This document shows positions 1 to 64,000 of a stretch of DNA of 64,000 nt, in pieces; the stretch's first letter is position 1; every line of letters starts with the position of its first letter. Under the pieces are notes generated by a model, which was not told the origin of the DNA, did no database searches, and was given only the letters and a program-made list of their open reading frames with translations. Origin of the DNA: Takakia lepidozioides (lineage: Eukaryota; Plantae; Bryophyta); the NCBI GenBank assembly GCA_030704615.1, contig CM060733.1, positions 65,782,001 through 65,846,000 of the forward strand, written 5' to 3'. Made by a program: the position numbers and the translations under genes.

Positions 1-127
1 AGCTCATGGCTGCCTGCTACCCAAATTCACCATGGCTGTACCCACTGCTTCTCAAAAGGCAGAAGCAGTGAGCTAAAGGCACCAGTGGCAAGATGTCTTT
101 ACGTATCTCAAGGGGTAGTGGCTCTCC

Positions 128-3010
128 TCAAGGGGTAGTGGTCCACACCAGTATTGCAAGGCAATTAAAAGCATTGGATCTGTCCACATCTCCTAGCATT
201 ACCTCCCAGTATAGCCTTGAGACCTGATCCGTATGCTCTTCTCTACCACGGGAGCCCTCTCCAGAGAAGTTCGAAGACAACCACGTAACTGCATCGGAAT
301 CATTTTGGAGTTTTGCACCATCCTTCAATTGCTCTCGTGTCAAAGCACTCTTGACCACAGCACCCTGTCCATCGTGTTCACCTTCCCATGACCACAGCCA
401 AAGAAACTCCATAGCATTGTAGCACCACCCGAAATTGAGGGATATCTATGGCCACCAAACAACCCCATTAAACACACATGGACACAAAATTCATAATACA
501 ATTACAATGATCCCAATGTTTCGACTGGTACCCGTATAATTCATTTGAACTGAAAGTCTTCTAGTTTATGACCTTATACGTGTGCTCAATGAAGAAAAAT
601 ATACACGATTACCTGGCCACAAAATAAAATGCCCGTCTCGACTTGAATTGTGATGATGCTCCGTCTGACCACACCCAATGTTGAGAGAAAGAAACATGGT
701 TTTCGGCACACCAGTTTAGATGCAACCTAGTCACATCCAAGAAATTGTCAAAATCAAAGAGAAAAAATATTATATAGCTCTACCAAATCCAGTAATATTC
801 AACATCATTAGATGAACAAGCTGAAAAGCTACCTGAAAGCATGTTGAACAAATAGCGTGTCATGCAGTCGATCGTCTGAGAGATAAAAATGCACATCTTT
901 GATGTTAATCCTCTCCCCTCCTTGCAAACAACTGTTAGACGCATGTCGGTATGTGATATGAACCAAAATGGTCATTTGGTCCGAATGCCAGTACATGCTT
1001 TGAATCTCTTTTTGCTCCTTAAAAGTATAGTTCTCTGCAAAATCGATTACAAAGACACAAGTATCCAAGGGAAAATGTTTCATACATTCCCGGGATTGGT
1101 GGTCTTCCCACCTCGCGGTAAAGCTATGCTTTACAAACTCTTTCAGCTTCACCTTTAAGTACTGAATGATATGACTCGGAGGACTCCCTCCTATATTGAG
1201 TTTCACTCTTTTTTTCTCATCCCCTTGTTCATCAAATCCAACTATCTCTCGGCTGAAATGTTTCCACCCCACCAGGGAAAAATCAGTCCCCGATTCCTCG
1301 AGCGGACACAACGGCAATTTATGAACGCCACAATTCTCACTGGCCCATTATACAACTGTACTTATGCCACTCGGCTTCTTCAGATTTGCTACATAGGATC
1401 GCATCACACATATCTCTCACTGAATTGAACGCTTTCTCTTTCGCGACACAACCTACAACGTGTGGATGGATTTGCTGAAGACGGCTTACAAATTTCTTCA
1501 CAATCACACCACATAATGGACCGTGCACTATGGATGCCTCAGACCTCATAGAATTGAGTGTCGATTTTAGATAATCCATCTCTACATGGTACACACAACA
1601 ACAAACCAACCGATCTTTTAACTTTTTGACGTAGTATGGCCTCAACGCAAGAAAGCTTGTTCTTCCAATGTGAACGTCCGGATACCTCTCCTGGAACTCC
1701 ATGAAAAATTGGCTCTGAAAAAAAAAAAAACGAATCAATCCATCATTACATGTCATACGTCATATATGAGTATATGAGTATATGAGTATATGAGTATGAG
1801 TATATGGGTATACTCACTAACTCAGGCAATAGTGACATATTCCTTTGTTACTTTGGTATACTCATTATTTCATGCAATGGTGACATATTCCTTTGTTACT
1901 TTGGTATACTCACTAATTCATAAAGTATTACTCACTATTTTGTAGTAGAGCAAACTATGTAATATATCCGATCATTGCAATCAACATAGTGTTCTTAAAT
2001 TACTCCCACTATAGCACCAGTACTAACCTAATGTAGTATTACTATCAATTACTTGAAATAATAAACTTACAACAAAAGCAGTAAGAGATACTTTCCTCTA
2101 GTTATGCTAAAATTCAGAAGTATTCAACTGAAGGCTTCAGAAGTTTTCAAACATCAGATGGAGTACTATAATATTAACAAATTAGATGCGATAGCTTTAT
2201 ATTGGGATAGCTAGATTTATATATAAAGTATAAATGACAAACTCAGTTTAAAATAAACTTACCACCGTAGTATCCAAGAGGTGTGTGGGATGTTCCTCGT
2301 AATGCTTTCGAGCAAGCCGCTTGCGACATACATCCTTCTTGTTGGGAGAAACCCGGGTCATGTGCTCCCACCACTCTTGCACAAGCTTAGTACGGTCTGA
2401 AGAGACCACATCGCTTCTTTTCTTCCTCCCGGACAGCGCCCAAAGAAAACCACCATTGGAAGTATCCAACAACCTTCTGCGTGCCTTTGCCTTGTAGATA
2501 TTCCTAGGGTGTATGTTAAGCAACTTTGCAACAGCTCTACCACTTAAATTTTCTTGGGCAACATTTCTAGAAACCACGCTCGTGAGTACGGCATGCTTCA
2601 CAGCCAGGTGGTCTTTTGAATGCACGCCTTTATAAATCTCGCATGAGTCCTTCAGATTCTCTAGTATAACATTAGTTACTGCGTGTGCTCGTGGGACACT
2701 GACCTTGAGAAATTTCAATAAACTCGGATGATTTTGTACTCTATCCCAAAGCTCTTTCCTTGTAGTTAGATTGTAGCTTTTGACAAGATCTCCAATGTTC
2801 TCGACTATGGCACCAGCTATTTGGCGTTTTCTCCTCTCTCCAATCACTACTTCTTGGTCAGGACTCAAACCTTCATCCTCGGCAAACTCTGCAAGCCTTT
2901 CTCCATCTCTTGCCTCTCTTTGTGCACGTCTAGCCCTTTGTTCCCTTTTCTTCCTCGCTTATTCCTCGAGTCTGATCCTCTCCGCTTCTTGTCTAACCGC
3001 ATTATTCATC
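128..3010 (-). mobile_element. Degenerate intron-containing DDD transposase, Sola-like DNA transposon
   Basis: Pieces across ORFs 2248-2868, 1337-1756, 829-1317 and 128-412 give RPYYV..R.VCCCVYH, IDFAENY..QKEIQSMYW..QMTILVH, YLSDDRLHDTLFV, WSDGASSQFK (read at about 640-680) and WSFFGCGHGK/GEHDGQGAVVK (about 350-415). GT-AG introns lie at about 2261-1715, 832-728 and 613-446. Frameshifts and a stop are present. Confidence 0.7.
1763..1920. repeat. (TATATGAG)n microsatellite followed by a ~48 bp tandem duplication
   Basis: About 5 TATATGAG units, then GTGACATATTCCTTTGTTACTTTGGTATACTCA twice. Lies in a transposase intron. Confidence 0.85.
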
Positions 3011-5319
3011 AGCGTCACCCGAATGACTCAGTGTGGTAATCAGTGACATAACCAAATTGATGGAACACAAAATCCCAAGACAAGGGTTATCACGTTCTCT
3101 GACGTCGTGGGAAGCAACCCTTGAGCATGCAAAGAAATCAAGGGAGCATGCAAAGAATTCAAGGGTTGGGCTCTTGACCATCACAATACTGCCGCTAAGT
3201 CAGCATACAGGACTTCATGCTTGGGGTGGCTCAGGCTGGTTTGACCCAGCAAAGCTTCTTACTGCCACACTGGATTTGGATTATGCTCCACCTATGGCAG
3301 GAATTTCAATGTCTGTTGTAGAAAGGGGCTAGCCATCAAGCCAATGGTTTAATAGTGTTGCCAGGAGGGACCATAGTTCAATGATATTGTCTCGGAGTAA
3401 ATCCAGCATGGGATAACTTTGCATCCTTGTCTGCTCTAAGACAGCAGCTTGACTTCAGGAACTCTCAACCTAGCCAAAGACAGTGGCAAGGACCTGGTGC
3501 TTGAGGGGAGCAGTGGGTCTGACGCATCTGCCTGGGCATCTGCTCTTGTTGCAGAGCTTGATCAATTCAAGAAAGTAAAGACCAGCGGCCACAGCAGTTC
3601 TGACAACATCTGGATGGGAATCACTGAATTTTGAGTTGATGGACGACTTGGCTGAAATGGAGCGATTGGCCAAGTCCCAATCAGAACCGGTAGAATCACA
3701 GCATGAGATGGAGAATGCATCTATTGACAGGGCCAGTGAGAAGCTGACAACCTACACCCAAAAGCAAACAGCAGCCGTGGAAGAGGCTCTGGCTCTAAAG
3801 TAGACGGACCTGCAGGCGATGTGCAGGGATTTGAGCAAGCTCACAATTAGACCGGTTCACTTACAAGAGAGCAAAGGTGATGATCTAGCAGGGAGCCACT
3901 CATGGCAAGGATAAAACCAGAGACGAGCAACGCGGAGGATGACGAGCACGTTGGAGGACGAGCGCGGAGAGCGACAACTGTAACAGAAAACGGTTGGAGG
4001 AGCGCGCCAAGATTGTTTCTATATCTCTAGTTCGCCCGATTCTGGTTTCGAACTTGTGAAAATATAACCCTTCGACCCCGGGCCCTACTGCGTACCCATT
4101 ATTGGGGGGTGATTTGAAATTTGAGATTGAAAGATAAGAGATTGAAATTTGAATTTTGATGCCCATAGCATCATCTCTCTCTTATGTATCAACAAAGAGT
4201 TAAGAATTTTTGTGAGGGAAATACCCTTTCTATGTCAATGCTTTGAACATTCTTAATCCCTCTTACATTTAATATCTTGTCAAAAGCACAAAAATTCTCT
4301 GCATGATCCGACTCGCAATGCTAGCTGCTTCTGCATTTTCCCAGCATCCACTTTGTATAGCCACCCTTGATCCCGTTATATTCCATGAGATCCCCACATG
4401 TGAAAAGGTTTAATACAATCGGTCTACATTCACTCAATATCAATGATACATGCATGCTTTGATTTCCAGTTTGTACCGCTATACTTGCAGCTCTAAGGAG
4501 AAGCTCCAGCCATCCTACATCTCCTAATTGCTGAGAATTATCACAGGGTACCCTTACAACCACTGCATCAACTTGTTGTTCCTCATCAAGCAAAGAGGTT
4601 GCGACCCTACACCTACAATGGATATAATCGCCATGCACCTGCTCAACACTCCCTCCACAGTTCCCACTCCACAGTTCCCACGCCCCCAATCAGTGCACAG
4701 TTGTCACACCACAGCATACACAGATGGACATTTCTAAGGAGCCCCCTTTTACGTGCTAGTCTTTATCTACATGCGTTCTCAGGATTATCATCATACTGGT
4801 TTGTTAAATTTTCCCCAAGCGACTCCTTCTATTTTTGTTAACATTCCTATGTTATTACTCTCCAGGCCTACAAGCCACTCTCAAACTCAGATATATACCA
4901 CTCACCTCAGCTCTCATCATGTCTCCACATTACAAATATTCCTCATTTGGGCCTCCGACTCACTCTACCACTTTTTTGACCAAATTATGTCCTATGCTCA
5001 CAATCCTGACCACAACACCCTCAACTATAAACAACTACATCCCTTTCACCACCCACAAACCACATCACCTCTGCTCAATACAATATTACTAGATACATGT
5101 ACCCTTGGCCCTGACCCCCGTCATGCAATCGCCACCCCCACCCCCACTTCGTCACACATACTCCGTCTCCCCCTCCAAATGACAACCCTCCAATCGGACA
5201 ATACCTTGTCTCCTTCCCTCCACGTCCAACTGCACCCCCCCCCCCAACCCCCACCCAAGGATGATAATCACTAGAGTAATCCTAAACTCCTCACTCTCTG
5301 GTCAGTATATCCAAAAAAA

Positions 5320-5321
<2 letters not shown>

Positions 5322-5366
<45 letters not shown>
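5322..5366. repeat. Poly(C) run of 45 nt
   Basis: Direct read. It sits in a C/A-rich region that may be a very decayed LINE remnant. Confidence 0.9.
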
Positions 5367-5367
<1 letters not shown>

Positions 5368-6072
5368 CTATACCCACACCCAAGACTACAAGCATATGTT
5401 CCCCTACCCCCACCATGTCCACTTTGTCATCACCATTCCACCATCTAACCAGCCTATTTTCCCTTACACCATGGCCCCTTCCTATCAACAACGACATCAA
5501 TATTAAACAACTACATAACAACCACCAGTACCATCTCCAAATCCCACTATAGCCGTCACCACACTCCCTACCATAACCACCCTACACAGCTCCCAGCCCC
5601 CAACTTCTTAAATCATATTCATGAGCAGCTAGTAACTAAACATTACCTGAACAACAACCTCTTTATTCATGAAGAACACTCACCTGGCCCCATGCTCATA
5701 TGTTGAGCTAATCTGGGCCTCGCTAGGTTTTTTTCTTGTTCTAATCATGGTCGTTACAGACTCATGAGTTTGTGCATTGTAAGGGATGGTTTTGAGATAT
5801 TGTCTTGATATAATGTCACGCGCTCTTCATCATGTTTATTTCTTTTCGTGCTTTGATGGGATGGTTTGTATGTTCTCCAGTCTCAATCACATCCGCAAGA
5901 TCAGTGGCTGTGTGTAGGGGATTGTGTTGATTGCAATGTTGTAGTAGGGCCATCGTAGCATCTGTGTTGCTATTCGGAGACAATAAAAATAGTATTGCAC
6001 ATGTATGAACTGCAAGTCGCAGCCCCCAAGTCACTGCAACCACTATGAGTGCCTAGTTCCCAACCCACAGTT

Positions 6073-6936
6073 CACTACAACAGATCGCGGTAATTATGAC
6101 TGCCAAACCGTGGTAGTCATGGTTTTTTTGACTTTGACCATGACTGCACCATGTTTTTATATGAAATTGACCTCGCGAAGTCGTTCATACGACTGTGGTC
6201 ATATAAACGACTATCTAAGTAGTCGTCTGTATGACTACATGGCTCCGGAATGGGCGGAAGGCTGGTCAACGGCAATTGACCATATTTAGCTCACCACTGA
6301 TAGTCATTTCCATGATTATAGTGTACATGGATGAGGTTACGTAGTCATGATGACTACTGGGGATTTTGTAATTTGGTGTGTATAATTCAATTAAAACACC
6401 ATATGTTCACATGAACGACTAATGGGTGTATTGGTTAGCAGGTAGTAAACTATAACTTTTATAGTAAAGAGGTTGGAGGTTTAAACTGCTCTAAGTATAA
6501 TCAAATGGATAAGATGGCCCTAGGGTTAGTAGGCGAGCTAGGGATAGCACGTGGCACCTTAGATGGGCTGCCACGTGGGTTTTTTTCATTATTATAAAAT
6601 GCATTATGCCACGTGGCACAACACGGTAGGATACGGCGTCTGACATGTTTTTTATTTAATTTTTAATTTTTTTGAAAAAATATATTTTTTATTTTTATTT
6701 TTTTAATCAATTTCGCCTCGCCACGTGGCGCGGTAGCGGCGACTGCAGTATGGTATATATGACTGCAGTGAGAGATATCACTTGGTTTATCTGACTGTAG
6801 TCATCCGGACCGTACCATCATGTACTCATTGTATTCACTTGGTTTACACGACTTACATTCATAGAAGTCATATGTACCGTTTATGACTGCAGAATAGTCA
6901 TATATACAGTCATAAATATCGCGATCTGTTGTAGTG
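6073..6936. mobile_element. Non-autonomous CACTA (En/Spm) element
   Basis: TIR CACTACAACAGATCGCG(G/A)TA(A/T)TTATGACTG at 6073, with its inverted copy ending at 6936. Many ATGACT/AGTCAT subterminal repeats. A 3-bp TSD is not preserved. Confidence 0.85.
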
Positions 6937-7609
6937 ACGTTGATGTATATCACTAGTGAAGTAGTGCATTTCAAACCTCCAGTTGCATCTATCACTTCAA
7001 CACTCTAGTTGTCGACTCCACTTGCAAGTCATAAAGACAACCAGCAGACAACTTATTGCGCCAGGCGGTGTGGCCTTAGGCCTACACGTGGCCACATCCA
7101 CGATAGAGAACACATGGCGTTTTGACGCATGGCCACGCGATTGTATTTCCATCGTCGTCGCCGTGGGGAAGTTGCACCCCCGGGTCAAAAGTCCACTTTA
7201 AGTATATCATGTCACGTCCTTGTGATTCCACTAGTTTGTCTAAGCCATCCATCCTGCCAACTACGGAAGAATATGCGAGACTTCATTCCTGCCAATCCAT
7301 AAAAACAAACCCAAGTATGAATAAAAAAAAACCTAGCATGAACAATTGGAAAGGAAACCTAGCCCAAAAACCTAGAAAAAAACCTAGCATGAATAAAGAT
7401 GAAGCAACCAGGAAAGCAAACGTGGAAAACACACTTACCCGCCTATCGCTCCCAGCTGACATCCGCGACACTGAACCTCGTTGAATTTTCATATCATGTA
7501 GGAGGGCAGCCTGATAGTGTTTCCTGCATATTAGTTAACCTATGCCACAAACAAACCCATACCACAAGTCAATACGCAATATGAGGGCTGATTATATACA
7601 CATAATAAT

Positions 7610-8322
7610 TCAATGAGGAACAAAATACAGAGTCGTGATGATGCCACTTACCAAGCGTGCCTCCACCATTGGCTTCCCACCACGGCCAGTTTTGGTAGGA
7701 TTCTGATTTGCACCATTTGTCTTCTTCATGTTGCCCAACACTTTGTGGAACACCTCTGTCTGCCAGTAACTTACAAGCTTGTTCCATACCTCATCAGATA
7801 CAGTAATGGGTCTCCCCTTGCCACCCAACCACGCAGTGTGTGAATCAAAACGTTGGATCTTCATTATGCGACCAATTGTTTGTTTAGGTGTCCGTCATTC
7901 AACTTGTGTGGGGTGTATGAAAATAGCTTAGCCAGATAATCTCAGATTTCGTATATAAGTTCATCAGGTTGGTTGTTGATGTGAAGGGAACAATCTAGCT
8001 TACAATAAGCCTGTCCTTTAAGGGCAGCATGCCATACATTCCGCGTCTGACCAAACGGGGCTCCTTTGACGTTCGTCACAATTACTGTCGGAGGAAGACC
8101 TGCAGCTGTTCTCTCTTCCTTCACCTTGGCAGCTTCAATTTTGGCTGAGGTATTAGCCCTCCTTAAAGCATTGGTTCTATCATTCTTTGTAACAACACCC
8201 TCCTCTCCTTCAGAGACCTCCATTTGCACAGGAGAATTCAAGGCAGGATAGGCCCTGCAAGTTTGGAATTCCATGCTGACGTGGCGCGAGCCTTCGTTGG
8301 GCTCACGGGCTCCTGGGCTCAC
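7610..8322 (-). mobile_element. CACTA TnpA-like (Ptta/En-Spm Transposase_24) pseudogene fragment
   Basis: RPITVSDEVWNKLVSYW...NMKK.NG.NQNPTKTGRGG matches the Transposase_24 pattern. The upstream ORF 7942-8322 is on the same strand. Confidence 0.6.
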
Positions 8323-9297
8323 AGGCTCATGCCTCCAGGCTCACGGAATAGATGTGTACCTTATATGATGCACCCTTGGGCTCTAACGGGGGGACGGTGG
8401 GGGCTGCCTGCCCACGAATGGTAGGCCTTGATGCAGCCATCCTCTTGGAAGAACAGACCTCATTAGCTTAGTATGCGGACTGCATAGCATGTGGACTGTA
8501 GGTGACCTCCAAGTCAGTCTTAGTCTTTACTTAAGTAAACCAATGCTTGCTTAAAATCATAGAGATCTCTGCCCACAGTAAATGTCTAAGCATAGTACTT
8601 CTCTATGAGGATAATTTGGTTTCATCAAGGCAATGTCAACACAAATACTTCCTTAAAAATCACATGACTCAAAACTGAGACAAATCCAAGTATTCTACCA
8701 TAGCCCAAATAGGGTATACTGCTATGTTTTAAAACAAAACAAACACACTATTCAAAATGAAACCATTCAACTGGGCTGTAAACTGAGATTGATCTAAGTC
8801 AAGATGGGTGTTCGGACTCCTGTGTATTAGATCCAAGGGTAGATGACTTCCATAAAATACGTCCCTACAAGGGCTGAGTGTAACTTCTTGTTTGTCTCCA
8901 CAATTGAGCCATGGCTTCCATATACTGCATAGGCAGCTCGGCCAACACAATGAATGCAAGTTTGCGCTTAAACAGCTTGTTGGCCATAGCCTTATTGAAA
9001 TCTCTTGAAGGCAAGCTTGATGAGCAGTGTGCGCGACAATTCGCCTGTAGTTTTAGGTAGCCACCATTCATACTCAAACAACTGTAGTAAATGAGTAGTA
9101 AATTGCAGGGTAAAGGTTCTGAAACTCTAAATTCAAACAGCACATGGGCAAGCAATAAATCCCACACGGCCCTAGTCAGAGAACGAGTTTTGAAGCAAAT
9201 GTCTACTTGTCATTTTCAGGACATGGTCTATAGGAAAAATTTAAAAATCACTTTATTCCACCTGAAATATTCTACTAAAGATTAGAGATAGAGATAG

Positions 9298-10050
9298 TCC
9301 GGTTCCACAATTATTTCAAGAGACGGTTCCGGATCCTGTTCCGGGTTTTTTTTAGCCGGTTCTGGTCCGGTTCCAGACCCAACTTTTAAACATGGGGGGG
9401 GTTCCAGTTATAACTGAAAAAAACCACCGGTTCCTGGTTAGGTTCCGGTTCTATTTTAAAATATATTTGTTTAATTTAATTTGATTTAAAATATTTTATC
9501 AATCTGGGAGATTAGTTGGTACATTAAATAGCAATGTATTCACATATTTGAACTAAAATCCAGGATTTTATTAGTTTGAAACAAAAACAAAAACAAAAAC
9601 AAAAAAAAAAACTCTACTAAACCTGTAGAAAAAATGGATAAAATTTTGTGGTTTGAAACTACTAATATAATTGAGCTATCTTAATGTATTGGCATATGCT
9701 AACAATTTGATTAATGAAGTTAGGACTCTCAAGGATTGAACCCAGGATGTCATGGAGCTGGAGATTGAACCTAGGATCTCATGGCGCTGAAGCATTGAAC
9801 CCAGGATCTCATGAAACTTGAGAGCATTAAAGAGTTTTTGCCATGGGGGCCACCAGGTCTCCATTGAGGGGTTACGCCATGTTATGCCAAGGACCCACCA
9901 AGGGTTTTAGGAGAATCCAAGAACCGGAACTGGAACACGTTTTTATCCCTAGGCGTCGGTTCTCTCACGTATGAATCCCAGCAGGAACCGCCGGTTTGGT
10001 TCTACGCTGATCCCTATTGGCGGGTTCCGGTTCCGGGTCTGGTTCTGCAG
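9298..10050. repeat. Clusters of CCGGTT/GGTTCC short repeats, TE subterminal-like
   Basis: Dense GGTTCCGG and GAACCGG motifs at 9298-9450 and 9920-10045, plus three ~29 bp ATTGAACCCAGGATCTCATG repeats at about 9733-9813. Confidence 0.55.
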
Positions 10051-10351
10051 GGGGGAATGCCCAGCCCCGTGAGCTGCGAGCCTGTGAGCCCAGGTAGGCT
10101 CACGTGAGCTTGTGAGCCCAGCCCACCTGGCATGAAAGTGGTCGAAGATGTAGGGCCTATCACCGCGGTAGATCCTGCAGAAATATGAATATTGCAAACC
10201 TAAAATGCAAACCCTAAACCTCAAACCCAAACCCTAAATCCCCAACGCAAACACTAAGACCTTGTTAGTTGATGATACATCCGATGGTACTTTGTAACGT
10301 GTTTTGACCTGAACCCTAGATCATAAACCCTAAACCCCAATCGGGGTCAAT

Positions 10352-10780
10352 GAAGAATAGGTGGAAAAAACTGGAGTGACATCGTGAAGCTCAACGAGGG
10401 TTATTATGAAGAAGAGGTGAAAAAAACTGGAGCGCCATCGTAAATCTGAATGAAAGCTTCTTTTTGATGAAGAGGTGAAAAAAAAGTGGGAGTGTCATCG
10501 TGAAGCTTAATGAGGGTATAATTTTGAAGAAGAGGTGAAAAAACCGGAGTGACATGGTGAAGGTCAGCGAGGTTTCAATTTCAAAGAAGAGGTGGAAAAA
10601 AACTGGAGTGACATCGTGAAGCTCAACGAGGGTTCAATTATGAAGAAGAAGTGAAAAAAAAATGGAGCGAAGATGAATGGAAGTTTATTTCTGAAGAAGA
10701 GGTGAAAAACAAAGTTGGAGTGACATTGTGAAGCTTAATGGGGTTTTGTTATTGAAGAAGAGGTGAAAAAAATGTGAGTT
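10352..10780. repeat. Minisatellite, about 8 copies of a ~58 bp unit
   Basis: Unit GAAGAAGAGGTGAAAAAAACTGGAGTGACATCGTGAAGCTCAACGAGGGTT.. repeated with divergence along its whole length. Confidence 0.9.
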
Positions 10781-11410
10781 AATGTGCAATTTAGGATAAA
10801 ACCACAGCTGGATGTTCCCCCCTACAAAGCAGAATGAAGTCTTAATTACAAAGAAGTCAAAGAACATGTGGATGACAATGTGTTAAGTGAAATGAAAGTA
10901 ATGTTAGGATATCAACAATGAAAAAACTTTATTATTTTGCAAATGTGATGGTCCATGTAGTCAGAACACATGAAAGTTGGCAGGAAATATGAACTTTTAT
11001 AGCAAAAGAGGAGAAATGAAAACTAGGAACTGTGTCACCTCATTTACAACCAATGTTCGTGTCCACAAATCATATGTGCTGAAAGTTTGTTATCTTGAAT
11101 TCAAGGATTTGCTGCTTGCTGCCTATATGTATGTGGATTCACCCACATTGTACTTGGTGTGTGTCTTTTCAGGGCAAGCACAAGCGCTCTGGCAACATGA
11201 TCCCTGTTGCTAGCAATGGAGGTGACGCCCACAACAAGGCGGGAGATGACCCTAACTCTCCCCAGGTTTTCTGTGCCACCAATACCCCCACCTTATTATG
11301 GTACGCCTCAGTACCCACAATCTGGCACTCAGTATGGTGAGGAACAACATGGTAGTGCTCCTCCATATGGGCAGTATGGGCAGTATGCCCCTCTACCATA
11401 TTTGTCACCT

Positions 11411-11637
11411 TGTCGTGCGTATACATATCGCTACACAACTACATAACTGTCCAAAACCACACAACACATGCACACCAAACACTAGTCTATCACTAGTCCA
11501 CCACTAGTGCACCACTAGACTGCCACTAGGCTGCCACTAGCCACCACTAGTGCAGCCACTAGTCCACCACTAGGCTGCCACTAGCCACCACTAGTGCAAC
11601 CACTAGTCCATCACAAGGCTGCCACTAGTCCATCACA
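11411..11637 (-). mobile_element. Partial second LTR copy abutting the Gypsy 3' LTR
   Basis: Near-identical to 11958-12175, including the CCACTAG internal tandem repeats. Confidence 0.75.
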
Positions 11638-11638
11638 A

Positions 11639-12175
11639 TGATAAGGAAAAGAATGATACAAGCACACAAGCTCTCTCAAACTCACACACTTGCACATGAA
11701 AACATCACTCATATATTAAGTCGAGCCAAGTGCACCCCACGCCATGGGGAATCCACACTACGGCGCCATAGCTAGACGCGGTGAGGCTCAACTCGAGAAA
11801 GATGAGCCCACCGCGATCTGCCGTGAAGATAACAACGCCAGGTGCCCAAACATGTATTGGCCCCTGGAGTGACACTTGGGTCAATTCCAAATGTCAATAT
11901 ATAAAAGCTATCTATTTCCTAGCTAACTTCACACTAGTGGTAAAATAACTTGACAGCTGTCGTGCGCATACATATCGCTACACACCTACATCGCTGTCCA
12001 AAACCACACAACACATGTGCACACCAAACACTAGTCTATCACTAGTCCACCACTAGTGCACCACTAGGCTACCACTAGCCACCACTAGTGCAGCCACTAG
12101 TCCACCACTAGGCTGCCACTAGCCACCATTAGTGCAACCACTAGTCCATCACAAGGCTGCCATTAGTCCATCACA
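11639..12175 (-). mobile_element. 3' LTR of a minus-strand Gypsy element
   Basis: On the minus strand it starts TGTGATGG just after the polypurine tract GCTAGGGGGGGCGAT (12176-12190) and ends CCTTATCA. It contains a TATA-like element and CCACTAG repeats. Confidence 0.75.
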
Positions 12176-12436
12176 ATCGCCCCCCCTAGCTGGCGTTTAG
12201 GTCCCTCTAAGTCCAGGTAGCCACAAGATGTGATAGTGGCCATAGCCTCACTAAGTCCTTCACCACTGTCCCTACTACACTCAAACTCAATAGATCAAAA
12301 GGTCGGGTACAAAAGTTGTCCCATCATTAGTCGCCGTCTTGCAACCTGTGAACTTGAGCCTGAGATCTCGAGTATTGACTCCTATGAGCTTGGCCTCCCA
12401 TGTCTTGTTAGCTGCCACTAGTCATATCCATTGCCA

Positions 12437-14046
12437 CTATCCCAAGCAGTGTGGACATAACCAATTTCCATCAAGAACCCTCTCAAGAGGTGGTGTCAAG
12501 CATCCCATGTGCCAACCTCTTGAGCATCGATCATACACCAGCATAGTAGCGGCACCACGAGCATGCCCACATAGCATGCAACGCAACCCTGCAGGTACCA
12601 CTGCAAGGTTGGGATCTATCTTCCCATCCACATGTTGAAGGTGACATGGCGCACAATTGCGCACATGGTCCTTCCATACCATGCCATCTCGACCCTCCAG
12701 AATCAACATTCCTGAAGGCAACACCTCCCTGACCCTTAGAATCACACGTCCTGCTGTGACATCCAAGGTCGTAGGCGTTGTCTACTGCAGATACACATAG
12801 TCCCCAGGGTGGAAACGCCAAACACCTGGCCGATATCCCCCTCCACGTATAGTGGCATATCTCGGTGTTGGGCAATAGCAAGGTTCTCAAAAGCCATAGG
12901 CATGACCCTCTTGAACAACTCTGCCCGCTGGGCACATGCTTGTGTCCACACATCCGAATCATCAAGGTTGAGGACTACTGCAGCCTCCCTACGAATTAAC
13001 ACATGCAAATCTGGCTCTCGGCCAAAGAGAAGGAAATATGGTGAGAAGGAGGCAAGTGACGCTTGCTTGCTAAACCTGTAGCCCATGGCTAACCAAGGTA
13101 CCTGAAGATCCCAATCTCCTAGGTGTCCCTTTTGCAAGCCATACTTGCGCAAACCCCTCTTCAATATCTACTCCATTCTCTCTGCCAAACCATCGGCCTT
13201 AGGATGATCCCGAGAAGTGGTACGGTGGTCTATCAAGGCTTTATCACACAAAGCCTGAAACTCCCCCAAGAACTCTCTCCCTTGGTCCGTGAGTACCTCA
13301 GCTGGAGCACCGAATCGGCTAAGCACACGATCTAGGAATGCATACGCAGCCCCCCATCCCCCTGCCCGCCCGCCCGCCGTCACCACACCACATGAACTCT
13401 GTGGCACATGATACCTGTCACCACAACCCAACATCGCGCACGGCATTAGTACATGACTCGGATGGATGGGATGTAACATGATCCAAGTGCTGCAATCACC
13501 CATGATGATGGACGGCTTGACATGACAGGATGTGACACATACTCATATATGGTCGTAGGGAGATCGTGATGATCATGCTTTCGTGCTTTTAGCCTTGTCA
13601 GGCAATGGAACCAACTCAATCCACTTGGAGAAGTGCTCCACCATCACCAACACATATCTGTGGTGGCGCATCGTCAATGGCAACGGCCCTGCGAAGTCAA
13701 GACTCCACCTGTAGCCCAATCCCATATTGATGGGTAAATGATGCAACTGTGGTGTAGGGGCGTTGAATGGAGCACGCACCCTGTCATACACCATGCACCT
13801 AGCCACAAACTGTTGCACCTCTGTGTACATACCATGCCACCAATATTGCCCTTGCAGTAAACTATGAGTGCGTCGCACTCCAAAATGCCCCAACTCCTCA
13901 TGGGCATGCCGCACTAACCGTGCACGCTGTGTTGGGTGAGGCACAATCCTCACCCGACCATCCTCCCACACTCGAAGCAGGTGTATCCCCTCCCACTTGA
14001 ACCTCTTGGCTCGTTGTAGGATCCGATCCCTCTCCTTGGCAGTCAC
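12437..14046 (-). mobile_element. Ty3/Gypsy integrase (H2C2, rve core, SH3-like) with C-terminal PHD finger, degenerate
   Basis: HEELGHFG...YWW...C; WSLDFAGP; EHFSKW; VLTDQGREF; HPKADGLAER; SPYFLLFGREP; then C-x2-C...HMGCLTPPL...GNWLCPHC. A ~240 bp insertion lies at about 13352-13592 and frameshifts are present. Confidence 0.9.
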
Positions 14047-14375
14047 ACTAGCTGCCGTGTCTCCATTCTTGATAAGTGAACAATGAAACAGTTCATCTTG
14101 GCATCATCGCCATTCTCATTGTTCACAATACAAAATTGGCTGATATGTACATCAAGATCCCCTTTCCCTGCATATATTGGAAAATATGGTTTTGCTCGTG
14201 TTGGAGGTACCACCATCTGTGGCCCTACACCATGCCCACTGACAGGTGCTGGTCCTCTGTGGGGTGTTGGTCCTTGAGGACCTGTTGTTATAGTGGTGGA
14301 ACTCCGGTTGGTTCCTGTGTTTAAACTTATAGCCTGCGAGAACAATCAAAATTTTAGCTCCTATCAACATCAACA
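14046..14375 (-). mobile_element. Gag fragment and LTR terminus of another LTR element
   Basis: PYFPIYAGKGDLDVHISQF is gag-like. 14305-14375 resembles the solo-LTR end at about 33059-33128 (AAACTTAT.GCCTG.GA.AACAATCAAAA...AACATCAACA). Confidence 0.55.
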
Positions 14376-15575
14376 CGTCATCAGGTGTTGGGGCAAGCGA
14401 TGGATCTCAATTGCTTGACCTGGATTATCAGCTTGGCTATGGCTGAGCAACGTAGAGTGCGGAGTGCACTTTCCTTGACGGTCTCTCTGCCTACTGAGAC
14501 GGTACAGGCAGTGAGTGAGGACGAGCCGGTGAGGACCACGGGGTGTAGACATCCATGGCACACGTGAGAGGTGCTCGAGGTTCAGAGGGAGTTGGCAGCC
14601 AAGGCCGCTGTGATGGATGAGGTTGGGGATTCTTCTTGGGTTGAGGAGGTCCTTAAGGATGAGATGATGGGGCACGATGAGGCCTTGTCACTGACTCAGT
14701 AGGCAGGGAGTACTACTCATGAGGTTGCAGCATAGCAACCACAGGACGCGTCTCCTACCTCTAAGTCTGCTGGACTTAAGGTTGCAGTTACGGAGGACAA
14801 TTGGGAGCCTGACATTAGACCCATTATCACTGGAGGAGAGAGACGACGTATACGGCGGTTCCTGAGGGCTTACAGGAATTGCTTTGCCTTCAGTTGGAAG
14901 GATTTTGGAGCACTGAAGGGTCAGGAGATTCGTATTGAGTTGGCCACGGACACGCCAATCTTTCGGAGACCCTATAGATACAGTGACATGGAGAGGTCTT
15001 TGATTCAGATCAGGACTCAAGATCTCTGGGAGGCTGGTTTGGTGGAGCTCTCTGGTGGAGAGTATGCTTCAGCCACGGTGATGCCAGCCAAGAAGGATGT
15101 CTATGGCAATTGGACGGAGAGACGTATGTGCGGTGATTACCGGCCTGTAAATCGTCAGACCAAGTTCGATAAGTATGCCATGCCCACACCGGAGGAGATC
15201 TTTGATGCCATTGGGCATGCCAAGGTCTTTAGCACTCTGGACTTGCGGTCCGGATATCACCAGTTGCAGATCAAGGAGGCAGACAAGCAGAAGATGGCAT
15301 TCTGGGGGATCAATGAGCATGGGAAGGATTGCCTATATCAGTGGCGGTTCTTACCATTCGGGCTTAAGAACGCTCCTGCAGAGTTCCAGAGAGTCATGGA
15401 CAAGATTCTAGCAGGGGTGGACTTTGCTCGGTGCTACATAGATGACATCATCATCTTTAGTGTTACGGTGGAGGAGCACGAGAGACACCTTCAGGTGGTG
15501 TTTGAGTGCTTGAAAGCGCACGGATTGAAATTACATCCGGGGAAGTGCAAGTTCTTCCACAACCAGATTGATTAT
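14376..15575 (+). mobile_element. Gypsy pol fragment: C-terminal DNMT motif X, linker and reverse transcriptase
   Basis: RHQVLGQAMDLNCLTW at 14376-14425. RT motifs RPYRYS, RRMCGDYRPVN, LDLRSGYHQ, LPFGLKNAPAEFQ, YIDD, LKLHPGKC. The linker is homologous to 21540-21720. Confidence 0.9.
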
Positions 15576-15699
15576 CAAATGGTGGTCTGGTTTTGAATGG
15601 TCCCACTACTGCTGGCTGTGGTGGTGTTGGTGTTTGTCTTCCAAACAGTGATTCAAAGCTTGGAGGTCCTTGTCCCAATGATAGAGGATTGGGGGTGAA

Positions 15700-16187
15700 A
15701 TACAAAGCCCATAAGCAAGCTGTTGTAGATCAAGGTAGCAATAAACGTCAGAAAACCAAAAAACAACAGTCTGTGCCTCCGAGTGCTATCACTTCGTTCT
15801 TTGGCAGTTGTAGGGAAAGATAATCCTGCCCAGCTGAGGTTCATTGAAGATCTGGTGCTTCTGGTCTGTAAAGGGTACATGCCCCTGCCAGTTGTTGAGA
15901 ATCCCTAGCTCCGCAGATTAATCATGAGACAGTGTGGTCAGGTTGTATTACCTAGCAGAAAACAGCTTGTGAAAGGCCATCTACCTGCTTTGTTCAAGAA
16001 AACGATGGACACATATGTTTTACCTGCCATAGCCTCTGCATCCACCATGTCTTGCTCCTTTGACTTGTGGATGTCAAGATCAGGGCATGATACCTTTGCA
16101 CTTGTGGTAAACTTTATCAACGAGGTTTGGTGTCCATGCCATATTACGGTTGGTATTTTTGAAGCTCCAGATACATCTGGACCATAG
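15700..16187 (+). mobile_element. hAT transposase fragment
   Basis: FIEDLVLL..KGYMPL.VVENP, LPSRKQL, SCSFDLWMSRSGHDTFALVVNFI...HITVGIFE...TSG (first catalytic D region). Confidence 0.8.
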
Positions 16188-18123
16188 GCTTGGGCTTGAA
16201 GACAACAAGGGCAAGCATTTGGAGAGCATTAGGAAGCTCAAGAGGTTTGAAGGGAAGCATATGGGTGAAAATTCTATGGACCATGATGATGTGAAACCAA
16301 GCCTAGAGCATTGAAGAGCTTGGAGCACATGTGGGAGATCATTGGAGGTGGTCTTCATGAAGAAAAGAGATTGTGGCTCAAGGCATGCATGCATCGCAAC
16401 TTCAACCATACATTAGCATGTGACAAGACAAGGAAAGGAAGGTGAAGCTCATGTATTCATTCTCTTTTGGCTTAAGTTTTGTGGTGGATGGTTGATCAAG
16501 CAAATGATGCTTATGTGGAGCATGCTTCCCAAGTATGGCTTCCAATTTCAAGCTTGAGGAGAGCTAGAAGGTGAAGGGAGCAAGTTGATTCCCTTGTGTA
16601 TGAGGTGACGCATGTGTGGAGCATGCTTTTGGCTTGAGCTTTGCAATTTCAAGCTTGAGAGGAGTGGCTCTTGAGCTAGCAAGTGAATGGAGCTTGAATG
16701 ACCAAGGCTTGAGAGAAGACAAGGCTTGGTGGCTTGCCAAATGAGGTACAAGCTTGATTTTGAGTTCCAATGAGAAATTGAGCTGTTGTGTGTGGCCAAT
16801 GCATTGCTAGTTGAGTTGGAGACAAGCTTGAGTAGCTTAAGGTGAAGAAGATCAAGGGAATTTGCCTTGGTACCCCATAGAATTCATGGATGCTTGAGGG
16901 GAAGCATAGAGCCCAAGGAGCACAAACCCTAGCTTGGTAAGGCTAAACCTCAAGGAAATAGAGGGGGAAGTGGCTAAAGCCTAGGGGGGAATGGCTAAAC
17001 CCAGGGGGAAATGCCTAAACCCTGGGGGGAATGAACTACTCTATGAGGGGGGAAATGGCTATTCCAAGGGGGAAATGGCTATTCCTAAGGAGAATACAAG
17101 GGGAATACAAGGGGAATACATATAGGCCCAGGGGAATACTGGGGGAATATTATGGCATATTCTTAGGGAACTTTGGGAACCTATTGGGAACTTATTGGGA
17201 ACATGGTGACATAGGAAGAGTAGAGGACCAGAGTCCTTGGAGGACTGTTTGGGGGTCCTTGGAGGACCATTGGGAGTCCTTGGAGGACTGTTTGGAGGAC
17301 CATTGGGAGGACCATTTGGAGTTCTTTGGAGGACTATTTGGGGTCTTTGGAGGCCAATATTTGGCGAGCTTGAGGAGTCTTTGGCGACTTGTGTGAGGGA
17401 CTATTTGGGGTCCTCGAGGGCTAAGTTTTGGCAGGCTCTTGGGGCCTTGGTGTATTGTTCTGGAGTCCCATTGTGCAAGGATTATGAGCCTTAGTGAGAT
17501 TGTTTGAGAGACATATTCTTGAGGGCTCCTGGAGAGTTATTTGAGAGACCCTTGAAAGGTAGTCTTGTCTATTGTTCAAGCAAGATAGTGTGGAGATAGG
17601 GTAGTGGGATGAGGGCATGTTGGGATTAGGAATTGCTTTAGTCTCTCTTCCTTGTAGTCTTTCACCCTCTCTGTAGGCCAAAACCTTTCCGTAGATGGAG
17701 GCAAGAGTCAGTCCGGGTTTGGGCTGGGGTGTCATTACAGGAGCAACACTATGGAGTGTTTTTGGTGTGGGGGATTTGCTATCTTGATTTTCTTGTGTTT
17801 GGATCCCCTCCACACGTGCATGCTTGACTGTGCGCCATGTTAGCTTTGTGTGGGCGCTTGTTTTCATAGGAGGTTGGTCCGGATTTGATCACCGGTCAAT
17901 CCTAGAGCGTGCTATCGGTGGTGAGGCTGGGGTGATGACCAGTCAGAACATCATTGTTTCTCTTATGGTGAGGCTGGGTTGATGACCAACAGACCATAGG
18001 AGTGCTTGCGGTGGATGCAGGTGCAGGTTTATGTTACGAACCTAATAGTCTAAGCCATAAGCCGCAACAGGTTCTCTACGCGGTTACCTTGTGGAAATGG
18101 GGATTAGAGACAGGTTTACAACA
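16188..18123 (+). mobile_element. Putative LTR or 5' leader of the downstream Gypsy element
   Basis: Non-coding, with short internal tandem repeats (GGCTAAACC.GGGGGAA; TTGGAGGAC), ending ..TACAACA shortly before gag. Boundaries are uncertain. Confidence 0.4.
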
Positions 18124-18299
18124 GGTGTGGTTGTGAGTTTTCATCACGGAGGTGCCACCAATTGCTGAGGAGAGTGCCGGTACGAGCACCAGCGATACTA
18201 GTGGGTATACAAGATGAGGTGTGCGGTTTAGGCCACCTTCACCTTCAGTGTCTTCTGAGGAAGGTTCAGACTCAGAATTAGGAGGATTCTCGCCAAGGG

Positions 18300-21200
18300 T
18301 ACAAGCCATTTCCGTGACATTGTTGTGAGATACGATGGAGGAAATGTATGGAGCTACCAAGGGGCCACGTCGGTACTCTGGAGCTGTGGGCACCATCAAG
18401 CTTGATGATTTCATACAGGAGTTTGATAGTTGGTGTGATTTGCAGCAGATGCGCAATCCACAACTGTTTACGCCTTTTATGGCGTGGAAGGGGCTGTTTT
18501 AGCACCTTGATGGGCCGCCCATGGATGACTACCATTTAAATTTAGGCGGGGACATGAGGTAGAGATTGAGGAATGGCGGGTGTATTGGTCACCTAACTAT
18601 GTCTCCATCACTAGAGGCACAAGGGCAGTGGTGACACTGGCAGCTACACCGGCAGCTTCTGCAAGTAGCAGTGGGATGTCAAGTGGAACAGGAGCTGGGA
18701 AGTCCACCCAAGCTCCTGCTGCAACACCAATACCCATGCCTGCCTTTAACCCAGTTGTGGAGTTCTTCGAGGAGTTAAGGAGAAACTACCAGGGGATAAA
18801 GACGGAGAAATTGCGGAGCTTGCAAAAGTTCCAACGAAAGCCTACCGAGAGGACGAGGCAATGTATTCCAGAGAGGTAGAGGAGGCAGAGGTCGTGGTGG
18901 AGGTCGTAACGAAAACCAAGGACCACAGGGTCAGGGTCAAAGTCATGACCAAGGCATGGTGGATAGGCTTGCCCAGCTAGAGCAACGTCTTGCTACCATG
19001 GCCACTACTCATGTTGCGCCAGCTCCAAGGCCTGAGGTTCAAGCCCCACCTGCACAACCTCCTATGCCTAGGGAAGACCAGATTGGTATGGGCTTCATGT
19101 ATGGAGCCGCACTTGCAGGACCATTGCATGTGGACTCTGCAGCTGCTGTCACTCGAGCAGCAACGCGTGCTCCTGAGCCAAGAGGAGCGGATGTGGATTT
19201 TGATCCCCAAATAGGGGAAGCAAGTCAGCAGACAAGGCTTCCACAGTCTTTCACATTGGCTGAGACAGTGCTAACTATGTCATCGATGACACCCGCTTGC
19301 CCAAGTGTGTCAGAGGTAGAGCCACGAGTGCCATTGGGGAAAGTTGGTATGGCTCGGGAAATGCCAGTGGGTGGTACTGCAAAGCAAGGTGCAGCCAGTA
19401 CATTGTTGGGGGCGGCTACAACAATTTGTCAAGCTCCATTGTTTTCTGCCATGACAATTGCAATGCCGGGGATACGGCCAGCTGCAGTGTTTAGACTGGC
19501 AGCTGCACTCTGTGAGAATGGTGATGCATCGGCACTATCTGCGGGGATAGTGGATCAGGTGCAGTGCATGGATGCCCTGGATTCAAGGGTGAAGACAGCC
19601 ACAACTGCGCCATGGCAAGCAGAAGCTGCAAGGTTGAAGGAGTACTTGCCACCTAGACCAGCCATTGAGCGTAGTATGGTGACTCATGGGGTAGTCATGG
19701 TGGACAATCAGGATGGTGTGTTTCAGTTGGGTGGCCCAGTCGGGAGGAGGTATAGGCCATTGTGGGTCTTGTTGGACTCGGGAGCACAGCCATTGATATT
19801 GGCCGGAGAGCAGCAATTGCAGGCTTGGGCCTTAGAGAGGTGGATTTGGAGTCTTGCCCTTTCCAAATTCAAACATCTTTGGGCGGTTCAGAGAAGGCAC
19901 GAGAGATTACACACCATGAGCTCTTCATTCGATTGCAGCCAGATCATCCTACAGATGGTTCGGCTAAAGCCATTGTTACGGACGCGATGTCTTATGATGT
20001 GCTTGTTGGTGGGGCTGTGTTATACCCGATGGGCTTTACTTTGGACTTTTGGGAGGAAACGGCATCCTACAGGCCGGAATGGCAGTCAGGGGATGGTCGA
20101 CATGCACTACTCCCAGTGCGGTTTATTGGAAATGTAGCGGTGGATCATAGGAACATGATACCCACATTGGCTGCATTCTCATGGGTGGTGGCTTGGGGTG
20201 GTGAGCTCTTGGAGGGCAATAGCCATGCAGATGATAGGCCACCACCTGATGAGGATAAACAATTGGCATACAAGGCTGATCTGCTTCCTCATGTGTCTGT
20301 CCATATTCCACTGTAGGATAAAGTTGGGAATTTGCATCGAATAGCAGGCGAGTGTGTGCATCAAGCATGGCAGGAGGCCTATCCATTGGTGAGTGAGGGG
20401 AGTTCAGTGACATCACCTGGACCTCCTCAGTTAGCTCCTTTGGACACAGTACCCATTACCTAGCAACCACCTGACTCAGGGATTTGTTTGCTAGACCTGT
20501 TTGGAGGCATGAGCACTGGGCTTGCAGGAGTGTTGCAAGTAGGGATTAAAGTACACAAGTACTTGTATGTGGAGAAGGATGAGATAGCTCGGCGTATTTC
20601 TATGCGCCACATTGTCTTGCTCACACATTGGTATCCTGAGTTGTTGTCTCTCTCAACAATTCAAGGGTATCAAAAAGCCTTGCCAGCAGACATTACCTTG
20701 CTGGGGGCGGATGATTTGGACTGGCATGGTGCCATTGACTTGATGATAGCTGGATGGCCTTGCCAAGGACACTCTCCCATAGGTCATGGGAATGGCTTGC
20801 ATGATGCACGATCGCATTTGTTTTGGGAGATGTTGAGAGTGTTGCGTGACTTGCAGACGAGGTAAGTGCAACCTCTAGCCTATATCTTGGAGAATGTTCC
20901 TCTTATGGGGGACTCTCGGGCCAGGGATATGGCCATTGTACATCAGGTGCGGTCTTGGATTGGATCGGCGGTGCTATTGGATGCAGCGGCGGTGGGATCA
21001 CGTACGCATCGACCTCGATTATGGTGGACCAATCTTGCACCACCAGAGCTGTTCAAGAGAGCATACGATTCCATTCAACGGCCACCCAATCTCACAGTTG
21101 AGGGCATTTTGGACCAAGAGAGGCAACCACAGAGGGTGCGTCATGATGACCGTCCACTTTTAGCAGTGGTAAATCAAGTGGGGCAGCCACGTGCGGCCTT

Positions 21201-22092
21201 GCCTACGCTCATGAGCTTTCCCTCGTCTCATGCTTTTCGAGACGATGCTCCTGGGTTGATTTGAGACAGTGTGCTACAGCAATTGGTGGAGCCTAATGCA
21301 GATGAGCGAAAGCAGGCAATGGGATTTGCCACGGGCACTACAGCTATGCCAGAAAGAAAGAGTCATTGGATCTCTCAAGCAGCAATATGAGGAGTGGGGG
21401 GAGCCATACACTGAGGATCAGTTGGAGGCCAAGGTGGCCAATGTCTTTGAAGAGGTTGAGAATGTTTCTTCCCCAGAGGATGTTCTCAAGGTGGCTATGG
21501 CAGAGCAAGTGGAGGCTACGCCACGGTCAGGGTGGGCGGATAAGGCCCAAGAGGTTGCTATCTAGCAACCAAATGATGCGTCTCCTACCTCTAAGCCTGG
21601 TGTACCCAAGGTTGCAGTCACTGAGGACAACTGGGAACCAGATGTTGGACCTACAGTCACCGGAGGAGAGAGATGGAGGATCCAGCGATTTCTAAGGGCT
21701 TATAGAAATTGCTTTGCCTTCGGTTTGAAGGATTTGGGGAGTTTGAAGGACCAGGAGATTCGTATTGATTTGGCAAGTGACACGCCAATTTTTCAAAGGC
21801 CCTACCGGTATAGTGACATGGAGAGGTCATTGATCCAGTCACGGACTATGGAGCTGTTTGAAGCTGGATTGGTGGAGTTGTCAGGCGGGGAGTATGCCTC
21901 GGCAACGGTAATGCCAGCTAAGAAGGATATCTATGGCAATTGGACAAAAAGAAGGATGTGTGGGAACTATCGTCCTGTGAATCGTCATACTAAGTCCGAT
22001 AGATATGTCATGCCAACTCCAGAGGAGATCTTTGATGCCATTGGGCATGCAAAGGTGTTTAGCACATTGGACTTGCGATCCAGTTACCACCA
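18300..22092 (+). mobile_element. Ty3/Gypsy element: gag - aspartic protease - C5 DNA methyltransferase - RT (truncated)
   Basis: Gag-like IKLDDFIQEFDSWC...FFEELRRNYQG; protease VLLDSGAQPLI...YDVLVGG; DNMT at 20480-21350; RT RPYRYS...LDLRSSYH, cut at 22092 by a CACTA end. Confidence 0.88.
20480..21350 (+). pseudogene. Retrotransposon-borne C5 cytosine DNA methyltransferase (DNMT3/DRM-like), interrupted by stops
   Basis: Motif I LDLFGG, II YVEKD, III ADI, IV IDLMIAGWPCQGHS, V RS.LFWE, VI YILENV, VIII HRPRLWWTNL, IX EPNADERKQAMGF..G.T. In-frame stops at 20863 and 21262. Confidence 0.92.
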
Positions 22093-22350
22093 CACTAGAA
22101 GAAAAACGCGGAATAACCACTCTGTTAACCACTCATTTTGAGTGGTAAAAGACACTAAACCACTCTGGCCCCAGAGTGATGAAGAACCAGTGGATTAGGA
22201 CAAGTGAGTGGTAAAAGACATTACGTGGCACCAGTGGTTAAGGACAGTGGTTCGAACCACTCACATCCGGGTCCACCTGTTAGCTGACGTGTCACTGAGA
22301 TAAACAAACCATTTATGACGTGTCACAGTGGTAAACTGACGTGTCATACC
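22093..22350 (+). mobile_element. CACTA element terminus with subterminal repeats
   Basis: CACTAGAAGAAAAACG begins exactly where the RT is cut. Repeated ACCACT/AGTGGT motifs follow. Confidence 0.75.
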
Positions 22351-22419
22351 CGTCTTATAAAATCTAATCCCTACTAAAAAACATAAATATACCCTACTCA
22401 ATTGTTTATATTTTCCTTA

Positions 22420-22940
22420 AGCTTGGGCTACACTATATGCCCATGGGTTGATGTATGTTCAATGAGAAATTGTATAGGTTTTCAAGTTTCTTCAATATTT
22501 GTTTCTCTTGTCATCAACCCTAAAACCTAATTCATGATCATAATCACAACACCCTAGATCCTAAACCCAAATCTACCAATTCAGTTTTTCATATTTCATT
22601 GCAGCCTTGGGTTGATACTTGATACACCATATGGATGGGTATGGGGAATTATAGGTTTTCAAGTTTCTTCAATATCTGTTTCTTTTGCCATAAACCCTCT
22701 TTAAACGTAAGGGCTGTTCCTAATCATTATATACCGTAAACCCTAAAACCTAAATCTACCATATTTAGTATATTCAGCCTTGGGTTACACCATATGGATG
22801 GATATGTTAAATTTTATAGGTTTTCCAGTTTCTCCAATATTTGTTTATCTTGTTTTAAGGTTTAGGGCAAGAGAAACCCTAAACCATAAAATCTAATTCA
22901 TAATCGTAATCCTAAAAAATCGTAATCCCCGTTCCAAATG
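22420..22940. repeat. Three diverged ~175 bp tandem units (AT-rich, AAACCCTAAA-containing)
   Basis: GC(C)TTGGG...ATGG.TG...TATAGGTTTTC(A/C)AGTTTCT.CAATAT.TGTTT recurs at about 22420, 22603 and 22777. Confidence 0.7.
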
Positions 22941-23512
22941 TACTAAGCTTATTTTCAGAAATGAAGTTGAAGTGCTAAAACGTAACACTTGGGCCTCTAC
23001 ATGGGAGAAACACTTGGGCTTAGATTTCAATTCATCACATATAGGCCAATGGCATGTAGGCTACCCTAGATCTCCCAAACTTTAGGGTCTCTGTATACAT
23101 AAGGGATTGCACTTGGACTTAGATTTCAATTCTTCACACATGGGCCTTGACATAGAAAGTGGGCATTCCTAGGATGTCAATGGTGATTTGCTTTAGCTGA
23201 CGCTCAGCAAATGCCTATTCAAAGCCTTGTTTGTACTTCTTCAACCTTGCTTGGAGAATAGCTGATGGTGATTTATGTCTTAGGGTGATACATGTTGGAG
23301 GTAGAACAACCATTGTGCTTTGGATAAGAGAATTAGGAAGGTGGGAGAAGATAAACACCATGGCATGAGAGGTGACATGGGGAGATAGAGCAGAGATGTT
23401 GAGAAATGGACAGTGGGAGTGGTATAGAGGTCAGTATTAGGGCTGTTGCAGGAAAATTTAGGATCAGATTAGGTATTAAACCAGCTTTGAATTCAGATTA
23501 GAGTGTAGAAGA

Positions 23513-25010
23513 ATGACCAGTCCAACTAGCATAGATGTACCTTACCATGGTAGGAATAGTGAAGATGTGAATGACTGGCTGGAGACAAATCAGATGGAGG
23601 CAGATGTTAGGGATTTAAATGAGGATAAAACCTTCAAGGTAGCAAGGCTCAACATGCTGATGAATGGTACCGTAAACAAAACCCTAGACCAGACAATTGG
23701 GAGGATTTCACGGCAGCCATATCAGCCAAGTTTGGTGTCATTGACTTGACAGAAATCAGGCTGAGGATGGATACCATCAAACAGGAAAGTAGACAGAGGG
23801 TTCAAACATATTTTGATAGGTTGAACCGGCTGTTTATAAGAAGTGAGGCGTCTGATTTGGAGCAGAGGCGCAGATTTACAGCGGGTTTGAGACCAGAAAT
23901 AGCAAGAGTAATGCTGGGCAGGCTTCTCTCTGATGTAAAAGAAGCACTTGAAACAGCCATTGAGATTGAGAGGGGTCTGGGAAAATTGGGGGAAATACCT
24001 CTAGAGCCCTTGGAAGGAGATGATACAGATGAGTCAGTTGTGTTTGTCAACCCTGTGGATAGAAGACTTGATCAGCTGAACACTACCCTACAGAAGTACT
24101 TTGATAGGGGACCAGTCATAAGAGAAAGCTCGGGATCTAGGACACCACCTCGTGTTCGTCTTTGTAACACTTGTCATAAAGAGGGTCACATAGCTGCACA
24201 TCGTCCAGAAGGAAGAACCCAAGCTAAGTGTGACAAATGTCACCGGTTTGGGCATTCAACGGAAATATGTGGTGTGAGATGCAACTTCTGCAAGGTACTA
24301 GGGCATACTGAGAATGAGTGCAGTAGAAAACTTGACCAGACTATGATGGGAGCTCCTGGAACTAACTTTGTAGATGTGTTCTATGATGATGAGGACAATG
24401 TACTCGCAGAAATGACAGATCTGATGTCACAAAATAGTATCAACGAGGTTAGGCTTCCAAGGAACCGCATCCCTGTCCCGAGTCCTATTGTTGAACCTGC
24501 AGAGTTACCAGAGAGGAGTGGTGAGAGTAGTGAACAGCCAAACAAGACCAAGAGTGAGATTTACCCAAAAGAACAATTTCAAGGCTGCGTAGAAGGAGGT
24601 ACCAAATCCTAAATCCTGAATCACGTCTACAAGGGGAGAATATCCTTGTCTCCCATGGACCTGATCACGACTGTGCCTGGTACAATTCCAGCTCTGAAGA
24701 TGTTGCCATGCACCTCTTTCCCCTTTTGCAAAACTGCTAGGGCAGTGTTCAGATTGGCATTTGGCACAATTCCAGCTTTGATGATATTCCCATGCACCTC
24801 TTTGCCCTTCTCCAGGGCTGCCAGACTTGCACTGTATGGAACCCCTTTTGTAATCAGAACTGATCACAAACCACTGGAGTGGTTGGCAACGGTAAGTGAC
24901 GCCTATGGATGCAGGGGTAGATGGATCATGATGTTATAGGATTTTGAGTTTAAGATTGTTCATAGGGCGGGTGCTAGGCATGCTAATGTAGATGCATTAA
25001 GCAGGTATCC
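23513..25010 (+). mobile_element. Deleted Gypsy element: gag with three CCHC-type knuckles and an RNase H remnant
   Basis: IKQ...QRVQTYFDRL...FTAGLRPEI; CNTCHKEGH, CDKCHRFGHSTEIC, CNFCKVLGHTENEC; LYGTPFVIRTDHKPLEWL...RW...DFEFKIVHRAG..HANVDALSR. Confidence 0.85.
24677..24831 (-). pseudogene. Captured PPR L-motif fragments inside the Gypsy element
   Basis: The minus strand reads ASLAALEKGKEVHGNIIKAGIVPNANLNTAL / AVLQKGKEVHGNIFRAGIVP, nearly the same as the PPR L motifs at 46-50 kb. Confidence 0.85.
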
Positions 25011-26199
25011 AGTGGGACCAGCGGAGGAAACCGAGGAACTCGAGGTATACTCTACTTCCTTATACAGTCAAAAAAAGGAGGGGAGGGATGGAGCCTATCT
25101 TCTTAAACTAGACTGGGACAGGGGTGCCATCAATGCTTCTCTATTTCAGTATGAAGAGGGTAAGGAAGAGTTGAGAGAAACTAGACATATTTAAGCGCAA
25201 TGTGGACCAAATATGAGCTTGAACCAAGTTCATTCAATGGGTCATTCAAGTGTTGAACGCATCTACGTGTTTTAGAGACGGAAAACTACGTTTCGTTTGC
25301 ACATGATTTTTTTTTAATTCCGCTCTTAAACCATATGCTTAATGACAACATATGTTGCAATGTGCGCACAAATTGAGAGTGAATAAAAGTCATTTGGACC
25401 CAAAACCATATTTTCTTCCCTCATTTGCACTCCAAAGTTGAGTTGTCTTCAACTTCATGAAATCTTCATAAAGAGTTAAGCAAAAGTGAACAAAGAAAAC
25501 ACTTTTTTTTCAACATTTGTTTTTGGTCCAATCTTTTGCACAGATATAGTGGTGTTCACACCACAAAATACAGGAAAAAAATAAATCATTACGTCGCAGA
25601 AATCCCCAATCCTAGAACCCCAGGCGAGAGGGTATTGCGACGCCCTAGCTCGACTGCGACGACGGGAAATCACAACCTCGCCATTGTGGACGGGGGGCCG
25701 TTGCGACTCCGTGGCGACGCAGCCTCCCGGGTGTCAGTACAGTATCTGCAAAATAAATCATTCTTAGATCACGGAATATGAAATCCCTAGACGTAATTTC
25801 CATGTGGATGAAACATTTATGTTCTGGAAATTGGTGGTGAGGATTGGATTTGACGCCCACCAGTTCGCAATCATGGGGTCTGGGACACAAGGAACATGCA
25901 CTCATTTTGGCACAAAGATTGTCAGGCATCACTTTTAATGAGGGAATTGTATGATCATACTCTGAAGTTGGAGAGAAGTCAAGAATTTCTGAGGTGATGA
26001 TGATCTGAGACATCAAGAATTGTAGCTACAACAACCAGTCAACGAATTTGCAGATTACTTCATTACCTACACAGACAATGGTTTGTCTCTCCCTCTTAGT
26101 CATCATGGTTGCCACCTGTGAGAGAGATGATTAGTCACAACCCTTGCTACTTCCAGCTAGTGAAGCTGGTTTGGCACCTTAGCTGGCTCGGCCCTCCCC

Positions 26200-26500
26200 A
26201 CGCACCTAAGTGGGAGAGGGTGTTGTTGCGACTCCCGGAGTCTCCAGCTGACGGCCGGCGTTAGAGCGTTCCGGCGATTCCTGGGCGACGCAACCCCAGT
26301 GCGCTGGCGGGTCATGCCCCAATTCCAGTGACCTAGTGGCAATGCAAGGTGGGGAAAGGTCGCCTGAGCGGCGCCGTTGCGACGCTCTGACGTCGTAATT
26401 CACGGGCCAGGCGCCTGCGCGGCCCTGCAGTCGCAAGGGGGTCGGCGTGTCCGGCGCGCTTGGGGTCCCGCGTTGCTAACCTTCCCTAAATGTAGTAGTG
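26200..26500 (-). mobile_element. CACTA element terminus with TTGCGAC subterminal repeats
   Basis: The reverse complement ending at 26500 reads CACTACTACATTTAGGGAAGG. GTTGCGAC/GTCGCAA repeats occur at 25630-25720 and 26220-26440. It truncates the adjacent LINE. Confidence 0.7.
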
Positions 26501-29500
26501 TTAGTATGACTAGTGGAGGTCGAGGCTTGCTTGCTAGCTTCTCGAGTAAGGGTGGTTTTGAGGTTGCGGATAGGGCGTGGCTCCGTAGGGCCTGGGACGG
26601 GGTGGATGAACCAAAATGGGTTGGTGTGGGCAACATGAATGGGATCCGATGTAGGGTCTACCTCGGGTCGGGTGGCACCTCGTTGGGCGAAGAAGTTAGC
26701 TATATCGTTGCCAGTGATGCCAGTGTTGGAGCGAACTTTTAAAAAGTGGATGGGCTGGTTTATGGAGATAGCTAGACAAACGATGGCAGCGATGAGGTTC
26801 CGGTCTGAATGATAGTGGTGAGAGGAGGGTTGAGAGAGGTGATTACGGATGAGAGAGAGTGAGGTGAGACTATCTGTAAAGATATAGTGAGGTGGGGGGA
26901 ATGATGAGAGATGGGTGAGGGCATCGTGTATGGCCATGAGCTCGGCGCAAAGGATGGTGGCCGGGCCAGGGAGGCGCAGGGAACGCCTTGGTTGGTAGCA
27001 GCATGATAGATACCATATCGAGCTCTGGGGCCTGCAAATGAGGGATCCGTCGGTGTAGTGAGAGTGGGCACGTGGGTATCTGAGAGGAAGATCCTTCTGG
27101 GATATCGGGGGTTTGGTGTGGACAGATATGATAGGGGGGACGGTTGGACGGGTGAACATACGAGACCATGTTTTAGAGCTGTTTATGTTAGGGTAGAGAC
27201 GAGGGGTAGGAGTTTGGGAAGGGGGGATAGGGAATGTGGTGGCATTCGTGTCATGTATATCTATTAGAAGGTGTTTGAGGCGGGATGGGAAGTCGGCGGG
27301 TATAAGGGTATCTACGGTGGTGCGATGGATAAGCAGTATGAGGGTTAGGGCGGGTTCTCGGTGTTTAAGGTATTTGGGGAGGGGCGGGGTGCAGTAATAT
27401 TGGATCTGGTCTGGGTCAATTGCGGCTAAAGGCGTAACCTCAGGGGGAAGCTGGAGGAGGGGGTGCGGGCCATTTGGCAGTTGTTGGTGTGTCAGAAGAA
27501 GGATGGTGGCGGTAGAGGGGGAGGACTCGGCCGCAAGACGAGCCCATTGTAATGCGTCATGCGTGGGAGAACCTTGGGGCGGGTGTGCAAAGCCGCGGCC
27601 AGTCCAGGTATGTTGGGAGGCAAAGCCAATGGCTCCAAATATGCAATCTCGGGGGTGCGAGCTTGAGTATGATGAGAGTATCATAGGGCATGTAAGTGGG
27701 CTTGAGTAATAAGAGCATGTGATTTGAAAAGAGTCTATAGGAAGTGCTAGGATGTCCGGTGGGAGGGTAGTATGGGACTGGGCTAGTGTTAGGCGCTTGA
27801 GGAGGGAGCGAGGTTTTTTGGGGGGGGTATCAATCAGATAGCGGTCCACGAGCCAACAGATTTCTGTAGCAAAGTCTTGCCTAGCTGGTGTGAGCTGGCT
27901 AGGTGGTGGGTTTGAGGTAGAGAATCTGTGCCATAACCAGGTGAGTTTGCTGTTTGGAATGAGTCCGATGTAGCGGCCATGAGAGGCATATAGTTTGGAC
28001 ATACATTTGTCGAGGCGTATTATGGGGGAGGTGTGCAGGATGTCTTTGTCAGGATTACATTCTGTGATGCATACATGTACCTCAGGGGCAGCTAGGGGGT
28101 TATGGACGTATCGGGCGTCTATCGATTGGGTTTGGGAAGTGTGGTGTTGGTGGATATGGGCTAGGTAGTTGGTGTTGGTGGATTTATGAAATGCGGTGAG
28201 GAGGTCAAGGTTGTGGGCCCGGTCACGTCATCATGGGACCCAAAGAGGTCATCATCGGCTTGCCAGGTGTTGTCTTCCGATGGGTACCCAGCCCATTTGC
28301 ATAGGTAGAAAGTATCTAGGCATGTGGCGCCAAATTCATCGATGGTGGTTTGAGTTCTGGTTCCTAAATTAAATAGCTTCGATAATGAAGGCTTCCGAGT
28401 TCTCTGGGTTAATATTTTGCGGATTCGGGGGTGAGGGCGGGCTGGTTGGGGACATCGAGGTATTAGGGGGATGGGTAGGAGTGTGGGGGGTGGTAGAGCC
28501 AGGGGAGGTGGGTATGGTCGGGTTAGATCCGGTCATTTGGGGAGGGGGGGACAGTGAACAGGTGAAGGTTGAAAGGGGGGGTGGTGGTGTTAGTTTGAAA
28601 GGTCTGGGTGGTGGGCTGAGCTTTATGTGTGCCATCATGAGAATAGAAGGGGTGGGCTGTTCTGTATGAGGAAGAAGGTCTTGGTGTTATGGGGGAAAGA
28701 GTTTTGCATGGTAGATCGCATTCAAGAGTACATGAGGGAGTCATGTGGCAGAAAAAGGTTTAGCAGTAGGGACAGATAACAACACGTTTTTTACGTGAAA
28801 TATTTGAGATTGAAATCTTGGGGTGAGAGTAGTATGTAGCCAGAGGCTGTGGTGAGTTGGGCTAGTGTTTTTTTGTGTACTTTTTTTATGGGTCTGGTTA
28901 AAGTAGGCTAATATGGGTGTTTTTTGGCGGGGGGTTGGAGAGTTCCTCGAATCGGAGAGAGATGGACTGTTGAGCCATGCTCGTTCAAGGGGTGAGATGA
29001 TGTATAGGGTAGCCCGTGGGAGGGAGTCGGTTGTATGCTGAGTTCATTTGCGTAGCATGTATTAGAGTTCTAGAGGTGGGAGAGTGGGCTGGCGGCAGGT
29101 TGGGGGTGAAGGGGGGGCAGGGAGTAAAGGCCATTGTATTTATTAGCAGTTACTTGGATCTGAGGAGACCCCTGTATATAAGTCCCAGTCGTCCGGGGTC
29201 ATTGAATGCTTCTTCTAGTTGTGTACCACGGGTGCGGGCATATGAGGTAATTAGTTGGATGCTGCTAATGCCATAACTATCAGTGATTGATGTTGGGTAA
29301 GAGCGTTGGGGGTGCTGGTGGTAGGACCAAAACAAATACGTTTAGTGAGTTGGATAAAATGTTTATCGATTAATTTAATATCGGGAGGAGGAAGGGTGTT
29401 GTGTGAAAAAGATATTGAAATTGTGGAGTTTGAGTACCGATTGAATAATGGAGAGGTTTGGGGCGAATGCCAACTGGAGATTTGAGGAGGGGCATGCTTC

Positions 29501-30372
29501 TGTCAGTCAGTTAGAAATCCAGAGTGGTTTTTTGTAGGTGCCATAGAAGTGATGGAACAAGCTGTATACCTAGGTAGGTATATGGTTCGTCAGGGCCTAG
29601 GAAGGGGAAGTTTTTATTTTGATAGTGGATATGCAGGCTGGTTGTGAGGCAATTGTATAGTGAATTTGCTATGATGGGTGGCTGCGGTAACAGCGCATTT
29701 GTGCAAGCTTAGCTCCATTCCAGACCATTGGTTGAATCGGGATAGTTTGTCGACTTGTGTATTGAGATGCTGATGGCATGGGATAGGATGGCAAGGTCAT
29801 CGGCATATGATGCCGGAGAAATTTCGTTATCAGAAGTTTTGTAGTGGTAGCCTAGTTGGCCATGATCGATCCATCTTAAAAGGGGTTCTAAGAAGATGTA
29901 TAAACGATTGGGCTTAAGGTGTCGCCTTGGATAGTCCCTCTCAGAATTGGAATGGGGGGGGGGGGGTGGAGCCATCGTATGAACCAGCATATTCTGTGGA
30001 GCTGCCAGTATAAATGTTGCCAATGAGTTGAAATGCTATCAGTTGGGTAGCCCAGGTCCGTCATAATGGCGAGGAGACGAGAGTGGTCTATAGAGATATC
30101 TGAAGGCATTTTTAAAGTCGATGTATAGGAGGTAAATGTCTTGTTTAGTGAGTTTGGCGTCTTCTAGTGCAGATAGCACATATTGTATTGGGTGAGTGGT
30201 GCTACGAGTGGCGCGGAAGCCTTACTGGGGGTCGCTAAGAATGCGGTGGCGTTCTCCGTATCTTGAGAGCATCGTAGTTAACATGCTAGTGAAAAGTTTG
30301 TATATGGTGTTAGCTAGGGCTATGAGACAGTAGTTACCGAGATCTGTGGGGTCTCCTTTTTTATATATGAGG
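26501..30372 (-). mobile_element. Non-LTR retrotransposon (Dualen/RandI-like): RT - chromodomain - PCIF1-like MTase - RNase H, degenerate
   Basis: RT: ILIYKKGDP..LGNY..IALANTIYK, GFR, YIDF, RGTIQGD, YADD, YTYLG. Chromo: YLCKWAGYPSEDNTW (about 28240-28395). PCIF1-like at 27490-27960. RNase H: YTDGS, AELMAI, IFTDS, KV...GNDIAN. Confidence 0.85.
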
Positions 30373-30800
30373 ATAGTACGAGTATGTTTCCATGATGGGC
30401 TTTGGCCCAGTCTGGGCATCCCTTAGAGCTCATATGCTGTGGAATTTGTGGAAAGTTAGGTGTGCTTGGGTCTATGATTGCAAAACCCCCAGAGGCAGAT
30501 CGGTATTGTTTCATACATACAATGATCTGTTAACTGAGGGGAGAAAAGCTTGGGGGCCAATTGTGTACAGCTGTTCCCAAAACTACAGAACAACGCTGGA
30601 GAAAGCTACTCCAAGTTTTCGAACAAGTCCGGGGCAAAAGCAACTTGCTCAGCACCCGTCTTCCCAACCTGCATTTTTGATGGCAAGACTCCATCCCCCC
30701 TCAATGGGAAGTCCACTGGTGAAGGGGAGGAGGCCGAGTTCAATTAGCGAGTCCCAAAAAGAGCTTGGGATCGAAAGTTTACAACCCAATTGAAAATTTG
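30373..30800 (+). mobile_element. L1-type LINE ORF2 C-terminal fragment
   Basis: W..LRAHMLWNLWKVRC.WVYD resembles the LWxIWxxRN motif at the end of plant L1 ORF2. Confidence 0.55.
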
Positions 30801-31976
30801 AAACTTAGGACCCCTCTTTGGTGGATGTTCAATAATACCTCCCAGTTCTTTTTCTAGGCTCTCTTTGCTGAGACTACTCAGGACACACCCCTTCTCTTTG
30901 CTACTTGCTACTTGATTTGCTACTTCTCTCCGTATAGCTTTGGCTTCGAAGAAAGCCTTGGTACTCTCTTCCGCACTATCACTTCATCTCGGTCCTCTTT
31001 CGGTTATGCTTTTTTGGCTAGTTTGCTAGGGTCAGGGGGGATCCCCACAATAAGCTTGCACAGCCCTACGGTTGGTAATTTTCCCCTTCTTTTTCTTTTG
31101 TTTGTGACTATTTTTTCACTTAATTTGAGTAAAAGGGCCACTGTCCCCTTTCCTTTAAAAAAAACATACTCGATTATTCTACGTATTACATTGATATATA
31201 GGGAAGTACGATGGTATTGTACGGGGGAGGCGACAACAAGAAGAGTGAAGATGGAGAAGGGGATGGAGGCGCGCACGCAGGCTGCCTCGCTGCGCTGTGC
31301 GCGGGCTGCACAGGAACGCATGTGTGGGGATTGCTCTGCAGCTACGGTTCCTAATGGAGCTGATTATCTTGAGCTTCGCTTGTTATATCGGGCTGGAGCT
31401 CTGCCTGTGGATGTCGGGGAGTTTGCATTCTGTTTTGATCTGTTTTGAGCTCGCGGATTCATTTTTACCCGCACTAGCTTTAGCTCTGGAGGTTGGAGCG
31501 GATGCTATTGAGGTTATCACTGCCAAAATGCAGAGATATTTCTCTCTGGTGTCGTACTTCCTTACGGGTTCAAGTTGGGGCATCGTTAATTGATTTCTTC
31601 ACCTAGTTTCTCGACTATATCAGATCGAATCTTGCTTTCCAGCTATGGAATGCTTGCACGAACGTCTTTCAATGTAAGAAAATGTAGGTGTACGTGACTG
31701 TAGTTCCAAAGGAAAGCTATCAGTTACATGTAGGTGCGCTCTCTGCGAAAGGTGATCCGTCCGGGGTTGAATGCTGTTCTCTCATCGTGAGAAGTCTCTG
31801 CAGTACATTTGTCAGTCACATGGAGGACAAATTTTTACCATGTACCCGCTCCGGTAGGTTAGAACAGTGAAGGAAACACCAGTGGTAGAAAAAATATTCA
31901 GGACAGTGGAGAGCGTAAGGCTTTTACTTATGGAAAGGAAATCAGGAAAATTACAAGAAAGGTGAAGCTTGTAAGC

Positions 31977-34900
31977 ATGGAATCAAGGATGGAGCAGTAC
32001 GAGATTATGGAGCAAGTTGGCAGGGGAGCATTTGGGTCTGCAATCCTTGTTAACCACAAGATAGAAAAGAAAAAGTAAGTAGTCCAGACCATTTCTTGTC
32101 CTTTCGGTTATTTAATGTCAAGATCATCTATGAAAATACTGGAAGCTTTTCCTTTTCTGGTTCATTGTCAGTGACATGTCTTTTTCTTGCCCCATCTCCA
32201 GTGATGATGGCTACGGCCTTCACACTTTTGTGATGTAGAATCCAGGCTGCATTGCTGTACAAGATGGAATTGATTATAATAAAGTTGCATGTGGACCATG
32301 ATTAGCTTCAGTGGTCTCGGCCATGGTGCAGAACTTGCTGCAGCTAGCTCATACAGTCAGCAGACCTGTGGTTGTGTTTCTGAAACAACTACACATCCTT
32401 GATGGCAATGTAATTGTATTAAAACCATGTCCCTCTCAAATAGTAGTCGAGTATATGTGGAAGCATTTCTGGTGATGGTCTATCGTATGAATTCAGGTAT
32501 GTGCTGAAGAAGATCCGACTCGCACGGCAGACTGACAGATGTCGGCGATCTGCTCATTTAGAGGTGATTCCAGGTTAAACTAAACTGTGGAAGTTTGGTG
32601 GATGTGTGACTTAGCAGTTCCGGATGCTTCAAATCCAACTTTTTTGTGAAGTAGAAGGTGCAAACTTAAGGCTGACTGCACATGTCTTCTTGTCTCAGTG
32701 AAGGGCCGCCTGTTAGTCCCACGTAGCTGTTTCTGTAACCCATTTTGTCTCCCTGTCCTCTAGGGAGCCTATTCATTAGGGACTGATACGGCGAGTACTT
32801 AATGTCTCTGTGACTAAATTGCCGGCCTTGTGACCTCGTGTCTTTGTTTGTTTCGACCTGAAGCGCTTTGCGCCAGGTAAGGTAGTGCATTGGAGTGCTT
32901 GGGGCCTTTCCCTCTTTAGAATATGCCTACACGGGCCATTCCCTGCAACTTCCTGATCTCCGAATGGTAACAAGCGGACCCCTACCGCTTGGGGGCAACC
33001 CCTCCGCCCAAATTGGGCAGTCGTATGCTCTGTCTAGCATACTCGGCACTTGGGATAGGGTTGGTCCTTGTGCTTAAACTTATGGCCTGTGAAAACAATC
33101 AAAACAGTATCTCCTAAAAACATCAACACTCCCCAAGGTGATTCCTGGGAATTGGTTACTTATGCCAAATCTAGGGCTAGACCTTGGTGATTCACTGGGG
33201 CGCTCTAGGAACAACCAAGGGCAGGGACTTCAACTTGAGGAGTTTCAATCGGTTGATGCTCTGGATGAGGTTGAATCCAAACAGCCAGAAGGACAATCTG
33301 CCCCTAAGTGTACGGACCTGAATGTCCTGTATCTATGAAGGATTGGTACTCTGAATGGTTTACCAATCCTCAAGGTTTACACAAGACGAGCAAAATCTAT
33401 ACACGGAGTCAATTGTCCCCAAGCAGTCAGACGGACAATCTGTCCCTAAGTGTGCAGAGCCTGAACGTCGTGTAACTGAATGATTTGGTACTCGGAATGG
33501 TGAGACCAATCCTCAAAGTCTACACGTAGTTGTCCCAAAGCAGTCAGACGGACAATCTGTCCCTAAGTGTGCGGAGCCTGTACGTCGTGTAAATGAAGGA
33601 TTTGGTACCCTGAATGGTTTACCAATCCTCAAAGTTTACACAAGACGAGCAAAATCTACAACGGGGTGGTAAACTGTCCCCCTTTGCAGAGCGGTTGGCC
33701 GTCCAGGAGCAATCATAAAAGCTACCTAGACGACAAACAATTCATATGCAAAGGGCTGGATTGCAGCTGGGCACTTTCAATTCTTAGGAATGACTAACCA
33801 AAGGAAACAACGCGAAGTGGGACAAGTTCTTCAGCGCCAAGGACATCATATTTGTGATGGTCAAGAGCATGGGAAACACCGGATAAATTGGTTGGAGATG
33901 TCAATGGGTATAAGTGGCCAGGTAAGATGTGTACTCTCAAGGCAGCCTCTGCCAAACGCGGCCAAAAAGGGGTTGGATTCTTTGTCTGCGATTTTTGTTT
34001 GATAATTGTGAAATTATCAACAAGGGTTTGAGGTATGAGCATAGTATCTGGTAAAAATGAAACATGAAGGGCGTGCTCCGAAAACCTTTGGGGTTGTGTA
34101 TACACGCCAATAGAGGGGACCCTTAGGTTGACGCAGACAAAGCCTTCGAAGATGTAAAGCTGGACTGTGCCAAAGGTCAGGTGGTTCTATTGGGTGACTT
34201 CAATGCCCGGGTGGGCAAAGGTCTCCATCAGGATGATATAATATGGGCCTTTCTGTGAGGACGAGCTGAATTCTAATGGCAGACGGTTAATTAACTGTCT
34301 GGAAGAGCTTCAGCTTTTGACCTCGAATAACAGGACAAGAGGTGACCAAATGCAGTGGACTCGTGAGGAAAACCCAAACTGGGGAACTGTTCCATTGCGG
34401 ACTATATCATAATGGACAAAAATTTGTTTCCCCGTGTGCCAATGTGTTGATCGACAGAACTGATAGTGGTACTCTGACCACTTCCTGGTTTGGACTGAGA
34501 TCAAAAGTGTTTTCCCAACACCAAGAGATCTGTGAAACGTTCGATTCGGAAGTGGTGCATAGAAAAATTCCATAATGAAGAGGTGAAGGCTGAGTATGTC
34601 CAGGCCTTGCAAGAGGCTCTCCCTCATTTTATCCACTCGCTCCAAGAACTTCAGTCTCGCTCTGACAACGCAAGAAATGAAGTCGAAAGAGCAGTGGACT
34701 CTGGGAGAGTTTCGTCTCCTGTGGCTGACAAGATCATGGGAGGAAAACTAATTGTCTGCGGTAGAGCTGTTAATTGGTGGACCAATGATATTAAACTCAA
34801 GATAGCTGAGAGATGTCCAGGCCTTGCAAGAGGCTCTCCCTCTATAAAGAGTGCTGCAATTTGAAAAACAACAGAGAATTGTGGGCGAGGTACTACCAGC

Positions 34901-37900
34901 TCCATTAAGAGATCAATCAGCTTGTAAGGTCTCAGACGAAATTATACTGGGACAAGTTATACAGTGAAATAAACTCAAAATCACCATGGTGGTAATGACA
35001 AGAGATTCTGGTTGGCTTCAACGTTTGTACAAGCGAAAAAGCGGTCAGCAAGTATAAGCGCTGAATTGAAGACTACTAAAGGTGCAGTGTGACTTCATCG
35101 GTTGACATTGTCAAAAACCTTTGAAACTCACTACAGTATTCTTGGCAGAACTTCTAGGTCTAACAGTGAGGGGTCCTCTGATGAATGGAGGGACACAGTT
35201 GGAAAAACTGTTCCTGTGATTCAAAACAGCCCTGATGAACTGGAGTATTTCAATGGCTTAGAACGCTCCCATTAGTTCTCTGAGATTGTGGAAGCAATGA
35301 TTGAACATTTAAACGGATATAAAGCTGGTGGACCTGATGGCATAGTCAACGAGCTTATCAAGCACGGTGGCGATCCCATGATAGAGGCCCTAGTTCTCGT
35401 CTTTAACCTTATCTGGAAGACTGAACGATCCCCTTTAGCTGGCAACAGGGGGTCATTGTCAATCTATACAAGAAGGGTGACAGAGAAGAACCGGGGAAAA
35501 CTACTGTGGCATCACGCTCCTCAATGCTGTTGGCAAGACATTTTGCAGAGTTATAAGTACTCGTCTCGAGGTTGATCTGGAATCTAGAGGTTGTTTCCAC
35601 GAAGGGCAAGCTGGCTTTCGGCGAAACAGGGGCTGTGTGGATCATATCTTCACTCTAAGCCAGATTATCCAGGGAAGGAAAAAAGAAGGGAAACCCACTT
35701 ATGTTTTTTTCCTGGATGTCAAAAAGGTTTATGACACAGTGTGCAGAGATGGCCTATGGCTCCGCCTCTGGTCTTGTGGGATCAAGGGAAAGATGTGGAG
35801 AGTTGTCCACAACTTGTATGTTCACACCAAAAGCTGTGTCACTGTTAATGGACAGAAGTCCAACTTCTTTGAAATAGACCAAGGTGTAGCTCAAGGCTGT
35901 ACTCTCTCCCCTCTGCTCTTCAATGTTTTCATCAATCAACTCCTCGAGGATGTGGAAAGTGAGGATTTGGGTTAAGGGTGGGTGATACCACCATACCAGC
36001 CCTTATGTTTGCGGATGACTTCGCAGGCATAGGGGAGACTCCAACCAACCTCCAGGAGTTGAGTGATTGCGCGAAGAGATACGTTGATCTTTGGGGGCTA
36101 GAGGCTAATGTCAGCAAGTGTGCAGTGGTAGCATTCAACGACAGAGGAGAGGGAGGAAGTGATCTTAAGTGGCAGTGGAGTAGCCAAGAGATCCCGGTCC
36201 TCCCTTCCTACACTTACCTGGGCGTTGAGTTTTCCTTCAATTGTAATTGGGATGGACATATCCAGAAAGTTGTTCAAACTGGCAAGGGCAAAGCTCTGGG
36301 GCTCACTAAATTTTTCCACTGCAGAGGGGTCAACTCTGAGGTTAAGACAACCATGCTTTGTCGCGTTATTAGACCTGCCTTGGAGTACGGATCTGCTATA
36401 TGGGTTGATAACTCCAACCAGGCTAAGTCTCTTGAATCCATTCAAGTGGGGGTGCTTAAGGAGTGTATGTCAGCATGCTCCAAAACAGCCAATGTGGCTG
36501 TTTGGGGTGAAGTTTGGCATTCCGTCCTTAAGCTCCCAACAAGATGAATTCAAGGTCAGATGGTGGGGTCGGCTGCAACATATGTCCAACACCAGATATC
36601 CTAAGTTAATCGACTCTATATCTTGGAAACAGGACCGCCCTGTCAAACAGGCTAAGTCCTGGCAGAGGGGAGTAGAAGAGATTCTCAAGGACCTGGATCT
36701 GGATCCGCAAGTCTTGATCCTGCTGGATAAATCTGACTTAGAGGCTGTAGTGTCCAAAGCCATGTCTGTTGCCATGAAATTGTCTGACCTCAAGGGTCTA
36801 CCCACTCTCGGCACTAGACTGAAATTTAAACTCAGGGCAGGAAGCCTACCTTTGAACAGCAAACGGAAGCAGAGAGGAAAGGGAGAGTGCAATTGCCCGT
36901 TGTGTGGGCAACCTGAAGACAGTATTCATTGTCTGATACACTGTCCGGGGTTCTCTCACCAAAGAGACGCTCTCTTCAAATCTCTCAAGGGAATTGTGCC
37001 TGTGCCTCTGTTTACCAACTTTGAAAGTCTCGAGGCTGAGCCAAAAGCCCAGGCCCTTCTGAGGCCTAGTTTTTGTGTGAAGGGATTTCTAGAGGATATC
37101 TGGAAAACCCGGATCAATTCTATGTATCAAGGTAAGTCTTACTACCAACGTCAGCCCCTGACAGAGGTAGGTTCTGTCCCTTTGGTTTCCGCTCAAACTG
37201 GGCGCAGGGTCAATGGCCACAAGGCTACGGCAAACAACGTCTTATGAGTACATTCTGTAACCCATTTGACAGTGTAATAATAAAGTGATGGGCATTGTAT
37301 TTGCAGATGTCTCTGGTATCCAGGGTGCAGCACCCTTACATTGTGGAGTACAAGGAGTCCTGGGTGGAGAAGGTAATTGACTTTTCTTCCTGATCTATGC
37401 TTCTAGAGAGTTGGTTATAATTACAGGTGGTTTCATTGATATGGCCAAGCCTGTGCTCCTCCCTGATTTTTTTGTGTTGCTGTCGTTTTCACAGGGGTGC
37501 TATGTTTGCATAGTGACAGGCTACTGTGAAGGTGGTGATATGTAAGTGGAAACCCCAATGCCATTGTCCACTTACGATTGGTTACTCTTTGGCTGTACAA
37601 GGTTTTGTGAAAGGTCGTCAAACTTGTGAGAATGCATTGCCTCTGTCTAGATATGCAACGATTATTCAAGGGATAATGGAGCTTATATCTTTCAGTTTAG
37701 TTCCAGCTCTTGAAGTTTCTGCATTGTATGCACTTTTGGGCTTCTACTGTGGAGCACAGTGAAGAGAACACCTGACAAACTGTGAAAACTGACAGAAAAG
37801 ATCATGCATGGCTAGATTCTCTATTTGGTTACTTGAAAATGTGGTTAGACAATACCTCTTCTTGATTGAGACAAATGAACTGTATCATGTGGGTTGGTTC

Positions 37901-40900
37901 TGCAGGGCTGAGGTCATCAGAAAAGCACACGGTCAATATTTCAGTGAGGAGGTAAGGCCTTTTACCTGAGGACCTGCTCCCTTTAAATATATCCTCCTGG
38001 ATCCTGTCAGTCAAATTGGAGGAGATGTTTGCCATCTATGTGTACTGCTACGAGAGTCTGCAGTGGTGGACAGCTAGAAATATCATTGAAAATGTTGTTT
38101 GCCTTGGGGCATAGCTTTGATTGCTCAAGTTGCTTCCTGATCTCTAGTGGTTGATCTGTCTCTGACCTCTATAGAACTCTCTCTCAGCTCCTCTCCTCTT
38201 TTATACAGTCTCGTCTTTTGCCCCTCTCTATTTATGTTCAGAGTTTTCAATTTTCAGTAGGCGTCCTGGAATATAGAGTCCCTTGTCCCTACTTCTTATC
38301 CCTCTATATTATGGCAAGGAGGGGTCAACTCTGAGGTCAAGAAAACCATGCTTTGTCGCATTATTAGACCTGCCTTGGAGTACGGATCTGCTATATGGGT
38401 TGATAACTCCAACCAGGCTAAGTCTCTAGAATCCATTCAAGTGGGGGTGCTTAAGGAGTGTATGTCAGCATGCTCCAAAACAGCCAATGTGGCTGTTCGG
38501 GGTGAGTTTGGCATTCCGTCCTTAAGCTCCCGACGAGATGAATTCAAGGTCAGATGGTGGGGTCAGCTGCAACATATGTCCAACACCAGATATCCTAAGT
38601 TAATCGACTCTATATCTTGGAAACAGGACCGCCCTGTCAAACAGGCTAAGTCCTGGCAGAAGAGAGTAGAAGAGATTCTCAAGGACCTGGACCTGGATCC
38701 GCAAGTCTTGACCCTGCTGGATAAATCTGACTTAGAGTGCTGTAGCCATGTCTGTTGCCATGAGATTGTCTGATGAAAATGAAGTTCGGCAGAAAACTTC
38801 CCTGAACTTGTTTCCAGTCAGTGACATGGGGGAGGACATCTTGGATGACCTCAAGGGTCTACCCACTCTCGGCACTAGACTGAAATTTAAACTCAGGGCA
38901 GGAAGCCTACCTTTGAACAGCAAACAGAAGCAGAGAGGAAAGGGAGAGTGCAATTGCCCGTTGTGTGGGCAATCTGAAGACAGTATTCATTTTCTGATAC
39001 ACTGTCCGGGGTTCTCTCACCAAAGAGACGCTCTCTTCAATTCTATCAAGGGAATTGTGCCTGTACCCTTGTTTACCAACTTTGAAAGTCTCGAGGCTGA
39101 GCCAAAAGCCCAGGCCCTCCTGAGGCCTAGTTTTTGGGCAAATCACACACAGCAGATTGATGCTTGTGTGAAGGGATTTCTAGAGGATATCTGGAAAACC
39201 CGGATTAATTCTTTATATGAAGGTAAGTCTTACTACCAACGTCAGCCCTTGACAGAGATAGGTTCTGTCCCTTTTGTTCCCGCTCAAACTGGGCGCGGGG
39301 TCAATGGCCACAAGGCTACGGCAAACAACGTCTTATGAGTACAATATATTATGGCAAGGAAGTAACTCCATGTTACTACTGCTATGAGACTTTCACAAGT
39401 TCAATTTTCCAGTGGCACTGTACCATCCTTGAGCTTATGACAGAGACTCCTGATTGTTTATGTTGACATAAAGTTTTTCAGTCCCAACAAGCTGTCCCTG
39501 TATTCTGTGACGAGTATATAAGGATGTACAAAACACCCTGGGGATTTGTCTGTAGAGATCTTATCCTCTGAGACAGGTCATTCTCAGAGATCTTATCCTC
39601 TACAATATGACCTTGTGTTTAGACACTTTTGAAGTGGATGGCTCAGCTGCTTTTGGCTGTCGATTATCTGCATTCGAATCATGTTCTTCACCGGGATCTC
39701 AAAGTATGTCCCTGGCTTTTTAGTGCTATTCTGTTCTCCACTTTTTCCTTGAATATTAGAAGATGAAGCCGCTCTGTATCTCTTTATCTCTGATGTTGTA
39801 TTTCTTTGGCGGTTTAAGGTAACAGGCACCGCTTCCTTGTCGCTGCTCCTCCATTTTTTGTCTGCTGGCTGCCAGCCAATATTCACCAAGTCTCTCTCTG
39901 TCCCGCACATTTGTTCGAAGGACTAATGTTAACGACTGTTGCATGATTCTTCTCAGTGTTCAAACATTTTTCTTACGAAGGAGCATGAGGTTCGACTTGG
40001 TAAGTCTTAATAGCTGCAAAACCACTTCTATTTTTTGTCAAAGAGTAACTCACAACCATTGTATGCTACATTTCTTCAAACTAGAGGTATTTGTTGCACT
40101 CTTGCTTGTGCTTGGGTTCCATCTTCCTATTTCTCAACATGTGCCAAGAAAGGCAGTCTCTCTGCCACTTCAGAAAGTGCTCTGCTCATAGATGTAAGCC
40201 ACTTGCAGGAGACTTTGGATTGGCAAAGATGCTTAACAAGGACGATCTTGCCTCGTCTGTGAGTGCTCTTGCCTCACTGCCACCAGACATGAAAATCATC
40301 ACACATTGTCTGTTAAAGAACTTCATTCTGCTATGTTATATTTCATTTTCACCAAGAGATTGCCAGGTGTTTTTCTGGTGTGTGTACTGTCTGAATCCAG
40401 TATTGAAAGCATCTTTTGCCAATGGCAGGTGGTTGGCACCCCAAACTACATGTGTCCAGAGCTTCTTGCAGATATTCCATATGGATTCAAATCTGACATC
40501 TGGTCACTAGGTATGTCTTTGTCTTACAAGGTGTGATCAGTGTTTTCCATCGTTTTCCTATCTAGATTGGGCCGAATGATGGTGTGGATATGGGCTATCA
40601 CAATCCTTCCCCAAGAACCCTCGGAGCTTGCTGTAATTTCTAGTCTCTCCAGACCATACTGTTTGTTCTTAGAAAAGGCCGTGGGAGCATGAAGAATTTG
40701 AATGTAATTTCAACACCATTGCGCAGCAAGCAGTTGAACCTCTTATTTCAACCTCCGAGAGAAAAACTTGTATAGAGACTTGGCTGAGGGGCCTCTTGCT
40801 GAAGACTATTGTTCTGAAGTGACAGACGGGTAACACGCATACCTTTGCCTACTCCATGCAATTCCTTGCATGAGGATTCCATGCACAGACTTGATGGTGG

Positions 40901-43900
40901 TGCAATGTGGATGCAGTTCTGCTGCTGGTAAACTTTGCATTTAGAGAAATAATGTGGAGGTCATTGTGTAGTTAACCTACCTTTCGATTTACATATTTCT
41001 CTATAAAATAGCTCTGGATGGTTGTGTTGGCAGTCATTTCCTTGAGTACTTTGAAATGTGTGTGCAAACATTTAATGGCTTTCTTAACACTGCATTAAGG
41101 GCTGTGCAGGCTGCTGTCTATATGAAATGACAGCCCATCGGCCTGCCTTCAAAGCCTTTGTAAGTCGTATTTCAGTTCTTTCACTCCACTAGATTGATGG
41201 TCTAACCCTCCTCATGGTGTGTCTATATGCCCATAGTTGGTAGACTAGGTAGGTTGCAATCTGTCCAACTACTGCAAGTATATATTGCCCAAAACACCAT
41301 GCGGTGAAACGGAGAGCAATCTCCTTGGCTGAATTGAAATTTGACACATATAATGGATCATTTCCTTTACTCGCTCCAAAAGTTTATACAGAGGTTCTTA
41401 CTCGCTATTTGTACTACTCAGGACATGCAAGGACTTATCAGTAAGATAAATAGATCCACTATTGGGCCTCTACCGAGCAACTATTCCAGCCCTCTGTGAG
41501 TGTTCCCCTCTGTACACCACCTCCTCTGAAAGATATCCAGTTGTTCCCAAATACTTCAAGAAAGTCATCTGTAAGGAGCATGCGGTCTTGTATGTATCAA
41601 TGAAAAGAAGCACCCCAGTATTCCACCATGTGTAGCTGAAAATTCATGTACTTCGATGTTAATTCTTTCCTAATGTGTCTTGAGTGGCTGCTGGTGCAGG
41701 AAAAGCATCATCAGAAGCATGTTGAGGAAGAATCCCGAGCACCGGCCAACAGTGGGTCTTCCTTTCCTAACCCACCACAGTGAAACCCAACCTAATGACT
41801 ATAATGTAATCTAAAAACAGGAAAACATGCCTCAAAACAGCTAGGGCTGAACTCTGAACATAAGGGCTATTTTTATTGCTAGTCTTGTAACCCTTGCAGT
41901 GCTTCAGAAAATCTGGTTGAGTTGCTGCTGTTACACAGTATGCCATGTATATCCTTCCTGAAGCTTTACTGGGAAGGAACTTGGGATTGTACTTTTTGAA
42001 AAAACAGGTTGCTCAACCTATCATAGCAATCTCATATGTAGCCGTCTGAGTCCAACTTTGAGGTCTGTGGGTTCTTTGAGCTCAAAGTACTGCACGGTGT
42101 ATGGCTTACCACAGGCTTGGGTATTTTCCACTGTTCCAAGGGCTCAATAGGTGGAAGTTGGACTCCTGTCTTCAACCTAATTTGGGAAGCGAGAGGAAGC
42201 TGAATGAGGAGGCACCAGAGTACATGCCCTAGAAAACCCTCACTTGCACTGAATTCTGTGTCTCAGATTTGATTCTGTGCTGGCAGGCTGCAGAGCTGAT
42301 AAGGCATCCACATCTGCAACCATATATACTCAAATGCCGGTGGCAAGCTGACTTTCACTGCCCAACACCAGACCCACCAATGAGAAAAAGCCACCTGGCC
42401 CAGCTTAGCATGGATGCAAGCAATGATACCATCAGTGACAGGGACAGCTTCACCACGAGCGCCAAAAGCAGCCCAGAGAGGGCCTCTGAGTATGATGAAA
42501 TGATTGATCCAGCACTGCATAATGATGGTGTTCTTGATTCGATATGGCAGTATGACTGCCTGGGCAAGGAAGCTTCTAGGTGAGCTAATCCACACCGACA
42601 GCTACTCAGTCAATGGCCTCACACAAAATGTATTGGATGATGTGACAAGACTTTTGAGAGCTGCACTTTTTTCGCAAGTAAATCTTTCCATCTGCCATGT
42701 TTCGAATGGGCTCTGGATGTGATCCTGGGAAGTGGGGAAGCCATAATGGATGGGGGCCATTCATAACAAGCTAATATTTGCATCCAGCAAGCTGGCTACT
42801 GTAGTTAAATTCCAAGAGATCAGAACTCCATCAGAATAAAAGTGGACTTGTTGTGTTGCCTTGCTTGCAATTGGCATTCAACCCGAAAGAATTTTACCGA
42901 ACAATAGCAAGAGAAGGGTAGCGTATCTTGCATTCAATTTGCATATTCTATTGATGATAATCTGAACTTGTATATACACTTTCTTGTGTTGTGGCTTTTA
43001 GATCTTCTAGCCAGGGCCTTGCCTCTGCACTCCATGCTCTTAGTCCGGTCTTAATGCCAGAACGAGAATGGACCGAAGAGCAATCTACCGCTGCGCAGTA
43101 CGCAATCAATATGCTTCATCCTAGGAATGATCCAGCCACAAGGGACAGGCAAGAAGAGAAAAATGGGCATTTGTCAGCACAGAGTACACCCAGACCTCAT
43201 CGCATGAGCCAGGGACCTCCTATTGCCGAGAGCCCCTCAACTCCAGCTGGCAAAGTTGTTCATGGATTGAGGATGAAGATTGATACCTACGGTAGAAAAA
43301 CTCCTCCAGGGCCTCAACTAAGACAGCATGTAAGCTTCTCCATCTTGGGTATTTACGGTGAAAACCAAGAATGTGCTTCATTGATGGAGTGGCAGTTGAT
43401 TTTTTTCAGACCACCTCTTGTGCTGCTGGGAGCTATTCCATTTTGGGTAGCAAAGCTACTATCCTCCAAGTGGTTCATGATCGTGAAGTTCATTGACAGT
43501 GTGTATTGGTTTTTGGCAGCACCTGACCCCGGACACAGTGAAGAATAAATGGCGGCAAGATGGGCTGCCACCAGCTTTATCTAATAAAGGGCAGGTAAGT
43601 TCTGAGGAGGATACGATCCTGAAGAAACAGCGTACACCAGGCAGCCCTGCTGTGGTGACCCCAAGAAGATCATCTCTCCCACTTGCGCACAAGTCTGCTA
43701 CACCTCGCAGGAGCTCACCTTCTGTCAGTGGCCGAGGCAGCGCCGTAGCAATCGCCAGTCCTCAAATCCGTACACAGGTGGCAATAAGTGGACCTCACCC
43801 ACAATCACCATTGCATGAGGGCGATGGATTTGGAGCACGGGCTTCAGAAACTGCCAAAGCCTCGCTCCATTCTCGCATTTCGACTATCCCAAGGGGGGTT

Positions 43901-44908
43901 ATATCCCATCAAGGAGATTCCAAGGACGTCACAGTGTCTCGTTCTAATACCACTGATCGGGGAGACACTATACAAGATCGAGGACTGAGAAATGACCATT
44001 CCCCCAACGTCTCTGTCAATGCTCCTCGATTGGACCTGATACCGGAGTTCAATTTAACCACAAGTGACTGCATAAATGAGGCATATCCAAGTTCATCTTC
44101 CACTCAGGAGGTGAAGAGGCTGGGGGAATGCCCCAAGTCATCAAACACAGTGGGGCCAACGTCATCGCGGAGTCATGTTACCATCAAATCTCCTAGCTCT
44201 TCTTTCTCAGAAACCACTGAGCAGGTTAGTGAGCCTTTCTTGCCTGCCCTCTCAACCCAGAAAGAAGTAGGAATGGTTGTTCTACCTGGGCCAGAATCTG
44301 CCAAGCCATCAATGACATCAGATTTGGATGGAGATTTGGATAGTAAATTGCAGGAAAAGGGAACCATTCAGATCCATGAAAAACCGACAGTCTCATCAGC
44401 AGCATGTCCACCAGCAGTGCGTCCAGCATTCGACGTAATCCACGTCATCCGGCATAGTACATTCCGACTTGGCGATGAGTCACTTTCAGAGGCTGAAAGT
44501 GGTGGTATGGGTGAGACTGATTTGCATGAAAAGATGGATGTTGAACCTTTTGACAGGAAAATGGATATTGGCTCTTTACTAGACCTTCCACAGCAAGGCT
44601 CAGATGTAAAGGTGGTGTCTGTCTCTCCGGGCAGCAGTGTTACCAGCTGCCATAACTCCCATGCAGGTCATGGGGACATGGGCCACGGGGGAAGGGGCCT
44701 AGATGTGAGGTCCTATCGGCAAAGAGCCGAGGCCTTGGAAGGGTTGTTGGAGCTCTCCGCACAGCTGCTATGCCAGCACCGGCTAGAGGAGCTTGCAATT
44801 GTGTTGAAGCCCTTTGGACGGGGCAAGGTTTCTCCACGAGAGACTGCTATTTGGCTGACCAAGAGCCTCAAAGGAATGTTGGGTGATGATCAACACGGTG
44901 TCTCCTGA
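31977..44908 (+). CDS. NEK6: NIMA-related serine/threonine kinase, plant NEK6-like (15 coding exons, about 921 aa)
   Basis: Exons 31977-32074, 32497-32563, 37307-37372, 37495-37541, 37906-37951, 39623-39703, 39957-39999, 40209-40258, 40429-40510, 41110-41159, 41422-41495, 41700-41751, 42287-42579, 43002-43329, 43520-44908. All introns are GT-AG and the total is 2766 nt in frame. Motifs: [78 protein letters not shown], and the plant NEK C-terminal [15 protein letters not shown]...[15 protein letters not shown]. Confidence 0.96.
32754..33128. mobile_element. Solo LTR (375 bp) nested in the 5' end of the LINE
   Basis: TG...CA termini (TGTCCTC...CATCAACA) flanked by the 5-bp TSD CTCCC at 32749-32753 and 33129-33133. 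Confidence 0.8.
33282..33680 (+). repeat. Three ~120-140 bp tandem units in the LINE 5' region
   Basis: CAG.CAGA.GGACAATCTG.CCCTAAGTGT...ACCAATCCTCAA.GT.TACAC at about 33282, 33425 and 33541. Confidence 0.85.
38321..39344 (+). mobile_element. 5'-truncated copy of the same LINE in NEK intron 5
   Basis: 16-bp TSD TATATTATGGCAAGGA at 38305-38320 and 39345-39360. Near-identical to about 36326-37252, with the same 3' end ..AACGTCTTATGAGTACA. Confidence 0.95.
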
Positions 44909-45519
44909 ATTGGTACTGGTTTGGTCGTTTTATGGTGCATCATGGTGAGTCTTCATGGAAGCTTGATCAGGATGGTGACTGTATGAAGTGCGGGTGTGAT
45001 ACATGCACTTCATGGAATGTGTATGTGGATTGAATTCTGGAGGCGTCTTGCATGGGCAACACATTTGTAATCTACAAATTGATGGCTAGTTGCATCTGTT
45101 TTTCACTAGGAATGGGTGTATGGCTTGTACTTCAGCAAATCTTTTCTGGTGAGGGATGGGTGGGATTTGCCTTGAAATCCTAAGTCAAATGACTTCGTCA
45201 GTTCACAATAAGCGAAGATGGATCTAAAATGGAAGGTCTGCGATTGGTATCTGTTTTGGTGTTTGATTTTTTGTAAGGGGCAAGAGTCCCAGTGGAAATA
45301 AAGTACTGCACAATTACCCGTAAGTGAGAAAAGTTCAGGTTCAGTTGCGCATCATAGTTGGCAATCATTTGACATATAGGAGAGTGATGGCTAACCTATC
45401 ATGCTCAATGTAAGTACTTCAGACAGAACTAACTGACAATCATGGCCCACCTGAGGGTCTTCCAAAATTCTGTAATGTGTGTGGGTTGGCCATGTTCATT
45501 TCAAGTGGCATGGCTTGGT

Positions 45520-46500
45520 TCACCAATAATCCCCACAAGAACAGACCCCATCTTGGAAGTGGTGAAAGCGGTTGGCATCCCGTACAACAAGTTCTCGCTC
45601 AACAATCTTGGAGATGAACTTGGTGGCAATGTGGCAGTCATCACACAGCTGACAGTCTGTGATGACATGAAGGGGTGTTCTAGGGGGTGTGCTGATGAGC
45701 CCAAAGGCAATTGCCAGCTTCTCACTGTGGTGCCAATGAGAAAATTGCTCTTGCTCCTCCACATCATGCAATACAAACTGTGTGTCAGGCATGTGCCCAG
45801 CCTCCTTCATCTGCCCAGACAATCTCTGCATCTCAGCATAGATCTCCTCAATTTGTGGATGCATTTCGTCTCCTACAATGAAATTATGCACCTGGTTATT
45901 CACTTCAATGAAGCTGCGTCCTAGGTCTTTTTTTATACATGTGTCCTCCATCATCTGGGTCGCCTTAGCTTTATCCTCCCACCCACCACCAGCAGCATAG
46001 ATGTTTGACAGTAGCACATAAGCTGCAGGATGTGGTGGATCCAACTCGAGAATCGGTTCTGCAGCCTCTTCTGCTAGTTTCACCGTGAATTCTGCAGGCA
46101 CCAAGAAAGGTCCGCCGCACCATAGCATCTGGTGGGATGGGCATTTCGTTGATAAAGTCTTTCGCAGCATCCAGTTGCCCTGCACGACCAAGAAGATAAC
46201 CATGCAGCTAAAATGCTCCACTGGGATGAGGCCATAGTCTCGCCTCATGGAATCAAAGTAGTGATGGCCTTCATCCATTAGTCCCCCACGGCTACATGCA
46301 CAGAGAAGAGAGGTGAATGTGATACTGTCCAGCTTGAAGCCTTCCTGTCAACATTTGCTCATAGAGTGTGAGAGCCTCTTCAGCACGCCCATGATGGGCA
46401 TATCATGGCAGTCCAGGAGACCACAGTTCGTCTGGGCATATTGTCAAACACTTGACGTGCATCCTTCGCGCTCCCAGATTTGGCATACATGTCAACAAGG
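45520..46500 (-). pseudogene. PLS-DYW PPR (C-to-U editing factor) C-terminal part with complete DYW domain; damaged
   Basis: [14 protein letters not shown]-box-like KKDLGRSFIEV, HSEKLAIAFGL, CDDCH, VRDANRFHHF.DG.CSCGDYW*. A compensated frameshift lies in the S2/E1 region, upstream PPR motifs are frameshifted, and there is no N-terminus. Confidence 0.9.
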
Positions 46501-46514
46501 GTGGTTCCCAACTA

Positions 46515-48260
46515 CTGTCAACATGTATGTTAAGTGCGGGAGCATCATGGATGCTCACCAAGTGTTCAACAGAATGCCTCAACGATCTTTGATCAGGTGG
46601 AATATAATGTTGGCAGGATTTACCAAGCATGGGTGTGGTACGAATGCTTTGGAGACCTATGAGCAAATGATGCGCGAAGGGGTGAAGCCCAACCACATCA
46701 CGTTAGTTTGTGTTTGCAATGCGTGTGCAAGCCTGGGAGCCCTGGAAAAGGGGAAAGAGGCCATGATGACATCGTCAAAGCTGGAGTTGTACCAGATGTC
46801 ATTCTGAACACTGCCCTGGTGGACATGTATGCCAAATGTGGGTGCATTAAGGATGCAAAGGCAGTTGTCAACAATATGGCTGAACGAGATGTGGTGTCGT
46901 GGAGTGCGATGCTTGCAGGGTATGCACAGCAGGGACGTGGGGTGGAGGCTTTGGAGACCTATGAGCAAATGATGGGGGAAGGGGTGAAGCCCAACCACAT
47001 CACATTTCTGTGCGTTTGCAATGCGTGTGCAATCCCGGCAGCTATGGAAAGGCCCATGGCGACATTGTCAGAGCTGGAATTGTACCCGATGTCATTCTGA
47101 ACAATGCCCTCGTGGACATGTATGCCAAATGTGGGAGCATCGAGGATGCGACGGCAGTGTTCCACAATATGGCTGAATGAAATGTGGTGTCGTGGAAACG
47201 CGATGCTTGCAGGATATGCACAGCAGGGGCGCAGGATGGAGGCTTTGAAGACCTATGAGCAAATGATGGTGGAAGGGGTGAAGCCCGACCACATCACGTC
47301 TGTGCGTTTGCAAGCCTGGCAGCACTGGAAAAGGGCAAAGAGGTGCATGGTTGCATCGCAAAAGCAGGAATTGTACTAATGTGATTCTGAACAAATACCC
47401 TCGTGGACATGTATGCAAAATGTGGGTGCATCGAGGATGCGGAGGGAGTGTTTGACAGTTTGGCTGAACGAAATTTGGTGTCGTGGAGTGCGATGATTGC
47501 AGGGTATGCACAGCAAGGGCGCGGGATGCAGGCTTTGGAGACCTATGAGCAAATGATGGGGGAAGTTGTATGCCCGACCACATCACGTTTGTTTCCGTTT
47601 GCAATGCCTGTGCAAGCCTGGCAGCCCTGGAAAAGGGCAAAGAGGTCCATGGTGACATCGTCAAAGCTGGAATTGTACACTGCCCTGGTGGACATGTATG
47701 CCAAATGTGTGTGCATTGAGGATGCGAAGGGAGTGTTCGACAATATGGCTGAACGAAATGTGCTGTGGTGGAATGCGATGATCGCAGGATATGCCTAGCA
47801 TGGTTGTCGTAGGGAGGTCCTGCAACTATTTGAAGGAATGCAAAAAAACGGCTTGAAGCCGGACTGTGTCACCTTTATATGTGTTCCCTTTGCATGCAGC
47901 CACACTGGCCTACTGAATGAAGGACGACGCTACTTTGATTCCCTGAGTCAAGATCATGGTGTCACTCCGACAGTAAAGCACTTTGGCTGCATGGTGGACC
48001 TTCTTGGATGTGCAGGACAACTGGATGAGGCAGTGGACCTGATTAATAAAATGCGAATCAATCCAGATGTTGTGGTGTGGAAGGCCTTGCTTGGTGCCTG
48101 TAGAATCCATGGCATTGTGGAGATGGCTGAACGTGCGGCAACATCTATCTTCAAGTGGGATGAACAGGATGCCGCGACTTATATGTTGCTATCAAACATC
48201 TATGCTGCAGCTGGCAGGTGGGATGATACTGCAAAAGGTGAGAAGAATGATGATTTACCA
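46515..48260 (+). pseudogene. PLS-E PPR pseudogene
   Basis: Repeated P (VVSWSAM.AGYAQQGRG.EALETYEQM..EGVKPN), L (ITF.C.CNACASL.ALEKGKEVH) and S (LVDMYAKCG.I.DA..VF) motifs, then E1/E2 ([13 protein letters not shown]; TYMLLSNIY). Many frameshifts. Confidence 0.9.
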
Positions 48261-48427
48261 AGCATGGGTGGTCAAATCCTCCATGGGTCGTGCCACAAGG
48301 TCAAGGTCAATGTGGTGAGGGCACCTTCTTCTTCGACCTATTTCAGCCTGTTTTTCCCTCTCATCGGACTCGGCCCTGAGATGCATACTGAATTGTCAAG
48401 GACAATGTGGTGAGGGCACCTTGATGT

Positions 48428-50475
48428 GGTGAGCAAATGATGCGCAAAGGGGTGAAGCCCAACCCCATCATGTTCATTTGTGTTTGCAATGCGTGTGCAA
48501 GCCTGGGAGCCCTGGAAAAGGGGAAAGAGGTCCATGATGACATCGTCAAAGCTGGAATTGTACCAGATGTCATTGTGAACACTACCCTGGTGGACATGTA
48601 TGCCAAATGTGGGTGCATTAAGGATGCGAAGGGAGTTTTCAACACTATGGCTGAACGAGATGTGGTGTCATGGAACACGATGCTTGCATGGTATCCACAG
48701 CAGGGACGTGGTATGGAGGCTTTGGAGACCTATGATCAAATGATGCGCAAAGGGGTGAAGCCCGACCACATCACGTTTCTGTGCATTTGCAATGCGTGTG
48801 CAAGCCTGGCAGCTCTGGAAAAGGGCAAAGAGGTCCATGGCGACATGGTCAGAGCTGAAGTTGTACCAAATGTCATTCTGAACAATACCCTCGTGGACAT
48901 GTATGAAGGGCGTGTTCGACAGTATGGCTGAACGAGATGTGGTGTCGTGGAGTGCGATGGTTGCAGGATATGCACAGCAAGGGCGCGGGATGGAGGCTTT
49001 GGAGACCTATGAGCGAAGGGGGTGAAGCCCAACCACATGACGTTTGTTTGCATTTGCAATGCGTGTGCAAGCCTGGCAGCCCTGGAAAAGTGCAAAGAGG
49101 TCCATGGTGACATTATGAAATCTAGAATAGAACCTGATGTCATTCTGAACACTGCCCTGGTGGACATGTATGTCAAATGTGGGTGCATCGAGGATGCAAA
49201 TGGAGTTTTTGACAGTATGGCTGAACGTGATGTGGTGTCGTGGAGTGTGATGATTGCAAGATATGCATAGCAAGGGTGCGGGTTGGAGGCTTTGGAGACC
49301 TATGGAGCAAATGATGTGCGAAGGGGTGAAAACCAACCACATCACATTTGTTTGTGTTTGCAATGCGTGTGAAAGCCTGGGAGCTCTAGAAAAATGGGAA
49401 AGAGGTCCATGGTGACATCGTCAAAGTTGGGATTGTACCAGATGTCATCCTGAACACTGCCCTGGTGGACATGTATGTCAAATGGGGGTGCATTAAGGAT
49501 GCGAAGGGAGTTAATTTCAGGATGAAGCCCAACCACATCACGTTTGTGTGCATTTGCAGTGCGTGTGCAAGCCTGGCAGCCCTGGAAAAGGGCAAAGAGG
49601 TGCATGGTTGCATCGCCAAAGCTGGAATTGTACCAGATGTGATTCTGAACAATACCCTCGAGGACATGTATGCCAAATGTGGGAGCATTGAGGATGCGGA
49701 GGGAGTGTTCAACAGTATGGCTGAACGAGATTTGGTGTCATGGAACGCCATGCTTGCAGGATATGCACAGCAGGGGCGCGGGATGGAGGCCTTGGAGACC
49801 TATGAGCAAATGATGGGGGAAGGGGTGAAGTGCAACCACATCAGTATCACCTTTATGTGTTCTCTCTGCATGCAGCCACACTGGCCTACTAAATGAAGGA
49901 AGACACTACTTCGATTCCCTGAGTCAAGTTCATGGTGTCACCCCGCCAGTAAAGCACTTTGGCTGCATGGTGGACATTCTGGACATGCGGGACAACTACA
50001 TGAGGCAGTGGACCTGATTAATAAAATGCCAATCAATCCAGATGTTGTGGTGTGGAAGGCCTTGCTTGGTGCCTGCAGAATCCATGGCAATGTGGAGATG
50101 GCTGAATGTGTGGCAACATCTATCCTCAAGTGGGATGAACAGGATGCCGCGACTTATGTGTTGCTATATCAAACATCTATGCTGCAGCTGGCAGGTGGGA
50201 TGATACTGCAAAGGTGAGAAGAATGATGAAGGTCAGAAGGGTTAGAAAGGAGCCAGATGACAAGTTGCATCCCAGAATTAAGGAAATCCATGCTGAGCTG
50301 AGAAGATTGTCTGGGCAGATGAAGGAGGCGGGGTATGTGCCTGACACACACTTTTTATTGCATGATGTGGAGGAAAGGAATTTTCTCTTTGCCACCACAG
50401 TGAGAAGCTGGCCATTGGTTTTGGGCTGATCAGCTTGACCCCTAGGACGCCTCTCCGTCTCATCAAGAATCTTCC
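48428..50475 (+). pseudogene. PLS-E+/truncated DYW PPR pseudogene
   Basis: Tandem P-L-S triplets, E domains, GYVPDT..LHDVEE, then [26 protein letters not shown], truncated. Frameshifts present. Confidence 0.9.
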
Positions 50476-51499
50476 ATTGATCTGTGTACCTACTTAGACC
50501 ATCCACCATTTCCTGAGAGTACTGACCATCATGTACTGTTGAGTGCAAGATGCAAGTGTCTTGCTTCATTCATTGATCTATGTAGCTACTCAGACCATCC
50601 ACCATTTCCTGATAGTGGGGTCTACCCGGCATAGGTGGGAAGTCAGCCCACAATTGCACTTGACTGAAGGGGTGATTTTTTACTGATTCTGGTGACAGTG
50701 GATGGAAATCAGAGTGCTGTCCTAATTCTGGGTTTGGGTGGTGGAGCTTCTCCAAAGCTTGATGAGAGAGGCAGCACTGTGCACAAGTTTGTTCAGCATC
50801 TTAAATTTGGACATGTTTGTTTGTTTCTCGTGGTGTGGCTTTGGATGGAGCCCTTGACAAACTTGCATGAATATTGTCAAAAGCTAGCCTTAATCCACCA
50901 AGATCCAATCCCATGGTGGATGCTTGAAAGTTCATATACTGCATATAAGGGTATTTGGGTATGTTGTTATTGATTGATGCGGTTTGTGCAAATTGAACAT
51001 TGAAATGCAGATCCGCCATTTTTTCCAGAACAAAACAAAATACGGGATTTCTGCACGGAACACTGTGGGGATGACCCACCCCTTCTTTATGAAAAATTGA
51101 ATGTAGTTCTCAGAGTTCGTCGCTAGTAATGAAAAGCAACGCAAAGCCCTAGTTCTAGCAACGACCGAAGGTCGGAAGCTAGTTTAGCGTAGAGCAGGAA
51201 TAGGGTGCCATAGTGCCATGTCATCGTCGCCACGTTTCGTCGTCAATTTGTTTGGACCCTGCCCGGACTGCCCGCCCGGAAGACCCCAAAGCGCCAAGTT
51301 TTTTTGGAGCGTGCTCGGACTGCCCGGTTCTTGAAGTTCTTGAAGTTCTTGAACTGCGGGAGCTATGCGTTTTCGGCCATCGTTCACCTTGCAAGCTGCA
51401 AGCTCTCAACAGTCTCGCTGCTCAATGCAAACCGTGGCTTTTCCCTCATTCGATCGGCTTCGGTTTTCCTGGAAAGGCTCCGCAGATCACATCATTTTG

Positions 51500-53621
51500 C
51501 TTGCTTAGGCTTGTGAACGTGCATGTCCACATATTCCAAAGTGGTATCAAGCCAAATATATTTCTACTGAGCACTCTTATCTCTTATCTCTTCTTACTTC
51601 GCTCTGGACTCCGCTCTCTCACAGGCACAACATGGTAGCGTCCTCTGCCTCTCTTTTAAGCGCTCATGGGGAGGTCATACCCAAGTCCCTATTTCCAACT
51701 TGCGGTGAACGGGCGGAAAACTTCACAATGTGCAGCAGATTAACGAACGAGGACGTGGAGCTGAATTGGGTATGTAGTTGGGCAATGCTGGTTTTGAAAT
51801 CCTTGCGAGTGATGGCTATGACGTCTCCCCAGCTTCCAAGGATACTGAAGAAAGGTATGGAAATGTATATTTTTGCACGCTATGTTGTTTTTATAAACTG
51901 TGTGCATTGGAGTGTAATCCACACACTTGTCCTCCTTCCAGATATCATTCTAGAGACTGCCCTTGTTGCCATGTATGCCAAGTGCAGGAGCATGAACGAG
52001 GCCCGTCGAGTTTTCGACCATATGGCTGGACGAGATGTGGTTTCATGGAGTGCGATGATTGCAGGATATGCTCAGCAAGGGTCTTGGAGACCTATGAGAA
52101 AATGATATGGGAAGGGTGGGTGCCGGACGAGTCACATTCACTTCGACAATATGGTTGGACGAGATGTGGTTTCATGGAGTGCGATGATTGCAGGATATGC
52201 TCAGCAAAGGTCTTGGAGACCTATGAGCAAATGATATGGGAAGGGTGGATACCGGACAAAGTCACATTCACTTCCGTTCTCGATGCATGTGCCAGCCTAG
52301 TAGACCTAGAAAGGGCAAAAAGATCCATGCTAATATTATCCAAACCAGAATTGAGCCAAATATCGTCCTAGAAACTGCCCTTGCCAACATGTATGCCGAA
52401 TGTGGGAACATGACGGATGCGCATCTAGTGTTTGACAATATGGCTCGACAAAATGTGGTAAAAAGGATCGCAAGATATGCTCAGCTTGGATGTGGTAAAA
52501 AGGCTTTGGAGATCTATGAGCAAATGATACAGAAAGGGGTTATGCCCAACCAGGTAACGTTTGTGTGCATTGTCAATGCATGTTCCAGCCTGGTGGCTGA
52601 ACGAGATGTGCTCTCCTTGAGTGCAATGATTTCAGGATATGCCCAGCATGGATGTGGTAGGGAGGCTTTGGAGACATATGAGCGAATGATAGGGGAAGGG
52701 GGACACCCAACCAGGTCACTTTTGTTTCTGTTTTCAACGCCTGTGCCAACCTGGCAGCCCTGGAAAAGGGCACAGAAATCCATGCTCACATTATCAAAGC
52801 TGGAATTGAGCCAACAGTCACTTTGGAAATACCCTTGTTGACAGGTATGCCAAATGCGGGGATATAAGGAATGCCTGGCTAGTGTTTGACGACATGGTTG
52901 AACGAGATGTGGTCTCATCGAGTGCTACGATTGCAGGATATGCTTAGCACGGGTGTGGTAGGGTGGCCCTGCAACTATTGGAACAAATGCAACAGGAAGG
53001 GTTGAAGCCGAATGGTATCACTTTTATATGTGTTCTCTCTGCATGTAGCCATGTGTGACTAGTAGATGAAGGTAGTCATTACTTTGATTCTTTGAGTCAA
53101 GCTCATGGCCTGACTTCCACAAACCAGCATTTTGGATGCATGGTGGACCTTCTAGGTCGTGCACGGCATGTGGATGAGGCAAAGGACTTCATCAAGAAAA
53201 TGCCAAGCGAACCAGCTGCTACAGTGTGGGGGACTTTGCTTGGTGCCTGCAGAATTCATGGGAATCTGGAGGTGGCAGAATGTGCAACAAAATACCTTCT
53301 TCCGCGGGATGTGGCAACGTGTGTGCTTCTATCCAACGTCTATGCTACGGCTGGCAGGTAGGACGATGTCGCAAAGTTGAGGAGGATGATGTGGGACAGA
53401 GGTGTCAGGAAGGAGCCTGGTCAATGCTGCATAGAGGTCTATAGTCAGGTGCATATTTCGTTGTAGATGATAAATTGCATCGACGAATTGAGGAAATCCA
53501 TGCTAAGCTGAAGAGATTGTCTTGGCAGATGAAGGAGGCCGGGTACGTGCCTGACACTCGATTTGTATTGCATGATGTGGAGGAGAAACAAAAGGATATT
53601 TCTCTGTCACCACAGCGAGAA
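51500..53621 (+). pseudogene. PLS-E+ PPR pseudogene truncated at HSEK
   Basis: [77 protein letters not shown], then unrelated sequence. Stops and frameshifts present. Confidence 0.88.
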
Positions 53622-55489
53622 GTGTGGTGTGAAAGAAGGGGGTTGACGTAAACCACCCCAAAGACAAACATTAACACATCAGAGTCATTCACACACCCCA
53701 CCCACGCCGCAGCCGAATGGAAGATGGAGGCGGGGTCAATCTGTCTTCGGACATCAGTAACTTGAGAATATCACTGTGCACACTGCCCGGATGCCACAAG
53801 TGCCCATACAATCGTGACCCCAGGATAGGTACATCCCATGGAAAGCAACCACCCACTGGTACTCACAGATTTCCCTTCAAAACAGCTGGTCGAACTACAT
53901 GAATGCCCATCCGGCCCTCTCTCATTTTACCTCCAGATGCCTAAGGCTGGATCATGCACCCTTAATGCCAAGCCAGAGCTAATGCTGAATGCAACATAAG
54001 GAAATCGGGACAAATCAGTGACCTCACCATGCAAGCCTCTAGCCTTTCATGACTGCAATGAAGAAATACCCCAATGGAGTGAAGAGCAGCTAATGCACCC
54101 TAACCACTGCAATGCTAAATATCCTAGCCAGCCATGACAATTGGAGCTTCAGTGTGCTTCCTCAAATTCTCACTTCAACATGCCCAATTCCAGAGTCATG
54201 GTTCTCCCTAGCCACCTCCACTATCTCCCGCTAACCAGAAGAAGAGGGATCTTCTCACCAAAAACTTCCTTAAAACCCAAGCCCCACTTGCCTGTGCAAT
54301 TACTACACCTGCAGCTCCTATAGTTGACAACACAACTAGCCCTGGCTGGAAAACTAACTCAGCCGCCATAGCGGATACTAACTAAGGAACAGGAAAGTAA
54401 ATCGCAGCCAAAAACTAATGCACGCAGGCTGATATATGCTCCAGAATACAAAGTGTCAGCAGCTTGCCGTGCCCGTGCTTGTGTGCTTGCATGAAGAACG
54501 TAGCAACTCATAAATCCCGCCAATCCAGGGCACAGGGATGTTCGGCGGATGGATGCTTTCATCCAGTGAGCCATAATTCATCCATCAAGGTCATTCATCC
54601 AACTACTTAAATGTTGTAAAATCTTAAGTACTTAGCCCCATCAAACAGCTGCAGAAAAATAAAAAGGCCACATATTCACACTACATATGTGGTGTGGCTC
54701 CCCTTTTTAAGTGTCTGCGTCCCTGCAGACCATTTTTTTCCAAGTCCAGAGCAGATTCATCTTGTGGCCCTGCATACCATACCTTCTTTCTCTTCTTATA
54801 GTTCATGGCAAGTTGGTCCGGACCTCTCTTCAGTTGTGTGATCTCAAATTTGCCCACATCTGGTCCTGTTTTGATGTCAACTCTCCTCGTACCAAATAGC
54901 AGGTCAGATCTGGATTTTTCGTTTACCTCCAATGCAATCCATCGTTCCCAATTTCTGATGTTGCACCCTGGCAACCCTGGTTTTGCTCCATGTGCATCAT
55001 GGCTGAAGCCTTTCAACTTGAAATCAGCTGTCAATCCAGCCACCTTCTGACCCTCGTGCTCAATCATGATGGTGTCATCACCCATTGGGTACAGTTCCAG
55101 TTCCTCCCCATGGGGACCAGCCTTATGCCCATGATCATCTGTCAATATTTTTTATTTCCATCAATGCTTGCAGGTCTGAGTCACACAAAGGGGCCTGGCT
55201 GCATCCCCATAAATGCACCCTGCTCCCTTTTCTTGAATTTGCATTGATCATTTGTAACACTAGCCCTCCCGGGTCCCATGCTTTCTCTTGGTGACAATTC
55301 AATATCTGATTTGTGCTCCCTATTGTGATGGTGCCTTGTTCATGAGCATCCCACTTCTGGTCCAGATACATTCGGGACTGATGCCACTCAGTCGGCACCA
55401 GTGTCTCCTCTCCACCCCCGTTTTTATTGACCAACGGCAATGACCTCCTTGGCCCTCCACTTGCCATGCATGGTCTGTCCAACAGGGTT

Positions 55490-56657
55490 TTGTTCAGATT
55501 GTATTTTGGCACCATTCCAGCCCTCATGATATCAGCATGAATCTGCCTGCCCTCTTCAAACGATGCAAGGCTGGCGCACGTTTTGCAGATAGAAATGAAC
55601 ATGACCTGGTTGGGCCTCCTACCTTCCCAGATCAATTGCTCACACACCCCCAGAGCATCCTTACCAGCCCCATGATCAGCATATATTCCTGCTATCATTG
55701 CACTCCTTGACACCACATTTCGTTCAGACATACTGTCAGGCACTTGACGAGCATCCCTCATGCTTCCAGATTTGGCACACAAGTCAACCAGGGCAGTCTC
55801 CAGAGCAGTATCCGTCCCAATTCCGGATTTGATGATGTGACCATGGACCTCCCTGCTTTTTCCCAGGTCTGCCAGGCCCGCACATGTATTGAGAATATAA
55901 ATGAATGTGGCCTCGTTGGGTGTTAATCTTTCCCTTCTCATCTACAATAAAGTTCCCAAGCCTTCACTCCATAGCCATGGTGAGCAAATGCTGTGATCAT
56001 CTTGGTCCATGAATCCATCTCTGGTTCAGCCATCTTGTCAAACACTTCGCGTGCATCCTTCATGCTTCTGCATTTGGCATCCACAGTGACGAAGGCAGTG
56101 TCCAGAACGACATCTGGCATGATCTGCATTCTGCCCTTACCAGCATGGCTATCTTTGCCTTCTCCCAGGGCTGGAACACTGGCAAGCGTATTCAGAACAC
56201 AAATGAACGAGACCTTATTGGGTTTCAACTCCTCTAGAATCAATTGCTCATCGGTCTTCAAAGCCTCCATCCCACACCCATGCTGGGTATAACCTGTGAT
56301 CTTTGCACTCCACGAGACTACATTTTGTTCCACCATATTATCAAAAACTCCCTCTCCCTCCTTAACCTCAGATGCAGTGACCTTATTAGAGTTTTCTACC
56401 CCATGAAGTCGAGCATAACTCACAAATGTTGATGTCAATGGGTGGCTGGCTTTGCTTTCAACAGAAGCGATCCAAAGCAAAATCGGCTGAACAGTAGAGA
56501 TGTCGTCAGTTGCCAGCACATCAGACACACAAAACTGCCCTTCAGTCAAGGCCTTTTTCTCATCCAAAGCTACAATCTTCAGCCTGCCAAACAGATGAAC
56601 AAAATATATAGCAGCGAGTGGTGTTGCTGCAACAGATTTCTCAGACCTGTCCGCCAT
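55490..56657 (-). pseudogene. Chimeric sequence: P1B-ATPase (HMA) P/N-domain fragment fused in frame to PLS PPR motifs
   Basis: LKIVALDEKKALTEGQF.V...LLWIASVESKASHPL...YAR..GVE...EGEGV (HMA-like; DKTGT degenerate) continues directly into FDNMVEQNVVSWSA..GY.QHG PPR motifs. Confidence 0.75.
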
Positions 56658-57447
56658 TCTCCTTCATCATCGTTCAACCTTTCAGGTATTCCCTCTTTCA
56701 TTGCTGCCCTTTTGCTGCACCTTCCAATATGGCTGAAACCATCAAGCTCCACAGGCTGGTCTTTGGTTCACAAATAGTGAGAACATAAACATTATTGATA
56801 TCATCCAAGACAGCAGGTTGGGACTCTTCCTTGAACCATCCCGTGTCAATTGCACCCTCGTTTTCCATCTCTTCAGGTTTCCAGAGCATGCTTCTGGGCA
56901 GCTCGCTTTCCTCCTTTGCCAACACCTCATTAAAATTTTGTGTTTGCCTCTCGCACCCAATCAAACCCAAGTCACTGCCTGGCTGTTGTGACATGGTTTC
57001 TTTAGCAATCAAGACCAGCTCTGCCAGACCCTCTGGTAAAAGTTGATCGTTCACTCCTTGTTCCTTGATTTCACCATTGACACTGCCTACACCATCACAA
57101 GAGCCTTGCAATGACATCGGAACGGGAACAGGAGGAACATTGTGGGGGGTGTTTCAATGATACAGGTTGTGGTAGTCCTGTCCTCTATTTGGGGAGAATT
57201 GTCTTTTAGAGAGGACAGATTTTCGGACTTGTTCCCATCCAGAACAAATAAAAGATTTTGGTGAAGTATGGATTTCTCCTGTGAATCGTCATGTCCTCAG
57301 CTTTTTGTATTTGTCCTTGTGTCGTTGTCCCTGTCTGCCTGAAGTCTGCAAGTTTTTCAATCTTACATAATCGGAGTTCTTCCTAAACATGTTTCTTACT
57401 GTCTTACTATTTCGGCATATGTTCCACAATTTAGAAAGGAACATCCC

Positions 57448-58160
57448 GGACGGAATGCGGCACCGCATTTCTGTTCCACAATGTTGCATGTCTCCCATGG
57501 GACGGGAATGAGGCACGACATTTCCGTTCAACCATGTGCCAGCTGGTACAATGGACAGAAATGCGGCACCGCATTTCCGTTCCTGCCTATCTAAGGTGTC
57601 CCAGTCGACGGAAATGCGGTGCCGCATTTCTGTTCCACCATGGCTTACGTGTCCCATTTGACGGAAATGCGGTACCGCATTTTCGTTCCACCATGTGCCA
57701 GCTAGTACAGTGGACGGAAATGTGGCACCGCATTTCCATCGGCTCTCTTCCAAACGAAGAACCCGGACGGAAATGCGGCACCATTTTCGTTCCTGCCTAT
57801 CTAAGGTGTCCCAGTCGACGGAAATGCGGTGCCGCAATTTTGTTCCACCATGGCTTACGTGTCCCATTTGACGGAAATGCGGTATCGCATTTCCGTTCCA
57901 CCATGTGCCAGCTGGTACAGTGGACGGAAATGCAGCACCGCATTTCCGTCGGCTCTCTTCCAAAGGAATAGCCAGGACGGAATTGCGATACCGCATTTGT
58001 GTTCCAACATTTGTTTGGTGTGACAGTGGACGGAAATGCGGCGCCGCATTTCCGTTCACACTCAGAGAGAGGATGATGTCGAACGGGAATACGGCACCGC
58101 GTTTCCGTTCCGGGATGTGCACGGGGATGCTTTGTCTCCGATACAACGGAAATGCGGCCT
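57448..58160. repeat. Array of about 14 palindromic 31-bp repeats at 53-bp period with 22-bp variable linkers
   Basis: Core GGACGGAAATGCGGCACCGCATTTCCGTTCC. There is a higher-order 4-unit (~210 bp) duplication, and the palindrome recurs at 61395-61416. Confidence 0.92.
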
Positions 58161-58285
58161 CTCTTTATGAGCACAACTTGGTTGTCTAACCGTTTTAACT
58201 AAAATTCCTGGCACTTGTTAGTGCGAATGTTCATGTCTGCCTCGAGAATGTAGCAGGATCCACCTTAACAAAAAATTGTCAGGAG

Positions 58286-60850
58286 ATGTTATTGGTTCGC
58301 CGAATTCGCCATCATTGTCATACATACGCGATATGGAATCGGAGCTCCCACCTTCATGCATGTATCTTGAAACATTCTGCTGGACTTCAATGTGCGACTT
58401 CCAATCGTCGATGGCCTCCGCAGTTCCAAATACTTGGTGTCACTAAGCTTTGGTCTCTCACTATACAGAACCTCGCACTTGCCAACTTCGTGCGGTGTTC
58501 GATGGCTCCCAATTCCTACGCTATAGTGTGTTGTCCTCCGCAACTTGGGAGAGCCTGGATCCCAAACGAGGGAGGACTTTGCAGAGTGACTGAGACTTAC
58601 CTTTGTTCCAAATTTAAGCTCAAACCGGGAACAGTGTATTTGGAAGAAGAAAGGAAGGATGTCCCTAGACAAGTTGATGAGACCATTGTGGTGCTACATG
58701 CCGACAGAGGTTGTGGAATCGAGTGGCACATACCCCCATCAGACACCATTTTGTATCGCGTTGTGGGAATGCCCATTCCGTTCCCAAATCAGTCGCTGCC
58801 CACACTATCCACAAAATGAGTCGGGAAACCGACAAGCGGCCACTACCACCAGAGAGATGTGCAACGATAATCATTCCCGACCTGGACCGTGAAGACCCTC
58901 CATAGCTTCTCGTGTGGAGGTATTCGACATTTCCGACGATGAAGATGAGTGCATGGAAGTCCCCATGTCCTCCACACGGTCGTTCAAATCCGACATGGAT
59001 GTCTCTGCAGGTGCTACGCATGTACCCCCGAGCCTAACTCCAACCCGCTCCATTGTGCAGCTCCTACGACAACATCACCTAGACGGTTCTCGCTCCTAGC
59101 TCGCTGCTCTTGACTAGCCAAATTTCCAATCAGGAAGGTAACGTATTTGCCTCCCGAAGTCGATGGGAATGTGATCTTCAAGTTTCCACCTGTTACTTCG
59201 TCAAACAAAGCCTCAGGGATGTTAACAAACATGGAAGAAAGCATGATGGACACCCCTGGTGTGTGATGAAGACCAGTAGCATAAAAATTGCAGATGGTGT
59301 TCGTGTACGATACGTCCTCTGTGCGGGGAAGCTGAGGTGCCTCAATCCCGCCTGTTTCCACTTTCTCTCCAAAGGAGGGCGGAGAAACGAGACGGATTGG
59401 ACTGGCACAACCCATCATCCATTCATTGTCTCCAGCCAGGCTCCAGCGGGTACTTTCAAGTGCGCCCATTGCAAAAATCCACCGACATGCATGTCCATGT
59501 GCAAAGCCAAGCAATATTATATCATCCATTTGCTCCCAGACTTGACTGGGTCCACTGCCACCCCTTGGCGAGAGGCAACATGCGGGAGGAAGTGCAAGAA
59601 GCACACGACATCATAAAAGAGGAGGTGAAATTTGAACCCCGGAGCCAGACCAAAGCAGATTCAGCTCAAGGCAGCCCACAAAATTGCTCTTGGCAAAATT
59701 ATGTCTAAAGATGGAAATGACCGAGTGCCCTTGAACGAAGAGGAGGTGCTTGACCTGTTGAGTCCGTCTCGCACGTTTGTAGTCCGAATGTGCGGAATCA
59801 CATCATATCTTGCAAGCAGGAGTCGGACATGCACTCAATCTTGGAGGTGAAACAAAGGATTGGATATGACTACATCCAAGGTAGCCAGTTTCCAGGGTAA
59901 GGCAGCAAATCCGATCGTTGTTACATTTTGAAAATGTCAACGTGTGGGCCTGGGAGTGGAGTCGACTTGGTCACTCGAATGACAACTGGAAACTTGTCGA
60001 ATGCTTCGGTGATGTTTGACCACATCAAGCGAATTACAAACCATCAGTGGATGACCATGGGTGCACATGTTTATGACTATCACTCCAAGAGGCTCATGAC
60101 GATTGCAATCTGCGAGATGAAAGGGGAGGACACACAGTCGGAGATGCATAAACGGCAGATGGCAAAGGCGGGTTTGCCAAAGCCCAATTTCAGAGGATTC
60201 ATGGCAGACAACACTCAGGCCAACTCGGCATATGGTGAGGACCCCAATGTTCCAATGGAGGGGAAAGAGAGATCCTGTGGATTCCATTGGATATAGAGTC
60301 TATCTCACTACACAACCAAATTTGTTGCAAGCTCATTCCAAGCTGAATACCGTGTCTTTTGTACGGCGTGGAAGGATGCACCCACATTTGATGATGCGGA
60401 GATTAAGTTTGCTATCATCGAGGCTTGGTGGAACACGTCAGGTGGAGTGGAGACAACCAATCTGGGAGCCTTGCACAGCTGGTTGGGGTGGTGGCATTAC
60501 CGGTATGGACAGTTCGGACAGTACATGTGGGAGGTATGATGCCAGACTTTTGCTGCAATTGTCGTTCTATTACAGACCTTTCCATTTTTCCCTCACCATT
60601 GTTTCTGTCCTTGTATGAGTGGTGCCTGGATTCCGACATGGACATGCCGAACACGAATATGGAAGAATCAGTCCACTCCTCCTGGCGAGCGTCTTCTGCC
60701 GCACATCTGGTGGACGTAGTGATGGCCACAATGAAGGACATCGACAGAGCAATCACGAACAGCTTCAAGGTCGAAGAATCCATTGAAATGGGCGACAGCA
60801 TTGCGAGAGAAGATCAAAGGGACGCCTCTGCACCGCAGAGGTGAACACCT
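58286..60850 (+). mobile_element. Mutator-like (MULE) transposase pseudogene with N-terminal GCM-like zinc domain
   Basis: DGHPW..MKTS...RY..CAG.LRC.NP.C...C.HC...C...C (GCM-like); VMFDHIKR...TMGAHVYD...IAICEM..ED..S, GFMADN.QAN, RSCGFHW (MULE D..D..CxxH). Confidence 0.7.
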
Positions 60851-61465
60851 AGAGGGGGACGTCTGTACTTGCCCTGTGAGGCGGAGGATTGAAGAGGAAC
60901 CCGGGTACTAAGAGGATTCATGGAGATCCGACAAGAACATTCGGACAGCACCTCGAGGTCCCGTCATGTTGCCGCACAATGTGTCTTCCAGCAGTGGAAG
61001 CCCAAGAGTTTTAAGATCGCCATCGTCTTCAAGCGGGGATTCCGTGTGAGAAATTCCCATCGCCCCTCAAAAGTGAACGAGACACTCTTCTTGTACACTC
61101 TTTTGAATATGGATCCAGGGGACCAGTGAGCTTGGCTTGCGGGCCACAAGACAATGTTACGCCCATCCTTTTCGGAGTTTCAGTTATAGTACAACTGTAC
61201 TGCTGCAAGTACCTCTGACTTTGGCAACAGAAAGGTTCGACTTATGTCTTGCCTACCAGTAACCTATTTTGGTCAAACTAAGATAATACTATGCCATTAA
61301 CTTCTATTTCCACGTGCTTGTATTTTTGTATTTTGGGGGGGTTCTTGTTTTTCTGCTCTCCCAAACTTTGCTTACCTCATTCGACCCCCGGCAAGGAAAT
61401 GCGGCGCCGCATTTCCAAGAGAGAGAGAGAGAATACTCCGGCCAAAGCCGGCGTAACTAAGAGCT

Positions 61466-62470
61466 TTCTCATCCGCAACCATCTCTCTCGCCTATCTTCT
61501 CACCTTCACCACTCTGACCGTAATCTCATCGCAGCCATAGCCAACCTGGCTATCTCCATCAATCAACCCATTCATTTTCTCAAAGTTCGTGCACACAGGC
61601 ATTCGGGGAAACGAGGCTGCCGACCGCCTTGCCCAGGAAGGCGCCGACGAACCCCTTATTGACCCTACCAATGACCCCATACACATAGCGCACACCCACC
61701 CATTCTGGCTAATATACCCTATACCCGACCCCCTTGAACCACGGCCCATACGCAACCTTTTGAAAACCCTCACTCGAGAAGCCAATAAGCAACCTCGGCA
61801 TGTGCTAGCCACACTAAAATATACATACAAAAATGGACACAATCCGCAGTACTCCATAACAAACTCTCAAACTACTTCTGGCAATCCAAAGCAGCTACTG
61901 ACACCCAAATTAAACAGACCCTTAAATTCCGATATGCCATATGGGTCATCGACAACCAGCATGTAGCCCAGTGGTAATGGGCACATACCACGTTGGATGT
62001 GGTTGTGGGTTCAAACCACCGTCTGGTGTGTCATGAAGGTGTCCACCTTCCTGCTGGAAGGCAGTAGCCCTTCGGGGTCAAGTGACACCATAAGTTACGC
62101 TCCCTTCAGGAGGCGTCATACTTTTTACTTTATATGGGTCATCAGCGTAAACACACTTTCTGGCCACGCCTCTTTCCCTCCCCGCATTGTCCCCTCTGCT
62201 CTCATACCCATCAAGAATGTGACACCTGGCCACACCTTCTTAGAAAATGCACTCACCCGGTCATCCACGGGCTTCGGATAACCCGCTATGTAACCACGCA
62301 GTCTGGCACATCCATAAACTCCTCATGAACCGCGCCGAGACCAGATGGTTTTCACTAATTAACGCTGGAACTTACCAAGGACGACCCCCAGACCACACCG
62401 TCCCACACTGGCTTCTCCCCTGTACTTGCTCCCACTCCCCCTGCACCTGCCCCGCTAGACTATGTCCAGA
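61466..62470 (+). mobile_element. 3' fragment of the Dualen/RandI-like LINE family (RNase H end, CCHC, RLE start)
   Basis: Homologous to 26501-26860 (HSDRNLIAAI..LAISINQPIHFLKVR, DPIH.AHT.PFW). Continues CPLC...DTWPHLL..C, GL.ITR..HAV, VPHWLL, RLCPD. Confidence 0.85.
61951..62131 (+). mobile_element. tRNA-derived SINE
   Basis: 12-bp TSD ATATGGGTCATC at 61939-61950 and 62132-62143; Pol III A box TAGCCCAGTGG, B box GGTTCAAACC; T-rich tail TACTTTTTACTTT. Confidence 0.85.
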
Positions 62471-62514
62471 CAGAGAACAGCATGTCCTACTACACATTGA
62501 GGATATGTTCATAC

Positions 62515-62897
62515 AAGTACCTTGAAGGACCAGCCTGCAATTAATCAGATTTCAAGCATGCAACCAAGTAAACTTCTTGGGCATGACAAAACATATTGCA
62601 GCCTCACTCTTTGCCATTTGTAAGTACCCCAAGACATGCATCATGCAAGGCCCCTTGGGTAGGTAAGAACAGCCTGCCATACTACAGATTCAAGACATGT
62701 ATACACAAGCATCTTGATGGACCAGCTTGTAGTTTATTAGATTCCAAACATGCAACCAAGTGACCCTCTTGGGCATGACAAGATAGACTGCAACTTCATT
62801 CTACACCATGTATAATTGCCCCAAGACATGCATCATGTAAGGCATTTTGGCATGGAAGAAAGGCCTGCCATATTACAGATTCAAGATATGGACACAA
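62515..62897. repeat. Two diverged ~190 bp tandem units
   Basis: GGACCAGC.TG...CATGCAACCAAGT...CTTGGGCATGACAA...CCCCAAGACATGCATCATG.AAGGC...GCCTGCCATA.TACAGATTCAAGA occurs twice. Confidence 0.8.
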
Positions 62898-63209
62898 AAA
62901 AACTTTGAGTGCTCGAGACCAAGCCCACTTGGCCAAAAAAATTAAATCATACATTGCAGGTGCCTGGTCTGATGGCAAAATAAGGCAAACCATGGTAGGC
63001 AATGAAGTGGAGTGTGAGCAGTTGGTGTGGCCTTCGCAGGTTCCACCTGGATGACCTCTTCTTTTCAGCATCTATTTGTGGCGAAGAGGGACGGTCCCCA
63101 TTTGGTGGGGAGCTGAGATCAAGTCTAGCGTTGCAGAAGCAGAAATATACATGTCAGAACAGACCCTATTTTGGCGCAACAACTTATTATCTAGGCTATT
63201 TCGTCACTA

Positions 63210-64000
63210 TGGTGCATGGTTGCATTGCCAAAGCTGAAAATGTACCAAATGTAATTCTGAACAACACCCTTGCACAACAAGGGAGCGGGATGGAGGCTTT
63301 GGAGACCTATGGGCAAATGATTTGCGAAGCGGTGAAGCCCAACCACATAACGTTTGTTTGCATTTGCAATGCGTGTGCAAGCCTGATAGCCCTGGAAACG
63401 TGCAAAGAGGTCCATGGTGACATCGTCAAATTTGGAATTGTACCCGATGTCATTCTGAACACTGCCCTGGTGGACATGCATATCAAATGTAGGTGCATCG
63501 AGGATGCCAAGGGAGTCTTTGACAGTATGGCTGAACGAAACGAAATGTGGTGTTGTGGAGTAAGATGATTGCACGACATGCTCAGCAAGGGTGCAGGATG
63601 GAGCCTTTGGAGACCTATGAGCAAATGATGTGCGAAGGGGTGTGCGTTTGCAGTGCGTGTGCAAGCCTGGCAACCCTAGAAAAGGGCAAAGAGGTGCATG
63701 GTTGCATCGCTAAAGTTGGTGTTGTACCAGATGTGAACAATACCCTCGTGGACATGTATGCCAACTATGGGAGCATTGAGGATGCCGAGGGAGTGTTCAA
63801 CAATATGGCTGAACGAGATTTGGTGTCCTGGAACGCCATGCTTGCAGGATATGCATAGCAGGGGCGCGGGATGGAGGCCTTGGAGACCTATGAGCAAATG
63901 ATGGGGAAGGGGTGAAGTGCAACCACATCACATTTGTGTGCGTTTGCAATGCTTGTGCAAGCCTGGCAGCCCTGGAAAAGGGCAAAGAGGTGCATGGTGA
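63210..64000 (+). pseudogene. PLS PPR pseudogene running off the window end
   Basis: P-L-S triplets very similar to 48990-49850, with frameshifts and stops. Confidence 0.88.

What the first reader, a model, noticed from the sequence alone, without database searches (positions are those of the whole stretch)
27490..27960. Non-LTR retrotransposon carrying a PCIF1/CAPAM-like adenine methyltransferase domain
Seen: between the chromodomain and RNase H, the minus-strand ORF reads KLTWLWHRF...FATEICWLVDRY...TTLPPDILAL.IDSFQI...YSSPLTC...YSSSHPRDCIFGAIG...WTGRGFAHPP...ESSPSTATILLL. Knowledge: this follows, motif by motif, my recollection of the PCIF1 cap-m6Am methyltransferase core (KLWLLY; WCLLRRY; LP..VF..L...F; FASPLNC; YCS.FPD.D.YFGS.G; GSFEANPPF; SFIVF.P). 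Inference: the family may methylate the cap of its own RNA or adenines in its cDNA. The catalytic NPPF reads HPPQ here, so this copy or the family may be inactive. I know of no described land-plant LINE with RT + chromo + PCIF1-like + RNase H + RLE.
Basis: partly seen in the sequence, partly recalled or inferred. Interest (0 to 1): 0.9.

Follow-up and report, generated by a model that had tools for sequence, protein, structure and literature searches.

The report
PCIF1-like pseudo-methyltransferase inside plant LINE
A dead copy of a dual-endonuclease (Dualen-type) jumping gene carries a true relative of the mRNA-cap adenine methyltransferase PCIF1. The two residues that do the chemistry are replaced, yet the domain is still kept by selection in the family, so it probably binds rather than methylates.

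Summary
The minus-strand ORF 26476..28002 begins with a ~247-residue domain homologous to the PCIF1/CAPAM methyltransferase lobe.
- The window sequence alone hits Pfam PF12237 only weakly (E 1.4e-3, below cut-off).
- It has 215 database homologs, and several of these pass the cut-off.
- The family profile hits PCIF1 crystal structures (E 2e-9).
- An AlphaFold model (pLDDT 90) matches human PCIF1 residues 426-668 at Z 18.8; the next fold scores 8.7.

The domain is a fixed part of a LINE family. Full-length relatives read APE - RT - chromo or PHD - PCIF1-like - RNase H - CCHC/RLE, which is the Dualen/RandI layout. The window copy (~26,480-30,500) is truncated at both ends and frameshifted. It has no APE and no RLE.

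The catalytic NPPF reads HPPQ here. His replaces Asn in 82 of 118 homologs, and the window's whole clade lacks Asn. The domain still evolves at dN/dS ~0.17 in that clade, so a non-catalytic binding role is most likely. A separate sub-lineage keeps a conserved NPEY motif and may be active.

The nearest published precedent is the inactive PCIF1-clade domain of DIRS1 retrotransposons. I found no paper describing such a domain in LINEs. This scan had already found and followed up the same family on other pieces of this genome (s1-459068, s1-451604, s1-446188), with the same conclusion.

The parts
26480..30500 (-). Truncated, frameshifted copy of a Dualen-type LINE. It keeps the RT, chromodomain, PCIF1-like domain and RNase H. 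The APE at the 5' side and the CCHC/RLE at the 3' side are missing.
   Evidence: A block of strong strand asymmetry (GC skew +0.3 to +0.7 on the + strand) runs from about 26,480 to 30,500. The full-length relatives P0160 and P0169 align colinearly by tblastn. 788 DNA contigs of the same organism match this stretch at 80% identity or more.
29559..30413 (-). LINE-type reverse transcriptase, broken by stops and frameshifts. It contains the YADD motif.
   Evidence: tblastn of P0169 aa 1569-1881 (its Pfam RVT_1 region, E 1.8e-25) onto the window gives E 7e-20. The three-frame translation shows the breaks.
28239..28328 (-). Chromodomain, in a different reading frame from ORF 26476..28002. The frameshift lies near 28,225.
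   Evidence: Pfam PF00385 E 3.3e-7, 30.5 bits against a cut-off of 25.1. P0001 aligns in two frames on either side of about 28,225. Other family contigs differ by a one-base indel at 28,226.
27262..28002 (-). PCIF1/CAPAM-like methyltransferase-fold domain (aa 1-247 of the ORF).
27694..27705 (-). SSPL, which aligns with PCIF1's FASPLN (the motif I region).
   Evidence: HMM alignment to 6irx and 6irv. Motif counts across homologs.
27574..27588 (-). AHPPQ, the equivalent of PCIF1's catalytic ANPPF. Asn is replaced by His and Phe by Gln.
   Evidence: HMM alignment. Residue counts at these positions across 118 homologs.
26674..27063 (-). RNase H domain (aa 314-443 of the ORF).
   Evidence: Pfam PF00075 E 1e-7, 32.6 bits against a cut-off of 25.8.
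61450..62573 (+). Second, partial copy of a related element. It holds the RNase H C-terminus followed by the CCHC zinc finger and the restriction-like endonuclease region.
   Evidence: tblastn of the window ORF and of P0003, P0151 and P0011. The translation shows the CPLC...H....C pattern.

Best explanation
The stretch encodes a domain descended from the C-terminal Rossmann (methyltransferase) lobe of the cap-specific adenosine N6-methyltransferase PCIF1/CAPAM. The domain is built into the single polyprotein of a dual-endonuclease LINE family of Dualen/RandI type. The family order is APE - RT - chromatin reader (chromodomain here, PHD in other lineages) - PCIF1-like - RNase H - CCHC/RLE. These points are shown: the homology, the fold, the fixed position in the family, the loss of the catalytic Asn and aromatic residue in this clade, and purifying selection on the domain. 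One point is inferred. In this clade the domain works as a non-catalytic binding module of the retrotransposition complex. It may hold an adenine nucleotide, the element's own RNA, or SAM. It no longer transfers methyl groups. The neighbouring chromo or PHD reader probably steers integration to particular chromatin. The copy in this window is a dead fragment: it is truncated at both ends and frameshifted, and it does nothing itself.
For: Homology. phmmer of aa 1-253 finds 215 proteins at E <= 1e-3 and 62 at E <= 1e-10. The relatives P0087, P0148 and P0100 pass the Pfam PF12237 cut-off with 48.1, 45.9 and 31.7 bits against 31.1. The family profile hits PCIF1 structures 6irx (E 2.1e-9) and 6irv (E 2e-7), with FASPLN, D..FG and ANPP aligned. 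The AF2 model has pLDDT 90. The top six Foldseek hits are all PCIF1 (E 8e-10 to 1e-6) and the next hit is at E 1e-2. VIA-align gives Z 18.8 over 221 residues to human PCIF1 426-668, against Z 8.7 for the next fold. The Atlas feature search and the Atlas shape search both point to PCIF1_WW clusters.

Fixed part of a LINE. P0160 is one 3467-aa ORF with APE, RVT_1, PHD and PCIF1_WW. P0169 has APE, RVT_1 and RNase H. Both are colinear with the window. The C-termini of relatives carry CCHC, RHN and PD...ExK motifs. 788 genomic contigs of the organism match the element, including the domain.

Inactivity. Asn is replaced by His in 82 of 118 homologs, and the Phe position is variable. The window's 28-member clade has no Asn. 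NPPF to APPA or SPPG abolishes PCIF1 activity (bioRxiv 10.1101/485862).

Selection. dN/dS is 0.17-0.18 over 224-239 domain codons in three clade members. Six columns are at least 90% conserved at 26% mean identity.
Against: No biochemical data exist. His is strongly conserved, which could mean a changed chemistry rather than lost chemistry. The motif I-like SSPL and the D..FG motif are retained, so SAM binding may persist. dS is above 1, which is near saturation, and the strands are compositionally skewed, so the dN/dS value is approximate. The binding-module role is an inference by analogy with the proposal for DIRS1 (PMC4738411). The RT was not placed on a reference LINE phylogeny. 'Dualen-type' therefore rests on domain architecture alone.
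Confidence: 0.72

Rival explanations
1. The HPP-type domain is an active methyltransferase with a non-canonical motif IV. It would methylate the element's own RNA (the cap-adjacent A) or its cDNA.
For: The motif I-like SSPL, the D..FG motif and the W.G.G motif are conserved. His is conserved in 82 of 118 homologs. The domain is under purifying selection. Many relatives keep a Trp at the position of PCIF1's cap-contacting W588, in an LPxW or xNW context (residue role from PMC13290413).
Against: Both residues shown to be essential in PCIF1 are replaced (10.1101/485862). The aromatic position is not conserved in the family: N, D, T, Y and H all occur. Clade members carry F or Y instead of H at the Asn position. 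The helical cap-binding domain is absent. I know of no N6-methyltransferase with an HPP motif (my own knowledge).
Confidence: 0.12
2. The domain belongs to a DIRS-type (tyrosine-recombinase) retrotransposon, the class already known to carry a PCIF1-clade domain, and not to a LINE.
For: DIRS1 elements carry an inactive PCIF1-derived domain next to RT and RNase H (PMC4738411).
Against: The RT shows LINE-type motifs. It is colinear with single ORFs that also encode an APE and a CCHC/RLE. The order is MT then RNase H, not RT-RH-MT. No tyrosine recombinase was seen among the Pfam hits.
Confidence: 0.02
3. The similarity is due to chance, or this one copy captured a host PCIF1 exon.
For: The window sequence alone scores below the Pfam cut-off: 18.7 bits against 31.1.
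Against: Profile, fold and language-model searches all converge on PCIF1. The domain sits at the same place in hundreds of homologs and in many genomic contigs of the organism.
Confidence: 0.01

Closest known systems
PCIF1 / CAPAM, the cap-specific mRNA (2'-O-methyladenosine-N6-)-methyltransferase (Pfam PF12237; PDB 6IRV-6IS0)
   Same: It has the same fold as the C-terminal MTase lobe (human residues 426-668, Z 18.8). The FASPLN-like, D..FG and (A)xPP motifs occur in the same order. Many relatives keep a Trp at the place of the cap-contacting W588.
   Different: NPPF reads HPPQ here (HPx in the clade). There is no helical cap-binding domain and no WW domain. The domain is embedded in a retrotransposon polyprotein between a chromodomain and RNase H.
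The 'MT' domain of DIRS1-type tyrosine-recombinase retrotransposons, assigned to the PCIF1 clade and judged inactive (Iyer et al. 2016, PMC4738411)
   Same: It is a PCIF1-derived domain inside a retroelement polyprotein. Its catalytic residues are substituted and it is presumed to bind rather than methylate.
   Different: The host element is a LINE with APE and RLE, not a tyrosine-recombinase element. The domain lies upstream of RNase H and follows a chromo or PHD reader.
Dualen / RandI LINEs (Kojima & Fujiwara 2005, as described in PMC5029228 and PMC4640811)
   Same: Relatives show APE + RT + RNase H + CCHC + RLE in one ORF. Accessory domains vary between lineages; for example, cryptophyte Dualen elements carry SET and C48 peptidase domains.
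   Different: I found no PCIF1-like domain or chromodomain/PHD reported for Dualen in the searchable literature.
Chromoviruses (Ty3/gypsy elements with a chromodomain in the integrase)
   Same: A retroelement protein carries a chromodomain, which probably targets integration to marked chromatin.
   Different: They are a different element class. There the chromodomain is at the integrase C-terminus. Here it lies between the RT and the PCIF1-like domain of a LINE.

Membership tests
PCIF1/CAPAM methyltransferase family (PF12237) | Significant profile match to the family model | tested here: met
   The window alone scores 18.7 bits, below the 31.1 cut-off. Its homologs P0087, P0148 and P0100 pass it. 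The family profile hits PCIF1 PDB sequences at E 2e-9.
PCIF1/CAPAM methyltransferase family (PF12237) | PCIF1-type Rossmann MTase fold | tested here: met
   The model has pLDDT 90. Foldseek gives E 8e-10 and TM 0.68. VIA-align gives Z 18.8 against 8.7 for the next fold.
PCIF1/CAPAM methyltransferase family (PF12237) | Catalytic NPPF motif (N553 and F556 are essential) | tested here: not met
   The motif reads HPPQ in the window. H occupies the Asn position in 82 of 118 homologs, and the Phe position is variable. This makes the domain a homolog, not a functional member.
PCIF1/CAPAM methyltransferase family (PF12237) | Helical domain that forms the m7G-cap pocket, and an N-terminal WW domain | tested here: not met
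   The structural match covers only PCIF1 residues 426-668. A chromodomain and a linker lie upstream. There is no WW hit.
PCIF1/CAPAM methyltransferase family (PF12237) | SAM binding | not testable with these tools
   The motif I-like SSPL and the D..FG motif are conserved. SAM-contact residues were not mapped, and no binding can be measured here.
Dualen/RandI LINE | Both an APE and a restriction-like endonuclease in one element | tested here: inconclusive
   The feature is met in the full-length relatives P0160 and P0169, which have an APE by Pfam and CCHC/RHN/PD..ExK motifs. The window copy itself has lost both ends.
Dualen/RandI LINE | LINE-type RT followed by RNase H | tested here: met
   The RT at 29,559-30,413 matches P0169's RVT_1 region. 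RNase H scores Pfam E 1e-7.
Dualen/RandI LINE | RT phylogeny within the Dualen group | not tested
DIRS1-type retrotransposon | Tyrosine recombinase and the RT-RH-MT domain order | tested here: not met
   No recombinase appeared in the Pfam scans. The order here is RT-chromo-MT-RH, with APE and RLE in relatives.

The most novel reading that the evidence does not exclude
The family has two states. In one sub-lineage of these LINEs the motif reads N-P-E-Y and is conserved across deeply diverged members: 16 of 17 Asn-bearing sequences, including the RT-containing ORFs P0186 and P0188 and the CCHC/RLE-containing P0087. These members also keep FASPLN and an LPxW Trp. They could be active adenine N6-methyltransferases encoded by a retrotransposon, marking the element's own RNA or cDNA. 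The land-plant-type HPP clade that includes this window would then be a pseudoenzyme derived from them and kept for binding.
Probability: 0.3. Interest if true: 0.8.

Novelty: new variant of a known kind. Interest (0 to 1): 0.55.

Why it matters
Retroelements rarely carry nucleic-acid-modifying domains. A PCIF1-derived module maintained by selection in a LINE, next to a histone-mark reader, suggests these elements use epitranscriptome or chromatin machinery for RNA handling or for choosing targets. It extends the DIRS1 precedent to a second, unrelated class of retrotransposon. It also raises a question: was the domain captured once and passed between elements, or captured twice from the host? 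The NPEY sub-lineage offers a directly testable candidate for a retrotransposon-encoded active adenine methyltransferase. For genome annotation, PF12237 hits in plant genomes should be checked for a LINE origin before they are called PCIF1 genes.

Tried and rejected
- phmmer of the domain alone against PDB sequences found nothing. Only the family profile reached PCIF1.
- The three word-seeded protein searches returned only LINE relatives. They returned no cellular PCIF1 and no DIRS element. I therefore could not root the domain tree or compare with DIRS1 MT domains directly.
- The tree is the quick version, rooted at the midpoint for drawing only. I draw no direction of change (NPEY to HPP or the reverse) from it.
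- The sequencing-run search found the stretch only in DNA runs.
- Two runs guessed to be RNA gave only 40-135-base patches at 80-90% identity. This is no evidence of expression, and it is not evidence of silence either.
- The source organism is coded ('organism A'), and the contig records gave no taxon. The 'land plant' label is therefore not verified by me.
- Kojima & Fujiwara 2005 could not be read.
- I built no family consensus. The database homologs answered the question of whether HPP is family-wide.
- Chance similarity, exon capture by a single copy, and a DIRS-type element were considered and rejected (see rival explanations).

Full report
**What is in the sequence**

Pfam finds RNase H at aa 314-443 (E 1e-7). 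It also finds a sub-threshold PCIF1_WW (PF12237) match at aa 42-142: E 1.4e-3, 18.7 bits against a cut-off of 31.1. A chromodomain lies upstream in another frame at 28,239-28,328 (PF00385, E 3.3e-7, above the cut-off). Pieces of a LINE-type RT, including YADD, lie further upstream at 29,559-30,413 and are broken by stops and frameshifts.

A block of extreme strand asymmetry delimits the copy at about 26,480-30,500. GC skew on the + strand is +0.3 to +0.7 there, meaning the coding strand is poor in G.

**Is the PCIF1 resemblance real?**

Yes. Four largely independent lines agree.
1. An exhaustive phmmer search with aa 1-253 against 1.84 billion representative proteins gives 215 hits at E <= 1e-3 and 62 at E <= 1e-10. 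The long hits P0087, P0148 and P0100 match PF12237 above Pfam's own cut-off (48.1, 45.9 and 31.7 bits), next to RNase H.
2. A profile of 46 such domains (alignment A1) hits the PCIF1/CAPAM crystal-structure sequences. Zebrafish 6irx scores E 2.1e-9 and human 6irv scores E 2e-7.
3. The AlphaFold2 model of the window's own sequence is confident (pLDDT 90, pTM 0.86).
   - Its six best Foldseek matches in the PDB are all PCIF1/CAPAM (E 8e-10 to 1e-6). Other Rossmann methyltransferases follow at E about 1e-2.
   - VIA-align gives Z 18.8 (221 residues, rmsd 3.7) to human PCIF1 residues 426-668. KsgA, the next fold, scores Z 8.7.
   - The ESM-Atlas shape search again puts PCIF1 clusters first, at TM 0.77 and 0.75.
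4. The language-model feature search returns PCIF1_WW clusters for 29 of 30 hits.

The match covers only the C-terminal MTase lobe of PCIF1. The helical domain that forms the cap pocket and the WW domain are absent.

**What element is it part of?**

Two database relatives are single long ORFs.
- P0160 (3467 aa) has Exo_endo_phos (APE) at 819-1059, RVT_1 at 1472-1717, PHD at 2321-2368 and PCIF1_WW at 2546-2667.
- P0169 (3192 aa) has APE, RVT_1 and RNase H.

Both align colinearly with the window. The RT lies at 30,413-29,559, the PCIF1-like domain at 28,002-27,493 and RNase H at 27,087-26,530. The C-termini of these and other relatives carry a CCHC finger followed by RHN and PD...ExK motifs, which is an R2-type restriction-like endonuclease.

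An APE plus an RLE in one LINE is the defining trait of Dualen/RandI (PMC5029228; PMC4640811). The family architecture is therefore APE - RT - (chromo or PHD) - PCIF1-like - RNase H - CCHC/RLE.

The window copy lacks the APE, because it is 5'-truncated at about 30,500. It also lacks the CCHC/RLE, because family similarity stops at about 26,530. It has a frameshift near 28,225 between the chromodomain and the ORF. Other family contigs differ there by a one-base indel. The copy is dead.

A second partial copy at 61,450-62,573 (+) keeps the RNase H C-terminus and the CCHC/RLE part.

Contigs of a DNA run of the same organism match the element 788 times at 80% identity or more, and the matches include the PCIF1-like region. 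This is a high-copy family in which the domain is standard.

**Is it catalytically competent?**

The PCIF1 catalytic loop NPPF aligns with HPPQ in the window (27,574-27,588). Mutating N553 and F556 (to APPA or SPPG) abolishes PCIF1 activity (bioRxiv 10.1101/485862).

Among 118 homologs with the region aligned, the Asn position is H in 82, Y in 10, N in 8 and F in 6. The Phe position is variable, with N, D, T, Y and H all occurring.

On a quick maximum-likelihood tree, the window sits in a well-supported clade of 28 sequences (SH-aLRT 99). None of them has Asn.

The window copy has also lost a Trp that many relatives keep in an LPxW or xNW context. That Trp aligns with PCIF1's cap-contacting W588 (residue role from PMC13290413).

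The motif I-like SSPL, the near-invariant D119, F122 and G123 (D..FG), and W133/G135 are all conserved.

**Is the domain maintained?**

Three members of the window's clade have DNA available: P0174, P0175 and P0176 on loci L002-L004. They differ at about 31% of domain residues. Their dN/dS over 224-239 domain codons is 0.17-0.18 (dN about 0.2, dS about 1.1-1.35). dS is near saturation and the strands are skewed, so the figure is rough. It is still far below 1.

Persistence of the domain at the same position across very divergent LINE lineages points the same way: the domain is under purifying selection although the catalytic residues are gone.

**Most likely mechanism**

Shown:
- The domain is PCIF1-derived and a fixed part of a Dualen-type LINE polyprotein.
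- The canonical N6-methyltransferase catalytic residues are lost in this clade.
- Selection retains the domain.

Inferred: it acts as a non-catalytic binding module in the retrotransposition complex. It may bind an adenine nucleotide, the element's RNA, or SAM. This is the role Iyer et al. proposed for the inactive PCIF1-clade domain of DIRS1 retrotransposons (PMC4738411).

A chromodomain (here) or a PHD finger (in other lineages) sits immediately upstream. That suggests a reader module that directs the complex to marked chromatin. Dualen LINEs are reported to be enriched in Chlamydomonas centromeric regions (PMC9940879), which is compatible with this idea but does not test it.

**A second state of the family**

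Seventeen of 79 near-full-length domains keep Asn, and 16 of them read N-P-E-Y. They cluster on the tree: 4 changes are needed against 15.3 expected under shuffling. They occur in ORFs that also hold RT, RNase H, PHD or CCHC/RLE, such as P0186, P0188 and P0087. They also keep FASPLN and LPxW.

From my own knowledge, adenine methyltransferases of the KsgA/Erm type use N-[LI]-P-Y, so a deviation in the middle of the motif need not abolish activity. These members are candidates for an active retrotransposon-encoded adenine methyltransferase. The tree is unrooted, so I do not claim which state is ancestral.

**Comparison with what is known, and novelty**

PCIF1-clade domains in retroelements are known for DIRS1 (PMC4738411). 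Dualen LINEs are known to carry variable accessory domains, such as SET and C48 peptidase in cryptophytes (PMC5029228).

Searches of the open literature found no description of a PCIF1-like domain, or of a chromodomain or PHD finger, in Dualen or any other LINE. I class the finding as a new variant of a known kind.

This scan had already noted the same family many times in this genome. Three follow-ups on other pieces (s1-459068, s1-451604 and s1-446188) reached the same reading. I re-derived each point independently here.

**Limits**
- There are no expression data.
- There was no direct comparison with DIRS1 MT domains or with cellular PCIF1 on a tree.
- The SAM-contact residues were not mapped.

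Noticed in passing
window 61,450-62,573 (+): A second, partial copy of a related Dualen-type element. It holds the RNase H C-terminus (61-75% aa identity to the first copy over about 130 aa), then a CCHC finger and a restriction-like endonuclease region matching P0003, P0151 and P0011.
   Followed up: partly
window 35,285-35,972 (+): Another LINE RT fragment. It matches the RT of the same full-length relatives, P0160 and P0169 (tblastn E about 1e-14 and 6e-10). It is probably a third fragment of the family or of a sister family.
   Followed up: no
window 26,480-30,500: There is extreme strand asymmetry over the whole element: GC skew up to +0.72 on the + strand, meaning the coding strand is very poor in G. 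The asymmetry marks the element's borders sharply. Database relatives have a similarly skewed amino-acid make-up, rich in P, T, H, N and S, so it is a family trait.
   Followed up: partly
window 26,100-26,500: A G+C-rich stretch (60-65%) with no skew lies directly 3' of the point where similarity to the LINE family stops. Its origin is unknown. It may be whatever replaced or interrupted the CCHC/RLE end of the copy.
   Followed up: no
window 21,725-24,612 (+): Ty3/gypsy-like pieces: an RT fragment at 21,725-22,141 and a gag-like ORF with CCHC zinc knuckles at 23,746-24,612. They lie next to the stretch at 20,480-21,350 that another first-stage note (s1-467555) reads as a gypsy element with a C5 DNA methyltransferase.
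   Followed up: no
window 63,100-64,000 (+): PPR-like repeats are visible in the translation, for example ...VSWNAMLAGYA.QGRGMEALETYEQM... This agrees with another first-stage note (s1-481902) about a PLS/DYW repeat family at the window's edge.
   Followed up: no
proteins P0087, P0101, P0182-P0190 (database relatives); locus L001 8001-10817: A sub-lineage of these LINEs keeps a conserved NPEY motif, FASPLN and LPxW in the PCIF1-like domain. It may therefore be catalytically active, and several members lie on contigs longer than 100 kb.
   Followed up: partly
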